Shown in pieces: positions 1 through 61,383 of a DNA stretch of 61,383 bases; the stretch's first letter is position 1; each line of letters begins with the position of its first letter. A program made the translations under genes and the position numbers. The notes under the pieces are model-generated. The model did not search any database. It saw nothing but the letters and a program-made list of their open reading frames with translations, and was not told the DNA's origin. The stretch comes from Vulcanimicrobiota bacterium (GTDB lineage: Bacteria; Vulcanimicrobiota; Vulcanimicrobiia; Vulcanimicrobiales; Vulcanimicrobiaceae), in the NCBI GenBank assembly GCA_030041115.1, contig JASHOM010000097.1:1-61383 (forward strand). The letters run 5' to 3'.

Positions 1-1174
1 ATCGGCTTAGGCGTTACGAGCGTGCGAAGGAAGTTCCCAAGGTTGTACGCCAGCGCATGCAATTGAAGCCGGACCGCGTTGGCGTTGAATGTGCGACACG
101 AAAGCCTCGTCCACTTGATCGCCCCCTTGCCTTCCTTGATCCACTGTTCGCAGGTGCCCCGCTGGTTGTAGAAGCCGACGACATTCTGCGATCCGTACCG
201 CAGGTTCGTGACGATAAAGCCGACGCGAGCGAACAACTCGCCAGGATGCCACTCGACTTTGGCGACGATGCGGCGGGGATGGGACCAGCTCGCCGCCTGG
301 TAGCGGAAGCTGCGGTAGAACCGCCGCACGTAGTGCGCGGGTCGCCCGACCGGTCGTTTGAGCAAGTCGCTGATACGCTCTTGGAGAATCTGGTTTGCGG
401 GTAGGCGGATCGCGTACTCGATCCCCTCGGATTCCAAGAACTCGTACATATTCGGCTGAGCGAAAGCAGCGTCGCCTCGAAAGGCAATCCGTTTCACCGT
501 TCCTCGGTAGCGCGCAATCACCGGCTTGAGTACCTGCTCCCAGCCGTCGGCGCTGTGAACGTTGCCGGGACGAAGCGCGCAGCGCTCAAGATCGCCGAAC
601 TGGTTGAAGACGAAAAGTGGATGGTAGCACGTGCAGCCGAAATGACCGTTCCAGACACTTTGCTCCTGTTCGCCATGAGTTGGGCTCACGCTGGAGTCCG
701 TATCCAGGACGATCTCCTCGGATGACCGGTGCCTGCGAACGCAGTCGATCCACCGGCCGGATAGATCGGCAAGGGCGTGAAGTTTTCAGGCGCTGCGAGC
801 CAGCGCGTTTCAAACCGACCCATCTGGCTCGGCGATCCTGCGCGGTCTTTAGCCGCCTTATCGCCGACGATCCAGCGCATCGCCGGATCGTGGCGTAGGC
901 GTTCGGCGTCGTTCACATCCTCATGTCCCGCGAGACGGCCGAACACGGACTGACGCAACATGCCAACCAATGCATGACGACCGTTCTTGCCGGTACGTGC
1001 ATCTGCGAGCGCCTCGCAAGCGGTCGCGCTCAGCCCGAGCGCGTCGTCGAGTTCGCGACACGCGAGGAGACCCGCATCGGATGTTACAACTGAACCGCGA
1101 AACTGCATGGTCACTCGGCGATCAAAATCCACGCGAAGAGTATCATTTTCCGCTTCACCCGCCGGGTTCGTCAT
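1..1174 (-). mobile_element. IS1380-family DDE transposase gene, 3' end cut by window edge, apparent frameshift near 770-780 (pseudogene or sequencing error)
   Basis: ORF 686-1174 gives MTNPAGEAENDTLRVDFDRR...TSDAGLLACRELDDALGL...SQMGRFETRWLAA. A second minus frame continues LADLSGRWIDCV...IVLDTDSSVSPTHGEQEQSVWNGHFGCTCYHPLFVFNQFGDLERCALRPGNVHSADGW...EGIEYAIRLPANQ...GTCEQWIKEGK. This is the typical IS1380 transposase layout, and the frame is still open at base 1. Confidence 0.75.
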
Positions 1175-1549
1175 GCTAGCCGTGATCGATCAAGCAAAAC
1201 GTACTGCTATTATAGCGAAATCTCGGCGAAACTGCAGCAACTTTCACGCATCCATCTGGCGAATGCGGGTTTAATAAAGAAGGGCTACGCGGCAACGGGG
1301 CGGACGCAACTCCGCGAGGGCTACGCCGCATCCCCGGCACCTCAAGCACAACCAAACACGCCCACTCCCACCACAGACCGCGCTGTTTCTGCCTTAAGGC
1401 GACCGCCGGTGTGCCCCCGGGTATACGTCGATTCGCGCTATAGCCGCCGAAAGCCGCGCTTGCGACCCGGTTGGGCGCAGTAACGATAAACTGCCCGACG
1501 CATTCGGCGGCTACGGTCCGGCGCACCCCGCGAGCAAAGATGCAGCGGC

Positions 1550-3112
1550 CTAGTCAGTGTCGGGTGGAAGCCCGGACGGCTTCTGATGGAGAAAGAACGA
1601 CGCTCGATACTTTGCGGCGATGGTCTGAAATGGCCGCGGCGTTTGGCTGTAGTTGAAAGCGTTGCCGATGCTTGTCGCCCGCGCATCCTCCTGACCAAGT
1701 GTTTTCAACCCCCAGTTATCCTCGATAAACCTCAAGACGCTAGCCGTTTCGTACTGCGTGTCGTCGACTTGGGGCTGAACGTAGGGCGAGATGATGATCA
1801 TCGGAAAACGGAAGCCCAGTCCGCCCTGGTCATCGTACAGCGGCGGAGATACGTGGTCGTAGAAGCCGCCAAAGTCGTCCCAGAGCACGACGATCGCGCA
1901 GCTCTTCCAGTACTTGCTCGTGCCGATCGCATTTACGAGCGACGCGACCCACGAGGGGCCGTGATCAGCGGGCTCCGCCGGATGATCTGAGTTATTGGCG
2001 TCGGGAGTAACCCACACGACATGAGCCAAGCGTCCGGCTTGGATGTCTGCAAAGATTTTCGTGTCTTTGAACGTAACCTTCGTTCCCCACTCTTTGCCGT
2101 AGCGAACGTTCGCAATGGCGTCGAACGCGCTCCAAATGCCGGCGCCACCCGCCTTACCGTTATACCACGGATAGACCTTGACGGCGTAAAACTTCCACGA
2201 GATGTCGGCTGCGTCGAGCTCGTCGCGGATCGTGCCATTCGCATAGCTCGCGGCTTGGCCCGCGCCGAGACAAGGAAACGGGCCCTTGTAGCCGAGATAT
2301 TGACCGTAAATCGTCAGCAGGTTCGTGACAGTGCCCTCAACCGGCGGACTCGCATATGGATTCGGCGTGCGCGCGTCGCAGCCCCAAGGAAAATAGCTCG
2401 GGTCATCGATGATGCTTTCCTTTGAGTACTGCGTCCCGCTGATCGCCGTGCCGCCGGCGATCAACGCCTGGTGCGCCGTGAAGCTTTCGCTGCCTTGGGT
2501 TTGAAAGGCGTTATCGGCCAAGACGTACTGCTTCGCCATAGCCCAGTAGGGCGCAATGTCCGATGGATTCACGTACTGATAGGTATACGTGCACGTCGGG
2601 TGGCCGCTCTTACTGCCGGATCCGGTAGCTCCGCTGTACGAGTTGTCGAATCCGTCCATCTTGCAGGGATTCGATGCGTTCGGCGCGCCCGACGCCGAGT
2701 CGCAATCCACCAAATATCCGTGTCGATAATCGTGCGCTAGATCCTGGTTGGCGTCCCAGTTGTTGGGAAAACCGTCGCCCTTGAGGCTGACTTCCGTCAG
2801 CGGAACGGTCGTTGGGTACGTGATGACGGGTTGGCCGTTGTCCTTGCATGCGCCGGCAACGGGAGATGACATCGGCTCGGCTTCCCCAACCGTTGTTCCG
2901 TTCGCTCCCGGAAACGTAGCGAAGAAATCGTCAAAGCTGCGATTTTCCTGAATGATGACCACGATGTGAGATATTGGCGTGCTCGCCGAACGATGCGAAC
3001 CGTTAGCTCCGGCCGGTACGCCGTTTGAGCTTCCTGCGAACGTGTTGCAGGCGACGATGCTACCGCCGGCTACGATCAAGAAAAACGCCGTTTCGAGGAT
3101 CCGATACCGCAT
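1550..3112 (-). CDS. Phosphoesterase-family protein (phospholipase C / acid phosphatase AcpA-like), probable lipoprotein
   Basis: Motif [23 protein letters not shown] and overall PF04185-like sequence. The internal ATG at 3112 gives the signal/lipobox [22 protein letters not shown]. The longer ORF to 3205 is probably a 5' over-extension. Confidence 0.75.
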
Positions 3113-3186
3113 GCACGCACCTCTCAGTGGGACGTGCGCTTGAACCAAACCGGAGGGAATCCCTGCAGCGCGCACGATACTAACGA

Positions 3187-3657
3187 ATGATGCGCGTTGC
3201 GGCACGAGTCTTGGTCATTCTGGCGAGCGTCAGCGCAGCGGCGTGGAGCGTCGCCGCGGCCCAAGAGCCCGCGCCCATTCGATCGTTCGCGGCATTCGGC
3301 ACGACGATCTATTATCGTTACGCGTGCGCCGGCGACGTTTTCGCGCTCAGCCTCGGCGCGCAAAGTCAGGCGCTAGCCGGCGAGGCGTCGCTCTATTGGG
3401 AAATCTGGGACTCCGGCGCGGTCGCATCGGGCCAAGTCGAGCCCGTCGCGGGTCTGAACACCCTGCGCGTTACGGCCGTTGGTGCGCCGCTGCGCGGCGG
3501 CTTTCCCGAAGGTAGCCTGATCACGACCGTTCCTCGCACGTGCGCCGGACAAAGCCTCTATCTTTGGGCGGCGAGCGGCGCGACGCGGCTTCCCGACGGA
3601 AGCCCGGTCGTGCCGTTTGCAAACGCCGCCGAGCTGCCCTTGACGCTCCCGAAATGA
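3187..3657 (+). CDS. Hypothetical secreted protein
   Basis: 156-aa ORF with N-terminal signal-like [28 protein letters not shown]. No recognisable family. Confidence 0.45.
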
Positions 3658-3667
3658 GCGTCGCCGG

Positions 3668-4285
3668 TCAAGAGTCGGGCAAAAGCTCCCGCATCGCCTC
3701 CGCACATTCGCGGTCGGTTTGATCGCTCGACTCGCGAAGCCGCCGGATCACGCGCAGTCGATCGGCAAGGCTGCGATTCTGACTCAGCTTTGCCTTAGCG
3801 TCGATTGCCTCGGCTCGAAGTTCGAATCCGACGATCGCGCGCAACTGCGTTGCCCGATAATCCGGCTCGAGCCGGTCGGGGTTCCAACCCTCGGGCCGTG
3901 AGGCTTCGAGCTTCGTGCTGAGCCGTTTGACCGCCGTCCAGGCATCGTGCTCGCGCAACCGTCCCCGAACGTGCAGCGCCGCGTAGTTCCACGTCGGCAC
4001 CGTCGCGTACGGCTCCTCGTACCACGACGCCGAGACGTAGGCATGAGGCCCCTCGAAGACGATCGTTGCCGGAGCCTGCGCGATGATGGCGCGCGCATGC
4101 GGATTCGCGCGGGCGACGTGACCGACGATCCAGAGGCCGTCCTCGCGTTCCTGTGCGACAAGCGGAAGATGCGAGATTCGGGGATACTCGCCGTCGACCG
4201 TCACGAGCAATCCGAACGGATGCTTCTCGATCAGATCGAGCAGCCAGGCGCGGTCTTCGACCTCGAAGGATGCCGGTATGTACAT
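3668..4285 (-). CDS. PaiB-family FMN-binding negative transcriptional regulator
   Basis: From ATG 4285: MYIPASFEVEDRAWLLDLIEKHPFGLLVTV...GHVARANPHA...AKAKLSQNRS, typical PaiB/PF04299. The 466-aa ORF in the track is an Arg-rich 5' over-extension. Confidence 0.8.
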   Translation of the reverse strand: MYIPASFEVEDRAWLLDLIEKHPFGLLVTVDGEYPRISHLPLVAQEREDGLWIVGHVARANPHARAIIAQAPATIVFEGPHAYVSASWYEEPYATVPTWNYAALHVRGRLREHDAWTAVKRLSTKLEASRPEGWNPDRLEPDYRATQLRAIVGFELRAEAIDAKAKLSQNRSLADRLRVIRRLRESSDQTDRECAEAMRELLPDS

Positions 4286-4296
4286 CGCTTCTTCTC

Positions 4297-5151
4297 CTAC
4301 GGAGATGCCTCGGGTAAAGCGACCCGATCGAGCGCCGCTCGCTCGCGATCGTTCAACGACAGCCGCTCGGCCGCGACGTTCTCTTCCAGATGCCGCAACG
4401 ACGACGTTCCGGGAATCGGGAGCAGCGCGCAGGAGTGGCCGAGCAGCCACGCCAGCCCGACTTGCCAGATCGTTGCACCGTGCGCCTTCGCGACCGGGGC
4501 CAACGCATCGAGCGTGACGAGATCCCCACCGTCGAGCGGAAAGTAGGGAATGAACGCGATGCCGGCCCGTTCGCAATGCTTCAGCACCGGCTCGCTGTGG
4601 CGGCTGCCGACGTTGTAGTTGTTCTGCACCGACGCGATCTCCACGATCCGTTGCGCGCGGACGAGCTGATCGAGATCGACGTTGGAGAGACCGGCGAAAC
4701 GAATCTTGCCCGCATCGCGCAGCGTACGCAGCGCACCCACTTGCTCTTCGAACGGAATCCCGGGATCCACGGCGTGCAGTTGATAGAGGTCGATGCGATC
4801 GACTCTCAGGCGCCGCAGGCTTCCTTCGCAGGCCGCCACGAGATGCTCCGGCCTTCCGTCGCGTCCCCATTGACCGGGCCCCCCGCGCGTCGAGCCGCCT
4901 TTCGTCGCGACGATCAGATCCGCGGGATACGGATGCAGTGCCCGCGCGATCTGCTCTTCGTTGACGCCGGGTCCGTAGGAATCGGCCGTATCGATGAACC
5001 TCACACCCAGCTCCACCGCCCGGCGCAAGACGCGCAACGCGTTTTCTCGATCTGCGGGCCAGTCCCAAATACCGGGACCGCAGAGTCGCATTGCGCCGAA
5101 ACCGAGCCGCTTGACCGTCACCGCGTTCCCGATCGCGATCGTCGCACTCAC
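4297..5151 (-). CDS. Aldo/keto reductase
   Basis: LGFGAMRLCG...ALRVLRRAVELGVRFIDTADSYGPGVNEEQIARAL...LYQLHAVDP. The start is set at GTG 5151 because an intrinsic terminator (5173-5206) lies inside the longer ORF to 5193. Confidence 0.8.
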   Translation of the reverse strand: MSATIAIGNAVTVKRLGFGAMRLCGPGIWDWPADRENALRVLRRAVELGVRFIDTADSYGPGVNEEQIARALHPYPADLIVATKGGSTRGGPGQWGRDGRPEHLVAACEGSLRRLRVDRIDLYQLHAVDPGIPFEEQVGALRTLRDAGKIRFAGLSNVDLDQLVRAQRIVEIASVQNNYNVGSRHSEPVLKHCERAGIAFIPYFPLDGGDLVTLDALAPVAKAHGATIWQVGLAWLLGHSCALLPIPGTSSLRHLEENVAAERLSLNDRERAALDRVALPEASP

Positions 5152-5172
5152 CGTGACGCCTTCGTCGCTCTC

Positions 5173-5206
5173 AAAAAAAAGACCGCCCGGCAAGCACCGG
5201 GCGGTC
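5173..5206 (-). terminator. Rho-independent terminator downstream of the phasin-like gene
   Basis: Minus strand reads GACCGCCCGG-TGCTTG-CCGGGCGGTC (10-bp perfect stem) followed by T8 (plus-strand A8 at 5173-5180). Confidence 0.8.
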
Positions 5207-5247
5207 TCTCGATAGAGGGCTTTTGTGAACTACGCGGTGACGAAAGT

Positions 5248-5580
5248 TTACTTGGTCTGAGGCTTGTTCGCGACGGCGGCTGCCGACTTGAAGTTCGCTT
5301 CGGTCTGCTTCTGCGCTTCGACGAGCATCTCGGCGATGCGCAGCGTGAAGGCCTTGCGCAGCTCGAGCAGCTGGCCGGCGAAACCGAACGACATCTCGAC
5401 GAGCTGCGTCGGCGACGGCATGTTCTCGAACGAGGGCATGCTGCCCGGCTTCTCGCCGAGCTCCTTGGTGAACTCGCGGAAGGAGCTCATCGCTTTGAGG
5501 CTTGCGTTCTGCGTCTCTTTGAGCGCCTCGAGCCCCTCTTGCTGAAACTTGTTCATGTACTCTGCGACATTGACGGCCAT
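5248..5580 (-). CDS. Putative phasin / PHA-granule-associated protein (context-based call)
   Basis: 110-aa helical, Ala/Glu/Lys-rich protein from ATG 5580, preceded by GAGGAGA. It lies directly downstream of phaC and the XRE regulator. No strong motif was recognised. Confidence 0.45.
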   Translation of the reverse strand: MAVNVAEYMNKFQQEGLEALKETQNASLKAMSSFREFTKELGEKPGSMPSFENMPSPTQLVEMSFGFAGQLLELRKAFTLRIAEMLVEAQKQTEANFKSAAAVANKPQTK

Positions 5581-5699
5581 GGTTTGGAAAGGTCTCCTCT
5601 CGACGTTTGGAATCTGTGCGCTAAGTATACCAAGCATCTGCTGCGCCTGTCAACCCTCCCGGAGAAAGGCAGCCGCTATAGAGCCTAGCGCATGCTTGC

Positions 5700-6071
5700 T
5701 TATTCCCGGCCGATGAAGCTGCGGTAGATCCGGATGATCGCTTCTTTTTGGTCGACGCTCAGCCGAGGGTCGAGCTTGACCGCGTGCTCGACGCCGTGGT
5801 GGCTCTCGTCCCGGGTCTCTGAGTCGTCGAGCAGCCCGGCCTGCGCGTACATCGACTCCGCCGAGATGTGCAGCGCGTTGGCGATGCTCTTGAGGACGTC
5901 GGCTGACGGCTTGTAAAGCCCCCGTTCCACTTGGCTCAGATAGGGATTGGAAATTTTCGCAATCTCCGCGAGCTGACGCATCGATAGGTTCGCGAGCTCC
6001 CGTTGGCCGCGAATGAACTCCCCGAGGCTGCGCCAGGCACCGCTCGCGACCTCCTTCTCCTCGTCGCTCAT
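5700..6071 (-). CDS. XRE-family helix-turn-helix transcriptional regulator
   Basis: MSDEEKEVASGAWRSLGEFIRGQRELANLSMRQLAEIAKISNPYLSQVERGLYKPSADVLKSIANAL is a classic HTH_3 motif. Its ATG overlaps the phaC stop (ATGA at 6068-6071). Confidence 0.8.
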   Translation of the reverse strand: MSDEEKEVASGAWRSLGEFIRGQRELANLSMRQLAEIAKISNPYLSQVERGLYKPSADVLKSIANALHISAESMYAQAGLLDDSETRDESHHGVEHAVKLDPRLSVDQKEAIIRIYRSFIGRE

Positions 6072-7777
6072 GCCGGGACCTCGATCGAGCCCTCGCGCAC
6101 GTACCGGCCCGGGGCGGGTTCGCCTTGCGGCATCGGATATGGCTCGCGCATCGGGCCGCCGTGCTGCTGCGCCCACCGCGCCCAGTCTTCCCACCACGAG
6201 CCGCTGTGACGATCGGCGGTCTCCAGCCACTCCTGCGCACTTTCTCCGTGGCGCGCGAGCGGCTTGACGTAATGCCACGTCTTCTTCGCGCCCGGCGGAT
6301 TTACGATTCCGGCGATGTGCCCCGAGTTGGTCAGCACGTACTTCGACTCGCCGCCGACGTGCTGCGTCGTCAGATATGTCGCCTGCCACTGCGCGATGTG
6401 ATCGTTCTCGGCGCCGAGCACGTACAGCGGGGTCATGATCTTACCGAGGTCGATCGGAGTGTCGCCGATCGAAAAGGCGCCGGGCTTCACGATCGCATTG
6501 TGGAGATAGCATGCGCGCAGATACTCCGAGTGCATCTCGACGGGCATGCGGGTCGAATCGTTGTTCCAGGCCAGAATGTCGAACGCCGGCGGCTGCTTCC
6601 CTTTGAACCAATTGTTGACGACGTAGCCCCAGATCAAATCGCTCGAGCGCATCCAGTCGAACGTGCGGGCCATCTCCGCGGGATCCAGATAGCCGCGTTC
6701 GCGCATGCGCGATTCGAGCCGGGCGATCGTGTCCTCGTCGGTGAAGACGCCCAGATCGCCCGGGATGCTGAAATCCACGAGCGTATTCGTCAGCGCCGCC
6801 GAGGCAATGCGCTCGCCCTGCCCGTGGGCGGCCAAATACGCCATCGCAATCACCGCCAAGGTCCCACCCAAGCAGAGTGCGGCGACGTTCACCCGCGGCG
6901 CGCCGGTGATCTCCTGCACCGCGTCGAGCGCCGCCAGGACGCCCTCGCGCAGATAGTCGTCCATGCTGTAGTGCGCCATCGATTCGCCGGGATTCCGGTA
7001 GGAAATCATAAACGTCTGATGCCCGTGCCCGACGGCCCACTCGACGAACGAACGTCCCGGCGCCAAGTCCATGATGTAGTACTTGTTGATCCACGGCGGG
7101 CTGCATAGAAGCGGCACGGCGTGAACCTGCGGGGTCTGCGGATCGTAAGCGATCAGCTCGATCAATTCGTTGCGCATTACCACGCGGCCGGGCGTCGCGG
7201 CGATGTTGACGCCCAGCTCGAATCCGGACTTGTCGACCTGGCGCGGATAGCCGCCGTTCTCTCGAACGTCGTCGAGGAAATTCTGCAAGCCGCGCACCAG
7301 GCTCATGCCGTCCGTTTCGGTCGCCTCTTTCACGACGCCGGGATTGAGCCAGGGCACGTTGCTCGGCGCAAAGGCATCGCACATGAGCTGCATCGCGAAA
7401 CGCGCTTTGCGCCGCGTCACTTCGGGAAGCCGCGATGCGTCGACGAGCTGCAGCGCGGCCTGCGTGCGTGCGCGGTAATCCTCAACGACGCCGGCCAGAA
7501 TGGGGTTGGTGCTCCATTCGGGCTCCGCGAAGCGCTTGTCGCCGTTAGCCGGTGCCGCGGCCTCTTGGCCGCTCAGCCTGCGCAACATGTTCAAGCCGAC
7601 GTTTTGCTCGGCGAGCGCGAAGCCGGCCAGCCAGGTGCTCATCCGCATCGGATCGGTCATGACGTCGGCGACGACCGCTCGCAGCGCGTCGCTCAGCGAC
7701 GCGGGATCGAGTCCGGTGACGTCGATGCCGTAGCCGAGTTCCTCGGGTGCCACGGTTACGTTCATTACATGTACCAT
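6068..7777 (-). CDS. phaC: Class I poly(R)-hydroxyalkanoate synthase
   Basis: 569 aa. Has the PhaC N-terminal domain pattern (FAPSNVPWLNPGV, LIELIAYDP, PPWINKYYIMDL) and the lipase-box variant AALCLGGT with catalytic Cys. Confidence 0.9.
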   Translation of the reverse strand: MVHVMNVTVAPEELGYGIDVTGLDPASLSDALRAVVADVMTDPMRMSTWLAGFALAEQNVGLNMLRRLSGQEAAAPANGDKRFAEPEWSTNPILAGVVEDYRARTQAALQLVDASRLPEVTRRKARFAMQLMCDAFAPSNVPWLNPGVVKEATETDGMSLVRGLQNFLDDVRENGGYPRQVDKSGFELGVNIAATPGRVVMRNELIELIAYDPQTPQVHAVPLLCSPPWINKYYIMDLAPGRSFVEWAVGHGHQTFMISYRNPGESMAHYSMDDYLREGVLAALDAVQEITGAPRVNVAALCLGGTLAVIAMAYLAAHGQGERIASAALTNTLVDFSIPGDLGVFTDEDTIARLESRMRERGYLDPAEMARTFDWMRSSDLIWGYVVNNWFKGKQPPAFDILAWNNDSTRMPVEMHSEYLRACYLHNAIVKPGAFSIGDTPIDLGKIMTPLYVLGAENDHIAQWQATYLTTQHVGGESKYVLTNSGHIAGIVNPPGAKKTWHYVKPLARHGESAQEWLETADRHSGSWWEDWARWAQQHGGPMREPYPMPQGEPAPGRYVREGSIEVPA

Positions 7778-8520
7778 CCGCCGTTGATGTTGTAGACCGC
7801 ACCGGTAATGTAGCCCGCCTTATCGTCGAGCAGGAACCGAACGAGCTGCGCTACCTCATCCGGCTTGCCGAGCCGCTGCTCGGGCGTCTGCGCGATTGCG
7901 CTCTCGATCGCTTGCACGGGCATCGATTTCGTCATGTCCGTGTCGATGAATCCCGGGGCGACGGCATTCACCGTGATCCCGCGCTTGGCCACCTCGCGCG
8001 CGACGGTTTTCGTCAAGCCGATCAGGCCGGCTTTGGCGGCCGCATAGTTCGCCTGTCCGAAGTTCCCGCTCACGCCGACGACCGAGCTGATGTTGACGAT
8101 TCGGCCGTAGCCTCGCTCCAGCATCGCGTCGAGCACGGCCTTGATCATGAAAAACGGCCCTGAAAGATTGACTTGCAGAACGGCCTCCCATTCGTCGATC
8201 GTCATCTTTCGGACCGTGTGATCGCGGGTGATTCCCGCGTTGTTGACGAGAAAATCGATGCGGCCGTGCTCCTCGAGCACGGCGGCGACCGCCTCCCGGC
8301 AGCGCTCGTAAATGCCGACGTCGGTCTCGTAGAAGTGCAGGCGCGGTGCGGCGCCGTTGAGCCTCGACGCCAGGTGCTGGGCTCGGGCCCGGTCCTCGGG
8401 TAAGCCGAGAATCGCGACGGTCCCCCCCTCCTTGGCGAGCAAGCTGCTGATTGCGCCCCCGATGCCGCGCGAGCCTCCGGTAACTATTCCAACGCGTCCA
8501 TGAAACGGTAAACTATCCAC
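7765..8520 (-). CDS. SDR-family 3-oxoacyl/acetoacetyl-CoA reductase (PhaB/FabG-like)
   Basis: GRVGIVTGGSRGIGGAI...NNAGI...SSVVGVSGNFGQANYAAAKAG (TGxxxGxG, NNAG, YxxxK). Overlaps the phaC start region. Confidence 0.8.
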   Translation of the reverse strand: MDSLPFHGRVGIVTGGSRGIGGAISSLLAKEGGTVAILGLPEDRARAQHLASRLNGAAPRLHFYETDVGIYERCREAVAAVLEEHGRIDFLVNNAGITRDHTVRKMTIDEWEAVLQVNLSGPFFMIKAVLDAMLERGYGRIVNISSVVGVSGNFGQANYAAAKAGLIGLTKTVAREVAKRGITVNAVAPGFIDTDMTKSMPVQAIESAIAQTPEQRLGKPDEVAQLVRFLLDDKAGYITGAVYNINGGWYM

Positions 8521-8573
8521 GCGCTAGATTTACCCAACGGCCGGCTCGACGCCTGCAGCCGGTCCCTCGTCGC

Positions 8574-9314
8574 CTACATATCCAAACCGCCGTTGATCGA
8601 ATAGACCGCTCCGGTTATATAGCTCGAGTCGTCCTCCAACAGGAATCGCACCACGCGCGCGACCTCCTCGGGGCGCCCTAAGCGGCGCTGCGGAATCTTC
8701 TCGACGACCTTGGAGAGGGCCGCCTCGGGAATCGCCGCGACCATTTCGGTCGCAACGAAGCCGGGAGCGACGCAGTTGACGGTGATGCCGCGCTGGGCCA
8801 TTTCGAGGGCCAGGCTCTTGGTAAAGCCGAACAGGCCGGCTTTCGACGCGGCATAGTTCGCCTGCCCGACGTTCCCGGTCTCCCCGATCACCGAGCTGAT
8901 GTTGATAATCCGGCCCGAGCCTCGTTCGATCATGTGCTCGAGCACCGCCTTGGTCATCTGAAATGCGCCCGAAAGGTTTACGTCGAGCACTTGGCGCCAG
9001 TCGTCCACGGTCATCTTGCGGACGGTCTTGTCGACGGTGATTCCGGCGTTGTTGATGAGATAGTCGATCCGCCCGAACCGGTCCATGACCTCTTTGACGA
9101 CCCGATTGCAATCAACGACGTCGTCGACGCGTCCCTGGTGAATCGAGACGGCCGCCCCCTTCTGGGACATCTGCCGCGCGAAGGTCTCCGCGCTCTCCCG
9201 GCCGCGGCTATATCCGGCCGCGACCGAGGCCCCGCTCTCGACCAGCGCCTGCGTGATCGCCGCGCCGATCCCGCGTGTCCCGCCCGTAACCAACGCCACT
9301 CGACCTTCGAACAC
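8574..9314 (-). CDS. SDR-family 3-oxoacyl/acetoacetyl-CoA reductase, second copy
   Basis: VFEGRVALVTGGTRGIGAAI...NNAGI...GQANYAASKAG. The start is placed at GTG 9314, preceded by GGAGGG. The ORF in the track extends to 9395. Confidence 0.75.
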   Translation of the reverse strand: MFEGRVALVTGGTRGIGAAITQALVESGASVAAGYSRGRESAETFARQMSQKGAAVSIHQGRVDDVVDCNRVVKEVMDRFGRIDYLINNAGITVDKTVRKMTVDDWRQVLDVNLSGAFQMTKAVLEHMIERGSGRIINISSVIGETGNVGQANYAASKAGLFGFTKSLALEMAQRGITVNCVAPGFVATEMVAAIPEAALSKVVEKIPQRRLGRPEEVARVVRFLLEDDSSYITGAVYSINGGLDM

Positions 9315-9401
9315 TGCCTTGCCCTCCGCGCCCGGAAAATTCGCGTTGCGCTCGAATTCCTCATTCTGCGAGCGCCGGCATCGGGGGTTCGGCACCTAAC
9401 G

Positions 9402-9881
9402 TTAGGGCTTTGTCGTCCATGTCGCGCTGGAGATCTTCCACGTGCCGTTCACGTTGCGAAACGTGTACGTTTGGGTTCCCAGCTCGGTGCGCGTCTTGCC
9501 GTCGGCGTTCGTTTCGGTGATCTGCAACGGCTGGATCACGTACGCGACGTCGCCGGCCGCTCGATACTCGGAGACGGAGAGCGCCGTGACGTGCAGCGCG
9601 GCGATCTTGCTTGCGGCGAGAATCTGTCCGACGGCCGTCCACCATTGCGCGCCGGCGTTCGCGCCCGTCCAGACGTAGGGCGCCAGTTCGTCGATCACGA
9701 CCGCGTCGTCGGTATAGAGACCCGAGAGTTTCGAAGGATCGTTGGCATTGGCGGCATCCACGACGGCCCGAGCCAAGGCCACGATCTGCGCCGGGGGTCG
9801 CGGCGTTCGCGGACTATCGGCGCCGGTCGCGGGCGCCGCTAAGAAACACAGCGCGACCACGATTCCGAGAAAAGTGCGCAT
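9402..9881 (-). CDS. Secreted NTF2/SnoaL-like fold protein (hypothetical)
   Basis: ATG 9881 gives the signal peptide MRTFLGIVVALCFLAAPATGA. ~135-aa mature protein with the pattern LYTDDAVVIDE...WKI, typical of DUF4440/SnoaL-like proteins. Confidence 0.45.
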   Translation of the reverse strand: MRTFLGIVVALCFLAAPATGADSPRTPRPPAQIVALARAVVDAANANDPSKLSGLYTDDAVVIDELAPYVWTGANAGAQWWTAVGQILAASKIAALHVTALSVSEYRAAGDVAYVIQPLQITETNADGKTRTELGTQTYTFRNVNGTWKISSATWTTKP

Positions 9882-10029
9882 CTTCCACTCCTTTCGAGCA
9901 AGGCTTCGTGCTCCGTGGCAACCAAGCGGCCTTCGATATTCCAACCCGCTCCAACTCCGTACCGCCATGGAATGCGCCGTCGCGGGCCGAACTGCGCAAG
10001 AGCACAACCCGTCCGACGGAGCAACAACC

Positions 10030-11031
10030 ATGAGCAGGCCGACCTTTCGCCGCCACGCCCTCAGCTTGGGGGCGCTTTGCCTCATTCTTTCGGGTTGCGG
10101 AGGCTTTCAAGCACCGGCGGCGTCGCCGGCCGTGCCGCCGTCCTTTGCCGAGTTTCGCAACGGGACGATTCCCAAGCACCCGGATCGCGCAGCGTCGTGG
10201 ATTGCGCCGGCGACGCAGAAAGAGATCCTCTACCTTTCGGACGCCGGTGCCGACGCCGTCTATCTTTATGCATATCCTTCCGTACGCAGGATCGGGAAGC
10301 TGACCAATCTGCAGGATCCGTCGGGCCTCTGCACCGACGCGGCCGGCAACGTCTGGGTCGTTGAAACCGGCATTTCCCATATCGTCAAATACGCGCACGC
10401 CGGCACCAAGAAAATCGCAAACCTCACCGACTCCGGTTTTCACGATCTGCTGGGCTGCTCGGTCGATCCGACGACCGGCAATCTGGCGGTTGCGGATTTG
10501 GGCGATCCGACCGGAGGCGGCAACGTCGCGATTTATGCCGATGCCAAGGGAACGCCGAAGAGGTATAAATCGGCGGACCTGCAGGCCGCGTACTTCTGCG
10601 GGTACGACGACAGCGGCAATCTCTTCGTCGACGGCATTGACGCCGCCGGCGCGTTCTTGCTCCTCGAGCTGCCGGCGGCGAGCAGCTCGCTGCAAACGAT
10701 CGCGCTCGACCAAAGCGTCGGCTTCCCGGGCGGCATCGAATGGGACGGGCAGTACGTCGCCATCGGCGATCAGGCGTATCAGAGCGGAAACACCTCCGCG
10801 ATCTATCAAGTCTCGGTTTCAGGCTCGAACGCGACGGTGCACGGCACCACCGTGCTAACGGGCAGCTGCGACGTGCTGCAGTTCGGCATCTCGGGCGGCA
10901 CCGTGGGCGCGCCCGACGCTTGCTACAACACCGCGTCGCTTTACAGCTACCCGGCGGGAGGATCGCCGACCGATACGATCACGGGACTGCAATATCCCGT
11001 GGCCGCGGCGGTCAGCATCGCGGCGAAATGA
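10030..11031 (+). CDS. Beta-propeller lipoprotein, paralog A of the family repeated at 29481, 34828, 37562 and 39331
   Basis: MSRPTFRRHALSLGALCLILSGCGG (lipobox). Blocks shared with the paralogs: YLYAYPSVRRIGKLT, GLCTDAAGNVWVV, GCSVDPTTGNLAV, YFCGYDDSGNLFVDG, IEWDGQYVAI, YSYPAGG. Confidence 0.6.
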   Translation: MSRPTFRRHALSLGALCLILSGCGGFQAPAASPAVPPSFAEFRNGTIPKHPDRAASWIAPATQKEILYLSDAGADAVYLYAYPSVRRIGKLTNLQDPSGLCTDAAGNVWVVETGISHIVKYAHAGTKKIANLTDSGFHDLLGCSVDPTTGNLAVADLGDPTGGGNVAIYADAKGTPKRYKSADLQAAYFCGYDDSGNLFVDGIDAAGAFLLLELPAASSSLQTIALDQSVGFPGGIEWDGQYVAIGDQAYQSGNTSAIYQVSVSGSNATVHGTTVLTGSCDVLQFGISGGTVGAPDACYNTASLYSYPAGGSPTDTITGLQYPVAAAVSIAAK

Positions 11032-11040
11032 ACGGCGCGG

Positions 11041-11832
11041 TTATCCGAAGCGACCGGTGATGTAATCCTCGGTCCGGTGGTCGCCGGGCTTGGTGAAAAG
11101 CCGAGCGGTATCGTCGACTTCGACGAGTCGCCCGACGCCGGCCTCGTCGGCGAGCATGAACGCGGTGACGTCCGAGACGCGCGCAGCTTGCTGCATGTTG
11201 TGCGTTACTGCAACGATGGTGAACTCGTCGGCCAGCCGCGCCATCAGCTCTTCGATCACGGCGGTCGCGATCGGATCGAGCGACGCGGTCGGCTCGTCCA
11301 TCAACAAGACCTCCGGCTCGGCGGCTACGGCGCGCGCGATGCACAGCCGCTGCTGCTGCCCCCCTGACAGGCGCAAGGGGCTCGAGCGGAGCTTATCCTT
11401 CACCTCGTCCCAGAGCGCAGCCGCACGGAGCGCGCGCTCGGCGCAATCGAATCTCTGACGCCGGTTCAGGCCTCTGGCGGCGCAGACGAGCGTATTATCG
11501 AGGATCGAGAGCGTCGGAAACGGATTGGGGCGCTGGAAAACCATGCCGATCCGTCGGCGGATCGCCATCGGATCGACCGCGCCGGCGTAGATGTCCTGGC
11601 CGTCGAGCAGCACTCGTCCCTCGACTCGCGCGTCGAACCCGACCTCGTGGATTCGATTCAGGCAGCGGAGAAACGTCGTCTTGCCGCAGCCTGAAGGCCC
11701 GATCAAGGCGGTAACGGCTTTGCGCGTGAATGCGATCGACACGTCGCCGACCGCCTTTCTATCACCGTAATACGCGCTGAGCTCGTCGGTCGCGAGCAGC
11801 TCGTCGCGCTCCGCCGCGACGGCGGCGCTCAA
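11041..11832 (-). CDS. pstB: Phosphate ABC transporter ATP-binding protein
   Basis: [42 protein letters not shown]-like. Position follows pstA. Confidence 0.9.
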
Positions 11833-12698
11833 CTCTCGAGCCCTTGCATGGCACGGCGCAGCATCAATCGCGCGCCCAAACTCAACACCAAGACCGCAAC
11901 GATCAAGAGCAGCGCGCCGCCCCAGGCCTGTGCTTGCCAGTTGGGATAGGGTGAGATCGCATAGGTAAAGACCTGCAGCGCGAGCACGGCCATCGGGTTA
12001 TTCGGGTTCGTCTCCCAAAACTGGCTGCCGAAGGCCGTAAAGAGCAACGGGGCCGTTTCGCCCGTGACGCGCGCGATCGCCAGCAAGAGCGCGGTGATGA
12101 TGGCCGGCCGCGCCGTCGGCAGCACGATGCCGACGGTTGCTCGCAGATTGGACATGCCCAGCGCGAGCGCGCCTTCCCGAACGGTCTGCGGCACCGAGCG
12201 AATCGCCTGCTCCGACGTCCTTACGAGCAGCGGCAGCATCAGCATCATGAATGCAAACGACGCGGAGACGGCTGAAAAATGCTTGAGCGGCGCGACGAGC
12301 ACGGCGTAGGCGAAGAGCCCTATCGCGATGCTCGGCACGCCCGAGAGCACGTCGGAAAGAAAGCGCAGCGCCTCGGGGATCACGCCCCGGCCGAAGAGCG
12401 CCAAATAGATTCCGGTCAGCAGTCCGATCGGCACGGCCATCGCGGTCGCGATGGCGATGATGATGACCGTCCCGAGAATCCCGTTGCCGACGCCGCCGCC
12501 GGGGACGCCGACGGGATGCGGCAGCGCGGTGAGAAAGGACCAGTTGATCGCGCCGGCTCCCTGCACGATCACGTAACCGAGAATCGCCAGCAGCGCGCCC
12601 GCCGCTAGAAGCGCGCACAGCAAGGCCAGGGCCGTGCCGAGCGACCCGTAGACGCGGCGCCGGCGCAGGCGTCGCTGCCCCAATGCGGCGACGGTCAC
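11829..12698 (-). CDS. pstA: Phosphate ABC transporter permease
   Basis: The GTG start overlaps the pstC stop (GTGA at 12695-12698). Permease with the EAA-loop-like motif [20 protein letters not shown]. The 393-aa ORF in the track is over-extended. Confidence 0.85.
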
Positions 12699-13633
12699 GT
12701 CGACCCCCGGACGCTCCAAATCATCAGCCGCGCAAGCGCGTTGACGACGATGCTCACCACGAAGAGAATCAAACCAAGCTCGATGAGCGCGCTGATGTAG
12801 ATGCTCGTCGTCGCTTCGGTAAACTCGTTGGCGATCACGCTGGCCAGCGTATAGGACGGAGCGAAGAGCGACGCCGAAATTTCCGGGCGGTTTCCGATGA
12901 CCATCGTTACCGCGATCGTCTCGCCCAACGCTCGCCCCAGTCCCAGCACGCACGACCCGAAAATGCCGACGCGCGCGGCCGGAAGCACGACTCGCGTCGC
13001 GGTTTCCCATTTCGTCGCGCCCAATGCCATCGAGGCCTCGCGCAGATCGCGCGAAATCGCCGCAACGACGTCACGCGAGATCGCGGTGACGGTCGGAACG
13101 ATCATCAGCGCAAGAATTATCCCGGCGGTGAGCAGGCCGACGCCGTAGACCGGTCCCGAGAAGAGCGGCGTCCAGCCGAGCACTTTTTGTACGGCCGGGC
13201 CGATCGCCGTTCGCACGAACGGGGCCAGGACGAAGAGTCCCCACAGACCGTAGACGACGCTGGGTACCGCCGCAAGCAACTCGATCAGGAACGACAGCGG
13301 CGCCGAGAGCCAACGCGGCGCGAAGTCGGCGAGAAAGACCGCGGCCATGATCCCGATGACCGCCGCAAGCACGATCGCGATCAACGAGGTTACGACGGTT
13401 CCATAGATCATCGGCAGCGCGCCGAAGTTGCTCGTGATCGGATCCCACGAGCTCTTCCAAATGAACGACGGCCCGAACGCCGCGATCGATGGCCACGACC
13501 CGAGGACCAGCTCGATGAAAAGACCGATGATCAGCAGCGCAAACAGGATGCTGCCGCCGTAGACGACCGCGGCAAAGCCGCGGTCGGCCGGACTGACGAA
13601 GCGCGCTACCCGCCGAAAGCGCGGCTGAACCAT
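12695..13633 (-). CDS. pstC: Phosphate ABC transporter permease
   Basis: 312-aa multi-TM protein with REASMALGATKWET. Position lies between pstS and pstA. Confidence 0.85.
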   Translation of the reverse strand: MVQPRFRRVARFVSPADRGFAAVVYGGSILFALLIIGLFIELVLGSWPSIAAFGPSFIWKSSWDPITSNFGALPMIYGTVVTSLIAIVLAAVIGIMAAVFLADFAPRWLSAPLSFLIELLAAVPSVVYGLWGLFVLAPFVRTAIGPAVQKVLGWTPLFSGPVYGVGLLTAGIILALMIVPTVTAISRDVVAAISRDLREASMALGATKWETATRVVLPAARVGIFGSCVLGLGRALGETIAVTMVIGNRPEISASLFAPSYTLASVIANEFTEATTSIYISALIELGLILFVVSIVVNALARLMIWSVRGST

Positions 13634-13649
13634 TGCCGTCCTGAGCCCG

Positions 13650-14678
13650 TCAGCGCTGCATCTGGTTGAGCGTTGCTTGGGCCGTGGCTTGGACGTTGCG
13701 CGGTAACGGCACGTAGTCGACGGACTTGGCGTTTTCTTGTCCTTGAGGTCCGGCCAGCCACGACAGCGCGCCGTAGAGGATCTTCGCGCGATTTCGGTCG
13801 CTCTGATTCTTGTAGATCACGACCCACGAGTAGCCTGAGATCGGGTACGAGCTTGCCCCTCCTGAGTCGACGATCGAAAAGTTCGTCGCGCTGACTTCCG
13901 GCTTCGTGGCGGCCGCCGCGGCCACGGTTTCGGTGGTGCAGGCCACCCATTTGCCCGCGCGATTCTGCAGCAGCGCCGCCGGCATGTGATTCTCGATCAC
14001 GTAGGCCAGCTCGACGTACCCGATCGCTCCGGGCGTGCTGCGCACCTGTCCCGCCACGCCCTCATTGCCCTTGGCGCCCACTGCGCTTGGCGCCGGCCAC
14101 GAAACGCTCTTGCCGGTTCCCACCTTGCTCTTCCATTCCGGCGAAACGTGACTGAGGAAATCGGAAAAGATGTAGCTGGTGCCGGATCCGTCGGAACGGT
14201 GGACGACGACGATCGACATGTCGGGCAGATTCATGGCGCGATTGACCTTGGCGATCGCCGGATCGTTCCACTTGAGGATTTTTCCGAGGTAGATCCCGGC
14301 CACCACCTCGCGGGTCAGCCGCAGCGTCCCGCTCACTCCGGGTAAATTATAAGCGATCGCCGCGCCGCCGAGCGTAACCGGAACTTGCAGCACCGGCGCG
14401 CTTGCGCGCGCCAGCTCTTCGGCGTTCATCGGCACGTCCGTCGCGCCGAAGTCGACGTTACGAGCGGTGAACTGCTGAATTCCGCCGCCGCTGCCGATCG
14501 ATTGGTAGTTGACGGTCACGTCCGGATTCTTCTGATTGTAGATGTAGAAAGCTTTGGAGAAGAACGGATAGTCGAAGCTCGAGCCGGCGCCCGTCAGTTG
14601 CGTGGCGGCGGCGGCCGGGACCGTGAGCGCGACCGCCGCAGCGGCCATCGTCAGGCAACGAAGGAGGGATACCTTCAC
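13650..14678 (-). CDS. pstS: Phosphate ABC transporter substrate-binding protein
   Basis: Signal peptide, then TGAGSSFDYPFFSKAF...YQSIGSGGGIQQF...RSDGSGTSYIF, the PstS signature. GTG start with GAGGAGCG upstream. Confidence 0.9.
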   Translation of the reverse strand: MKVSLLRCLTMAAAAVALTVPAAAATQLTGAGSSFDYPFFSKAFYIYNQKNPDVTVNYQSIGSGGGIQQFTARNVDFGATDVPMNAEELARASAPVLQVPVTLGGAAIAYNLPGVSGTLRLTREVVAGIYLGKILKWNDPAIAKVNRAMNLPDMSIVVVHRSDGSGTSYIFSDFLSHVSPEWKSKVGTGKSVSWPAPSAVGAKGNEGVAGQVRSTPGAIGYVELAYVIENHMPAALLQNRAGKWVACTTETVAAAAATKPEVSATNFSIVDSGGASSYPISGYSWVVIYKNQSDRNRAKILYGALSWLAGPQGQENAKSVDYVPLPRNVQATAQATLNQMQR

Positions 14679-14715
14679 AAAACGCTCCTCAAATTGACGT
14701 GGGGTATTTTCTAGT

Positions 14716-14747
14716 TTTAAGCCAGCACGATTAACCCCAGGTTAAGG
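14716..14747. promoter_or_regulatory. Candidate operator / Pho-box-like element in the divergent pstS-thrS intergenic region
   Basis: Contains the perfect palindrome TTAACC-CCA-GGTTAA (14731-14745). On the pstS strand there are TTAACC / TTAATC / TTAAAA hexamers, the first two 11 nt apart. Confidence 0.3.
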
Positions 14748-14778
14748 CGCGACGGATGACCGTGAGCGGAGTCGACGG

Positions 14779-16542
14779 GTGGCGAGCCGAAGCCGCCGCC
14801 CCATGATTGCCGACGCCGGGGTTGACGATCGGCGGCCTTCGCTTGCCGAGCTGCGCCATACGGCCGCGCACGTGCTCGCCTACGCCGTCGCGGATCTCTT
14901 CCCGGACGCCAAACCGACCATCGGTCCGGCAATCGAGAACGGCTTCTATTACGACTTCGATCGCGGGGAGGCGTTCACGCCCGAGGACCTCGAGCGGCTG
15001 GAGCGGCGCATGAGCGAGATCGTGGCGGCCGACTACCCGATGGCCGGGCGCGAAGTCACCCGGCGGGAAGCGATCGCCGCGTTCGACGCAAACCCCTATA
15101 AGCTCGAAATCGCCCGGGAAATCCCCGACGGCGAGCCGATCACGCTCTACACGATCGGCGAGTTTACCGACCTCTGCCGGGGGGGCCACGCCGAGTCGAC
15201 GGGCGCGATCGGGGCTTTCAAGCTCACCAGCGTGGCCGGCGCCTACTGGCGTGGTGACGAGCACAGGCCCATGCTCCAGCGGATCTACGGCACCGCCTGG
15301 TACGACCAGGCGCAGCTCGCCCAGTATCTGGCACGCCTCGAGGAGGCGCAACGGCGAGACCACCGGCGGCTGGGGGTCGAGCTGGACCTCTTTTCGATTG
15401 AAGAGGCCGCCGGGGGCGGTCTCGTCTTCTGGCACCCCAAGGGCGCGATCGTCCGGGGCCTGATCGAGGACTTCATCCGGGAGGGCCTGCGCGAGCGCGG
15501 GTACCAGCCGGTCGTAACCCCGCACGTGGTCAGTGAGCGTCTATACGAAATCTCAGGACATCTTGAGAACTTTAGGGAGAATATGTTCGGTCCGCTCGAT
15601 GCCGAGGGCCAGCGCTTCCGTCTCAAGCCCATGAACTGCCCTGGGCATATCCTTATCTATCAGAGCCGGCTGCGCAGCTATCGCGACCTGCCGCTGCGCC
15701 TTTCCGAGTTCGGGACGGTCTATCGCTTCGAGCGTTCCGGAGTGCTGCACGGACTCACCCGCGTACGCGGCTTTACGCAAGACGACGCACATCTGTTCTG
15801 CACGCCCGAGCAAGTCCAGCACGAGTTCGAGCAGACCGTCGACGAGGCTCGCCGGCTGATGAGCGCCTTCGGCTTCGCCGAGTTTGCATACGTGCTCTCG
15901 ACTCGGGCGCAGAAGGACCGGACCGAAACCGACGAGGTCGCCGAAGCGGCGATCCGCAAAGCGCTGGAACGCTACGGCATGTCCTATGAGGTCGATGAAG
16001 GCGGCGGTGCGTTTTACGGCCCCAAGCTCGACATCAACGTGCGCGACGCCATCGGCCGCTCGTGGCAACTCGGAACCGTGCAGGTGGACTTTCTCTTGCC
16101 CGCCCGGTTTGGATTAAAATATCGCGCGGCCGACGGACAGGATCCGCGTCCCGTGATGATCCACCGGGCACTTGCCGGTTCGCTGGAGCGTTTCTTCGGC
16201 ATACTGATCGAACATTACGGAGGAGCGTTCCCGGCCTGGTTGGCACCGATTCAGGTCGTGGTCGCGCCCATCGCCGAGCAGCAAGCAAGCTACGCAAGCG
16301 AGGTCGTCACTCGACTACGGGCAGCGGGCTTTCGGGCGCAGGTCGACGAAAGCAACGAGAAGCTCGGGTACAAGATCCGGCACTGGAAAACCCAAAAAGT
16401 TCCGTACATTTTAGTAGCGGGCAAACAAGAGGTTTCGGACGGCACGGTGAACGTCAATCAGCGTGGCCGCGACGAGAAACGGACCGTTTCAGTCGAGTCC
16501 TTCGTCGATGAGCTACACAAAACGGTTGAGGCGAAGCTATAA
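14779..16542 (+). CDS. thrS: Threonine--tRNA ligase lacking the N-terminal TGS domain
   Basis: Editing-domain motif LRHTAAHVLAYAV lies ~30 aa from the N-terminus. Class II core: FRLKPMNCPGH, YRFERSG, RGFTQDDAH, plus an anticodon-binding domain. An alternative ATG lies at 14803. Confidence 0.9.
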   Translation: MASRSRRPMIADAGVDDRRPSLAELRHTAAHVLAYAVADLFPDAKPTIGPAIENGFYYDFDRGEAFTPEDLERLERRMSEIVAADYPMAGREVTRREAIAAFDANPYKLEIAREIPDGEPITLYTIGEFTDLCRGGHAESTGAIGAFKLTSVAGAYWRGDEHRPMLQRIYGTAWYDQAQLAQYLARLEEAQRRDHRRLGVELDLFSIEEAAGGGLVFWHPKGAIVRGLIEDFIREGLRERGYQPVVTPHVVSERLYEISGHLENFRENMFGPLDAEGQRFRLKPMNCPGHILIYQSRLRSYRDLPLRLSEFGTVYRFERSGVLHGLTRVRGFTQDDAHLFCTPEQVQHEFEQTVDEARRLMSAFGFAEFAYVLSTRAQKDRTETDEVAEAAIRKALERYGMSYEVDEGGGAFYGPKLDINVRDAIGRSWQLGTVQVDFLLPARFGLKYRAADGQDPRPVMIHRALAGSLERFFGILIEHYGGAFPAWLAPIQVVVAPIAEQQASYASEVVTRLRAAGFRAQVDESNEKLGYKIRHWKTQKVPYILVAGKQEVSDGTVNVNQRGRDEKRTVSVESFVDELHKTVEAKL

Positions 16543-16544
16543 CG

Positions 16545-17498
16545 ATGAGGTTTGACGCTCGAGTAGTTTTTGCCGCGTCAGCACTGATATTGGGCTCGTG
16601 CCAAGGCGCGGGCTTCGATAGCGGCATGGGCGGCGACATGTCGCCGCCGGTTTCCAACCCGGGCTCGATGGCCGGCGGCATGCCGGGCGTCGGCGGCATG
16701 GGAAACAACGGCGGCATGGGTAATCAGATCGCCGGGCCCAACGTCGGCATGAACGGCCAGGAAGAGCTGGCGAATCCCGGCGCGACGCTCGCGCCCAACG
16801 AAGCGCAGTATCCGATCGCGCAAGGCCCCACCGGCATGAAGTGCCCGCAAGTACTCGAATTCAGTCAGCCCTACAACTGCACGCTGGCCTTCAACATTCC
16901 GACGCCGTCGCCGGCGCCCAGCGGCTCACCGGGTGCCAAGAGCACGGCCACGCCGACGGCAAGCCCGACGCCGACTCCCAAACCAACGGCTTCGTCCGAC
17001 GATAGCGACGACAGCGACGACGACGACAGCAGCGACTCGCCGACGCCCACGCCCACGCCCGCCGGCATGATGACGATGCTCATGGAGCCCTTGCCGCACG
17101 ACGTGCCGAACATGACCAACCCGAATCCGCTCTTGATGCACGTCACGCCGTTGGTCGCGATCCGTCTGCAGAGCAACATGTCGTTCGAGCTCAACGGCCA
17201 AGCGACGGTGCAGTACACGCTGCCGCAGATACAGTTCACCGGTCGCGTATTCGCGCTGCAGCTCTATAACGAATCGGTCCTGCGCGGGAAGCGTTTCGAT
17301 CAGTTCATCGCGACGTACTCGAAGTTTCAAACGCCGCAGAGCAACACCGTGCAGTTCCAGTTCAGCGTTCCCAAGGTCAGCGTGCGCCCGAACCAGATTT
17401 GGCTGCTCGCCATGTACGGCGCACAGCTTCCACCCGGCACGACGCCGACGCCGTCTCCAACTCCCTCGCCGTCCACCTCTCCCAGCTCATCGCCCTAG
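16545..17498 (+). CDS. Low-complexity lipoprotein (hypothetical)
   Basis: Lipobox ALILGSC. Met/Gly-rich stretch GGMPGVGGMGNNGGMGNQ, PT-rich linkers and the acidic run SSDDSDDSDDDDSSDS. Confidence 0.5.
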   Translation: MRFDARVVFAASALILGSCQGAGFDSGMGGDMSPPVSNPGSMAGGMPGVGGMGNNGGMGNQIAGPNVGMNGQEELANPGATLAPNEAQYPIAQGPTGMKCPQVLEFSQPYNCTLAFNIPTPSPAPSGSPGAKSTATPTASPTPTPKPTASSDDSDDSDDDDSSDSPTPTPTPAGMMTMLMEPLPHDVPNMTNPNPLLMHVTPLVAIRLQSNMSFELNGQATVQYTLPQIQFTGRVFALQLYNESVLRGKRFDQFIATYSKFQTPQSNTVQFQFSVPKVSVRPNQIWLLAMYGAQLPPGTTPTPSPTPSPSTSPSSSP

Positions 17499-17528
17499 AG
17501 CAGCGGGCGCCGCTCTAGCTGTCGTGGC

Positions 17529-18818
17529 GTGACGGCCGCAGCCCGCCGAACGTTCAGCGCGAGCTTCCTGGGCTGGATGCTCGACGCGTTCGACTTCCTG
17601 CTGCTGACCTTCGTCATTACGCGGATCGCGACCACCTTCAACCGGACCGTCGCCGAAGTGACGGTCGCGCTCACGCTGACGTTGGCTTGCCGCCCCATCG
17701 GGGCGCTGCTGTTCGGTTGGCTCGGCGACCGCTACGGCCGGCGCGCGCCGCTCATGGCCGACATCGGCTTTTACTCCCTCATCCAACTGCTTACGGCATT
17801 CTCGCCGAACTTCACGGTTTTTTTAGTGCTGCGCGCGCTCTACGGCGTCGCGATGGGCGGCGAGTGGGGGCTCGGGGCCGCGCTGACGATGGAATCCGTC
17901 GAACCGGGGCGCCGCGGGGCCGTCGGCGGCGTGCTCCAAAGCGGCTACATGTTCGGCTTTCTGCTCGCCGCCGCCACGTATTACGCCGTGTTCACCTTCA
18001 CGCACTGGGATTGGCGCGCGCTCTTCATCATCGGAACGCTCCCCGCGCTGCTCATTCTCTACATTCGCTCGGGCGTTCCGGAATCGCCCGCGTGGCTCGC
18101 CGGCCGCGCGCAACGTATCGGCACCACCCCGAATTTCTTATTGAAAAGCTTCGCCGCGCACTGGCCCCTGTTCATTTACGCGATCGCGTTCATGGCGTCG
18201 CTCAACGGCATGTCGCACGGCACGCAAGACCTGTACGCAACCTTCTTGCAGAAGCAGCACCGCTTTTCGCCCGGCTCGACGACGCTGCTCGCCATGACCG
18301 GCGCCGTCGGCGCGATCGCCGGCTGCGCGATCTTCGGGACGTTCTCCGAGCGCTTCGGCCGCCGCCGGATGGTCATGGTTGCCGCGGCGTTCGCGCTGTG
18401 CATGATCCCGCTCTGGGCGTTCGGCCAAACCGTTGCGTCGTTGGCGACGGGGGTCTTCTTCATCCAACTGGGAGTGCAGGGATGCTGGGGCGTGATCCCG
18501 GCCCATCTCAACGAGCTCTCACCCTCCGACGTGCGTGGAACGTTTCCGGGCTTTACGTATCAACTCGGCAATTTGGTCGCCGCGGGCGTCCCGCAGCTCG
18601 AAGCGCTGCTTGCGTCAAAGATTCCCCTGCCGAGCGGCGAGCCGAATTACGGAGGCGCGCTCGCCCTCGTCGCGGCAGCCGTGCTCGCGGCCGGTTTTCT
18701 GCTCGCCGCATTCGGTTATCTCGTTCGCAAAGAGACGCGCGGCGTCGCCTTCACGACCGCCTCAACCGCCGCCCTTACTCACCCGGCGTTCGCCGCAGAC
18801 GTTGACGCAGATGGGTGA
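17529..18818 (+). CDS. MFS transporter (metabolite:H+ symporter-like)
   Basis: 12-TM-like pattern with FGWLGDRYGRRAPLM (MFS motif A). Confidence 0.8.
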   Translation: MTAAARRTFSASFLGWMLDAFDFLLLTFVITRIATTFNRTVAEVTVALTLTLACRPIGALLFGWLGDRYGRRAPLMADIGFYSLIQLLTAFSPNFTVFLVLRALYGVAMGGEWGLGAALTMESVEPGRRGAVGGVLQSGYMFGFLLAAATYYAVFTFTHWDWRALFIIGTLPALLILYIRSGVPESPAWLAGRAQRIGTTPNFLLKSFAAHWPLFIYAIAFMASLNGMSHGTQDLYATFLQKQHRFSPGSTTLLAMTGAVGAIAGCAIFGTFSERFGRRRMVMVAAAFALCMIPLWAFGQTVASLATGVFFIQLGVQGCWGVIPAHLNELSPSDVRGTFPGFTYQLGNLVAAGVPQLEALLASKIPLPSGEPNYGGALALVAAAVLAAGFLLAAFGYLVRKETRGVAFTTASTAALTHPAFAADVDADG

Positions 18819-19518
18819 CGGCCTGTGCGTGGATCTGCGAGACGCGCGACTCGGAAACCGCCAGATCTATTTTGATCTCCTTGAGCGTCTCGCCGTTGAA
18901 ATAGTAGCGCCGTATCACTGCCCGTTCCTGGGCCGGAAGCGAATCGACGGCGAGAATCAGCTCTTCGCGCATTTCGTCACGCTCGATCTCGCCGGCCACG
19001 TCGCCGCCGGCGTCTTCCAACGTATCGCTAACGAACAGCTCGTGATCGCCGGCGCTGGATAGCGGCTCCTCCAGCGAGATCACGCTCGTGCCGCGCAAAC
19101 GCTGCCGAATCCGATCGAGCTCGCGCGGCGAGAGGTTGAGCCGCCGGGCGAGCTCCTCTTCGCTGGGGTCGCGCCCCAGCTCGGATTCCAGTTGTTCGTG
19201 CGCGCGTTCGATCTCGCGCCCTCGCTGCCGAACGGTTCTCGGCACCCAGTCGAGGGTACGGAGCGCGTCGAGAATTGCGCCGTTGATTCGCGTGATGGCG
19301 TAGGTTTCGAACTTCACCGCCCGGGATTCGTCGTATTTTTCCAGCGCGTCGATCAAACCGAACACGCCGTCGTGAATAAGGTCGTTGATGTCGACGTTCG
19401 CGGGCAAATGGACGGAAAGCCGCCCGGCGACGTACTTGACGAGATGCAAGTACTTGTGGATGTTCTCTTCGCGCGACAGTGCGATTTCAGCCGCGCGACG
19501 CGAACGTTCGGAATCCAA
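18775..19518 (-). CDS. FliA/WhiG-family (sigma-28 type) RNA polymerase sigma factor
   Basis: LVKYVAGRL...DLIHDGVFGLIDALEKYD...FETYAITRINGAILDALR (regions 2-3) and LKEIKIDLAVSESRVSQIHAQAV (region 4). Confidence 0.8.
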   Translation of the reverse strand: MDSERSRRAAEIALSREENIHKYLHLVKYVAGRLSVHLPANVDINDLIHDGVFGLIDALEKYDESRAVKFETYAITRINGAILDALRTLDWVPRTVRQRGREIERAHEQLESELGRDPSEEELARRLNLSPRELDRIRQRLRGTSVISLEEPLSSAGDHELFVSDTLEDAGGDVAGEIERDEMREELILAVDSLPAQERAVIRRYYFNGETLKEIKIDLAVSESRVSQIHAQAVTHLRQRLRRTPGE

Positions 19519-20704
19519 ACCGCAGTGCCTGGCGATAGAGATAAAAGCGATCGCTCATCGTTCGCTCGCAATCTTCCTCGAGCAATACCTCGGCGAGCCG
19601 CGGAGTCCTCGCGAGCTGCTCGAAGAGCAGCCCGAAGCGGCGCGGCTGATGCTCGAGGTAACGCATGATGCGAACGCGATGCGCAAGCCGCCGCCGGAAG
19701 CGCGCCGCGATCAGCGCACCGTAGCGCGCGCTCGCACGCCGTGCGTCCTTTCGTTCGCTCGCGATCGCGTCGGCAGCGAAACGGCCGCTGAGCGCGGCTT
19801 CAAATATTCCTTCGCCGTTGGTGGCATCGACGAAGCCCGCCGCGGTCCCGCCGATCAGCACGCCCTCCTCGGCGACGTTCGGCCGCGGCATCCCGCCGTA
19901 GAGCAGATGTCCCTCGGTCTTGACGGCGCGCACGCCGGCGTTGGGATAGAGCCGATGGCGCACTCGTTGCGTAAATTCGTCCAACTCCTCGCGCAGCGGA
20001 CCGGCACCGATCTTTCCCATGACGCCGAGTCCGATCGCCAAGTGATCGCGCTTGGGAAACATCCACGCCACGATCTGCCGTCCGTCGCGCGCCGCATAGT
20101 AATGCAGCTCGAGTGTCCGATAGGCGACGGCGGCCGCCGCGCCGTTCAGGTATACCCGATGCTGTAAGGTGGTCAGCAGCCCAGTGCGCCAGCGCGCCAT
20201 CGCGAGTTTGCCGAAGGCGGGCGCGTCGAGTTGCGCCGTCGCTCCGGGCGCGAAAAAGATTCGGCCGGCCGCGACCGTTCGTCGTTCGCCTGCGCCCAGG
20301 TCGGCGTACTCCACCACGATGCGCCCGCGCTCGCGGCGCATGGTACGGAAGAGTGCGCGCGTTCGAATCTCCGCTCCCTCGCGAGCAGCGAGGTCGGCCA
20401 GCATGCCGTCGAGCTCTTCGCGCGTCGTCGTGTGACCCGGTCCGAATGCGATCGCGTGTTCGGCACCGCGCGCGTCGAAGAGCGCGAGGCGCGGCGTATC
20501 GCAGTGGACGATCGCGCGCGGGACCCCGAACGTCTCACAAAAGCCCGGCCGCAAGCCCGCGGCGCAGACCCGTTTAGCGCCGACCACCGCGTCGCGCTCC
20601 AAAACCAGCGTTTCGACCCCCGCGCGGGAGGCTTCGCGGGCCGCGATCGCACCGGCCGGTCCACACCCGACGACCAGGAATTCCGTGCGTTCGACCTGAC
20701 CCAT
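19487..20704 (-). CDS. Geranylgeranyl-reductase-family FAD-dependent oxidoreductase
   Basis: ATG 20704: MGQVERTEFLVVGCGPAGAIAAREASRAGVETLVLER (GxGxxG dinucleotide fold). Its 3' end overlaps the sigma gene start by 32 nt. Confidence 0.7.
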   Translation of the reverse strand: MGQVERTEFLVVGCGPAGAIAAREASRAGVETLVLERDAVVGAKRVCAAGLRPGFCETFGVPRAIVHCDTPRLALFDARGAEHAIAFGPGHTTTREELDGMLADLAAREGAEIRTRALFRTMRRERGRIVVEYADLGAGERRTVAAGRIFFAPGATAQLDAPAFGKLAMARWRTGLLTTLQHRVYLNGAAAAVAYRTLELHYYAARDGRQIVAWMFPKRDHLAIGLGVMGKIGAGPLREELDEFTQRVRHRLYPNAGVRAVKTEGHLLYGGMPRPNVAEEGVLIGGTAAGFVDATNGEGIFEAALSGRFAADAIASERKDARRASARYGALIAARFRRRLAHRVRIMRYLEHQPRRFGLLFEQLARTPRLAEVLLEEDCERTMSDRFYLYRQALRFGFRTFASRG

Positions 20705-20819
20705 CCGGTCATTTTCGGCGCCGGGCTGGGATAGGACTTGCGCCCGCCTCCGGAGTAGCCAAGCCGGTCGGCCCGCCGGGCCGGTATTTTTGCTCCGCCG
20801 TATTCTTTGAAGGATAGGA

Positions 20820-22925
20820 ATGACCGCACAAACAGCGATCGTAGCCGGACTCATTGGAGGCGTCCTCGCGGTGCTCTACGGGATCGGGCTGACCTTCTGG
20901 GTGCTCGCGCAACCGGCCGGCAACCAGCGCATGCAAGAGATTGCCGCCGCGATCCAAGAAGGCGCGATGGCCTTCCTGCAGCGCCAGTATCGCACGGTTG
21001 CCATCGTCGCGATAATTCTGGCGATTATCATTTTCTTCGCCCCGACGCTTGGCAAGGAAGCCGCCGTCGGCTTTCTGATCGGCGCGATCCTTTCCAGCGC
21101 AGCCGGATTCATCGGAATGATCGTCTCGGTACGCGCGAATGTTCGCACGGCCGAGGCCGCGCGCGGCGGACTGGCCCCCGCGCTGAAGGTCGCGTTTCGC
21201 GGCGGCTCGGTGACGGGCATGCTCGTCGTCGGCTTAGGGCTGTTGGCGGTCTCCGGATATTACGCCATATTGCAAGCCGTGAACCATGGCGACTCGACGA
21301 TGTCGCTCAACGCGATGATCGGGCTCGCGTTCGGCTGCTCGCTGATTTCCGTCTTCGCTCGACTGGGAGGCGGCATTTACACGAAGGCGGCCGACGTCGG
21401 TGCCGACTTGGTCGGCAAAGTCGAAGCGGGCATCCCCGAGGACGATCCGCGCAATCCGGCCGTGATCGCCGACAACGTGGGCGACAACGTCGGCGATTGC
21501 GCCGGCATGGCCGCCGATCTTTTTGAAACGTATTGCGTCACGACGGTCGCGGCGATGCTGCTCGGCAATCTCCTTTTCGGCAACAAATTGCCGGGCGCGA
21601 CCACGTTTCCGCTCTTCCTCGGGGCCGTCTCGATCGTCGCTTCGATCGTCGGCGCCGCTTTCGTCGGCGTCGGCGGGGTCCGGCGCACGAAGATCATGGC
21701 CGCGCTCTATCGCGGCATGAGCGTGGCGGGAATCCTCTCGCTCGTCGGTTTCTATTTTGTCTCGGGCAGTGTATTCGGCGGCGAAACGGTCCTCAGCGAA
21801 CGCGGAATCTTCCTCTCGGCCGTCATCGGCGTCATCATCACCGGGCTGATCACGCTCATCACCGAGTACTACACGGGCTCGCAGTTCGCGCCGGTGCAGC
21901 GCATCGCCAAGGCCTCGATCACGGGGCATGCAACCAACATCATCGCCGGCCTCGCGGTCTCGATGCAGGCGACCGCATTACCCGCCGTCGTGATCGTCCT
22001 GGGCATCCTCTTCAGCTATGGGCTTGCCGGAGTCTACGGCGTCGGCATCGCGGTGATGGCGATGCTCTCGATGGCCGGCATCGTCGTCGCGATCGATTCG
22101 TTCGGTCCGATCACCGATAACGCGGGCGGAATTGCGGAGATGGCGGAGCTGCCCGAGGACGTGCGCTACGTCACCGATCCGCTCGACGCGGTCGGCAATA
22201 CGACGAAGGCCGTCACGAAAGGTTATGCGATCGGTTCGGCCGCGCTGGCCGCGCTCGTGCTCTTCGCGTCGTTCCTGCAGCAGCTAACCAATCACAAGTG
22301 CGGAATCGCCCAAGCGCCGCAGTGCATCGAGGGCGTTCGCAATCTCTTTGCCGTCGGCAACCCGTTCGTTCTCGCCGGCTTGTTCGTCGGCGGACTGCTG
22401 CCGTATCTCTTCGCGTCGCTTTCGATGGAGGCCGTCGGTCGCGCCGGCGGCGCGGTCGTCGAGGAAGTCCGCCGTCAGTTCCGCGAGATTCCCGGCATCA
22501 TGGAGGGCACCGCGCGCCCCAACTACGGAACGACCGTCGACATCGTCACGCGGGCCGCGCTGCGTGAAATGATCGTACCCGCGCTGATTCCCGTCGGCGT
22601 GCCCGTAATCGTCATGCTGCTCTCCTACTTCAATATTTTGCCCGGCGACACCGGGCCACAGTTGTTGGGCGGAATTCTCGTCGGCTCCATCATCACGGGC
22701 TTCTTCGTTGCGGTCTCGATGACGTCGGGCGGCGGCGCGTGGGACAATTCCAAGAAGTTTATCGAAGACGGGAACTACGGCGGGAAAGGCTCGACCGCGC
22801 ACCGAGCCGCGGTCACCGGCGATACGGTCGGCGATCCCTATAAGGACACCGCCGGCCCGGCTATCAACCCGATGATCAAGGTGCTCAACATCGTGGCCCT
22901 CTTGCTCGTCACGTTCCTGCGTTAA
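20820..22925 (+). CDS. hppA: Membrane-bound proton/sodium-translocating pyrophosphatase
   Basis: 701 aa. [62 protein letters not shown] are canonical H+-PPase motifs. Confidence 0.95.
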
Positions 22926-22936
22926 AGTACCGGCGA

Positions 22937-22957
22937 TAGGAGCCTGTAGGGCTCCTA
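22937..22957. terminator. Hairpin between convergent hppA and the HAF-repeat gene (possible bidirectional terminator)
   Basis: TAGGAGCC-TGTAG-GGCTCCTA, an 8-bp perfect stem. No clear U-tract, and it overlaps the stop codon of the minus-strand gene. Confidence 0.4.
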
Positions 22958-24205
22958 GCTCCCCGGAGTCGCCACGAAGGTCACGTACGTCGCGCCCGAC
23001 GAGGGACACTCGCCGCTAACCAACTCGCAGGCCTGACCCGCGATCTGACCGCTGTCGTTGATGCCTCCGACGCTCACCGGCTCGAGTTGCGGATAAGATT
23101 GCTCAACGAGCTGCGTGAAGTCGGTCATCGCTCCGTTCTGCCAAAGATAAACGTGAGAGCTCGGAAATGAGACGCCGAGCACTGCGCCGCTGTCGTTGAT
23201 CGAGGTCGGTTCGCTGAGCGAGTCGCCCGGGAGCGTCCCGATCTTCGTCGGTGCCTTGAACGGATCGGTCCAGATCACGGAGATGAAGTCCGGATCGCCT
23301 TGCCTGTCGGTCTTGCCGCGCTTGTTGAGAAAACCTACGATCTGTCCCGAATCGTTGATCGCGGTCGGAGTGTTCCACGAGACTCCGCCGATGGTCCTGA
23401 GTGCGATCGGCTTGCCGTTCTTCCACAGCAGCGCGTGATGAGCCGAAAAACTTCCCACGGCCTCATAGCAGATGCCTGAAATGCCCACGACCTCGCCCCG
23501 ACGATTGACGGCGGTCGCGGCGCCGTCGGGATCGGTTTTGCCCTTCACGGTCAGCGTCGGGAGTGCCTTTACTCTTCGCGTCACGGCGTTCCAAACGGCC
23601 GGCAAGAACTGCAGCACTTGGGGTTTGACGCACGTCGAATCGTGCATCTTGGTCTCGGCCCAACCGGCGATCTCGCCGTTTTCGTCCATGCCGGCACCAT
23701 AGCCGTTGTTTCCGCCGAGCGTCGGCAGGTCGTACATGCGGCCGGCGTGCCAGACAAAGGCGAGACACGTTTTTCCCGAACTTCCGTTATCGGGCAGGAA
23801 CGCGTGACAACTCCAGCTCGTACTCTCGCCCAGCGGGTCTTTTCTCGCGGTCTCCGAGATTCCGGAAATGTAACCCCGGTCGTTCTCGACCGGCCACTCG
23901 ACCGCGCTGTTCGGACCGCCGAGCGTCCCAAGATCGGTCACGCGATTTCCCTGCCAAAGCGCGGCATGCATGATCGTGTCGCCGGACAGAAAAGACGTTC
24001 CCATCGGCCGGCCACGATCGTTGATCGAGTTGGCCGCGCTGTTCGTTCCGCCCAGGGACGGCAGGACCGTCACGGTATAGCCGCTTCCCGAGCTTCCGGC
24101 GCGCATCGAGTCGCTCGGCAGGGCGGCGCTGCCGCCGCTCCCCACCGGCGAACAGCCGGCGAGCATCGCAAGAACGATCGTACGCGCTCTGTTTTGGTTT
24201 CGCAC
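22955..24205 (-). CDS. HAF-family extracellular repeat lipoprotein
   Basis: Lipobox LAMLAGC. Repeated units LPSLGGTNSAANSINDRG, LGTLGGPNSA, LPTLGGNNGYGAGMDENGEIAG, INDSGQIVG, typical of the HAF repeat. Confidence 0.7.
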   Translation of the reverse strand: MRNQNRARTIVLAMLAGCSPVGSGGSAALPSDSMRAGSSGSGYTVTVLPSLGGTNSAANSINDRGRPMGTSFLSGDTIMHAALWQGNRVTDLGTLGGPNSAVEWPVENDRGYISGISETARKDPLGESTSWSCHAFLPDNGSSGKTCLAFVWHAGRMYDLPTLGGNNGYGAGMDENGEIAGWAETKMHDSTCVKPQVLQFLPAVWNAVTRRVKALPTLTVKGKTDPDGAATAVNRRGEVVGISGICYEAVGSFSAHHALLWKNGKPIALRTIGGVSWNTPTAINDSGQIVGFLNKRGKTDRQGDPDFISVIWTDPFKAPTKIGTLPGDSLSEPTSINDSGAVLGVSFPSSHVYLWQNGAMTDFTQLVEQSYPQLEPVSVGGINDSGQIAGQACELVSGECPSSGATYVTFVATPGS

Positions 24206-24281
24206 ACTCCACCTCCAGCTTCGGCTTTTGGGCTAAGCCTAGCGGAGGAACGATGCGCCGTCGCCTACGTTCGGGCAGCCT

Positions 24282-25214
24282 GTGACACGTTCGGCCCGTC
24301 GATCGGCGTCACGGCAGGGCATCGTCGCGCGTTCTCTCCAATTCGGCATGTGGCAAGAGCGGGCTTGGAGCAGGCACGAGGATCGCGAGATGGTTTTCCG
24401 CGTTCGCGCGAGCAGCGCGGACCGTCACTGGGACGGCTTCGCCGCCATCCTCTACGACGTCTCGGCCGGTTTCTCGGAGCAGCAGTTCGTCCGTCACAAC
24501 GTCAGCATGCAGGTCGGTCGCCCGCTCTTGGTCACCAGCCGCTGCAACGGCGAAACGATACGGCGGCTTCAGGTGCCCGGTGACGTCAAGATCGTTCCGC
24601 CGGGCGTCCCGCGCGTTTGGGAAACCGAATCGGCGACGACCAAGCTCTCGATGTATCTCAGTCCGTTGCTCATGCTCTCCGCAGCCGAGACGATGGGAGT
24701 CAATCCCGATCGCGTCGCGATCGCCCCACGACTCCACGTTCGCGATCCACGCATCGAGCACATCGGTTGGGCGGTCAAGGCCGAACTCGAGGCGCCGGAC
24801 TCGCTCGGCCGCCTGTACGGCGACAGCCTCGGCATAGCCCTGGCAGCGCACCTCTTGCGCGCGTATGCGCCGCCGGCTGCGAGCGCCGGCGCCGGCAGAC
24901 TCTCGCGCCGCCGTCTCAATCGGGTCGTCGAGTACATTCACGAGAATATCGCCCGGGATCTCTCGCTCTCCGAACTGGCTCGCCTCGCCGATATGAGTCC
25001 GTCCCGTTTCAAAGCCGTCTTCAGGCAATCGCTCGGGGTACCGGCTCACCAATACGTGATTCGTCACCGCGTCGAATGCGCCGCGGACTTGATCGGACGG
25101 GGCACCTTGCCGTTGAGCGACATCGCCGTGGAGGTGGGCTTCGCAAACCAGAGCCACATGGCGCGCTGCATGAAGCGCGTGATGGGCGTTACGCCGGGCG
25201 CACTGCGCTCCTAG
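24282..25214 (+). CDS. AraC-family transcriptional regulator
   Basis: C-terminal HTH_18: LSLSELARLADMSPSRFKAVFRQSLGVPAHQYVIRHRVECAADLI...DIAVEVGFANQSHMARCMKRVMGVTP. Start uncertain. Confidence 0.8.
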   Translation: MTRSARRSASRQGIVARSLQFGMWQERAWSRHEDREMVFRVRASSADRHWDGFAAILYDVSAGFSEQQFVRHNVSMQVGRPLLVTSRCNGETIRRLQVPGDVKIVPPGVPRVWETESATTKLSMYLSPLLMLSAAETMGVNPDRVAIAPRLHVRDPRIEHIGWAVKAELEAPDSLGRLYGDSLGIALAAHLLRAYAPPAASAGAGRLSRRRLNRVVEYIHENIARDLSLSELARLADMSPSRFKAVFRQSLGVPAHQYVIRHRVECAADLIGRGTLPLSDIAVEVGFANQSHMARCMKRVMGVTPGALRS

Positions 25215-25651
25215 ACCTTGACGAGCGCCTCGTACTTTCGAAAGATGACGTAGTAACTTGCAACGATGAAAACGATTGCGAACGCGAGCAGCGCGTCGCC
25301 GACGGTTGCCGAGAGGCTTCCGCGTTGCGGCATCAGCTCGCGCACTCCGAAGCGCAGGACGAAGGCACCCACGAAGATTGCGAGCGTCGCCCACGACGAC
25401 CCGAGGTACATCACCCCCGGCCGATCCGTCGGGCGCACGTCGGTGTGCACGCCGCGCAGCACGCCGAACGGAAGGCCGGCGAGGCCGCCCACCGCCAGGC
25501 CCGCCGCAATCTCGAACGGCGGAGTCGGGTTCAGCATGTTGTTGGCATAGATCACCCACGTCGTTAGCACGCATAGAACGAGCGGCGCGACCCACATGCG
25601 GGTGACGCTGATTCGTTGAGGGCGCAAGAGACGAACGGCGAGCAGCGCCAC
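25211..25651 (-). CDS. Small integral membrane protein (DUF1453/CcdC-like)
   Basis: 146 aa with 4 predicted TM segments. The open frame continues upstream to the rplL stop without a canonical start, so the true start is uncertain. Confidence 0.45.
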   Translation of the reverse strand: MALLAVRLLRPQRISVTRMWVAPLVLCVLTTWVIYANNMLNPTPPFEIAAGLAVGGLAGLPFGVLRGVHTDVRPTDRPGVMYLGSSWATLAIFVGAFVLRFGVRELMPQRGSLSATVGDALLAFAIVFIVASYYVIFRKYEALVKV

Positions 25652-25711
25652 GACTAACAGCAGCGGCAGCAGTTGCGCCCAAACAGGGACGCTTTGCCCG
25701 GGTTGCCCCGT

Positions 25712-26086
25712 TTATTTGATCTCCACTTTGGCGCCGGCCTCTTCGAGCTTCTTCTTCACTTGCTCGGCTTCGTCTTTGGTCACGCCCTCTTTGACTGCCT
25801 TGGGCGCGCTCTCGACGAACGCCTTCGCTTCGGTGAGGCCGAGGCTGGTCAGCTCGCGCACCGCCTTGATGACCTTGATCTTCTCCGCACCGATCTCGGC
25901 GAGAATCACGTCGAACTCGGTCTTCTCGGCTTCGGGCGCGGCGGCACTGCCGCCGGGAGTCGCGGCCATCATCGCAACCGGCGCGGCGGCCGAGACGCCG
26001 TATTTTTCCTCGAGCTGCTTGACGAGGTCCGCCAGCTCGAGAACGGTGAGCTTGTCGATCTGTTCGATGAGTTCGGGAACTGCCAT
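25712..26086 (-). CDS. rplL: 50S ribosomal protein L7/L12
   Basis: [36 protein letters not shown]...[24 protein letters not shown]...AGAKVEIK. Confidence 0.95.
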
Positions 26087-26104
26087 GATATGTCGTTGTC
26101 CTTA

Positions 26105-26635
26105 CTAAGCGGTTGAAGCCGCGCCGGCTTTTTGCTCGCGAATGCGCTCGAGCACGCGAACGAGTCCACTCTGATTTCCGGAAAGGACCGTGACGAGCCC
26201 GCGGATCGGATTCGCGAGTGTTCCGACGAGACTTGCGATGAGTTCAGATTTGGGTGGAAGCTTGGCGAGCGTCTCGACTTGCTTCGCGTCGACGACTTGA
26301 CCGTCGATGTACGCCGCTTTGACCGCGACGCGTTTGACCGTGTCGCTGAAAGTCTTGAGCGCCTTCGCGGGTGCGACGGGGTCGGCTCCGGCGAAGACGA
26401 TCCCCGTCGGGCCGGCGAGGAAGCTCTCGAGCCGTGCCGCAAGATCGCCCGCGGCAATGCGAAAAAGCGTGTTCTTGACGACCGAGTACGTGTTGCCGTC
26501 TTTGCGAAGCTCGCGCCGGAGCTTGGTCAGCTCCTCGACCGTCAAGCCGGTGTAGTCGGTGAGGAATAGGCTTTTTGCGCCGGCGAGTCTTTCGGTGAGC
26601 TCCCCGACGGCGGCTTCTTTACGGGCGGTCGGCAT
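26105..26635 (-). CDS. rplJ: 50S ribosomal protein L10
   Basis: ATG 26635: MPTARKEAAVGELTERLAGAKSLFLTDYTGLTVEELTKLRRELRKDGNTYSVVKNTL. Lies immediately upstream of rplL. Confidence 0.9.
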   Translation of the reverse strand: MPTARKEAAVGELTERLAGAKSLFLTDYTGLTVEELTKLRRELRKDGNTYSVVKNTLFRIAAGDLAARLESFLAGPTGIVFAGADPVAPAKALKTFSDTVKRVAVKAAYIDGQVVDAKQVETLAKLPPKSELIASLVGTLANPIRGLVTVLSGNQSGLVRVLERIREQKAGAASTA

Positions 26636-26667
26636 AGGTTGGTTCTTCCAGTTTGGCGGCGTGCGAT

Positions 26668-26696
26668 GAAACGAAAAGCGCCCCGTGAGGGCGCTT
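26668..26696 (-). promoter_or_regulatory. Terminator-like hairpin in the rplJ 5' leader (candidate L10-leader attenuator)
   Basis: Minus strand reads AAGCGCCC-TCACG-GGGCGCTT followed by TTCGTTTC, ending ~33 nt upstream of the rplJ ATG. No minus-strand gene lies directly upstream that it could terminate. Confidence 0.4.
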
Positions 26697-26788
26697 CCTT
26701 CAAAATCCGCGTCGCGTTCGGCGACCCGGAAATTTTCCACCTGCGTCCTCAGTAGTCAGAATTAAGGCCTTGCGGCCGGCTACGGTCT

Positions 26789-27454
26789 TTGGAGCCGTCG
26801 GCTAGACTACCACAGGATGCCCGGGGAACGCAAGCCGCGCGCCGAAGGCGTTTGCTCGTCGTGACCTTCCGGCCCGTCCTCGACCATGCGCTCGACCTGC
26901 TCAGGGCCGGGAACGCGCGCTTTGTCGCCGGCACGCCGCAGCACGAGCCGTACGGGCCGCGGATCGCCGCCCTGGCCGCCGGGCAGCATCCCTTCGCGAT
27001 CGTTCTGGGCTGCTCCGACTCGCGCGTGCCGGTCGAAACGATCTTCGACCAAGTGCCCGGCAAGGTCTTCGTCGTGCGTGTCGCGGGAAACTTCGTCAAC
27101 GACGATAACCTCGGGTCGATCGAATACGCGGTCGACGTTTTGAAGGCGAGGCTGGTCGTCGTCCTCGGACACAGCAACTGCGGGGCCGTCAGCGCCGCGC
27201 TCGCGTTCGTGCGCGATGGTACGGTTCAGCGTAGTCGAATCCAAGGCATCGTCGAGGCGGTTGCGCCCGCGGTCCGCGCGACGCGCGACCTTCCGGGCGA
27301 TTGGCTCATCAACGCCGTGGAGCGAAACGTCGCGCTCAACGTGCAAGCGCTGATCCGCGGGTCGCCGATCATCGCGGAGCTGGTCGAAGCCGGTGAAGTA
27401 GAGGTCATCGGTGGAATCTACAACGTCGGCACCGGCGTCGTCGCATTCGCGTAG
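26789..27454 (+). CDS. Beta-class carbonic anhydrase
   Basis: LLRAGNARFVAG...PFAIVLGCSDSRVPVETIFD...VVRVAGN...VVLGHSNCGAV (CxDxR ... HxxC zinc ligands). Start uncertain. Confidence 0.85.
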   Translation: MEPSARLPQDARGTQAARRRRLLVVTFRPVLDHALDLLRAGNARFVAGTPQHEPYGPRIAALAAGQHPFAIVLGCSDSRVPVETIFDQVPGKVFVVRVAGNFVNDDNLGSIEYAVDVLKARLVVVLGHSNCGAVSAALAFVRDGTVQRSRIQGIVEAVAPAVRATRDLPGDWLINAVERNVALNVQALIRGSPIIAELVEAGEVEVIGGIYNVGTGVVAFA

Positions 27455-29291
27455 CGGCCGGCTGAGAGCCGCCGTCAATTTCGTCTGCGAGCGCCTTCCG
27501 CTCGCCGTCGTCGCGATCGGCACGATCTTGATGGTGATCGTTTTCGTCGTGGTCGAGGACAACGCGACGCACATCGGCTATTATCCGATCGTCTTCGAGC
27601 GCGATGCCGACCAGGTCGAGGTGGAATCCGGCGCGACGCTCGGCAACGAGCTGCAGACGGGCGACCGTGTCGATCTGCAGGCGTTGACGCCGCCCCAACG
27701 CTTCTCGCTTTTGGCGGGTGCCCGGGCGCAAAGCCGAATCGTGCTGCACGCGTTGCACGGCGATCGAAGCGCACCGGTCGCTTTGACGGCAAGCTCCATC
27801 GACAACTCGCCGCGCGCCAAGCTCACTCGCGACGTCGGCACGCCCTTGTGCTTCTTCCTTTCGCTGGCGCTGGCCAGCGCGCTCTTCTTGATCCGGCCGC
27901 GCCCGATCACGCTCGCTTTCTATTTCTATACGATGCTCATGCTCGTGAAGGTCAATCAGACCGCGCTTGACCTCGCTAGCTGGCCCATCAGCCTTTTCAG
28001 CGACCTGGCGGTCCAAGTCGTCTACCCGCTGGCGCAACTGATGATCCTGATTTTCGCCCAGCGGCTCTACGGCCGTGAAAGCCGCGCGTGGCCGTGGTTC
28101 TTCGGCAGCGCCGTCGCCTTGTCGGCCGTCGTATTCGTCGCGTGGCTCAATCCGATCGTGTGGACGGTTTTTCAGCGGTACGCGATCCCCGGACCGACCA
28201 CGCTCTTCATGAGTCTCTCCGACGCTTTGCTCTTGATCGTCGTGCTCTCCGGGCTGGCCTACATTGCGTCAGGGGCAACGGGAATCGCGCGCGGTCGCGT
28301 CAACTGGGTCATCGCCGGCATCGCGCTGGCGCCGATCCTCGATCTCACGTGGGCCATCACCAACGTGATCAGCACGCTCGCCGGGAACTCATCCAGCCTT
28401 TTATTGACCCTGCAGCACTGGACCGATGCGCTGGGCCCCTGGTTCGGTCTTGCCGGTTCGGTTTTCGTCGTTTACGGCTTTCTCTCCGAACGGGTCATCG
28501 ATTTCCGCTTTGCCATCGGACGCGCCGCGATCTACGGCGGCATTACCGGCGTTATGCTGCTCTTCTTCGGCATTCTCGAGTGGTGGGCCGAGCAGGTCTT
28601 CGAAAGCACGCGCCCGGCGATTTATGTGAGCCTCTTCGCAGCCCTTTTGATCGGCTTTACGCTCAACGGATTGCACGGCCGCGTCGAAAGCTTCTTGAAC
28701 GCGTTCTTCTTTCGCGATCAACATCGGGCGGAAGAGGCTCTGCGCCACGCCTCGCGCGCGCTGGCGAACACGTCGTCGGAGAAAACGCTCATCGAGTTCT
28801 TGGTGGACGAGCCCGTGCGTGTGCTCGGCCTCACCTCGGCCGCGCTGTTTCTCGCCGAACGTGACGGCGGCATCTTTAGCCGCCGGGCCGATTGCGGCTG
28901 GACCCGTCGAGAGACCGAGCGGATCGACCCCGAAGACCCGCTGATCGTGGAGCTGCGCGCCGAGCTCGCCCCGATCGTGCTCGACGGCCGCCCGCGCGCC
29001 GAAACGATCTTACCCGGAGGAGCGCAGGCGCCCTCGATCGTCGTTCCTCTGCTCATGCGCGGCAGCGTCTTCGGCTTCGTCTTCTATGGACCGCGCAGCA
29101 ACGGCACGCCGCTGACATCCGACGAACGCGCGCTATTAGAAGGAATCGCGCGCAGCGCCGGTGCGGCGTACGATCATATCGATGCGGACAAGGCGCACGC
29201 GCGCATCCGCGAACTCGAGGCTCAGCTACGGCGCCTTGAACCGCCGACGCCGATTCCGCCCGCCTCCGGCATCTCCGCGACAGAGCCATGA
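27411..29291 (+). CDS. Multi-pass membrane protein with C-terminal GAF-like sensor domain
   Basis: ~8 hydrophobic segments, then LIEFLVDEPVRVLGLTSAALFL...SIVVPLLMRGSVFGFVFYGPR...LTSDERALLEGIA, which is GAF-like. No kinase or GGDEF output domain seen. Start uncertain (overlaps the CA gene end). Confidence 0.6.
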   Translation: MESTTSAPASSHSRSGRLRAAVNFVCERLPLAVVAIGTILMVIVFVVVEDNATHIGYYPIVFERDADQVEVESGATLGNELQTGDRVDLQALTPPQRFSLLAGARAQSRIVLHALHGDRSAPVALTASSIDNSPRAKLTRDVGTPLCFFLSLALASALFLIRPRPITLAFYFYTMLMLVKVNQTALDLASWPISLFSDLAVQVVYPLAQLMILIFAQRLYGRESRAWPWFFGSAVALSAVVFVAWLNPIVWTVFQRYAIPGPTTLFMSLSDALLLIVVLSGLAYIASGATGIARGRVNWVIAGIALAPILDLTWAITNVISTLAGNSSSLLLTLQHWTDALGPWFGLAGSVFVVYGFLSERVIDFRFAIGRAAIYGGITGVMLLFFGILEWWAEQVFESTRPAIYVSLFAALLIGFTLNGLHGRVESFLNAFFFRDQHRAEEALRHASRALANTSSEKTLIEFLVDEPVRVLGLTSAALFLAERDGGIFSRRADCGWTRRETERIDPEDPLIVELRAELAPIVLDGRPRAETILPGGAQAPSIVVPLLMRGSVFGFVFYGPRSNGTPLTSDERALLEGIARSAGAAYDHIDADKAHARIRELEAQLRRLEPPTPIPPASGISATEP

Positions 29292-29480
29292 CGAATCCGC
29301 TCGCAGAAGCGCCCAACGAGCTTGGCAGTGTTATTTAACGCGGCGGTCGGGCTGGTCGAGATACTGATATAACAGCCGTTAGTTGTAGATAGTCATCGCG
29401 CTGAAGTTTTCGCCGTAGCCGATCGAGCAGCGCGCTAGGAGCTTTCGTCGGGCGCGGCGTTCGGCTGAGTCCATGGACAG

Positions 29481-30497
29481 CTACTGCGATTCGCCCACGG
29501 AAACCGTCACGCCGGTGACCTCCGGGTAACGAACGTCGCCCACGTTCTTTATCTGCCGACGCGGGACGCCACCTGCCGGATATCGCCACAGGAAAGCGTC
29601 CTCATAGCCTCGCTTGGCATAGCCGGTGCCGACGATCGTGCCGCCCTGAATCCAGGTCTGCCCATTGTAATGATTTTTTGAGCTGCTTACTTCCGTCGTG
29701 CCGGCGACCGTTGCGCTGCTTCCCGAAATACGCAGCCGGTAGATCAGCACCGGCTTACGGTTAGGGTAGGAAGTTACCGTCACATATTTTCCGTCCCATT
29801 GCACCGATGGCAAAAGCGTATAGGTGTAGATTTTTTCGTTGAAAGCGATCTGTTCAAATTCGCTACTGCCGGCTGCTAATCGCACTAGCTGCGCTTGATC
29901 TCCATTATACTGACTCGGCGCCGAGAGATAAAGGTTTCCTTTATTGTCGTAACCGCAGTAATAGAAGCCAGAGTTCGAGCTGTAATACATCTTCGGACTT
30001 CCCGAAGCATCCTTGAATATCGCAACACCGTCTCCGGATGCCGCCAGGTTGCCCGTCGTCGGATCAACGGCGCAACCGAAAGCCGCGACCGGATCGCTCA
30101 GCGTCGCAACGGGGCTCGTACCACCGTGGGCGTACTCGTAAATGGTGTGCGATGAGCTGGAGGAAGTAACCACGAATACGTCGCCCGCGGAGTCGGTACA
30201 CTCGCCATACGGCTGCGAGAAGCCCGTTAACGTTCCAACGAGGTGCCCATCGGGATACGTATAGACGTAAACGTCTCCACTGTAGCTGTCCACGACCAGC
30301 CCAGCCGCAACGTAAAGCAGACTCTGGCTCGAAGCGTTGCGCTCCATCCACGACCCCGGAGCGCGCTCAGCTAAGCTTGGCATTGCGCCTTGCGGGCCGC
30401 CGGCGGCCGGCGTCGCGTGCGAGATGCATCCGGACAACACCGCCGCACCGTAGATGCCTACCGCATAACGCTCGAAATGACGAATTCGCATTGCCAT
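29481..30497 (-). CDS. Beta-propeller lipoprotein, paralog B
   Basis: ATG 30497 preceded by GAGGAG: MAMRIRHFERYAVGIYGAAVLSGC (lipobox). Shared blocks: YVYTYPDGHLVGTLTGF, GECTDSAGDVFVV, IYEYAHGGTSPVATL, GCAVDPTTGNLAA, YYCGYDNKGNLYL, VQWDGKYVTV, WRYPAGG. Confidence 0.65.
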   Translation of the reverse strand: MAMRIRHFERYAVGIYGAAVLSGCISHATPAAGGPQGAMPSLAERAPGSWMERNASSQSLLYVAAGLVVDSYSGDVYVYTYPDGHLVGTLTGFSQPYGECTDSAGDVFVVTSSSSSHTIYEYAHGGTSPVATLSDPVAAFGCAVDPTTGNLAASGDGVAIFKDASGSPKMYYSSNSGFYYCGYDNKGNLYLSAPSQYNGDQAQLVRLAAGSSEFEQIAFNEKIYTYTLLPSVQWDGKYVTVTSYPNRKPVLIYRLRISGSSATVAGTTEVSSSKNHYNGQTWIQGGTIVGTGYAKRGYEDAFLWRYPAGGVPRRQIKNVGDVRYPEVTGVTVSVGESQ

Positions 30498-30507
30498 TGC
30501 TCCTCGT

Positions 30508-30804
30508 TTATTTGCCGATCCACGAGAAATATGTTGGCGTTCCGCTGAAGTAGATGTCGTCGCTGGTGTGCCCGCCACCACCCGCAGGGTCCACACAATT
30601 AAAGAACCACGAGCTTCCTGGCCCGGTCGGGGTAATGAGGAAATGAAAGAATGCCGACCCACTCATGCTGCCCAAGACTCCGCCGCCGCCCGACCCGTCG
30701 ATGTCGCATTGGTCCGGAACGGTAAACCCGCTCGATGAGGCGACTACGGGAAAGGTTTGCTGCGGAATAAATGGTCTCCCGCCAACGGGATTTGCTTGAC
30801 TCAT
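30508..30804 (-). CDS. Short ORF equal to an internally deleted derivative of the beta-helix gene at 35894-37534 (possibly a pseudogene)
   Basis: MSQANPVGGRPFIPQQTFPVVASSSGFTVPDQCDIDGSGGGGVLG...FFHFLITP...WFFNCV...YFSGTPTYFSWIGK aligns to residues ~83-150 and to the last ~15 residues of the 546-aa protein. The stop lies 8 nt before the ATG of paralog B. The track ORF starts at TTG 30870. Confidence 0.4.
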   Translation of the reverse strand: MSQANPVGGRPFIPQQTFPVVASSSGFTVPDQCDIDGSGGGGVLGSMSGSAFFHFLITPTGPGSSWFFNCVDPAGGGGHTSDDIYFSGTPTYFSWIGK

Positions 30805-30943
30805 CGCCTCTAGCAGGCACTTAACGCCGAGGTAGGCGTCGCTGCCGGCTGCACGATATAGTAACCGCAACCGGGCACTTCGCTTCGATCGGGGGGGCCT
30901 CCACGTCGCCAGCGCTACCTCGGCGACCTCGTGGAATCGCCGG

Positions 30944-31645
30944 CTAGACGGTCGCCTTCACGCGATTGGGATCGACCTTCACGCCCGGGCCCATCGTACT
31001 TGCTAGGGTGACGCTGCGAAGGTATGTTCCTTTCGCGGCCGACGGCTTTGCGCGGACGATGGCGTCGAGCAGGGTCGTCACGTTTTCGACGAGTTGGGCC
31101 TCCTCGAAACTGGCTTTGCCGACGATCGTGTGGATGATGCCCGTCTTGTCCAGGCGAAACTCGACTTTGCCGGCCTTGATGTCGCGAATCGCGTTGCCGA
31201 CGTTCGGCGTCACGGTTCCCGCTTTGGGATTCGGCATCTTCTGCGCCAAGATGCGGCCCAGCTCTTTGCCGACCTGAGCCATCATGTCGGGCGTTGCGAC
31301 GGCGACGTCGAACTCGCTAAAGCCCCCTTTGACCTTGTCGATGAGATCTTGATCGCCCACAAAGTCCGCGCCGGCTTCCTGCGCGGCCTTCGCATTATCG
31401 CCCTTTGCAAAGGCGATCACGCGCACCGAGCGTCCGGTTCCGTGCGGCAGCAGGACGGTACCGCGTACGCTTTGATCGCTCTTTTTCGGATCGACGCCGA
31501 GCCGCACGTGCGCCTCAACCGTCTCGTTGAACTTGGCGTTGGCGTTTTTCTTGACGACCGCTACCGCCTCCGGCGTCGAGAACAGCCGGCGGCGGTCGAA
31601 CCCTTGGACCAGCGTTTTGAAGCGCTTTCCGTGATGTTGCGCCAT
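30944..31645 (-). CDS. rplA: 50S ribosomal protein L1
   Basis: ATG 31645: [18 protein letters not shown]...[35 protein letters not shown]. Confidence 0.9.
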
Positions 31646-31646
31646 C

Positions 31647-32072
31647 CTACGCCTCCACCTCGACACCCATCGATCGCGCCGTGCCCGCGACGATCTTCTT
31701 CGCCGCTTCCATATCGTTGGCGTTGATGTCGGGCATCTTCACCTTGGCGATCTCTTCGAGTTGCTTCTGGGTTAGCTTGCCGACCTTGTTACGGTTGGGT
31801 TCTTTGCTCCCGGACTCGATCTTGAGCGCCTGTTTGATGAGAAATGACGCCGGCGGGGTCTTGGTGATGAACGTAAACGTCCGATCTTCAAAGACCGTAA
31901 TCTCGACGGGAACGATCATCCCGGCCTGCGACGCGGTACGCTCGTTGTACTGCCTGCAGAAATCCATGATGTTGAGCGAGTATGGTCCGAGCGCGGGACC
32001 GATCGGAGGTGCCGGCGTCGCTTTGCCGGCGGGAATTTGCAGGCCGATCTTGCCTACGACCTTTTTAGCCAC
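31647..32072 (-). CDS. rplK: 50S ribosomal protein L11
   Basis: [49 protein letters not shown] start. Confidence 0.95.
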
Positions 32073-32192
32073 GAATTATCTCCTATTCGAAACGAGTTTC
32101 TCCCCCTACGTTGTGCTTACGAGCGTCGGGGTGTGCGCTCGCGCCTTTCCAGCCCCCGCCTTGTCATCCTGAGCTTGTCGAAGGACCGTCGC

Positions 32193-32894
32193 TTAAACTT
32201 TTTCGACTTGGAAGAACTCTAGTTCGACGGGCGTTTCGCGGCCGAAGATCGAGATGAGCGCGCGCAAGCGTTCCTTCTCCGGCGCAATCTCGTCGACGAC
32301 GCCGGTGAAATCGAAGAACGGACCCGACGTCACCTTGACGCGGTCGCCCTTCTTGAAGTCGATCTTCAGTTTCGGCGCCTCGATGCCCATCTGCTTGAGA
32401 ATGGTCTTTACTTCTTTTTCTTGCAGCGGCACGGGCTTCTCGCCTGGGCCGGGGCTGCCGACGAATCCCGTCACGCCTTGCGTGTTGCGCACGACGTACC
32501 ACGACTGATCGTCCATGATCATCTCGACGAGAACGTAGCCCGGAAAGACCTTCTTCGGAGTGATCTTACGCTTGCCGTCTTTGAATTCGACCTCGTCCTC
32601 CATCGGAACGAGCACGCGAAAGATCTTGTCCTGCATCCCCATCGAATGAATGCGCCGCTCGAGGTTTGCCTTGACCTTGTTCTCGTAGCCGGAATAGGTG
32701 TGAACCACGAACCAGTTTCGGTTGTCCTTGGGACGCGGCGCGAAGGGTTCTTCGGTCTCGGGCTCCTCGCTGACGGCATCCTGCGCGACCTCTTCGATCG
32801 TTTCGGAAAGATCGCCCATTTCGAGGTCGTCGATGATCGCTTTTTCGACCAACGGCTGTTCCGTACCGAGTTCTTGGTGTTCGATGTCGTACAT
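32193..32894 (-). CDS. nusG: Transcription termination/antitermination factor NusG with an acidic N-terminal extension
   Basis: NWFVVHTYSGYENKVKANLERRI (NGN) and FKKGDRVKVTSGPFFDFTGVVDEI (KOW). ATG 32894 lies 6 nt after the secE stop codon. Confidence 0.9.
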   Translation of the reverse strand: MYDIEHQELGTEQPLVEKAIIDDLEMGDLSETIEEVAQDAVSEEPETEEPFAPRPKDNRNWFVVHTYSGYENKVKANLERRIHSMGMQDKIFRVLVPMEDEVEFKDGKRKITPKKVFPGYVLVEMIMDDQSWYVVRNTQGVTGFVGSPGPGEKPVPLQEKEVKTILKQMGIEAPKLKIDFKKGDRVKVTSGPFFDFTGVVDEIAPEKERLRALISIFGRETPVELEFFQVEKV

Positions 32895-32902
32895 GCCGTG
32901 CG

Positions 32903-33136
32903 CTATTGCGTAAGACCCGTCACGCTGGGATGGATCACGTTGAAGAGCCATCCGAAGAGCTGGTCGAGGATGAAGGTGAACAGTCCGATGCCTACGACCA
33001 AAACGACCGTCAGCACGGTCGCTGAGATCCATTCTTCCCGCGTCGGCCAGGTCACGCGCCGAAGCTCCGCGATGACTCCGCGGACGAAATCGCCGCCCGC
33101 AAGCGACTGGGCCGTTCTCTTCTGCTGTTCGTTCAC
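32903..33136 (-). CDS. secE: Preprotein translocase subunit SecE
   Basis: GTG 33136: ...FVRGVIAELRRVTWPTREEWISATVLTVVLVVGIGLFTFILD, a single C-terminal TM. Conserved position between tRNA-Trp and nusG. The longer ORF overlaps the tRNA. Confidence 0.75.
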   Translation of the reverse strand: MNEQQKRTAQSLAGGDFVRGVIAELRRVTWPTREEWISATVLTVVLVVGIGLFTFILDQLFGWLFNVIHPSVTGLTQ

Positions 33137-33181
33137 CAAAGGTTCACTTCCAAAAAACTTTACCCTGAACTTGTCAAGGGG

Positions 33182-33257
33182 TGGCAGGGCGGACAGGACT
33201 CGAACCTGCAACAACTGGTTTTGGAGACCAGGACTCTACCAATTGAGCTACCGCCCT
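33182..33257 (-). tRNA. tRNA-Trp (anticodon CCA), CCA end encoded
   Basis: AGGGCGGTAGCTCAATTGGTAGAGTCCTGGTCTCCAAAACCAGTTGTTGCAGGTTCGAGTCCTGTCCGCCCTGCCA folds into a clean cloverleaf with anticodon loop CTCCAAA. Confidence 0.9.
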
Positions 33258-33420
33258 ATCGCGTCTCCCTGTGCGGCTTATGGCAGCGGCAAAAGCGGCA
33301 GTATTTGCTGAGCTCCAGCCGGTCCGTGGTCTTCGTTTTGTTTTTCTGCGTGTTGTAATTGCGGCGCTTGCACTGGGTGCAGGCAAGAACCACCATCACG
33401 CGCGTCTCTTTCTTTGCCAT
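33256..33420 (-). CDS. rpmG: 50S ribosomal protein L33
   Basis: Hand translation (below the 60-aa ORF-track cut-off): [54 protein letters not shown], with two CxxC pairs. Confidence 0.85.
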
Positions 33421-33538
33421 CAGTAGTCTACCACAACATGAATAAAACGGACCGGCGGTCCGTTCCAGAAACCCATGCTAGCACACCCGTCCTCGGCTCG
33501 CAACGGGTGCCTCGGGCCATCAAAGCAAGCAAGCGTCG

Positions 33539-33613
33539 TGCGCCCGGCCAGAATCGAACTGGCAACCTTGGGCTTAGGAGTCCCCTGCTCTATCCAGTTT
33601 GAGCTACGGGCGC
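33539..33613 (-). tRNA. tRNA, best read as tRNA-Arg (anticodon CCU); atypical anticodon stem
   Basis: GCGCCCGTAGCTCAAACTGGATAGAGCAGGGGACTCCTAAGCCCAAGGTTGCCAGTTCGATTCTGGCCGGGCGCA. The acceptor, D and T arms pair perfectly. The anticodon arm GGGGA/CTCCTAA/GCCCA has only 3 Watson-Crick pairs. Confidence 0.6.
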
Positions 33614-33669
33614 GCAGGGTGATTTTGCTTATTCTACGAGACTTTTCTTGCTTCTGTTAATGTTTGCCG

Positions 33670-33928
33670 GGTTCGGCGTCGGTTGCCGCGAGATTCTCGC
33701 CGGCCGCCCGACGAGCCGCTACGATCGCGCCTTCGATTTAGACGACGGCACCCTCCTGGGCGCCCGCAACCAAACATGGCCGCAGACATTCAGCGTCGTT
33801 GCGGCGAGCGCATGCCCGAGAACCGCCGTCACTGTTCTGAGGTCGTTCTCGGCCTGGGAGCGCTTGCGTCGCGCGAAGCGGCTCTTGAACGCTCCAGGAC
33901 CTGAGCGCTCTCGATCGGGGGGCAACAC
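33670..33928 (-). pseudogene. Relic of the 3' end of a tyrosine recombinase (phage-type integrase) gene
   Basis: Minus-strand translation ...AFKSRFARRKRSQAENDLRTVTAVLGHALAATTLNVCGHVW matches the integrase box II / C-terminal pattern (..LRTVQ.LLGHSSIATT..YGHV.). The catalytic Tyr codon reads TGC (Cys). The tail continues only after a frame change and a stop. No N-terminal part is present. Confidence 0.55.
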
Positions 33929-33930
33929 CC

Positions 33931-34200
33931 GACGCTCCAGCAGCGGATGCGGTCGGGCGCCGAAACCTCGCCGATACTAAAGCCAGCCTCAGCAGCCCAG
34001 CATACAAAGCCTCCGGTTCGCTGCTCTTCGTGGCCAACTCCGCCCTGAACGAACGACCGCTGACCATTTACAATGCTCGTGCGGATAATCCCAAGCCGAT
34101 CGCTACGATAAGCAAGGATATCTACAGCTCTAGAGGGGTCTGCATCGACAGCGAAGGCACGCTTTACGTTACCAACGCCGGCAACGGAGTGGCCAGGGGT
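33931..34200 (+). pseudogene. 5' fragment of an NHL-repeat lipoprotein gene (paralog of 38359-39321), lacking a signal peptide and truncated by the IS110 relic
   Basis: Translation ...GSLLFVANSALNERPLTIYNARADNPKPIATISKDIYSSRGVCIDSEGTLYVTNAGNG parallels EPLLYVGNISGYDDVKVYPANAKDPSPIEVISTDLDAPTGDCIDGAGTLYVVNEPPG of the intact gene. Similarity ends at about 34195. Confidence 0.5.
33932..33975 (+). repeat. Copy 1 of a 44-bp near-identical repeat (partner at 38316-38359)
   Basis: ACGCTCCAGCAGCGGATGCGGTCGGGCGCCGAAACCTCGCCGAT versus the same string with a single A/C difference. Weaker similarity extends ~20 bp upstream. Confidence 0.8.
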
Positions 34201-34725
34201 GTCGAACCGCCGACCGGACTTGAGCGTTCCGTACGCCAAGATGAGGAGGCGTCGCATGACGGCAACGATGATCTGCTTGCCGCGCTTGCCCGCACGACGC
34301 AGCTGGTCGGCAAAAGCCTTGAGGGTGGGGATTGCTGCGGATCGCAGCCATTGCCGGCATGGAGAGCATGCGTCGCAGATGGGCATTGCCTGTCTTGGAC
34401 AGCCACGACGCCGAAACGGACCTGCCCGAACGAACCTCACGCGGGCACAGTCCAGCAAACGCAGACAGCGCCTTCGCATTGCGAAACTCGGTGATACGTG
34501 GAATCTCCCCAAGAATCGTGACGGCGAGGCGCTCGCCGATGCCCGGGATCGACGTCAACAGTTCGCGCCGTTCTCGCAGCGTCGGGTCGTTATCGATGAT
34601 CGAGCGGATCTGCGCGTCAATGTCGTCGATCTGGCGGTCCAGGAAAGCAATCGTTGCCTCAAGCGATTCTCGAACGTCGGCCGCCCCCGGAGCACCGAGC
34701 CGATTCGACTCTTGGCAACGGCGGC
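34200..34725 (-). mobile_element. IS110-family transposase relic (C-terminal half only, frameshifted)
   Basis: Minus strand: ...SLEATIAFLDRQIDDIDAQIRSIIDNDPTLRERRELLTSIPGIGERLAVTILGEIPRITEFRNAKALSAFAGLCPREVRSGRSV...SKTGNAHLRRMLSMPAMAAIRSNP. A second frame continues TLKAFADQLRRAGKRGKQIIVAVMRRLLILAYGTLKSGRRFD (Transposase_20 pattern). An in-frame TAA lies at ~34728, and there is no DEDD N-terminal domain. Confidence 0.7.
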
Positions 34726-34827
34726 ATTATCCTGAACCCACCGGCACAATTAAACTGGAGCGCGCGGCTCGGTTCCCTGTTCCAGCCGGCAAAACGTAGT
34801 CGAGGCGACGCGGTCGGGAGCCGGGTG

Positions 34828-35868
34828 CTAATGCGATGATGGAATTGAAACGGTTACACCGTAGAACGTGCCTATGTCTTTTGCCGGGACATCGCCGATC
34901 TTACGTGCGGGTTTGCCTCCCTTTGGGTAACGCCAGACCCCAACATGCCCGGTCCCCCTGTAATAATAGACTCCAAGGATCCGCTTCCCCTGAATCCAGC
35001 TCTGACCGGCGTGATTGTTATTGCGCGTCTCCAGCTTCGCAGTGCCAATCACCTTAGCGTCGCTTCCCGTGATTTCTAAGCGGAATACCGAGACGAGTCC
35101 ACTCGCGTGTCCTTCGTCGCTCGGGACCGAGGAAATCGTCACGTCCTTTCCATCCCATTGGACTGAGGGCAGAAATCCGATGTGGGCGTAGATTGCATGG
35201 TTGAGGTTAATCGCGTCGATGGAGCCGCTGCCGTGAGCCAGACGAGCCAGCCCTAGGCGAGGCGCCGAGCCGATGCTCACCGGCAGGTACAGATTTCCTT
35301 TCTCATCGTATCCGCAGAAACCGTAAGGCGACATGTCTGAAGTGGTGTAATACAGCGTTGGATTGCCCCGAGCTCCGGCGTAGATCGCCACGCTTCCGAG
35401 ATTTGCTGCGGCTAGATTTCCCGTGGTGGGATCAACGGCACAGCCCCAAGCCTTGCCGGGATCGCCGAGCGTTGCAATCGGGCTAGTACCACCGTGCGCG
35501 TACTCGTAGATCGTGCTTGCATTGCGCGAACTGTTCACATATGCGGTAATGAACACGTCGCCGTCAGAATCGGAGCACTCACCGGCCGGACCGACAAAAC
35601 CCGTGAGAGTGCCGACGAGTTCGCCCTGCGGATAGCTATAAACGTAAACATATCCGCTGTAAAAATTCGAAACGTAGAGCAGATCCCCGCCCGACACGCT
35701 GGCTCTCATCCAGGATCGCCCAAGAGCCTGACGTTCTCCCGGTGGGAACACCGCGCCGCCCGCGGCAGCGCCCGGGATCGCCGCAGTGCGCTCACCTCCG
35801 CAGCCTGAGAGCAATGCCACACTTGCACAAATGCTGACCGCGTCGCGGCCTAAATTAAGCCATCCCAT
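34828..35868 (-). CDS. Beta-propeller lipoprotein, paralog C
   Basis: ATG 35868 preceded by GGAGAGGGGAAGG: MGWLNLGRDAVSICASVALLSGCGG. Shared blocks: YVYVYSYPQGELVGTLTGF, GECSDSDGDVFI, IYEYAHGGTSPIATL, GCAVDPTTGNLAA, FCGYDEKGNLYL, VQWDGKDVTI, WRYPKGG. Confidence 0.65.
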   Translation of the reverse strand: MGWLNLGRDAVSICASVALLSGCGGERTAAIPGAAAGGAVFPPGERQALGRSWMRASVSGGDLLYVSNFYSGYVYVYSYPQGELVGTLTGFVGPAGECSDSDGDVFITAYVNSSRNASTIYEYAHGGTSPIATLGDPGKAWGCAVDPTTGNLAAANLGSVAIYAGARGNPTLYYTTSDMSPYGFCGYDEKGNLYLPVSIGSAPRLGLARLAHGSGSIDAINLNHAIYAHIGFLPSVQWDGKDVTISSVPSDEGHASGLVSVFRLEITGSDAKVIGTAKLETRNNNHAGQSWIQGKRILGVYYYRGTGHVGVWRYPKGGKPARKIGDVPAKDIGTFYGVTVSIPSSH

Positions 35869-35893
35869 CCTGCCTTCCCCTCTCCTAGTCATT

Positions 35894-37534
35894 TCACTTG
35901 CCGATCCACTGGAATACCAACGGCGCGCCACTGAAATAGAAGCTGTCGTACGGACTTGGCAAAAAAATTATCCCGGAATTCATACTGATTCCTTGTCCAA
36001 ACACGTAAACGGTGACGGGGGTGCTGTTCGTGAACATGAAAAGCGACGGCCCGAAGTATGGAGTCGAACACGTTGCGGCGCTGACAGCCTGACCTGAACC
36101 GACCGGCGGAACTCCGCCATTCAGCGCCGTCCCCACATCGTTGTAGCCGTGGCAGTTCGTTATAAAGAGCCCATTGCTGGCGATGGCTCCGGTGACACTC
36201 ACGGGACTGCCAGAGTATCCGTACATGTCGCACGAATCAACCGTCACCGTGCCGGCGGGACTCCCCGAAACCTCCAACGCGTAGAGTTGGCTCCTTACAT
36301 TTTGCGCGTTGTCGTATTTTGGCCGGAGGTTCGCCCCCAAAATCGTCACGTCGCCGCAGGCTCCGGTTATCGCGACCCCCGCGGACGCTGTGCCGTTACC
36401 GGAATACATGCCTCCGATCACGCGGATGTTCTGCCCCGTGTTAATCTCTAGCCCGTGACCGAGTCCCTGATAGATCGTCAGGTTGTCGAGCTCAATGTCA
36501 CTAACGTTTTTGTTCGCTCCGCCGTTGGTGCCAATATAGAATAGCGATTCCGCGTAGGTCGAGTCCGCGCTGAGCGAGAACGTACAGCTCTCATATTTAT
36601 CGCCGAAGATTGTCCCGTCAGAACCAGGCGGCATCATATAAACGCACCTTTGATTTGCGTCACACTCGATTTTCGAGAAGTGGCCGAACTTCGTAGCTCC
36701 GCCGGCCAGGCTGTAGTTTATTCCAAAGTCAAACGAGGATATGTGCATATTGGAAACGACGACGTGCTCGGTGCCGTTCTCAACTGCAATGGCTGTGCAT
36801 CCGGTCGGATCGCCAAGCGTGTCCTGCATAAAAACGCTCGGGCCTATTACGAAGGTTTGCACAGCTCCAAGGATCACCATCGTGGCATTTGCTGGCGAGC
36901 CAGATTGATATTGGATCGTGCACCGAACCAAGCCGCACGAGTTAGCCTGCGCGTTGAACGCTACGGGACAGTTTACGAAATTGCAATCGACCGCTTGGCA
37001 GTTCCACACGCTGGCATAAATGCACGTGTCCGCTGATGTCGGCGTGGGACTATTGCCCCACTCGAACGCTAGGCCGCAGAAATATACGCCGCCGCTGGTG
37101 TGCCCCGAGGTTACGCAGTTAAAGAGATAGCTTTGCGTATCGTCGCCGTAGGGAGTTACGGTGAAGTGGTAAAAGGTGTTGCTACCGGCGAGTCCGCCGC
37201 CTCCCGATCCGGTGATTTGGCACTGGTCAGGGACGCTGTAGCCAGCAGGCGTTGCACTTACTGTAAAGGCCTGCTGCGGGATGAATGCCAACCCGCCGCT
37301 CGCGATCATTGTCGCACTAGGACTGGCCATTACGCCGAGCATGGTGCTCAACGCCGTACTGGCGTTCTTGCCCTCGAGCAAGTACCAGTAGCCAAAATTA
37401 TAAATCGACATGTCCTCGAAGTCGCAGTCGTAGGCGATCGACGTAGAACAACGCGGCTGGCGATCCTGGAGCAACTCAGCCTCGCGGAGAGCCACCTTAT
37501 CAAGCGGTGATCGCCAAAGCGACAATATTTCCAT
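35894..37534 (-). CDS. Cys-rich right-handed beta-helix (tailspike / pectate-lyase-fold-like) protein without a signal peptide
   Basis: 546 aa. Repetitive beta-helix-like rungs (VVVSNMHISSFDFGINY, IELDNLTIYQGLGHGLEINTGQNIRVIGGMYSGNG, VTILGANL, LFITNCHGYNDVG). C-terminal FGPSLFMFTNSTPVTVYVFGQGIS...FSGAPLVFQWIGK. GGGAAGGA lies 7 nt before the ATG. Family assignment is by eye only. Confidence 0.6.
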   Translation of the reverse strand: MEILSLWRSPLDKVALREAELLQDRQPRCSTSIAYDCDFEDMSIYNFGYWYLLEGKNASTALSTMLGVMASPSATMIASGGLAFIPQQAFTVSATPAGYSVPDQCQITGSGGGGLAGSNTFYHFTVTPYGDDTQSYLFNCVTSGHTSGGVYFCGLAFEWGNSPTPTSADTCIYASVWNCQAVDCNFVNCPVAFNAQANSCGLVRCTIQYQSGSPANATMVILGAVQTFVIGPSVFMQDTLGDPTGCTAIAVENGTEHVVVSNMHISSFDFGINYSLAGGATKFGHFSKIECDANQRCVYMMPPGSDGTIFGDKYESCTFSLSADSTYAESLFYIGTNGGANKNVSDIELDNLTIYQGLGHGLEINTGQNIRVIGGMYSGNGTASAGVAITGACGDVTILGANLRPKYDNAQNVRSQLYALEVSGSPAGTVTVDSCDMYGYSGSPVSVTGAIASNGLFITNCHGYNDVGTALNGGVPPVGSGQAVSAATCSTPYFGPSLFMFTNSTPVTVYVFGQGISMNSGIIFLPSPYDSFYFSGAPLVFQWIGK

Positions 37535-37561
37535 CGTAAGTCCTTCCCTGTCGAGCCGCGG

Positions 37562-38148
37562 TCAGCAGCCTCCGTTCATCCGACGATGCAGTAGTCGATG
37601 AGCGTCATCCGAGTTCCAGCCCCCCCCCACGTTCCTAGCAGTGCAGGCAGTCGGGGCCGCCGGCTCGCGGTTCCTGCTGAGCCGGCTTGCCGCGGCGTCG
37701 ACGAATAGGAACACCGGGCACCCGGAAATTGCCGGTTTTGACGATGCCGGAAAATCCCCGCGTTTGCCTTGCAAGGCCGCCGTCTTCGTGGCCGTGCTCT
37801 TGCTCGACGATATCCCCGCGCCCCTGTCCACGATGAAGACCTCTCCTGCCCTGGCCGAACAAAGACCCCCGCGGCGAGTCAAACCCGGAGAGCATTCCGA
37901 CGACCTTGCCCTGAGGGTATGAGAAAACCTGAACCTCGCCTGTTAGGGTACGGGCTCGAGATGTAGAGCAAGTCGCCGCTCTCCGCTTTCGCCCGCATCC
38001 ACGATCGGCTGGACGGCATAGCGCCTGCCCCCGTCGCCTGCAGTGCCGGTACGGTGATATTCCGCGTAGAAACTGCGCCGCAAGCTGCCAGAAGGGCACA
38101 GCAGCCGCAGGTACTTGCTCCTCGAACCAACCGCGAAGATATTGTCAT
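37562..38148 (-). pseudogene. Decayed copy of the beta-propeller lipoprotein gene (multiple frameshifts, shortened)
   Basis: N-terminus MTISSRLVRGASTCGCCALLAACG (lipobox) ...SWMRAKAESGDLLYISS. A second frame gives VQVFSYPQGKVVGMLSGFDSPRG and a third gives LCSARAGEVFIVDRGAG. At ~590 nt it is well short of the ~1020 nt of intact copies. Confidence 0.55.
37620..37628. repeat. C9 (G9 on the coding strand) homopolymer tract
   Basis: Nine consecutive C at 37620-37628, inside the 3' part of the decayed propeller gene and ~86-94 nt upstream of the beta-helix gene ATG. Confidence 0.9.
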
Positions 38149-38315
38149 AAACGGCCCGGGAACCGAGCGTTCTCGAGCTGAACGTTTCTAGCCGATTCTG
38201 TTGAGAAATCAGCTTCAGAAGCAATGAACATTCTAAGGTTCAACCCTTGCCCTCTACCTCTGCGCTGCTTGGCGGCTGCGGCGGGGCGCAGCCGGCACTC
38301 GGAGGGCAGCACCTC

Positions 38316-38359
38316 ACGCTCCAGCAGCGGATGCGGTCGGGCGCCGCAACCTCGCCGAT
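38316..38359 (+). repeat. Copy 2 of the 44-bp repeat, ending at the proposed TTG start of the NHL lipoprotein gene
   Basis: ACGCTCCAGCAGCGGATGCGGTCGGGCGCCGCAACCTCGCCGAT, with one mismatch to 33932-33975. Confidence 0.8.
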
Positions 38360-39321
38360 TGACGAGGCACTCGGAGTTTGGTCGCTACACGGCGGTCCTG
38401 TGCGGTCTCGCCGGGCTGCTTGCGAGCTGCGGCAGATCGCAATTGCCCGTGGGTCCGCCAAACGACGCCTCGAACGTCGGCATGACTGCAGGTGCGCATT
38501 CGGAGCCGCTGCTGTACGTTGGCAATATCTCGGGATATGACGATGTTAAAGTTTACCCTGCGAACGCTAAAGATCCTAGCCCAATAGAGGTTATCTCAAC
38601 TGATCTAGATGCTCCAACCGGCGACTGCATCGACGGTGCCGGCACGCTCTATGTCGTCAACGAGCCACCTGGGCGGGGCTGGGTCACAGAATTCCCTGCT
38701 GGGAAAACGAAGCCATCGAAAGTCATTAGGAAAGGGATCAATACGCCGGCATTCTGCGCGATTGACAGCAATGGAAATCTTTGGGTGACGAACATCGGTG
38801 GCCCGAACGTCACTGAATATGAGAACGGTTCAACCAAGCCGCACACGATCATCACGAAAGGCATCATCTATCCGGACGGGATCGCGATCGACGACGCGGG
38901 AAACATGTACGTCGCGAACCACGTAACTGACGGTACTAAAAGTTTCGGTCCCGGAAACGTCGTCGTCTATCCGTCCGGCAGCAAATCGCCCAGCAGGACC
39001 ATCACCGATAGCGTAGTTTCCCCGGTGGGCATCACGGTAGACGCGAGCGGCACGCTCTACGTAACCAACGAAACCGAGAACAACGTGCAGGAGTATCGGA
39101 CAGGTCAGAGTCACCCCTATCAGACGATTACGCAGGACATGGTCCGTCCAATTGCGGTGACGGTTGACAAGAAGGGCTATCTCTATGTGACGGACGGTGG
39201 GGATAGCGTAGTCGTCGAGTTTTCGCCTGGCTCGATTACGCCGTCGAATCGCAAAATCAGCAAAGGTCTCTTCGAGCCGGAAGGAACGGCGTATTCGCCT
39301 CCGCTACTGCCGCAAAACTGA
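38359..39321 (+). CDS. NHL-repeat beta-propeller lipoprotein
   Basis: TTG 38359 gives LTRHSEFGRYTAVLCGLAGLLASCG (lipobox). NHL-like units: NTPAFCAIDSNGNLWVTNIGGPNVTEY, IIYPDGIAIDDAGNMYVANH, VVSPVGITVDASGTLYVTNETENNVQEY, MVRPIAVTVDKKGYLYVTDGGDSVVVEF. The ORF in the track opens at 38224. Confidence 0.65.
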   Translation: MTRHSEFGRYTAVLCGLAGLLASCGRSQLPVGPPNDASNVGMTAGAHSEPLLYVGNISGYDDVKVYPANAKDPSPIEVISTDLDAPTGDCIDGAGTLYVVNEPPGRGWVTEFPAGKTKPSKVIRKGINTPAFCAIDSNGNLWVTNIGGPNVTEYENGSTKPHTIITKGIIYPDGIAIDDAGNMYVANHVTDGTKSFGPGNVVVYPSGSKSPSRTITDSVVSPVGITVDASGTLYVTNETENNVQEYRTGQSHPYQTITQDMVRPIAVTVDKKGYLYVTDGGDSVVVEFSPGSITPSNRKISKGLFEPEGTAYSPPLLPQN

Positions 39322-39330
39322 AATCACTCG

Positions 39331-39470
39331 TTAAGGCTCCGCTGAGATTGTTGCCCCCGACTGGTATCGCCATATGCCGATCTGCTTTTTGTAGCTCTCC
39401 GGGCTGACGATCTTCCCAGCTTGGATCTACGGCGCAGCCGTTGGGATCATTGCCGGAAACGAGGGCGCCG
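39331..39470 (-). pseudogene. Short relic of a further beta-propeller lipoprotein gene (internal deletion)
   Basis: One frame reads LVSGNDPNGCAVDPS (family block GCAVDPTTG). After a frame switch the sequence reads IQAGKIVSPESYKKQIGIWRYQSGATISAEP-stop, matching the family C-terminal block IQGGTIVG...FLWRYPAGGVP. Confidence 0.35.
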
Positions 39471-39506
39471 CCTTCGTCGGCGGGCGTGAGCGGCGCCTCC
39501 CGCGAG

Positions 39507-39944
39507 CTAATGAACGAAGGTTGTCGTATCCGGGCCGATGCCGCTGATTTCGAGCACTGCACCGTTCTGCGCCACCGCATAGTGATGAACGCCCGCCGGA
39601 ATCGAGGCGACCGTGCCGGGCCCGACGCTCTTCGCTTTTGCCAGATCGATGGTATCGCCGAGGCCGAACATGACCGTGCCGCTGATGACGGTGACGTTCT
39701 CCGTCATCTTATGGAAGTGCGGCAGCGCTTTTCCGCCCGGCGGTGCTTTGAGCAAATACGCGTAGTACGCACCCGGCGTTTCCGGGTTGCCGACGATCGC
39801 CGCCATCTGCCATCCCTGGAATTGCGGCACGGGCTGCCACTTCGCCGTGGCAGGGGTCACGATGGTCGGCGTGGTGGCGGCCGTCGCGATGGACGTCAGC
39901 GCCGCAACCGCAAGCGCCGTAAGAAAGACTCGTGAGCGTAGCAT
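39507..39944 (-). CDS. Secreted cupin-domain protein
   Basis: ATG 39944: signal MLRSRVFLTALAVAALTSIATA. Cupin motifs LPHFHKMTENVTVISGTVMFG and IPAGVHHYAV. Confidence 0.65.
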   Translation of the reverse strand: MLRSRVFLTALAVAALTSIATAATTPTIVTPATAKWQPVPQFQGWQMAAIVGNPETPGAYYAYLLKAPPGGKALPHFHKMTENVTVISGTVMFGLGDTIDLAKAKSVGPGTVASIPAGVHHYAVAQNGAVLEISGIGPDTTTFVH

Positions 39945-40052
39945 TTCGGGTACCTCCTGACGGGTGGACCATTCGCTAAGCGGCCCTCGTCTCCGCTTCT
40001 CCGGGCGCACGTAGGTGCCGGTATCCGAGAAGTGCAACGTCCGTTTGCGGAC

Positions 40053-40865
40053 ATGAGCTGGTTCTCCAATCTATCGATTCTGATCGCATTGCCGCTCTTC
40101 GCTTTGATCTTTGCTGCTGTTGCGGTCCTCGCTCACTCGCTCTTTCGCCATTTCCTTGCGTCGCCCGAGCGGCTCAGCGAACATCACGAAGTTGCCGGAT
40201 TTCTCGTGGGCGTCGTCGGCGTTCTCTACTCGGTCGTACTGGGATTTTTGGTTGGAACCGTTTGGACCTCATTCGCCTCCGCACAGCAGACCGCCGACCT
40301 GGAGGCCGGTTATGTCTCCGACGCGTTTAACTTCGCGGGTCAGCTGACCTCGCCGCAGGGCGGTGAACTACAGCGCCTCTTGGCGCGCTATGCCATCGTT
40401 GTCAGGAACGCAAACTGGTCCGCCCCGCCGCAGGCGAGCAAGGACCGGACGATCGACCTGCTCAACCGAGCCGTTCGCTTGACCGTCGCAGCATCGCCGC
40501 CTCCCGGAGCGAGCCCGGCCGATATTCTCGAACAGAACACGATCCGAAGCTCGCTGCTCGACAGTCTGCGCAGCATCGGCGACACGCGACGGCTTCGACT
40601 CGTTCAATCGGCGAGTCATCTCCCCGCGGGAATGTTGGAGGCCCTCATCATCGGAGCTGTTGCGGTGATCGTCTTCACGTTCTTTTTCGGCGTCAGGAGC
40701 TATGCCAAGCAGATGGTCATGACCGCATTGCTAGCCGGGACGATTGGTTTATTCTTTGGGTTGGTCATCGAGTTGAGCACGCCGTACTCCGGTTCGATTC
40801 GCGTGTCGCGCGACGCCTGGAGCCTCGTGATCCAAAATAATCGTCTCGGCGAATTTGCGAAGTAA
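40053..40865 (+). CDS. DUF4239-like membrane protein
   Basis: MSWFSNLSILIALPLFALIF...VGVLYSVVLGFLVGTVWTSFASAQQ, plus C-terminal TM segments. Call made by pattern memory only. Confidence 0.45.
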   Translation: MSWFSNLSILIALPLFALIFAAVAVLAHSLFRHFLASPERLSEHHEVAGFLVGVVGVLYSVVLGFLVGTVWTSFASAQQTADLEAGYVSDAFNFAGQLTSPQGGELQRLLARYAIVVRNANWSAPPQASKDRTIDLLNRAVRLTVAASPPPGASPADILEQNTIRSSLLDSLRSIGDTRRLRLVQSASHLPAGMLEALIIGAVAVIVFTFFFGVRSYAKQMVMTALLAGTIGLFFGLVIELSTPYSGSIRVSRDAWSLVIQNNRLGEFAK

Positions 40866-41025
40866 CGTTATGTGCCCGGTCCTGCGCGAGAGAGAATCGC
40901 CCGGCAATCCATAGGAGCGTCAATCCCAAATTGGGGCGCGATAATTTCCCGCGATTGCGCATATCGGATAGACACGGCCGGGGCCGAACCACTAGAATCC
41001 GCTTGAAGGGAGCCCTCGCCGCGTT

Positions 41026-41925
41026 ATGAATTGCTTAAAGCCCCTCTATCCGATACTCGTCGGGGTCCTCGCGTTCGCCGCGAATGCTTCAGTCGGCTGC
41101 AGCCAAGAAGCGACGCCGGCGCCCGCGGAAACGTCGCGCCCCACCTTTATCGATCGCCAGTACGACGGCAAGACCCACGTGATGGTCGCGCCATACCTTT
41201 GGGGTGCGACGGTCAAGGCTGATTACCAATTCCCGATTCCGAGGCTTCCCCGCCGCCATCACGCCGGTCCCACGCCCGTCACCGGGGCTGTCGAAGTCGG
41301 ACCAAGCCAATACTTGCCGAAGCTCAATTCGGCGGGGATGCTTGCCTTCGATGCGCGTAACGGCGACTTCGACGTTTTCGGCGATGCGATTTATCTCAAC
41401 GCCTCGACGAGCGCGACGATCTTCTCCAACATCAGCGGCCCCCTCGGCCGGCAGATCCCGCTAACGGTCGACGGCAACGCTCATTTGAGTACGGCCATCT
41501 GGGAACTCGCCGGAGGCTTCTCGCTTTTTCACAGCCATGACGCGGACCTCAGCATGATCTTGGGCGTGCGCGAGTTCCCGATGACGCTGAACGTCGACTA
41601 CGCCGCCACCGTGGGCAAACGCGGGCTCATCGCGCCGAGCGGCAGTCTCACGACGTCCGACTACACGAATGACGTGATTTGGGGCATTCGCGGACGGGCA
41701 TTCTTCGATAACGATCGCCTCTACGTGCCGTATTACTTCGACGTCGGTCAAGGCACCAACAATCAAACGTGGGAGGCGTACGCCGGCGGAGGCTACGCGT
41801 TCGATCACGGTCAGACGATCGTTGCGCTCTGGCGAGCGTTGAACTACAACGGCTTCCCGCCGATCGCAAACGTGCAGAAGATGAGCCTCGCCGGCCCGCT
41901 GCTGGGCTACACGTTCAACCTCTAG
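41026..41925 (+). CDS. Putative outer-membrane beta-barrel protein
   Basis: Signal peptide MNCLKPLYPILVGVLAFAANA. Alternating amphipathic strands. C-terminal GPLLGYTFNL ending aromatic-x-hydrophobic. Confidence 0.45.
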   Translation: MNCLKPLYPILVGVLAFAANASVGCSQEATPAPAETSRPTFIDRQYDGKTHVMVAPYLWGATVKADYQFPIPRLPRRHHAGPTPVTGAVEVGPSQYLPKLNSAGMLAFDARNGDFDVFGDAIYLNASTSATIFSNISGPLGRQIPLTVDGNAHLSTAIWELAGGFSLFHSHDADLSMILGVREFPMTLNVDYAATVGKRGLIAPSGSLTTSDYTNDVIWGIRGRAFFDNDRLYVPYYFDVGQGTNNQTWEAYAGGGYAFDHGQTIVALWRALNYNGFPPIANVQKMSLAGPLLGYTFNL

Positions 41926-42362
41926 TGCCGATCGGCGCGTTCCTGGCGCGTCTCGGACTCGCCGCCCTGTTGGGCATCGCGATTGGTTTCGAGCGGCAAT
42001 GGCGTCAGCGAGCGACGGGACTGCACACGAGCAGCTTGGTCTCGATCGGTGCGGCGCTCTTTGCGCTGCTCGACGAGGTTCTAAATGCGGGCGACACGAC
42101 GCGCATCGTTGCCGGCGTGGTGACCGGCGTCGGTTTCATTGCCGGCGGCGTGATCTTTCGCTCGGGAGTCAACGTGACGGGGCTCAATACGGCGGCCACG
42201 ATCTGGGCGACCGCGGCCGTCGGCGCATTGGCGGGGTTCGGCTATTGGGGCGAGGCCGCCGCCGGCGCCGTTCTCATCATCCTGTTGAATCTGGTCTTGC
42301 AACCGCTGGCCGATCGAATCGACGCCCGCACGCGCGCGCGCGACGCGAATCTCGACACGTAA
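41925..42362 (+). CDS. mgtC: MgtC/SapB-family membrane protein
   Basis: GTG 41925 shares its G with the upstream TAG. RLGLAALLGIAIGFERQWRQRATGLHTSSLVSIGAALF...GVVTGVGFIAGGVIF...GLNTAATIWATAAVG. Confidence 0.8.
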   Translation: MPIGAFLARLGLAALLGIAIGFERQWRQRATGLHTSSLVSIGAALFALLDEVLNAGDTTRIVAGVVTGVGFIAGGVIFRSGVNVTGLNTAATIWATAAVGALAGFGYWGEAAAGAVLIILLNLVLQPLADRIDARTRARDANLDT

Positions 42363-42368
42363 CCTCGC

Positions 42369-42989
42369 GTGCAAAATTCAGCGCGCGTCGGCGTGACCTT
42401 CATTCTGCTCATCGTCCTGGCCCTCGACTCGGTCGACCGTTATCGCATCGCTCCGCCGATGCTCCCCGAAGCGATTCTCGCGGCGCTCGTCGTCGTGATG
42501 ATCGTTGCGGCGATTACGCGCTCGGGGCGCTGGCACGCCATCGAACTCGGTGCGCTCTGGGTGACCGTCGCGCTCGGCGTCTTTTACAACACGATCAACC
42601 TGGCGAGCGTCATCAATCGCCTGGTCTTCGGCGCGGTGAAGCCGTCGACGCTTTTCTATACCGCCGTGGCCATTTGGATCAACAACGTCTTCAGCTTCAC
42701 GCTTGCGTATTGGCTGCTCGACGGCGGCGGTCCCGACGCTCGCCGGCGGGGCGTCCAATACCCGGATTTCGACTTTCCCGCAACGAGCGAACCGCAGAAA
42801 GTGCGTCCCGGATGGTTGCCCGGTCTTGCGGATTACTTCTTCGTCGGGTTCACGACGGCGACCGCCTTTAGCCCTACCGAAGCCCAGCCGCTAACACCGC
42901 GCGCCAAGCTCCTGATGGTCGCGCAAAGCGCGATCTCCCTCACGACGATCGCCGTGGTCGCCGCCCGCGCGGTCAACATCATCCAATGA
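42369..42989 (+). CDS. DUF1345-like integral membrane protein
   Basis: Multiple TM segments. DYFFVGFTTATAFSPTEAQPLTPRAKLLMVAQSAISLTTIAVVAARAVNI resembles the DUF1345 C-terminal pattern. Confidence 0.45.
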   Translation: MQNSARVGVTFILLIVLALDSVDRYRIAPPMLPEAILAALVVVMIVAAITRSGRWHAIELGALWVTVALGVFYNTINLASVINRLVFGAVKPSTLFYTAVAIWINNVFSFTLAYWLLDGGGPDARRRGVQYPDFDFPATSEPQKVRPGWLPGLADYFFVGFTTATAFSPTEAQPLTPRAKLLMVAQSAISLTTIAVVAARAVNIIQ

Positions 42990-44103
42990 GTGCCGAAGCG
43001 ATGAAACCGACTGCCGAGAGCGTAACGGCCGCAGTGACCACCCAGCCTGCGCAGGCCAGTGGCGCCGCTATCGGCCGGCCGCGCATGGCATCGGAGTTGC
43101 GGGCGACGAGCAGCGCGTACGCCAGCGTGACCGGAGTCGCGATGCCGGCCGCGACGGAAACCCAGTAGAGCAGCGCAATCGTCGGAATCGGGAGCAATGC
43201 AAAGGCGGCGCCGATTCCCAGCGACGCGAAGATGACGCCGTAAAAGAGCCTCGACTCGCCCGGTGACGTCGTCAGTCCCGCCGGTTGGCCGAACGTTTGC
43301 GCCACGACGTAGCCGTTCGTAGCAGCCATCACCGGAATCGCGATCGCGGCCGATGCGAGCAGACCGATGCCGAAGAGACGCTGATCCCAAGCGCCCGCGA
43401 GCGGCCTCAATGCGACCGCTGCCTGCGCCGCCGTCGAAACGGCAACGTGGTGTTTTCCCAGCGTTGCGGCCGTTGCAACCAAGATGAAGAGAAAGCTCGA
43501 CCCGGCCACGAGCATGCCGATCGCCGCATCGGCGTTGACCGCGCGCAGCGCCGCCATCGGCGGACGGCGTTCCGCAACCTCGATCGATTCCCAGAAATAG
43601 ACGTAACCCGTGAGCGTCGTCCCGAGCAGCGCGATCGCCGCGGTCAAGAAGGGTCGCGTCAAATCGAAACGCGGAATGACGATGGCATGCAGGATTGCGC
43701 CCCAGTCCGGCCGCGCGGAGATTGCGCCGGCGACGTAACAGAGAAAGATCAGCGTCAACCACGCGAGCAGCCGCTCTATCTTGAGGTACGACTTCGTCGC
43801 GAGCAACCAAGCGATGACGCCCACGAGTGGAACGACGAAATACGCAAAGGCGAGGCCGGACAGCAACGACAATGCCTCGGCTCCCGCCTGCACGTCCGCG
43901 CCGATCGTGGCCAGATTGATGAGACCCACGCAGCCGAGAGCGAGCATCGCCGGGCCGCGTCCGTAGGTTTGTGCAATCGCGCGCTGCAAGCTCATCTGCG
44001 AAACGGTCGCGACCGACGCCGCGATGGTCTGCACGACCGCCAGCATCGGTAACAACAGAATGACGAGCCAGGCCATCCCGTAGCCGGTCGTCGCACCGAC
44101 CAC
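42979..44103 (-). CDS. Nramp-family divalent metal transporter homolog (start unresolved; homology continues to ~44175)
   Basis: GATTGYGMAWLVILLLPMLAVVQ...GADVQAGAEAL... multi-TM. The same frame upstream reads SFGPGLVAGASANDPTTVGSLAV, the conserved first-TM motif region, but has no ATG/GTG/TTG before 44103. Confidence 0.7.
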   Translation of the reverse strand: MVGATTGYGMAWLVILLLPMLAVVQTIAASVATVSQMSLQRAIAQTYGRGPAMLALGCVGLINLATIGADVQAGAEALSLLSGLAFAYFVVPLVGVIAWLLATKSYLKIERLLAWLTLIFLCYVAGAISARPDWGAILHAIVIPRFDLTRPFLTAAIALLGTTLTGYVYFWESIEVAERRPPMAALRAVNADAAIGMLVAGSSFLFILVATAATLGKHHVAVSTAAQAAVALRPLAGAWDQRLFGIGLLASAAIAIPVMAATNGYVVAQTFGQPAGLTTSPGESRLFYGVIFASLGIGAAFALLPIPTIALLYWVSVAAGIATPVTLAYALLVARNSDAMRGRPIAAPLACAGWVVTAAVTLSAVGFIASALIG

Positions 44104-44178
44104 GGCAAGCGATCCGACCGTGGTCGGATCGTTTGCGGACGCGCCTGCGACTAAACCCGGGCCGAAGGATTCTCGAAC

Positions 44179-45027
44179 TTACGCACCCTCGTCGCCGTAG
44201 ATGAGGGCCGTTTTCGTCGTCCCCGCGTAGAGATAATCGTGCAGCGGCCCTTGCAAGCTTTTGAAGAAGTCGTCGGCTGCGCGTTGACCCTTCTCTTCTT
44301 TTTCGTCCTTGCCCAAGACGTGCGTCGAGAAGCCGAACTCCGCAACGAGCGGCTCGAAGCGGTCGGGCACCGGACGAGCCCACACCGCCAGCGTTGCCCG
44401 CGCCGTGACGCCGTGACCAAAGGAAAGCGTGCCGAGATCCGATTGAAGCTCGAAGACTTTTGCGCCGGCCACGATCGCCATCGTTTCGTTCAGATCCACC
44501 CCGATCGTCTTGAGATGCGGCAGCGCGTTGGCCAGCCGCGAGAGCGGCGCCTCCAACGGAATCTCGGGATACTCGACGATGACGTTGTTCGAGAAGATGC
44601 TCTCCATGGTTCCGGGCGCCGTGCCTCGGATGAGCTCTTCCTTGAACTTCTTCTTTTGCAGCTTCGTCATGGTCGTATCCGTATCGAACTCCGCGGCCTT
44701 CTCGTAGCTGGGCGCGCGGCATTTGAAGGTAAGCTCCCAGCTCTCGTCCGGCCAGCCGCCTTGGCGGATTTGCCGGATGCGAAAAATGAGTTTGTTCTTG
44801 CGTAGGTCTTGGTTCTTCGTATCGTAGAACTGAACGATGCGCAGCTGCGAGTCGAGCGACTCAACCGGCTCGTAGCGGACGCCTAGCTTCTCGGCGGCCC
44901 TGTGAAGCAGCTCGTTGAACTCCAGCACGGCACGCCGGCTTGGAAACTTCTCCGGTTTGAGCAGCAGCTTGAACTCGCGATGCGTCACCAGCGGCATTGC
45001 GGATGTTCCTTTTCCGTCTTTACTCAT
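44179..45027 (-). CDS. Hypothetical cytoplasmic protein (weak CYTH/triphosphate-tunnel-like strand pattern)
   Basis: ATG 45027 overlaps the FGE stop (ATGA). MSKDGKGTSAMPLVTHREFKLLLKPEKF...LIFRIRQIR...WELTFKCRAP...KFKEELI...IVEYPEI. No family recognised with confidence. Confidence 0.5.
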   Translation of the reverse strand: MSKDGKGTSAMPLVTHREFKLLLKPEKFPSRRAVLEFNELLHRAAEKLGVRYEPVESLDSQLRIVQFYDTKNQDLRKNKLIFRIRQIRQGGWPDESWELTFKCRAPSYEKAAEFDTDTTMTKLQKKKFKEELIRGTAPGTMESIFSNNVIVEYPEIPLEAPLSRLANALPHLKTIGVDLNETMAIVAGAKVFELQSDLGTLSFGHGVTARATLAVWARPVPDRFEPLVAEFGFSTHVLGKDEKEEKGQRAADDFFKSLQGPLHDYLYAGTTKTALIYGDEGA

Positions 45028-45953
45028 GAAGAAAACTCCTCGTCCTTTACGCAGCGGAAACCGACGTGCGACATGCCGGTATCGATCATTTGCGGCGACC
45101 GTGCCGCGGGGCGAAAGCGTAAGCAATAGCTCGGCGAGCAGAGAAACGAACCGCCCTTGAGCACCTTGCGCGGAATGCGTACGTTGGGCTGGCAAGGATC
45201 GTAGCTGCGCTCGCGCATGTCGCCCGCGCAACACGGCGACGTCGCGGCGCCGCGCTCGGCCACGAACCAATCCGACGTCCATTCCCACACGTTTCCGGCC
45301 ATGTCGTAAAGGCCGTAGCCGTTGGGATCGAAGCTGCCGACGGGCATCGTGCGCGCCCCGTGACGCGACGCATGGCGCCAGGGGAAATCGCCTTGCCAGG
45401 TATTTGCAGCCGGCCTTCCATCCGGCTCCATCTCGTCGCCCCACACGAAATCCTTGCCGGCGAGGCCGCCGCGTGCCGCGTACTCCCACTCGGCTTCCGT
45501 CGGAAGACGCTTACCTGCCCAGGCCGCGTATGCCTCGACGTCTTCGAGCGCTACGTGCACGACGGGGTGATCGGGCCGTGCGTCGATCGACGTGTTCGGC
45601 CCCTCGGGATGTTTCCAGCACGCCCCGGGAGTCCAGCACCACCACTGCGAGTAATCGCGCAGGTTCACCGGACCGTCCGTCATGCGAAAGACGAGCGCGC
45701 CGGGAACGAGGTTTTCCGGCGGCGCTCCGGGATAATCCGCCGGGTTCAAATCGCGCTCCGCCACGGTGACGTACCCGGTCCTGCGAACGAACTTGGAGAA
45801 CTCGGCGTTCGTCACGGCGCAGCGATCGATCCAAAAACCATTCACGCGGACATTTCGGACCGGCGCCTCTTCGGGGTAGAAACGGTCCGACCCCATGCAA
45901 AACGTGCCGCCGTCGACGCGCACCATACTGCCGATACCAGTGTGCTCAACCAT
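45024..45953 (-). CDS. Formylglycine-generating enzyme (SUMF1/FGE family)
   Basis: GGTFCMGSDRFYPEEAPVRNVRVNGFWIDRCAVTNAEF...YGLYDMAGNVWEWTSDWF...KGGSFLCSPSYCLRFRPAAR. Confidence 0.85.
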   Translation of the reverse strand: MVEHTGIGSMVRVDGGTFCMGSDRFYPEEAPVRNVRVNGFWIDRCAVTNAEFSKFVRRTGYVTVAERDLNPADYPGAPPENLVPGALVFRMTDGPVNLRDYSQWWCWTPGACWKHPEGPNTSIDARPDHPVVHVALEDVEAYAAWAGKRLPTEAEWEYAARGGLAGKDFVWGDEMEPDGRPAANTWQGDFPWRHASRHGARTMPVGSFDPNGYGLYDMAGNVWEWTSDWFVAERGAATSPCCAGDMRERSYDPCQPNVRIPRKVLKGGSFLCSPSYCLRFRPAARSPQMIDTGMSHVGFRCVKDEEFSS

Positions 45954-46088
45954 ATGAAGAATGCCTGTTGACGTTAATCTCTCGCGACGCGCAGTCCTTT
46001 GGCGGCGGGCACTTGCAATTTTAGGATAGCGGGCGGCGTTTTGGCCGGCTATACTTGACTCCTAGCCCACGCACGAGAGGAGACCCGC

Positions 46089-47609
46089 ATGGCTCAAAAT
46101 CAGCCGAATATCGTTGCAATTATGGCCGATGACATCGGCTGGTTTAACATCGGCGCGTACCATCAAGGCATCATGTCCAGTCGCACCCCCAATCTCGACC
46201 GGCTCGCGACCGAGGGAATGCGCTTCACCGATTACTACGCCGAGGCGAGTTGCACCGCCGGCCGCGCGAATTTCATAACCGGCGAGCTGCCCATCCGTAC
46301 CGGCTTGACCACGGTCGGTCAGGCGGGCGCAAAAGTCGGCATGCCCGATGAGGCGCCCACCATCGCGGCCGCGTTGCGCTCGATGGGCTACGCCACCGGT
46401 CAGTTCGGCAAGAATCATCTCGGCGACCTCAATCAATACCTGCCGACGCTCCACGGCTTCGACGAGTTCTTCGGCTATCTCTACCATCTCGACGCGATGG
46501 AGGATCCGGCGCATCCCAACTATCCGCAAGAGCTCAGGGACAAGGTCGGTCCCCGCAACATGGTTCATAGCTGGGCAACCGATAAGGATGATCCCACCGT
46601 CGACCCACGCTGGGGGAAAGTCGGCAAGCAACGGATCGAGGACGCCGGCACGCTCTATCCCGAACGCATGAAGACCGTCGACGACGAGATCTTGAGTCAC
46701 GCACTGGCGTTTATCGATAAGGCACGAGCGGATAAAAAGCCGTTCTTCGTCTGGCTGAATCCCACGCGCATGCACGTGGTAACGCATCTTTCGGAGAAGT
46801 ATCAGAAGATGCGCACGCCGGAAAACGGGTGGTCCGAATCGGAGGCCGGCATGGCGCAGCTCGACGACATCGTCGGCGGCGTCCTCGAGAAGCTCAAAGA
46901 CGAAGGCCTCGAGGAAAATACCATCGTCATGTTCACCACCGACAACGGCGCCGAGAACTTCACCTGGCCCGACGGCGGACAAACACCCTTTGCGGGCGGT
47001 AAAGGCACGGTGCTCGAAGGCGGTTTCCGCGCGCCTTGTATCCTCCGCTGGCCCGGCAAGGTGCCGGCCGGCAAAGTCGAAAACGGCATCTACTCCGGAC
47101 TCGACTGGTTCCCGACGTTCGTCGCGGCAGCCGGAAATCCGAACATCGTCGACGAGCTCAAGAAGGGCAAGCAGCTCGGCGACCGCACGTACAAAGTGCA
47201 TCTCGATGGTTACAACCAGACGGATCTCATCACGGGAAAGGGCCCGTCGAAGCGTCACGAGATCTTTTACTTTGCCGAAGGCACGCTTGGTGCGGTCCGC
47301 CTCAACGACTACAAGTATCGATTCGTCGATCAGCCCGGCGGTTGGCTCGGCGGTACGGTCAAAGTCGACTGGCCCATCCTCACGAACATCCGGCTCGATC
47401 CGTTCGAGCGAACCGGCATGGCCGGCTCGCTGAATTACTACCACTTCTTCGTCTACCAGTTCTGGCGCTTCGTGCTCGTGCAGGAAGTCGTCGCCAAGGC
47501 TGCCGAGAGCGCGATCGAGTTTCCGCCCATGCAAAAAGGCGCGTCGTTCAACCTCGAAGGGGTCAAGGAGCAAATCCAAAAGGCCATAGCGGCCCACAGC
47601 GGCTCGTAG
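46089..47609 (+). CDS. Arylsulfatase
   Basis: NIVAIMADDIGWFNIGAYHQG...SCTAGRANFITG (Cys-type active-site motif, C-T-A-G-R) ...GKNHLGD...FTTDNGAE. Confidence 0.9.
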   Translation: MAQNQPNIVAIMADDIGWFNIGAYHQGIMSSRTPNLDRLATEGMRFTDYYAEASCTAGRANFITGELPIRTGLTTVGQAGAKVGMPDEAPTIAAALRSMGYATGQFGKNHLGDLNQYLPTLHGFDEFFGYLYHLDAMEDPAHPNYPQELRDKVGPRNMVHSWATDKDDPTVDPRWGKVGKQRIEDAGTLYPERMKTVDDEILSHALAFIDKARADKKPFFVWLNPTRMHVVTHLSEKYQKMRTPENGWSESEAGMAQLDDIVGGVLEKLKDEGLEENTIVMFTTDNGAENFTWPDGGQTPFAGGKGTVLEGGFRAPCILRWPGKVPAGKVENGIYSGLDWFPTFVAAAGNPNIVDELKKGKQLGDRTYKVHLDGYNQTDLITGKGPSKRHEIFYFAEGTLGAVRLNDYKYRFVDQPGGWLGGTVKVDWPILTNIRLDPFERTGMAGSLNYYHFFVYQFWRFVLVQEVVAKAAESAIEFPPMQKGASFNLEGVKEQIQKAIAAHSGS

Positions 47610-47621
47610 CCGCCGGCGAAC

Positions 47622-48365
47622 CTACGCGTCGCGATCGAATTCGGCGTGCAAGCCCTCACCTAAGGTCTTGCGCGCCTTTTCTCCACCGCGAAGCGCCTCG
47701 GGCTCCCACGGCTCCCATTCTTCCCACCCAAACCACTGCGACAATAACCGGAAGCCGAAACCGGCAAAGAAGGCGATGACCGTGGACACGACCACGGAGA
47801 GCCCGAAGCCCTGATTGCAGACGAGATACGCGATGCCGGTGAGCGCCGCGGCAGCCACGAAGAACTCGCCGCGCACGAGCTGCTTGGGAACGCAGTTGCA
47901 GGCCACGTCGATGATCCACCGGCCGGCAGTCGTTGCGATGATGCCGATGAGCACCGCCGCGGCATATCCCAGATTCGCGCCGATCGCCGCCTGCACGCCG
48001 ACGATCGCGTACCACGGCAGTGAAAACGCCGTCATGAATTGGAAGAGACCGTCCTTGAAGCGCTTCTCGGCGGCGTAATCGATCCATAGCGCGAGCGCCG
48101 CCGCCCCGGTGCATGCGACGATGTACCACGGATTCTCGAGCGGCGTTGGAATTTTGTCGACGAGAATGTCGCGGATGATGCCGCCGCCGATGCCGCCGGC
48201 ATAGGCGAGAATGATGACGCCGACCAGGGTAAAGTGCTTGTAGTGGTCGGGACGGCGCGCCAGCAGCGCGCCGTTGAACGCGTTGGTCGTGGCGGCGATC
48301 AGCGAGATGTAGTCGACCAGGGTAAAGGTCCAAATACCGAACTTCGAAATGATGAGCGGCGTCAT
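47622..48365 (-). CDS. Trimeric intracellular cation channel (TRIC/UPF0126) family protein
   Basis: Two UPF0126 repeats. AFNGALLARR...GGIGGGIIRDIL. Confidence 0.8.
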   Translation of the reverse strand: MTPLIISKFGIWTFTLVDYISLIAATTNAFNGALLARRPDHYKHFTLVGVIILAYAGGIGGGIIRDILVDKIPTPLENPWYIVACTGAAALALWIDYAAEKRFKDGLFQFMTAFSLPWYAIVGVQAAIGANLGYAAAVLIGIIATTAGRWIIDVACNCVPKQLVRGEFFVAAAALTGIAYLVCNQGFGLSVVVSTVIAFFAGFGFRLLSQWFGWEEWEPWEPEALRGGEKARKTLGEGLHAEFDRDA

Positions 48366-49207
48366 GCGGGCACCCTCTGCGCCGTGCGCGTGAAGTAGGC
48401 GCCGGCGATGGTACTGATGATGAACTGAATCACGAAATAGGTTATCACGGCCGCGGCTACGTCGGGTTGGCTAAAGCTCGACGTGGCAATCAACGCGCCC
48501 AGGCCGATGTTTCGCAGCGCGGTTCCGATCGCCAGCACCCTGCGGTCCTCGCTCCGCGGACCTCCCAACAACCACCCGGTGCCGAGCGACAACACCACCA
48601 GGCAGAACTCCGCGAAAATGCCGCCCGAGCCGTAGATTGCGGCGAGCGCACGCGCGATCGCCGGTACGAGCAAAGCGATCAGGATGATTGCCGCAGCGAA
48701 GAAAATGAACTGCAGCGGACGGCCGGCTTTCGCCGCGAAGCCCGGAGCCCGGCCGCCGACGACGATGCCGATCAAGAGCGGCAAAAGCTGGAACAGGACG
48801 AGGGTCATGACGAACTTCGTCATCGGCAGCTCCGCTTTCGCCGCGGTCGGTAAGACGAGGGCCGCGGTGGCCGGAACCGTCACGATCGACAGCAGCGGCA
48901 AAAAGAATGCCAGCGCGACCGCAAAGCCGAGGCTTCCGCCCCGCTTTCGCACCGACGCCAGGACGAACGGCACCCCCGGAGCGACTGCCATCACGAGGAA
49001 TCCGGTTGCGATCGGCGCCGGCAGACGGAACAACCGAACGATGATCACGCCGAGCAGCGGAACGATCACGAAGTTCGCCAGAAGCGCCCGCCCCGTCAAT
49101 CCGAAGTTCCGCAGGATCGCCTTGAGGTGCTCGCGGTCGACCTGCAAGCCGGCGCCGAAGGTGAGCGCGACCAACATGACGGCCGCCGCGAGCCTCTCGG
49201 GATTCAT
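48362..49207 (-). CDS. Bile acid:sodium symporter (SBF/BASS) family transporter
   Basis: FGAGLQVDREHLKAILRN...ALLANFVIVPLLGV...VMAVAPGVPF. Its stop overlaps the TRIC start (ATGA). Confidence 0.7.
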   Translation of the reverse strand: MNPERLAAAVMLVALTFGAGLQVDREHLKAILRNFGLTGRALLANFVIVPLLGVIIVRLFRLPAPIATGFLVMAVAPGVPFVLASVRKRGGSLGFAVALAFFLPLLSIVTVPATAALVLPTAAKAELPMTKFVMTLVLFQLLPLLIGIVVGGRAPGFAAKAGRPLQFIFFAAAIILIALLVPAIARALAAIYGSGGIFAEFCLVVLSLGTGWLLGGPRSEDRRVLAIGTALRNIGLGALIATSSFSQPDVAAAVITYFVIQFIISTIAGAYFTRTAQRVPA

Positions 49208-49266
49208 AATGGGAAAAAGTGTAGCACTCGCTAGGTAACCCGTCTATCCGGAGAATGTAAAGGCGC

Positions 49267-49890
49267 ATGCTCGAGACTGCGAGGATCGACCGGGTCGTGG
49301 ACGTTGCGTCCGTGGTGCTCATTTCCGTGGCTGCCGTGCTCACCGCGCTCTGCGGCTACCAGTCCGGCCGCTGGAGCGGCCAGCAGACCCGCCTCTACAG
49401 CGTCGCGAACGCGGACCGGCTGCGATCCGCGGAGGCCGCCGATCGCGCCAACGTGCTGACGGCCATTGACGTGGCCGTCTTCCTGCACTACCTCGACGCG
49501 GTCAGTACCCATGACCGGCCGGAGGCCGACTTCATCTACGCCCGATTCCGGACGGAGTTCAAGCCCGCGATGCGAGCCTGGCTTGCGTCGAAGCCGCTGA
49601 CGAATCCGCGCGCGCCCTCTTCGCCGTTCGTCATGCCGCAATACTCGCTGAAAACTCGAGCGCAGGCGCGTGCCTACGACGATCTTGCCGCAGCCGCCTT
49701 TCAGCGCGCCGTCGACGCAACGCAGCACAGCGATGACTTCCTGCTTCTGACCGTCATCTTCGCCGCCGTTTCGTTTCTGGCCGGGGTCAGCACGAAAATG
49801 CGGTACCCGCGCCACGCAATCGTCGTTGCGATCGGAACGGCGGCGTTGCTCTACGGGCTCGTCCGGCTGGTCCAGCTTCCCTTCGCGTAG
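49267..49890 (+). CDS. Hypothetical membrane protein
   Basis: 207-aa ORF with an N-terminal TM and two C-terminal TM segments. No recognised family. Confidence 0.4.
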   Translation: MLETARIDRVVDVASVVLISVAAVLTALCGYQSGRWSGQQTRLYSVANADRLRSAEAADRANVLTAIDVAVFLHYLDAVSTHDRPEADFIYARFRTEFKPAMRAWLASKPLTNPRAPSSPFVMPQYSLKTRAQARAYDDLAAAAFQRAVDATQHSDDFLLLTVIFAAVSFLAGVSTKMRYPRHAIVVAIGTAALLYGLVRLVQLPFA

Positions 49891-49915
49891 GGCAACGGCC
49901 GCACGCCGGACGGCT

Positions 49916-50602
49916 TTAGCCGCCCAGCGATCGTTGCCCGACGACGCGTCCAACCGGGGGCGTCGTATCTTTGCCGTTGCCCCAGATCCCGTTGAAGCTG
50001 TTGTTATCGCCGTTGAACCAGAACGAGAACCAACCCGATCCCGTGGGGCTCGTCCAGCTCGCGCGTACCTTGTCCTTTGCGCGGAACTTACCGTTGATCA
50101 GGATCGGTCCGGTGTGACAAACGACCGACGGTCCCGACTGCGTGCACTTCATCGTCCCGATGAAGGCCACGGGGCCGCCCGCACCGGTCACGTGCCACGT
50201 GCCGGCCGCGGTGATCGGCGACGGCGGCAGTACCTTGTTGCCGACGAACGACCCGTTTGCCGCGCGCCCGTTGTAGCCCCACGTGCCGTTGAAGCTATGG
50301 CCGTTCGGACTCACGTAGACGGTGATCCAACCGGCGCCGCCCGGACCGTGCCATTTTCCGTTGATCTGGACGTCGGTGACGAACGTCCCGGTAAAGCCGT
50401 TGCCGTTCGCGGCGTTGTTGCCGACGATGCCCATTCCCGACTGGGACAGCGTGACCGTCGACGTCGTCGTACCGTTCAGACCGGTTTGTTGAACGTTCCA
50501 CGTGCCGGTGAGGTTGGGCGGGCTCGCCAGGCCGGCGACCGCCGTCATCGCAGCGATCGCAAAACCCGAAATGACCGAAAGAACAAGACGCTTCATCTTC
50601 AT
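49916..50602 (-). CDS. Secreted Gly/Asn/Thr-rich protein with internal repeats
   Basis: GGAGGAG then ATGAAGATGAAG. Signal MKMKRLVLSVISGFAIAAMTAVAGLA. Repeated GTW / NG.SFNGTWGYNG / NNSFNGIWGNG motifs. Confidence 0.5.
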   Translation of the reverse strand: MKMKRLVLSVISGFAIAAMTAVAGLASPPNLTGTWNVQQTGLNGTTTSTVTLSQSGMGIVGNNAANGNGFTGTFVTDVQINGKWHGPGGAGWITVYVSPNGHSFNGTWGYNGRAANGSFVGNKVLPPSPITAAGTWHVTGAGGPVAFIGTMKCTQSGPSVVCHTGPILINGKFRAKDKVRASWTSPTGSGWFSFWFNGDNNSFNGIWGNGKDTTPPVGRVVGQRSLGG

Positions 50603-50715
50603 CTCCTCCGTTGTGGATATTAGCACGTCTGCGCGAGCGGCTCTATCCGAAAAAAGCATCTTCTGCCTGCAAGACCGAGGGCCCGCTGCGCGCTCCGCCG
50701 TAACCTCACCCTCAA

Positions 50716-51342
50716 ATGACGACGGCGCAAGCGACGGCACCGCCCGGGAAGGCTCTTCGCGCGAAGGTGTCGCCGCCGACGATCTTTCTCACGTTCCTGC
50801 AAATCGGTGCGATCAGCTTCGGTGGCGGCGTCGTCGCCTATCTGCGCGACGGGCTCGTCCGCAAGAAGCAGTGGTTCGACGACGTCGAGTTCTTGGAAAT
50901 GACCTCGATCAGCAACACGCTGCCCGGTCTGAACGCGACGAATATGGCCATCCTCGCCGGCGATCGTCTCGCGGGCTGGCCGGGCGCCGCGGCGGCGCTG
51001 ACCGGCATGTGCCTCCCCGCCTTCGTGTTCATGACCGCGGCCGGAATGGTCTACGCGCAAGCGCACTCCCGGCCTCTGGCCAACGCCGCGCTGCGCGGCG
51101 TCGCCGCCGCGGCAACCGGCCTCATCGCGGCGACGTGGTTCAAAATCGGCAAGACGTCGCTGCACGGTTTCTATGACGCCTTCTTCGTGATGGCCGCGAT
51201 CTTGGGGATCAACTACTTCAAGTGGGGCGTACCGATCACGCTGCTCGCGGTCGGCGCCGTCGCGATTTTCACGTATCGGCCGCATACCGTTCCCGAAGAA
51301 CCCGCCCAAGAGCAAGCAGAGTGGATCAGCTCCCTGCACTGA
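50716..51342 (+). CDS. chrA: Chromate transporter (CHR) family protein, short-chain, first of a pair
   Basis: FLQIGAISFGGGVVAYLRDGLVRKKQWFDDVEFLEMTSISNTLPGLNATN. Confidence 0.8.
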   Translation: MTTAQATAPPGKALRAKVSPPTIFLTFLQIGAISFGGGVVAYLRDGLVRKKQWFDDVEFLEMTSISNTLPGLNATNMAILAGDRLAGWPGAAAALTGMCLPAFVFMTAAGMVYAQAHSRPLANAALRGVAAAATGLIAATWFKIGKTSLHGFYDAFFVMAAILGINYFKWGVPITLLAVGAVAIFTYRPHTVPEEPAQEQAEWISSLH

Positions 51343-51863
51343 GCCGAGTCTTTGCCTACCTCTCGCTGCTCACCATCGGCGGCGGCATGGCGGCATTTCC
51401 CGAGATGAAGGTCCTCGTCGTCGACGTTCATCATTGGCTCACCTCCGATCAACTCACCCACGTCTATAGCACCGGGCAAATGTCGCCGGGCCCGAACATG
51501 ATGATGGTCGCCGAGGTAGGTCAGCTCGTCAGCGGACCGCTCGGTGCAGTCGTCTGCGCACTCGCTTTTTTCGTGCCGACGGGAATTCTGACGTTCCTCG
51601 TCGGGCGCCTATGGAAGCGCCTCGAGCACTGGCCGTGGCGCGATTCGATCCAAAAAGGTCTCGGACCGGTCGCGATCGGATTGGCCGTCGGCGGCTTGAT
51701 CACGTTCGGCAAAACCGCCATCACCTTCGTCAACGGCGCGCTCTTCGGGTGGATAACGTTGGCGCTCGGCATCCTCACGTTTATCGCCGTCGTACGCACG
51801 AAAGTGAATCCGGTGTGGTTTATCCTCGGAGGCGCGGCGGTCGGCTTTTTCGCGCTGCGTTAG
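51321..51863 (+). CDS. chrA: Chromate transporter (CHR) family protein, short-chain, second of a pair
   Basis: GTG 51321: ...FAYLSLLTIGGGMAAFPEMKVLVVDVHHWLTSDQLTHVYSTGQMSPGPN. Overlaps the first gene by 22 nt. Confidence 0.8.
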   Translation: MDQLPALSRVFAYLSLLTIGGGMAAFPEMKVLVVDVHHWLTSDQLTHVYSTGQMSPGPNMMMVAEVGQLVSGPLGAVVCALAFFVPTGILTFLVGRLWKRLEHWPWRDSIQKGLGPVAIGLAVGGLITFGKTAITFVNGALFGWITLALGILTFIAVVRTKVNPVWFILGGAAVGFFALR

Positions 51864-52073
51864 CGGCGCAAATCCCGATGACCCGCCGGACGCGGCCCGC
51901 CGGCGCCGTCGAAAAAGAGGAGGTTTCGCTTTTGGGATACTAGCCGGGTCGAATTCGGTGTAAGCTCAACAATTATGAAACGGCTTGCCGAGCCGCCGGG
52001 ATTCGCTTTTTGGCGTCACCTCACAGATACCGGCGATCGCGTCGCAGAAGCCGGCACCGCCCGCGTGGCGTAG

Positions 52074-52577
52074 ATGGGACGCCGAGTGAACGGCGCAATG
52101 CTCTATTCCGCTCGCATCGGCGAATCGCATTCGCTCGGGGAGAATATCGCCTACCAGGTCTTACTGCTGCGGATCGTCGAGTTCACCGTTCGCGCCGCGC
52201 TCGCCCGCTGCGTCGATGAAAGCGAATGGGAGCACGAGCTGTTGCGTACCAAGGGGTTGGAAGCGCTGGAAATCTTTAGGGACGGGCGAGCCGTATGGAG
52301 CGATCGACCGCTCTTCGAAGCCGAACGTGCGGAGGCGCGCCGCGAGCGTGACTCGCGCTTCGAAGAGAGGAACGAGCTCGATCCGAGCCTTTACAAGCGC
52401 CTCGACCGGGATCTGCGCGTTGCATGGCGGCGGGCCGGTTACGAAACCCCCAGCCTTCTCCGCGAAATGAAGAAGCTTTTCGTCGAGCTCGAATCCGATG
52501 CGACCGACCGCGCGACCGGGGCCCGCGAGGGCCTGGTCGTCGAAATCCTCGAGATGGGGCAATCCGGCCCTTCTTAA
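52074..52577 (+). CDS. Hypothetical protein
   Basis: 167-aa ORF, charged and helical. Coding status not certain. Confidence 0.3.
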   Translation: MGRRVNGAMLYSARIGESHSLGENIAYQVLLLRIVEFTVRAALARCVDESEWEHELLRTKGLEALEIFRDGRAVWSDRPLFEAERAEARRERDSRFEERNELDPSLYKRLDRDLRVAWRRAGYETPSLLREMKKLFVELESDATDRATGAREGLVVEILEMGQSGPS

Positions 52578-53356
52578 GCTCGTCTCTTTCGCAACGTGTC
52601 GCCGGATGCGCGACCGAATAATCCCTCCCAAAAAACTTCGACGGCGTCGAGCATCGCCGTCCCGGCGCCCAGGAACCGCTCCGGCGAGAAATCCGGCTTT
52701 GCGTAGGCTTCGCGCAGCTCGTCGTCGGTGTGCGCGGCGTGGTTTTCCTCGAGCGCATCGTGCCACGTCCAGAAGCCCAGCGCAAGGTCGGGCATCTCGT
52801 TGGCTTTCACGACGCGCAAACCCGCGATGAGCTCCTTCCAAAACCCCGCGGCAGCCCAGTGTTCGATCGCGTACGACGCGCCCGCCGAGGCCGATTCGTC
52901 CGGCGAACCGTACCACTCCAGCAGCGCGTCGCAGAAGGCGAGCGTCGAATGGTTGCCGTGGTGCCGCTTGCCGATCTCGCTCCACTTCAAGCCGAGCTGC
53001 GCGGCGAACTGGGCGAGCCACTCGAAATGTCCGGCGGTAAAGCGAAACGTGCCGCCCTCCACCGTTCCCGACGGCGTGAAGACGACGCCCAGCTCGTTCA
53101 TGAGAATTTCCTTGCCGGCGCGATAGCTGTGCAGATCCACGGCGTTGATGCACTTGCGCAGCTGCGCCTCGATGAAGAGATGACTGAAGACCGAAAACTG
53201 AACGGTAAAGTCGCGCAACTGCTCGCGACCGAGCTTGCCGCCGGCAAACCACCTCGTATAGCGGTTGCGCCGAACGATCGGGTGGCTGTCGATCGCGCGC
53301 GCGACCGCCTGCCGGAACTCTTCGAGATCTTCGCTGGACGTTGACACCGCAGTCAT
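52574..53356 (-). CDS. Heme-oxygenase-like / iron-containing redox enzyme family protein (PqqC/TenA-fold-like)
   Basis: HPIVRRNRYTRWFAGGKLGREQLRDFTVQFSVFSHLFIEAQ...ASYAIEHWAA...WHDALEENHAAH, a pattern typical of Haem_oxygenase_2-type proteins. Confidence 0.55.
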   Translation of the reverse strand: MTAVSTSSEDLEEFRQAVARAIDSHPIVRRNRYTRWFAGGKLGREQLRDFTVQFSVFSHLFIEAQLRKCINAVDLHSYRAGKEILMNELGVVFTPSGTVEGGTFRFTAGHFEWLAQFAAQLGLKWSEIGKRHHGNHSTLAFCDALLEWYGSPDESASAGASYAIEHWAAAGFWKELIAGLRVVKANEMPDLALGFWTWHDALEENHAAHTDDELREAYAKPDFSPERFLGAGTAMLDAVEVFWEGLFGRASGDTLRKRRA

Positions 53357-53578
53357 GGCTCGCTCCCCTTGTCGATAAAAAAGAGCCGCCTCGCGTCGGC
53401 GAGGCGGCTTTGCATCTTTGACGAACTCGTTCGTTTATTGCAATGGCGACCTAGGCCGGCTTCGGGCAAAGCAGCCGTAATAATAGTACGCCGAGGCATT
53501 ACGGACGAGCATAGTGTAGGCGACTATAGCACACACCGCGCAGCGGCGCAAGAGGCCTCTTTCGGCCCGCCCGGGGCG

Positions 53579-54556
53579 TCATGTCTTTCGCAGAATTCGG
53601 CCGGTCTTTACGACTTCGAACGCGGTGCTCGGAACGTTCTTGAGCTGATCGAGGTCGTCGTCGTTCCAGCACGTCGAAGCCTTACCGCCCTCGCCTTGGA
53701 AGTACCAGTTCGAACCGTTGTCGGCGACGAACATGCCGTAGGTCTTCATGGCAACGGCGATCACGTGCGCTTGCCCGGTGATGCCTGAGATGTCATACGA
53801 CGCTTTCATGCGAATGCGCAGTCCCATCGGCGGCAGGTACTTGGCGCGACTGTCGCTGGCAAAATGCGTCGCGGGATGGATGTACCCTGCCTGCGTCTGC
53901 TCGAATGTGACCCGCAGCGCGTGGTCGATATGCCCGGCCTTGACTTCGGCGCACTTCACGAGCGCCGGTAGAATCGGCAGTCCCGCGGCATCGGCCGACG
54001 TCCAGCCGTTGGGCCGCAACTTGTTCGAATCCAAATGAAAGATTGCGCCCGAGCCGGCGCGCCAGCTCCTCCCGCCGTGGATCGGGTACGCCGCCCACAT
54101 TTCGTAGAGCTTGCACGCGCCTTGCTGCAAGACGAGCACGTGGCGATCGCCCGTCGCGTGGCGCCCGCCTTCGATCTGCGCATTGGGCGGAATCGGGTAT
54201 GGTCCCGGATTGCTCTGCGATCCGTAGTGGAAGCGGACCGGTACCTTTTTCTGCGAAGCCGGGACGATGTTGAACGGAATTCCGTAGTGAGGATCGCGGC
54301 CGAAGTCGGGATGCAAATTCCCCGGCAACGCCGCGATGTATTGCGACGAGAGCGGGTCGAGCGGATAATTCGTTATGTCGGTGTTCCACCAATTGCTCGC
54401 GGGGAAGATCGAGCAGCCGCCGACGACGGGCACGTTCGCCGGCAAGATGGCGCCGGCGGCGTTTACGGCGGATCCGTTGGAAACGGACGGGACGTTCGCG
54501 GATCCACATGAGGAGAGGACCGCGAGCATAAGCGCTACGGCAACGGTACGGTACAT
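53579..54556 (-). CDS. Conserved hypothetical lipoprotein
   Basis: ATG 54556: MYRTVAVALMLAVLSSCG (lipobox). 325 aa, no recognised domain. Confidence 0.5.
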   Translation of the reverse strand: MYRTVAVALMLAVLSSCGSANVPSVSNGSAVNAAGAILPANVPVVGGCSIFPASNWWNTDITNYPLDPLSSQYIAALPGNLHPDFGRDPHYGIPFNIVPASQKKVPVRFHYGSQSNPGPYPIPPNAQIEGGRHATGDRHVLVLQQGACKLYEMWAAYPIHGGRSWRAGSGAIFHLDSNKLRPNGWTSADAAGLPILPALVKCAEVKAGHIDHALRVTFEQTQAGYIHPATHFASDSRAKYLPPMGLRIRMKASYDISGITGQAHVIAVAMKTYGMFVADNGSNWYFQGEGGKASTCWNDDDLDQLKNVPSTAFEVVKTGRILRKT

Positions 54557-54696
54557 GACAGGCCCTCCTCGTCTGCTCGAACGACGTTCCAACTTTCGGG
54601 CGAAAGCCCCTCCGCGCGCTCCACCTCGCGCTCGCGTGCCCGCTCGCTGCCGGCGGCGAGTTGCCGGACGGGAATCGAGCGTCTCGTTGGGGTCTT

Positions 54697-55911
54697 TTAG
54701 CGAGTCGGTACGGCCGCCGGCGACGGTCGGACGCTGAGCGCGACCCAGGCGAGGTTAGCCAATGCCATCGCGCCGATGGCCAGAAAGACCGCGGCGAAAC
54801 CGAAGCGCGCGGCAATCATTCCGCCCGACAACGGACCGGCGAACATTCCCAGGAAGGTCGCGCTCGAGGTAATTCCATACACCTGCCCGCGCCGTTCGGC
54901 CGGAAAGATTCGTCCGATCAACGCGTTGGCCGTGGGAAGGACGCCACCCAAGAAGAGTCCGACGCCGAAACGCAGCGCGATGAAGATCTCGATGCTGCCG
55001 GCAAAGGCCTGCGGAATAGTAAAGGCGGCAACGCCGCCGAGAGAAACGAGCAGGACGCGGCGGTAGCCGATCCGGTCGCTGCGCTTGCCTAGGAAGGGCG
55101 AGGCGATCAAATCGGCGAGCCCCGTAACCGCAAAGGCCAAGCCGGCTGCCGTTGCGATCCACGGCACGTTGCCGACGAGGTCGCGCACGAAGAGCGGCAC
55201 GATCGGCTGCACGCCGAACGCGACGACCTGGGCAAGCAGCACGACGACGAACATCGGTGCCAGCCGCGGATGCGTCGCGACTTCGTGCAGACCCGCGAAG
55301 AACGAAACGCGCGAGCGCGGCCGCGCTTCGCGACGGGATCGCTCGGGGACGAAGAGCAGGCAGACCAGGGCCGACGCGAGCGCAAAGAGCGACGTAACGA
55401 AGAAGACTTCGCGATAGCCGTGCAGATGGTCGGCCAGAAAACCGCCGAAGAGCGGACCGCAGAGACCGCCGACGAGCTGGCCGGTCGTCATCCATCCGAG
55501 CGAAAAGCCGAGACTCTCCTCCGGGACCTGCGTGCCGACCATGGCGATCGCGGCTGCCGAGAAGCCGCTAAAGATGCCCATGCAGGCACGCGCCGCAAAA
55601 AGCTGCCAGACGTTCTGCACGACGCCCATCAACGCCGTGAAGAGCGCGATGGCGACGCAGGAACGGATCACCATCGCCTTGCGTCCGGTGCGGTCGGCGA
55701 TGCCGCCCCAGATCGGCGAGAAGATCGCCGCGGTCAGGAAGTTGATCGACGCAATAATCCCCGCCCAAGCGGAGACCGCGGCAATCGGCTGAACGCCGAG
55801 CTGGATGATGAAGAGCGGCAAAAACGGCCCGGAAACGGAGAAGGCGAAGGACATCAACGCCTGCACCGTCACCATGAGCCAGAGCGTGCGCTGCCATTGC
55901 GTAGGCGTCAC
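54697..55911 (-). CDS. MFS transporter (drug-efflux-like)
   Basis: 12 TM. GGIADRTGRKAMVI (motif A). Confidence 0.8.
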   Translation of the reverse strand: MTPTQWQRTLWLMVTVQALMSFAFSVSGPFLPLFIIQLGVQPIAAVSAWAGIIASINFLTAAIFSPIWGGIADRTGRKAMVIRSCVAIALFTALMGVVQNVWQLFAARACMGIFSGFSAAAIAMVGTQVPEESLGFSLGWMTTGQLVGGLCGPLFGGFLADHLHGYREVFFVTSLFALASALVCLLFVPERSRREARPRSRVSFFAGLHEVATHPRLAPMFVVVLLAQVVAFGVQPIVPLFVRDLVGNVPWIATAAGLAFAVTGLADLIASPFLGKRSDRIGYRRVLLVSLGGVAAFTIPQAFAGSIEIFIALRFGVGLFLGGVLPTANALIGRIFPAERRGQVYGITSSATFLGMFAGPLSGGMIAARFGFAAVFLAIGAMALANLAWVALSVRPSPAAVPTR

Positions 55912-55926
55912 GCTCCGGCTTTGGCG

Positions 55927-56493
55927 TTATTGAGGCGGCGCGCCCCCCGGAGGCATCATCCCGCGACCCGGCCAGCCCATATCGAACATGGGATGAGGAG
56001 CGAGCGCGGCAAGGAGCAGCGACCCGGGATCGCTCATCCGATGCGCTGACGTCATGCCCTCGTGCGGCCCGCGGTTCCAGTCGGGCATCCCCTGCGGCAT
56101 CTCGCTTTGCAACTCGCCGCGCATTTGCTCGCGCAACTGACGACTCTGCGCCGCGAATGCTTGGTGCGCGGCCAGAATGCGCCCCCGTTCAGCCGCCGAG
56201 AGCATCGCATCGAGCCGCTGTGCGGCTGCTTGAGGATCCGGGTTCGGCGCGACCGCGAGCGCTCCGATCGTCGCCGCGACGGCGCGGAGGTGGGCCGGCG
56301 TCAGCGCCGAGAGGATCTGGGAGCGCATCTGCTGATGTAGCTGCTCCTCTTGCTGCGCAAAGCGCTGCATGGTTGCGTGGATTGCCTGCCGCTGCTGCGC
56401 GGCCGGTGCGGCGGGTGCGTTGCTCTGCTGAGCGAGCGCCGCGATCGGTATCACGCTGAGCGCGAGCGCCAGCGCGTAAATGCTTCTGTTCAT
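55927..56493 (-). CDS. Secreted helical Gln/Ala-rich protein with a Met/His/Pro-rich C-terminus
   Basis: Signal MNRSIYALALALSVIPIAALA. C-terminal EMPQGMPDWNRGPHEGMTSAHRMSD...HPMFDMGWPGRGMMPPG. Confidence 0.5.
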   Translation of the reverse strand: MNRSIYALALALSVIPIAALAQQSNAPAAPAAQQRQAIHATMQRFAQQEEQLHQQMRSQILSALTPAHLRAVAATIGALAVAPNPDPQAAAQRLDAMLSAAERGRILAAHQAFAAQSRQLREQMRGELQSEMPQGMPDWNRGPHEGMTSAHRMSDPGSLLLAALAPHPMFDMGWPGRGMMPPGGAPPQ

Positions 56494-56554
56494 AGTCTAT
56501 GTTACGGCCGTCCTTCGTAAAAGTTACTGGGAGCCCGCTGGGGCTGCCGGGTCG

Positions 56555-56815
56555 TCATGCCAGCAGATCGTGCCAGCTCGAAGCGCTGACGTTGACGCCG
56601 TAATAACCGGCGGCAGCCTTGATGTTGGCGAAAGCCTGAGCGCGCTCGGCTTCGGTTACCCCGCAAACCTCGCCAAAGCGGGCGATTGCGCTACGGACGT
56701 GAGCGGCATCGGTGAGCGGCTCCTTGCGCTCCTTCGGAAATGCGAAGGCGCTGTCGGGAAGTGCCGCACGCGAAGAGCCGGGATGATCGTGCAGGGGTTT
56801 CCAGGTGATCTGCAT
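56555..56815 (-). CDS. Small hypothetical protein (DUF6582-like)
   Basis: 86 aa. LPDSAFAFPKERKEPLTDAAHVRSAIARF. Confidence 0.4.
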   Translation of the reverse strand: MQITWKPLHDHPGSSRAALPDSAFAFPKERKEPLTDAAHVRSAIARFGEVCGVTEAERAQAFANIKAAAGYYGVNVSASSWHDLLA

Positions 56816-56866
56816 CCCGGGAGCATAGCCGACCGGTGTATACGCGTTATTGCCGGATATTGAAGG

Positions 56867-58456
56867 TTATCGTACTGCGCGCAGGTCGTGAAGAATTGCG
56901 GCGGCGGCGCGTTTGCCGGGAAAACCGCTGACGCAGCCGCCCGGATGGGCGCCCGAGCCGCAGAGATAGAGGTCGCGCACGGGCGTGCGCGTTGCGAAGC
57001 GATCCTCGTAGATCTGCCCCGGTACGAGCTCGCCATGAAAGATATGGCCGCCGATCAAGCCGAAGCGCGTCTCGAGATCCGGCGGCGCAAGCACCTGCCG
57101 GTGCTCGATCGCTCGCGGCAGGTTTGGGGCGTGGCGCGCAAGGATCGCCACGATCTTGTCGGCGGCGGCCTCGCGCTTGGTCTCGGTCCAGCCGCCGGCG
57201 CGATCGTACGGGAAATACTGCGCGAAGACCGCGAGAATATGTTTGCCCGGCGGCGCCAACGACGGATCGGTCGGCGTTTGCATGAAACACTCGATGAGCG
57301 GTTCGTCACTTTCGCCGCGCTCGCGCGCGTCCTCGAAGGCCCGCTGGAGATAGTCGATCGACGGCGCCACGTGAATCGTCGCGCCGTGGTGGGGTTGCGC
57401 GTTGCGACCCGGCCGGCTCGAGAAATCCGGAAGCTCGCCGAGCGCCAGATTCAACTTGAGCGACGGACCGGTGCTCTTCCACTCGCGCACCTTGGCCAGG
57501 AAGGCGGGGTCCAGCGCGGACGAGTCGAGTAAATCGAGGAACATCGTCCGCGGATGTGCGTTCGACGCGACGACGTGCGCGCTCACGCGATGGCCGCCGC
57601 TCTCCACGCCTCGCGCGCGCCCGCCGGCGGCGAGGATCTTCGTCACCGGTGCGGTCGAGAAAATCTCGGCGCCGTAACGGATTGCCGCCGCGGCGAGCGC
57701 CTTCGAGACCGAGCCCATCCCGCCGCGCACGAACGCCCAGGCCCCTTGCGCGTTGAGAAGGCGGCCGGCAAGGTGATGCGCGAGCACGTACCCGGTGCCC
57801 GGATCGTACGGGCCGAGATACGTGCCGATGAGACCATCGTTCACCAGCTCCGCCTGCAACACGGGCGTCGCGACGAACCGCTCCACCAACTCGGCGGCCG
57901 AGCCGCGCAGCAAGCGCTGCGTCTCGGCGTCGAAGCGCTCGAAGCGCGGCTGTTCGTCCGAAAAGGAATCGAAGAGCGCGCGCCCCAGTCGCTCCGTCCG
58001 CTCGACATAGGCTTCGAAGCCTGCCGCGTCGCGACGGTCGAAAGCCGCAATCTCGCGCGCGTTGCTCGAGCGGTCGCTTCCGAGCAACAGCGATCGCCCG
58101 TCGAGCAGAGGCGTAAACGCGTACGGGTCCTTGCGATAGTACGCAAGCCCATGCTCGCGCAGCTCGAGCTGCTCGACGAGCCACGGGTCGAGCAAGCTGC
58201 ACACGTACGACGCCGTCGATAGGGTGTAGCCGGGCCAAAGGTCGGGCTCGCTGACCGCGGCGCCGCCGAGGCGCCGGCACCGTTCGAAAACGGCCACCGA
58301 ACGGCCCGCTTTCGCCAGTAGCGCCGCGCACGCCAGGCCATTGTGACCGGCGCCGACGACGACGGCGTCGTAGAACGATTGAGGGCGTGCCGGAGCCCTG
58401 AGCGAGGTCGAGGCGGTCAGCGATACGATGGACGCGAGGCGAAGCAATCCCGGCAA
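56867..58456 (-). CDS. Phytoene-desaturase-family (CrtI-like) NAD(P)/FAD-dependent oxidoreductase
   Basis: YDAVVVGAGHNGLACAALLAKAGRSVAVFERCRRLGGA...LYLCGSGAHPGGCVSG. Start uncertain (overlaps the upstream gene by 40 nt). Confidence 0.75.
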   Translation of the reverse strand: MPGLLRLASIVSLTASTSLRAPARPQSFYDAVVVGAGHNGLACAALLAKAGRSVAVFERCRRLGGAAVSEPDLWPGYTLSTASYVCSLLDPWLVEQLELREHGLAYYRKDPYAFTPLLDGRSLLLGSDRSSNAREIAAFDRRDAAGFEAYVERTERLGRALFDSFSDEQPRFERFDAETQRLLRGSAAELVERFVATPVLQAELVNDGLIGTYLGPYDPGTGYVLAHHLAGRLLNAQGAWAFVRGGMGSVSKALAAAAIRYGAEIFSTAPVTKILAAGGRARGVESGGHRVSAHVVASNAHPRTMFLDLLDSSALDPAFLAKVREWKSTGPSLKLNLALGELPDFSSRPGRNAQPHHGATIHVAPSIDYLQRAFEDARERGESDEPLIECFMQTPTDPSLAPPGKHILAVFAQYFPYDRAGGWTETKREAAADKIVAILARHAPNLPRAIEHRQVLAPPDLETRFGLIGGHIFHGELVPGQIYEDRFATRTPVRDLYLCGSGAHPGGCVSGFPGKRAAAAILHDLRAVR

Positions 58457-58725
58457 TAGACCGGCTTGTCGCCGCGCGGATTGAACGGAACCTCCGCTAC
58501 GCTGCCGCAGTTGCTGCAGGTGGCCGTGAACATCTCACGCGGCCGTCCGGTGCGGTCGCCGCCCGCTCCGCCGCTCGAGCGCATTTGCTTGCGCGCCTGG
58601 CGGCAATCCGGACACCGGTTTGGCTTGTTCTGGAAGCCCTTTTGCTCGTAAAAACGTTGCTCGCCCGAACTGAAGACAAACTGGCGTCCGCAGTCCACAC
58701 AGTTGAGCATTTCATCTACGTACAT
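58417..58725 (-). CDS. Zinc-ribbon CxxC-x17-CxxC domain protein
   Basis: CVDCGRQFVFSSGEQRFYEQKGFQNKPNRCPDCR and CSNCGSVAEVPFNPRGDKPVYCRDCF. Confidence 0.7.
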   Translation of the reverse strand: MYVDEMLNCVDCGRQFVFSSGEQRFYEQKGFQNKPNRCPDCRQARKQMRSSGGAGGDRTGRPREMFTATCSNCGSVAEVPFNPRGDKPVYCRDCFASRPSYR

Positions 58726-58822
58726 GAAATGAGAAACTCCTTAGACTCTGCCGACGGTGTGGACTTCAAAACCGGGGGACCGGGGGACCGAGAATCCGAC
58801 CGCGTGACGAGAGCAGCATTGT

Positions 58823-59425
58823 GTGCACGGCTTCTGCGACCCCGACGCCGCCGGTCCCTGCCGGACGAAGGGGCCGGCCCGAGCGGGGCCGTACCCGCTG
58901 CGCAGCACCGTGGCCGAAACGATACCGGAGGTCGTCGAGCCCGCCTCGCTGGCCGACTATTTCGAAGTCATCACGCGGGCCGTCTTCCAAGCCGGCGTGC
59001 GCTGGAGTCAGATTGCCGCAAACTGGGATGCCTATCGCGCAGCCTTCGCGGACTTCGACCCGGTGCGCGTCGCCGCGTACGACGGCGCGGACGTCGAACG
59101 CGTGCTGGCAACGCCCGGCATTTTGCGCATGCCGCGAAAGGTCCGGGCGACCATTGCCGACGCACGCGCGCTGCTCGAAGCCGACCGGGCGCATGGAAAT
59201 TTCGTGAACTATCTGCGATCGTTCGCTTCGTACGACGAGCTGGCGAAGGATTTCAAGCGCCGGTTTGCGCTCATGGGCGAGATGAACGTCTGGTACTTCC
59301 TCTTCCGGACCGGCGAGCCCGTACCGCGCTTTGAGTCCTGGGTGACAACCATTCGCGGCGAGCATCCGCGCATGCGCGAGATGGTCGAACGCGCCCGCGC
59401 CGCGGGACGCTCTCCCGAACGCTAA
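58823..59425 (+). CDS. tag: DNA-3-methyladenine glycosylase I-like protein
   Basis: YFEVITRAVFQAGVRWSQIAANWDAYRAAFADFDPVRVAAYDGADVERVL...ILRMPRKVRATIADA. The true start is probably internal (GTG). Confidence 0.7.
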   Translation: MHGFCDPDAAGPCRTKGPARAGPYPLRSTVAETIPEVVEPASLADYFEVITRAVFQAGVRWSQIAANWDAYRAAFADFDPVRVAAYDGADVERVLATPGILRMPRKVRATIADARALLEADRAHGNFVNYLRSFASYDELAKDFKRRFALMGEMNVWYFLFRTGEPVPRFESWVTTIRGEHPRMREMVERARAAGRSPER

Positions 59426-61383
59426 GGCAGGGCCGAGGGCCGCGGACGCGGCGCCGGTCGAATGAGATACAGACCCAGAGCGGGCGCGTAGTTCAGCTCC
59501 GGAATCGGCTTGCCGTCGAAGCCATGCTGCGCGAGCTCGCCCTGCGTCGTCGCCGCAATGCGCCCGCAGACCATCATCGCCGGTACGACGGTCGCATCGC
59601 CCGGCTCCAGCTCGTACCACGTTCCGCCTCCGGCAGCATGTGCGGTAATCGTCCAACTCGGCGCCGGCGCGCCGCTTGCGAAGTGATTCTTCAATTCGTT
59701 GAGCGACTGCGAGGCAAGATTGCGCACGTCGCCCGTGCACGAGGTCGAGGTGCGTACTTCGAAGGCGTCTTTCGGCGGTGTTGCCGGAAGCCTGTACACG
59801 CGGAACTGCTCCTGGCCGGCCTGCGGCTGTCGCGCGACGAGATAGAGTCCGACGGCCGGCATGAAGTCGAGCTGCGGCACGAAGAAGAGCGGACTCGCCG
59901 CAGCGTACAGCTTACGCTGCGCAACGTCGTCGCTTCGCGCAATGTGCAATGACATGCAACCCGCGAGTGCGCGCAGCGTACCGACGCCCTTCGGCGTGAC
60001 GGCAAGGGCGTAGGTCGTGCCGAGGCCGTGATAGATCACGGTGGTGTCGCTCAGAACGGGCGCGGCCATCGTTGCCGGATATCCCGCGACCGTCCGCGCT
60101 GCATCGATGCGCGCGGCATATGCCTTGAGCTCGGCCGAAAGCTGCCGCGCTTTGGCGGCGTCTTCGGCGCTGCACGTCGTCGGGTTGGCGACGACTGCAA
60201 ACGGATCCGCCGGCGGCGTCTCGGGCAACGGCGAGAACAGCGACTGGAAGCGTCCACCGCCCGGTCCGCCCGGACCATTGGGGCCGCCCGGGCCGCCCGG
60301 ACCGCCGGGACCTTCGGGCCCACCCGGACCGCCGAGGAACCCGCCGCCTTCGCGTCCGCCCGCACCGCGCGCATGAAACGCCGTCGCCGTCTGCGACGAC
60401 GTTGCGCCCTGACCGAATCGCGCCGAGTAGGTTAGCGAGAACGTCCGCGGCACCAACGGGCGCGCGATATTCCCGACGATATATCCACCCGCGGTCGTAA
60501 ACGGCACTGCGCCGGCCGGACTCGAAAAGATTCCGGCGTAGGTGTTCGTGATATTCTCCGCCGCCAGCGTCAGCGTTCCGCGCGTGAGCTGGGCGGTGAC
60601 CCCTGCATCGAACGACGTATACGGCGGCAGGTTGTTGGGATTATTCGAACCGACGTGCTGTGCGTCGGCAAGCCATTCCAACATCGAGTTCGGCGCCTTG
60701 TAATCGAGTACGATTCCGGCCTTCTGTAACGGGACGTTGGGCAACTGTTGGCCGGAAATCGTAATGGACCACGGATTATCGAAAATGTAACCGTTGCCCA
60801 ATGCCTGTGCACCGGTAAGATTGTAATAGGGCTGAACGACGAAGTCGCCGATCGTCACGTAGCCGGTGAGCTCCGCACCCTGATAGAGGCGCTGGACTCC
60901 GGAGATGGGCGTCGTCATGTAGAGCTGCTGCGGATAAAACGGCGTCCCGGTCGCGGCGTCGCACCCGGCCGGCGAGTTGTAGATCGCGGCAACTTCCTCG
61001 AAGTAGCCGGGAGGAATTTCACCCAAACCGTTGAGCACGGTTCCGTTCACGTCAACCGGCAACAGCACGCCGTTCTGAACCTGGCGGTAGAGCGTCAGCG
61101 AAAAGTTGCCGCCGTGAACCTGATGCGTGTAGCTGACGCGCAAGGAATTGGACGAGCTGTTCGTCGGCTCTTCGCCGGGCGCGCTCCCGAACGCGACTTT
61201 GCCCGCGCAATTGAAGCGCAACGATGCCGGATCGCTGAGAATCTGCAGCCGGCCCTGCGTCGCCGCCGCGCCTCCAAGGGCAAAGGATGCGGCATACGTG
61301 TCGCGCAGCGTCGGATGCCAGGCGGCGCCGACGCCCCCCAGCTCGGAGAGGCCCGTGTTTCCGGTTGCCGTGCTCAGACCGGC
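59422..61383 (-). CDS. TonB-dependent-receptor-like outer-membrane barrel (5' end outside window) fused to a ~330-aa C-terminal extension
   Basis: The frame is open to the window end. Barrel-like strands and LAAENITNTYAG ... RTFSLTYSARF (a typical terminal beta-signal), followed by a Gly/Pro-rich linker and two similar Cys-containing modules. Confidence 0.55.
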   Translation of the reverse strand, partial: AGLSTATGNTGLSELGGVGAAWHPTLRDTYAASFALGGAAATQGRLQILSDPASLRFNCAGKVAFGSAPGEEPTNSSSNSLRVSYTHQVHGGNFSLTLYRQVQNGVLLPVDVNGTVLNGLGEIPPGYFEEVAAIYNSPAGCDAATGTPFYPQQLYMTTPISGVQRLYQGAELTGYVTIGDFVVQPYYNLTGAQALGNGYIFDNPWSITISGQQLPNVPLQKAGIVLDYKAPNSMLEWLADAQHVGSNNPNNLPPYTSFDAGVTAQLTRGTLTLAAENITNTYAGIFSSPAGAVPFTTAGGYIVGNIARPLVPRTFSLTYSARFGQGATSSQTATAFHARGAGGREGGGFLGGPGGPEGPGGPGGPGGPNGPGGPGGGRFQSLFSPLPETPPADPFAVVANPTTCSAEDAAKARQLSAELKAYAARIDAARTVAGYPATMAAPVLSDTTVIYHGLGTTYALAVTPKGVGTLRALAGCMSLHIARSDDVAQRKLYAAASPLFFVPQLDFMPAVGLYLVARQPQAGQEQFRVYRLPATPPKDAFEVRTSTSCTGDVRNLASQSLNELKNHFASGAPAPSWTITAHAAGGGTWYELEPGDATVVPAMMVCGRIAATTQGELAQHGFDGKPIPELNYAPALGLYLIRPAPRPRPSALP
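60253..60366 (-). repeat. Coding tandem repeat (about 9-nt period) giving a GGPGGPEGPGGPGGPGGPNGPGGPGGG linker
   Basis: Plus strand reads ccgcccggtccgcccggaccattggggccgcccgggccgcccggaccgccgggaccttcgggcccacccggaccgcc. Confidence 0.8.

Follow-up and report, generated by a model that had tools for sequence, protein, structure and literature searches.

A stranded pair of genes for a tailspike-derived beta-helix protein and a propeller lipoprotein in Vulcanimicrobiota, probably the core of the cargo operon of mobilizable elements

The adjacent genes for a beta-helix protein (BH) and a lipoprotein (LP1) described here are best explained as the core, still intact, of an operon carried as cargo by integrative and mobilizable elements (IMEs) of Eremiobacterota/Vulcanimicrobiota, now stranded without mobility genes, and we regard this explanation as reasonably likely. 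The genes lie in the window, i.e., the whole stretch of DNA that was analyzed, which comprises 61,383 nucleotides of contig JASHOM010000097.1 from a Vulcanimicrobiota bacterium (assembly GCA_030041115.1). To our knowledge, almost nothing is known of the mobile elements, phages, or envelope biology of this lineage; the analysis assigns three uncharacterized families (BH, a small protein S, and LP, which is very large) to one defined genetic unit and one defined vehicle in this lineage. The features of the window that bear on this finding are collected in Table 1.

Table 1. Features of the BH-LP region in the window, all on the reverse strand.
Feature	Positions	Strand	Description
S/BH2 remnant	29379..29474	-	S part MDSAERRARRKLLA fused in frame to BH2 part RCSIGYGENFSAMTIYN, then stop
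LP2 (P0156)	29481..30491	-	Intact 336-aa LP-family lipoprotein; LP HMM 1-350, E 3e-142
BH1 remnant	30508..30870	-	120-aa ORF with HMM matches to profile positions 54-146 and 529-545
IS110-family transposase fragment	34169..34558	-	PF02371, E 3e-23; C-terminal Transposase_20 domain only
LP1	34828..35868	-	346-aa lipoprotein, lipobox LLSGC, predicted six-bladed beta-propeller
BH-LP spacer	35869..35893	-	25 nt, AATGACTAGGAGAGGGGAAGGCAGG, with Shine-Dalgarno-like GGAGAGGGGAAGG
BH	35894..37534	-	546-aa ORF, 19 Cys; signal-less, predicted right-handed beta-helix
LP-family pseudogene	37635..38148	-	Degraded and frameshifted, immediately upstream of BH

The first-pass annotation of this DNA had proposed a Cys-rich, signal-less protein with a tailspike-like beta-helix, coupled to a propeller lipoprotein. 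In agreement with the first of these descriptions, the N-terminus of BH (MEILSLWRSPLDKVALREAELLQDRQPRC) has by inspection no hydrophobic signal peptide, and the AlphaFold2 model of the protein (pLDDT 89.2) comprises N-terminal helices, a beta-helix at approximately residues 80-460 with the stacked three-strand rungs of a right-handed parallel beta-helix, and a C-terminal beta-sandwich at residues 497-546. Foldseek searches with this model returned as top matches the HK620, Sf6, and CBA120 tailspikes, phage “pectate lyase superfamily” proteins and depolymerases, every one of them a beta-helix protein, at modest scores (TM about 0.5, 10-12% identity). At the sequence level, none of Pfam, PHROGs, PADLOC, NCBIfam, and the PDB sequences yielded a usable match to BH, LP, or S. 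The window BH did not reach the pectin-lyase-fold families PF13229 and PF12708 or any other Pfam family, and relatives of it stay below the gathering thresholds (20.6 bits vs. 25.9 for PF13229; 21.3 vs. 27 for PF12708), while one distant member (P0262) passes PF13229 with 51.6 bits. The family itself is well populated, with 75 full-length homologs at 40-50% identity (best E 1e-154) and 389 relatives when 1.84 billion cluster representatives were searched with a profile; the few of these relatives that are named by source are all Eremiobacterota, and hence no annotated distant relative was obtained. Two residues, E290 and D346, are nearly invariant and are candidate catalytic residues. Divergent variants with other N-termini (P0073 and P0075) occur in neither a phage nor an IME context.

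BH, a right-handed beta-helix protein, stems from a lineage of phage tailspikes. The first-pass annotation had not regarded the gene as an ordinary prophage tail gene; true, if distant, relatives were found in two uncultivated phages, among the head-tail genes of viral contigs L035/L043 and L044, with full-length homology to BH at 31-34% identity (E 9e-58 and 4e-60). In L035/L043, the homolog is preceded by genes for a P22-like portal (PF16510, E 1.4e-29) and a major head protein (phrog_9953, E 1.5e-46); it is a protein of 643 aa that has in common with BH an N-terminal SP(L/I)D.VAL...QPR motif and a C-terminal (F/Q)W(I/Y)G ending. The gene order is the same in L044, where further ORFs of structural size follow the BH homolog. 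Both phages have P22-like portals, and in both the homolog is flanked by the gene of the major capsid protein on one side and more large structural ORFs on the other. Neither LP nor S was found next to the phage homologs on these two contigs, and the ORF downstream of the homolog in L044 is not a lipoprotein. Compared with the podovirus tailspikes (P22, Sf6, and HK620 TSP, CBA120 TSP3) and capsule depolymerases, BH is alike in its predicted beta-helix and C-terminal beta-sandwich, in the missing signal peptide, in having tailspikes as its best Foldseek matches, and in its homologs within viral head-tail blocks. It differs in that it has no sequence similarity to any characterized tailspike or PDB chain and no PHROG match, in that its N-terminal region amounts to only ~40 residues as against a particle-binding domain of ~110 residues, and in that its genes reside on mobilizable elements or are stranded in the chromosome, without virion genes.

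Examination of related genomes showed that the actual unit is not the two-gene module initially described but a four-gene operon, BH1-LP-S-BH2, present in full in related soil bacteria of the Eremiobacterota (Vulcanimicrobiota), in which S is a conserved protein of ~108 aa with an acidic tail (108 matches found). This order occurs in L002, L004-L011, L013, L036, and others, the complete operon being tightly packed with 4-nt overlaps. The succession of BH and LP held in ~20 distinct loci, most of them with a spacer of 15-40 nt at the junction; in the window, the coupling is as first reported, the TGA stop of BH being followed after exactly 25 nt, which include a strong ribosome-binding site, by the ATG at 35868 that opens the LP1 reading frame. 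The closest relative of the window BH belongs to a BH-S-BH locus without LP and with no mobility genes within 10 kb.

The operon is the sole cargo of elements of ~8-11.5 kb that are integrated at tRNA genes in Eremiobacterota and bounded by direct repeats of the tRNA 3' end. Genes for a tyrosine integrase, an HTH_17 excisionase, and a MOBP relaxase adjoin the module in L004, L006, L007, L009, L013, L014, L016, and L023, with the relaxase matching TraI/MobA(P) NF041893 at E 6.6e-62. The tRNA genes abut the element integrase, and att-like direct repeats were found in L029 (21 nt, 100% identity, 9,936 bp apart), L031 (26 nt, 96%, 11,552 bp apart), and L017 (26 nt, 88%, 7,793 bp apart). The operon is divergent from the relaxase gene, and a conserved 24-nt motif between the two is a candidate oriT; this relaxase-BH block is retained where integrase and tRNA target differ. 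When compared with IMEs as described (PMC5704250), the related loci are alike in encoding a tyrosine integrase, an excisionase, and a single relaxase of their own without a T4SS or T4CP, in inserting at tRNA 3' ends with direct repeats, in accreting in tandem (L006), and, in one case (L031), in lying beside a T4SS unit. They differ in carrying a phage-tailspike-derived operon instead of resistance, metabolic, or defence genes, and the window locus differs further in lacking the entire backbone. Because these features are present in the related loci and absent from the window, the window locus was classed as derived cargo and not as an IME. No relevant precedent of an ICE or IME with a tailspike or depolymerase gene came up in our literature search.

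That the operon is the only cargo of these elements, diverges from the relaxase across the candidate oriT, and stays with the relaxase through changes of integrase and tRNA target would also suit a module that promotes transfer, with BH1 and BH2 acting as depolymerases or adhesins that breach or grip the polysaccharide of the recipient in conjugation and LP serving as an anchor or co-receptor. The T4SS unit next to the L031 element and the depolymerase-type fold predicted for BH point in the same direction. We nevertheless consider such a role unlikely: neither a signal peptide nor a recognizable T4SS signal is present in BH, LP is exchanged without regard to BH (see below), stranded BH-LP or BH-S-BH loci stay intact without transfer genes, and the full-text literature search gave no described precedent.

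A different use of BH, in which the protein has kept the N-terminus that docks to phage tails, enters the virions of a co-resident phage, and either retargets them in the manner of a satellite or spoils them as a defence, with LP preventing re-adsorption, would explain the missing signal peptide by cytoplasmic assembly. It would be in keeping with residues 1-28 ranking among the best-conserved stretches of BH and with the presence of two BH paralogs, which resemble the pairs of dual-tailspike phages. The fuller N-terminal motif, SP(L/I)D.VAL..A..L...QPR, is common to element-borne BH and the L035 phage protein, but it is absent in L044, whose homolog has a different N-terminus. Furthermore, the elements have no packaging, capsid, or phage-sensing genes, PADLOC gave no match, and the relaxase indicates conjugative and not transductional spread, leaving this use of BH a long shot.

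Within the window, base composition sets the genes apart. BH, with a GC content of 0.557, is the second lowest of 598 segments of 1.6 kb (mean 0.629, sd 0.025), and GC3 is 0.62-0.68 in BH, LP1, and LP2 vs. 0.77-0.81 in rplA, rplK, nusG, and the GAF gene. The AT-rich composition from which a horizontal origin had been suspected is thus real, and a horizontal origin of the BH and LP genes is supported. Promoter and terminator scans gave background level only. BH and LP1 are full length, and because every family-invariant residue is retained, the pair is probably still functional. An LP-family pseudogene precedes the pair, as indicated by LP HMM fragments at 37866-37946 and 37951-38121, by tblastn fragments, and by reading of the sequence; an IS110 fragment lies ~270 nt downstream of LP1.

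The recurrence of the module reported at 29481-30870 could be upheld only in part. LP2, which is 52% identical to LP1, is intact, but the ORF upstream of it is a remnant of BH1, and the distance from its stop to the LP2 start is 16 nt as compared with 25 nt in the intact pair. The remnant, also marked by DNA repeats D6 and D7, lacks the N-terminus and ~380 residues of the interior but keeps the last ~17, and it is 63-68% identical to BH1 residues ~58-150 of L029 and L031. Downstream of LP2, the first 14 codons of S are joined to 17 codons of the second BH gene (29382-29474), with HMM matches to S positions 2-17 (E 1.3e-4) and BH positions 26-45 (E 2.1e-5). Since remnants of both S and BH2 are present, copy 2 derives from the canonical BH1-LP-S-BH2 operon, and on its sequence the stretch 29379-30870 is an eroded four-gene module.

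Homology searches of the window, including tblastn, found no capsid, terminase, portal, relaxase, integrase, excisionase, or T4SS homologs, and searches for the tRNA-Glu att repeats and the 24-nt candidate oriT motif found none there either. The earlier statement that phage and secretion genes are missing from the surroundings therefore stands; the view of the locus as an orphan does not, as the operon is IME cargo and in one instance lies beside a T4SS. With no mobility genes in the window, the intact pair is read as stranded cargo. These searches gave no element boundaries in the window, and, with S and BH2 genes also missing next to the pair, the IME origin of the window locus is argued from homology and composition only. 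The cargo reading explains the low-GC island in the window, with the “second copy” as a decayed four-gene module.

The pseudogenes and the IS fragment that litter this locus, together with the phage homologs of BH, would also fit the remnant of an ordinary cryptic prophage, with BH as a tail gene left behind and LP as its neighbour by chance. No phage structural or other phage gene was found around BH in the window or in the 27 related genomic loci, however, and the BH-LP(-S-BH) order recurs in ~20 independent loci, in every case with an integrase/relaxase backbone in place of phage genes; moreover, BH and LP1 are of full length and retain all invariant residues. An ordinary prophage tail gene is largely refuted by the synteny of BH and LP, and we regard a prophage remnant as extremely improbable.

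By sequence, the lipobox of LP1 (MGWLNLGRDAVSICASVALLSG-C) conforms to the lipoprotein signal-peptide pattern L-(A/S)-(G/A)-C, and its Cys is at least 90% conserved among 34 LP homologs. The AlphaFold2 model of LP1 (pLDDT 84.5) has 24 strands, i.e., six blades of four, and Foldseek matched it to YWTD/LRP, kelch, NHL, and TolB propellers, so that structure searches agreed with the earlier proposals for both proteins. While LP thus resembles NHL/YWTD/SGL propellers in its predicted strands and blades, LP1, LP2, and LP3 differ from them in having no Pfam NHL or SGL match; LP1 and LP2 match no Pfam family at all, and no NCBIfam family was matched. The neighbouring gene at 38224-39321 is the only one that scored for NHL/SGL. 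The LP family has >1,756 homologs, most of them chromosomal and unlinked to BH, and arrays of LP genes without BH exist. LP is a lipobox-bearing six-bladed propeller recruited from a very large lineage-specific lipoprotein family.

Comparison of the operon genes over 10 elements gave median identities of 80% for S, 67% for BH1, 61% for BH2, and 49% for LP, and distances correlated strongly between BH1 and BH2 (r=0.87) and only weakly between BH1 and LP (r=0.46). Among L009, L013, and L014, BH1 is 84-89% identical, whereas LP is only 46-48% identical in two of the three pairs and 69% in the third (L009/L013). Taken together, these sequence comparisons indicate that BH1, S, and BH2 are co-inherited and that the LP slot is exchanged independently. 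The first-pass suggestion that LP is a dedicated export, anchoring, or effector partner of BH is weakened by these values, by the closest BH relative having no LP, and by LP occurring mostly without BH; the much larger size of its family and its exchange independent of BH speak against a partner dedicated to export or immunity.

These data also bear on the possibility that BH is a secreted, envelope-degrading interbacterial toxin, delivered for instance by a T4SS, and LP its periplasmic lipoprotein immunity protein. The X-T4SS of Xanthomonas has such effector and lipoprotein-immunity pairs (X-Tfe/X-Tfi), which the present genes resemble in that a lipoprotein gene comes directly after one for a signal-less, enzyme-like protein and in that some loci have a T4SS nearby (here, the L031 element); arrays of LP without BH likewise recall orphan-immunity arrays. 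BH differs in that no XVIPCD-like tag was recognized in it and in being homologous to virion proteins; its conserved C-terminus is found in the phage homologs too and is thus part of the fold and not a secretion tag. BH2 has no cognate lipoprotein, the LP family is >20 times larger than the BH family, and BH1 and LP do not co-vary, as the near-identical BH1 proteins with divergent LPs demonstrate. An effector-immunity system is accordingly very improbable. A tight effector-immunity pair in particular was rejected, since cognate co-variation fails.

For the module as a whole we favour a role in cell-surface recognition or exclusion, a function that we infer. In the loci of T5 pb5/Llp, Cor, and lambda-J-like (gpJ) type, the gene for a receptor-binding protein is followed by that for an exclusion lipoprotein, and the lipoproteins Llp and Cor are phage-encoded and <10 kDa (PMC9586334). 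The present loci may be likened to these in that LP lies directly downstream of, and co-oriented with, a gene of receptor-binding type (25 nt in the window; ~20 loci), and in that the lipoprotein is the fast-evolving partner. They differ in that LP, a six-bladed propeller of 346 aa and 35 kDa, comes from a large host family and sits on a relaxase-bearing element, and in that the phage relatives of BH have no LP. By this analogy, BH would be made in the cytoplasm in the manner of a tailspike and would probably trimerise, the trimer binding or cleaving envelope polysaccharide, and LP, exported by Sec/Lol, would sit in the envelope and act there as a surface or exclusion determinant that diversifies fast; between them they could set which phages or conjugation partners engage the element-carrying cell. 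We put this mechanism forward tentatively, at clearly less than even chances. It has to account for how BH would reach the envelope when the protein lacks a signal peptide and the elements have no exporter gene, and known exclusion lipoproteins are far smaller than the LP propeller.

A broader reading, which we consider distinctly unlikely, is that a family of mobilizable elements captured phage tailspikes and uses them, along with a swappable surface lipoprotein and a conserved small acidic protein, as its own apparatus for recognizing or excluding target cells. It comes in two forms covered by that one estimate: receptor-binding proteins repurposed for conjugative transfer, or a conjugative “hitcher” arming or sabotaging the virions of a co-resident phage. 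If true, it would constitute a previously undescribed functional bridge between phages and conjugation in a nearly uncultured phylum. Similarly, if the module governs the recognition of phages or mating partners, it would show that receptor-binding parts pass from phages to conjugative hitchers or back. IMEs usually carry resistance, metabolic, or defence genes, and to find two descendants of phage tailspikes as the only cargo is in itself unusual. The att repeats, the candidate oriT motif, and the two candidate phages provide handles for following it further.

In the window, a beta-helix protein gene (BH) is followed directly by a lipoprotein gene (LP1), and the junction between them reads ...TGG ATC GGC AAG TGA - AATGACTAGGAGAGGGGAAGGCAGG - ATG, with a 25-nt spacer that includes a purine-rich ribosome-binding site, as the first-pass annotation had described. 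BH contains 19 Cys residues and an N-terminus without a hydrophobic signal segment, and LP1 starts with MGWLNLGRDAVSICASVALLSG-C, a textbook lipobox. The two are genuine genes: database searches gave 75 full-length homologs for BH, at 40-50% identity and with E-values as low as 1e-154, and more than 1,756 for LP. All invariant columns of the family alignments are kept by both. The deviant composition claimed earlier was also borne out: BH (GC 0.557) ranks second from the bottom among 598 windows, each 1.6 kb long, that average 0.629 (sd 0.025), and GC3 is 0.62-0.68 for BH, LP1, and a second LP-family gene (LP2) vs. 0.77-0.81 for rplA, rplK, nusG, and the GAF gene.

Features of the window and of related loci (handles beginning with L)
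Feature	Location	Strand	Remarks
BH	35894-37534	-	546-aa ORF (six-frame ORF list)
LP1	34828-35868	-	346 aa from ATG at 35868, end at 34828 (six-frame ORF list)
LP pseudogene	37635-38148		frameshifted; upstream of intact BH
IS110 transposase fragment			downstream of LP1
61-nt direct repeat	33915-33975; 38299-38359		92% identity
NHL-type lipoprotein gene	38224-39321		intact; NHL/SGL Pfam matches
NHL-type lipoprotein gene	about 33650-34250		apparently truncated at start of IS110 transposase fragment
rplK-rplA-rplJ cluster, split	26105-31666		
Insert between rplA and rplJ	26741-30943		~4.2 kb
LP2	29481-30491		intact
BH remnant	30508-30870		120-aa ORF, upstream of LP2
Third intact LP-family gene	10030-11031	+	normal GC 0.638, GC3 0.78
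Operon variant S-BH-LP-BH-BH	L001/L003		L001 module: L001:4279-14268
Operon variant BH-S-LP-BH	L014		
Operon variant BH-LP-S	L016, L017, L022, L038/L039		
Operon variant BH-S-BH	L045		
Tandem array of three LP genes	L046:5592-9008		without BH
24-nt motif TTTCAAAACGCAAGCCGGTGGTTG	L029:9534-9557; L031:5648-5671; L006:7152-7175 and 17303-17326; L013:2562-2585; L014:7597-7620		
18-nt unit TCGCGCGGTGAGTTACAT	L017:8240-8347		x5, head-to-tail
Divergent BH variant	L033:10001-11974		657 aa
ORF preceding divergent BH	L033:9567-10001		144 aa

Searches of Pfam, PHROGs, PADLOC, NCBIfam, and the PDB sequences found no match for either BH or LP. For BH, an AF2 model built on an alignment of 37 sequences (pLDDT 89.2) starts with helices at the N-terminus, continues as a right-handed beta-helix (approximately residues 80-460), and closes with a C-terminal beta-sandwich. 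In the PDB it matched best to tailspikes (HK620, Sf6, CBA120, Pam1), to capsule depolymerases, and to trimeric inulin fructotransferases, with E-values of 4e-7 or weaker and TM near 0.5; among predicted viral structures it came closest to phage tail proteins labeled "pectate lyase superfamily" (E 2e-9). The LP model is a six-bladed beta-propeller (YWTD/kelch/NHL-like; pLDDT 84.5). BH would most likely bind or cleave an envelope polysaccharide in the manner of a tailspike, probably as a trimer, with the nearly invariant acidic residues E290 and D346 as candidates for this role, and LP would be an exported, membrane-anchored propeller.

BH has real phage relatives. A viral contig turned up when IMG/VR was scanned with the BH alignment, and a further scan added a second contig. 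On both, a P22-like portal (PF16510, E 1.4e-29; phrog_156) is followed by a major head protein (phrog_9953, E 1.5e-46 and 6e-54), two ORFs, and a 625-643-aa BH homolog, after which contig L044 carries more large ORFs. These homologs are 31-34% identical to the window BH (E 9e-58 and 4e-60) in alignments reaching the C-terminal ...W(I/Y)G(K), and the N-terminal motif SP(L/I)D.VAL..A..L...QPR is common to the window BH and the protein of viral contig L035. An NJ tree placed the phage protein at the root of the BH family. BH might dock onto virions of a co-resident phage as a hijacker or decoy, which we consider quite unlikely. No LP or S gene was found beside the phage BH copies on either viral contig. 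An ordinary prophage remnant, phage homology notwithstanding, is very improbable.

The wider organization was surveyed by running BH, LP, and S HMMs on 27 genomic loci and 7 metagenomic ones, plus those obtained by exact look-up; S denotes a ~108-aa protein whose N-terminus is basic and whose tail is acidic. The canonical, tightly packed operon, found in L002, L004-L011, L013, and L036, is BH1-(15-40 nt)-LP-(4-nt overlap)-S-(4-nt overlap)-BH2; variants are tabulated. BH1 and BH2 form separate clades in the NJ tree, and the window BH branches below both. S has 108 database matches, which are 50-100% identical to the query (70-88% for most), so S and BH are distributed together. The organism labels, except one "Binatia," all belong to Eremiobacterota/Vulcanimicrobiota (Cybelea, Tumulicola, Baltobacteraceae).

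The operon divergently adjoins a relaxase gene (PF03432 + TraI_middle + NF041893 TraI/MobA(P), E 6.6e-62) in L004/L031, L006, L007/L029, L009, L013, L014, and L023; in L016 the relaxase gene is downstream instead. At most relaxase-adjoining loci the relaxase is followed by an HTH_17 excisionase and a tyrosine integrase, and wherever the flank is covered, a tRNA gene for Glu, Gln-Glu, Leu, or Ser lies directly against the integrase. A second copy of the tRNA 3' end lies beyond BH2 in L029 (21 nt, 100% identity, 9,936 bp apart), L031 (26 nt, 96%, 11,552 bp apart), and L017 (26 nt, 88%, 7,793 bp apart). Because only backbone genes and the operon lie between these repeats, the units are integrative mobilizable elements (IMEs) with the BH/LP/S module as sole cargo. 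L006 holds two units in tandem, and the unit in L031 neighbors a T4SS-bearing element (VirB4, B6, B8, B9, B10). The relaxase-BH1 spacers of elements otherwise 74-87% identical share an exact 24-nt motif, TTTCAAAACGCAAGCCGGTGGTTG, which is a candidate for an oriT/nic region or an operator. Many BH loci also lie at the extreme ends of long-read MAG contigs (L002, L009, L012, L013, L014, L017, L023, L027), which suggests that assemblies break at these multi-copy or tandem elements and that their number may be underestimated.

The fold classes are already known, as are lipoproteins and IMEs; for the three families, the four-gene architecture, and the role as exclusive cargo of tRNA-integrating MOBP elements, our literature search found no description. 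The BH-LP-S organization is solid and unexpected; any function is putative, and the phylum is hard to work with.

In the window itself, all the backbone and T4SS proteins used as tblastn queries gave no match, and att repeats and the 24-nt motif were both absent, so that the intact pair, which lies near tRNA-Arg and tRNA-Trp, is best taken as stranded cargo. Each 61-nt repeat marks the 5' end of an NHL-type lipoprotein gene, and the position of the pair between the two genes suggests a duplication or insertion event. The L001 module, inserted between ligD and ku (NHEJ genes) and lacking integrase and relaxase in its 10-kb flanks, is a further stranded copy in another chromosomal context.

What had been annotated as a second copy of the pair is instead a wreck in which LP2 alone (52% identical to LP1) is intact. 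In the 120-aa ORF, matches to the BH profile are confined to positions 54-146 and 529-545, so that it has lost the N-terminus and about 380 internal residues. Directly after the LP2 stop, the frame reads MDSAERRARRKLLA fused to RCSIGYGENFSAMTIYN and then a stop; these correspond to the first 14 residues of S (S HMM E 1.3e-4) and to residues ~28-45 of a second BH gene (BH HMM E 2.1e-5), respectively. Copy 2 is thus an eroded BH1-LP-S-BH2 operon. The insert carrying it splits rplK-rplA from rplJ, a conserved cluster, and also holds genes for a beta-carbonic-anhydrase-like protein and a GAF-domain membrane protein; the BH remnant begins just 74 nt past the rplA stop.

Across ten elements, median pairwise identity was 80% for S, 67% for BH1, 61% for BH2, and 49% for LP. 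Distances correlated between BH1 and BH2 (r=0.87) and between S and BH1 or BH2 (r=0.73-0.76), vs. r=0.46 for LP with BH1 and r=0.18 for LP with S. Among L009, L013, and L014, BH1 is 84-89% identical and LP is 46-48% identical in both pairs with L014 (69% for L009/L013). Since LP distances track BH1 and S poorly and similar BH1 genes accompany dissimilar LPs, LP is a slot that is nearly always filled, with recombination bringing in replacements from a very large host family, which is hugely expanded in the phylum relative to BH and includes a BH-less array. This independent exchange argues against LP as the dedicated exporter, anchor, or immunity protein of BH, contrary to the partnership proposed in the first-pass annotation, and fits a fast-diversifying envelope determinant. 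An effector-immunity pair, suggested by the gene coupling, is accordingly hard to credit.

The phage layout of a receptor-binding protein gene followed by a superinfection-exclusion lipoprotein gene, as in T5 pb5/Llp and in loci downstream of gpJ (PMC9586334), has the same order as BH-LP. By this analogy we tentatively favor a surface recognition/exclusion cassette, possibly setting which phages or mating partners engage the carrier cell. A depolymerase or adhesin that promotes transfer would suit the tailspike-like fold and the mobilizable vehicle, and is on balance unlikely. The difficulty for every extracellular reading is that the signal-less BH would need a route out of the cytoplasm.

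Two further loci were observed. In L017, five 18-nt units (TCGCGCGGTGAGTTACAT) are found beside a second integrase, immediately beyond the att-like repeat belonging to a BH-LP-S element. In L033, where S, IME, and phage genes were not recognizable, a divergent BH variant has a different N-terminus, and the ORF that precedes it abuts its start codon, echoing the S-BH2 coupling.
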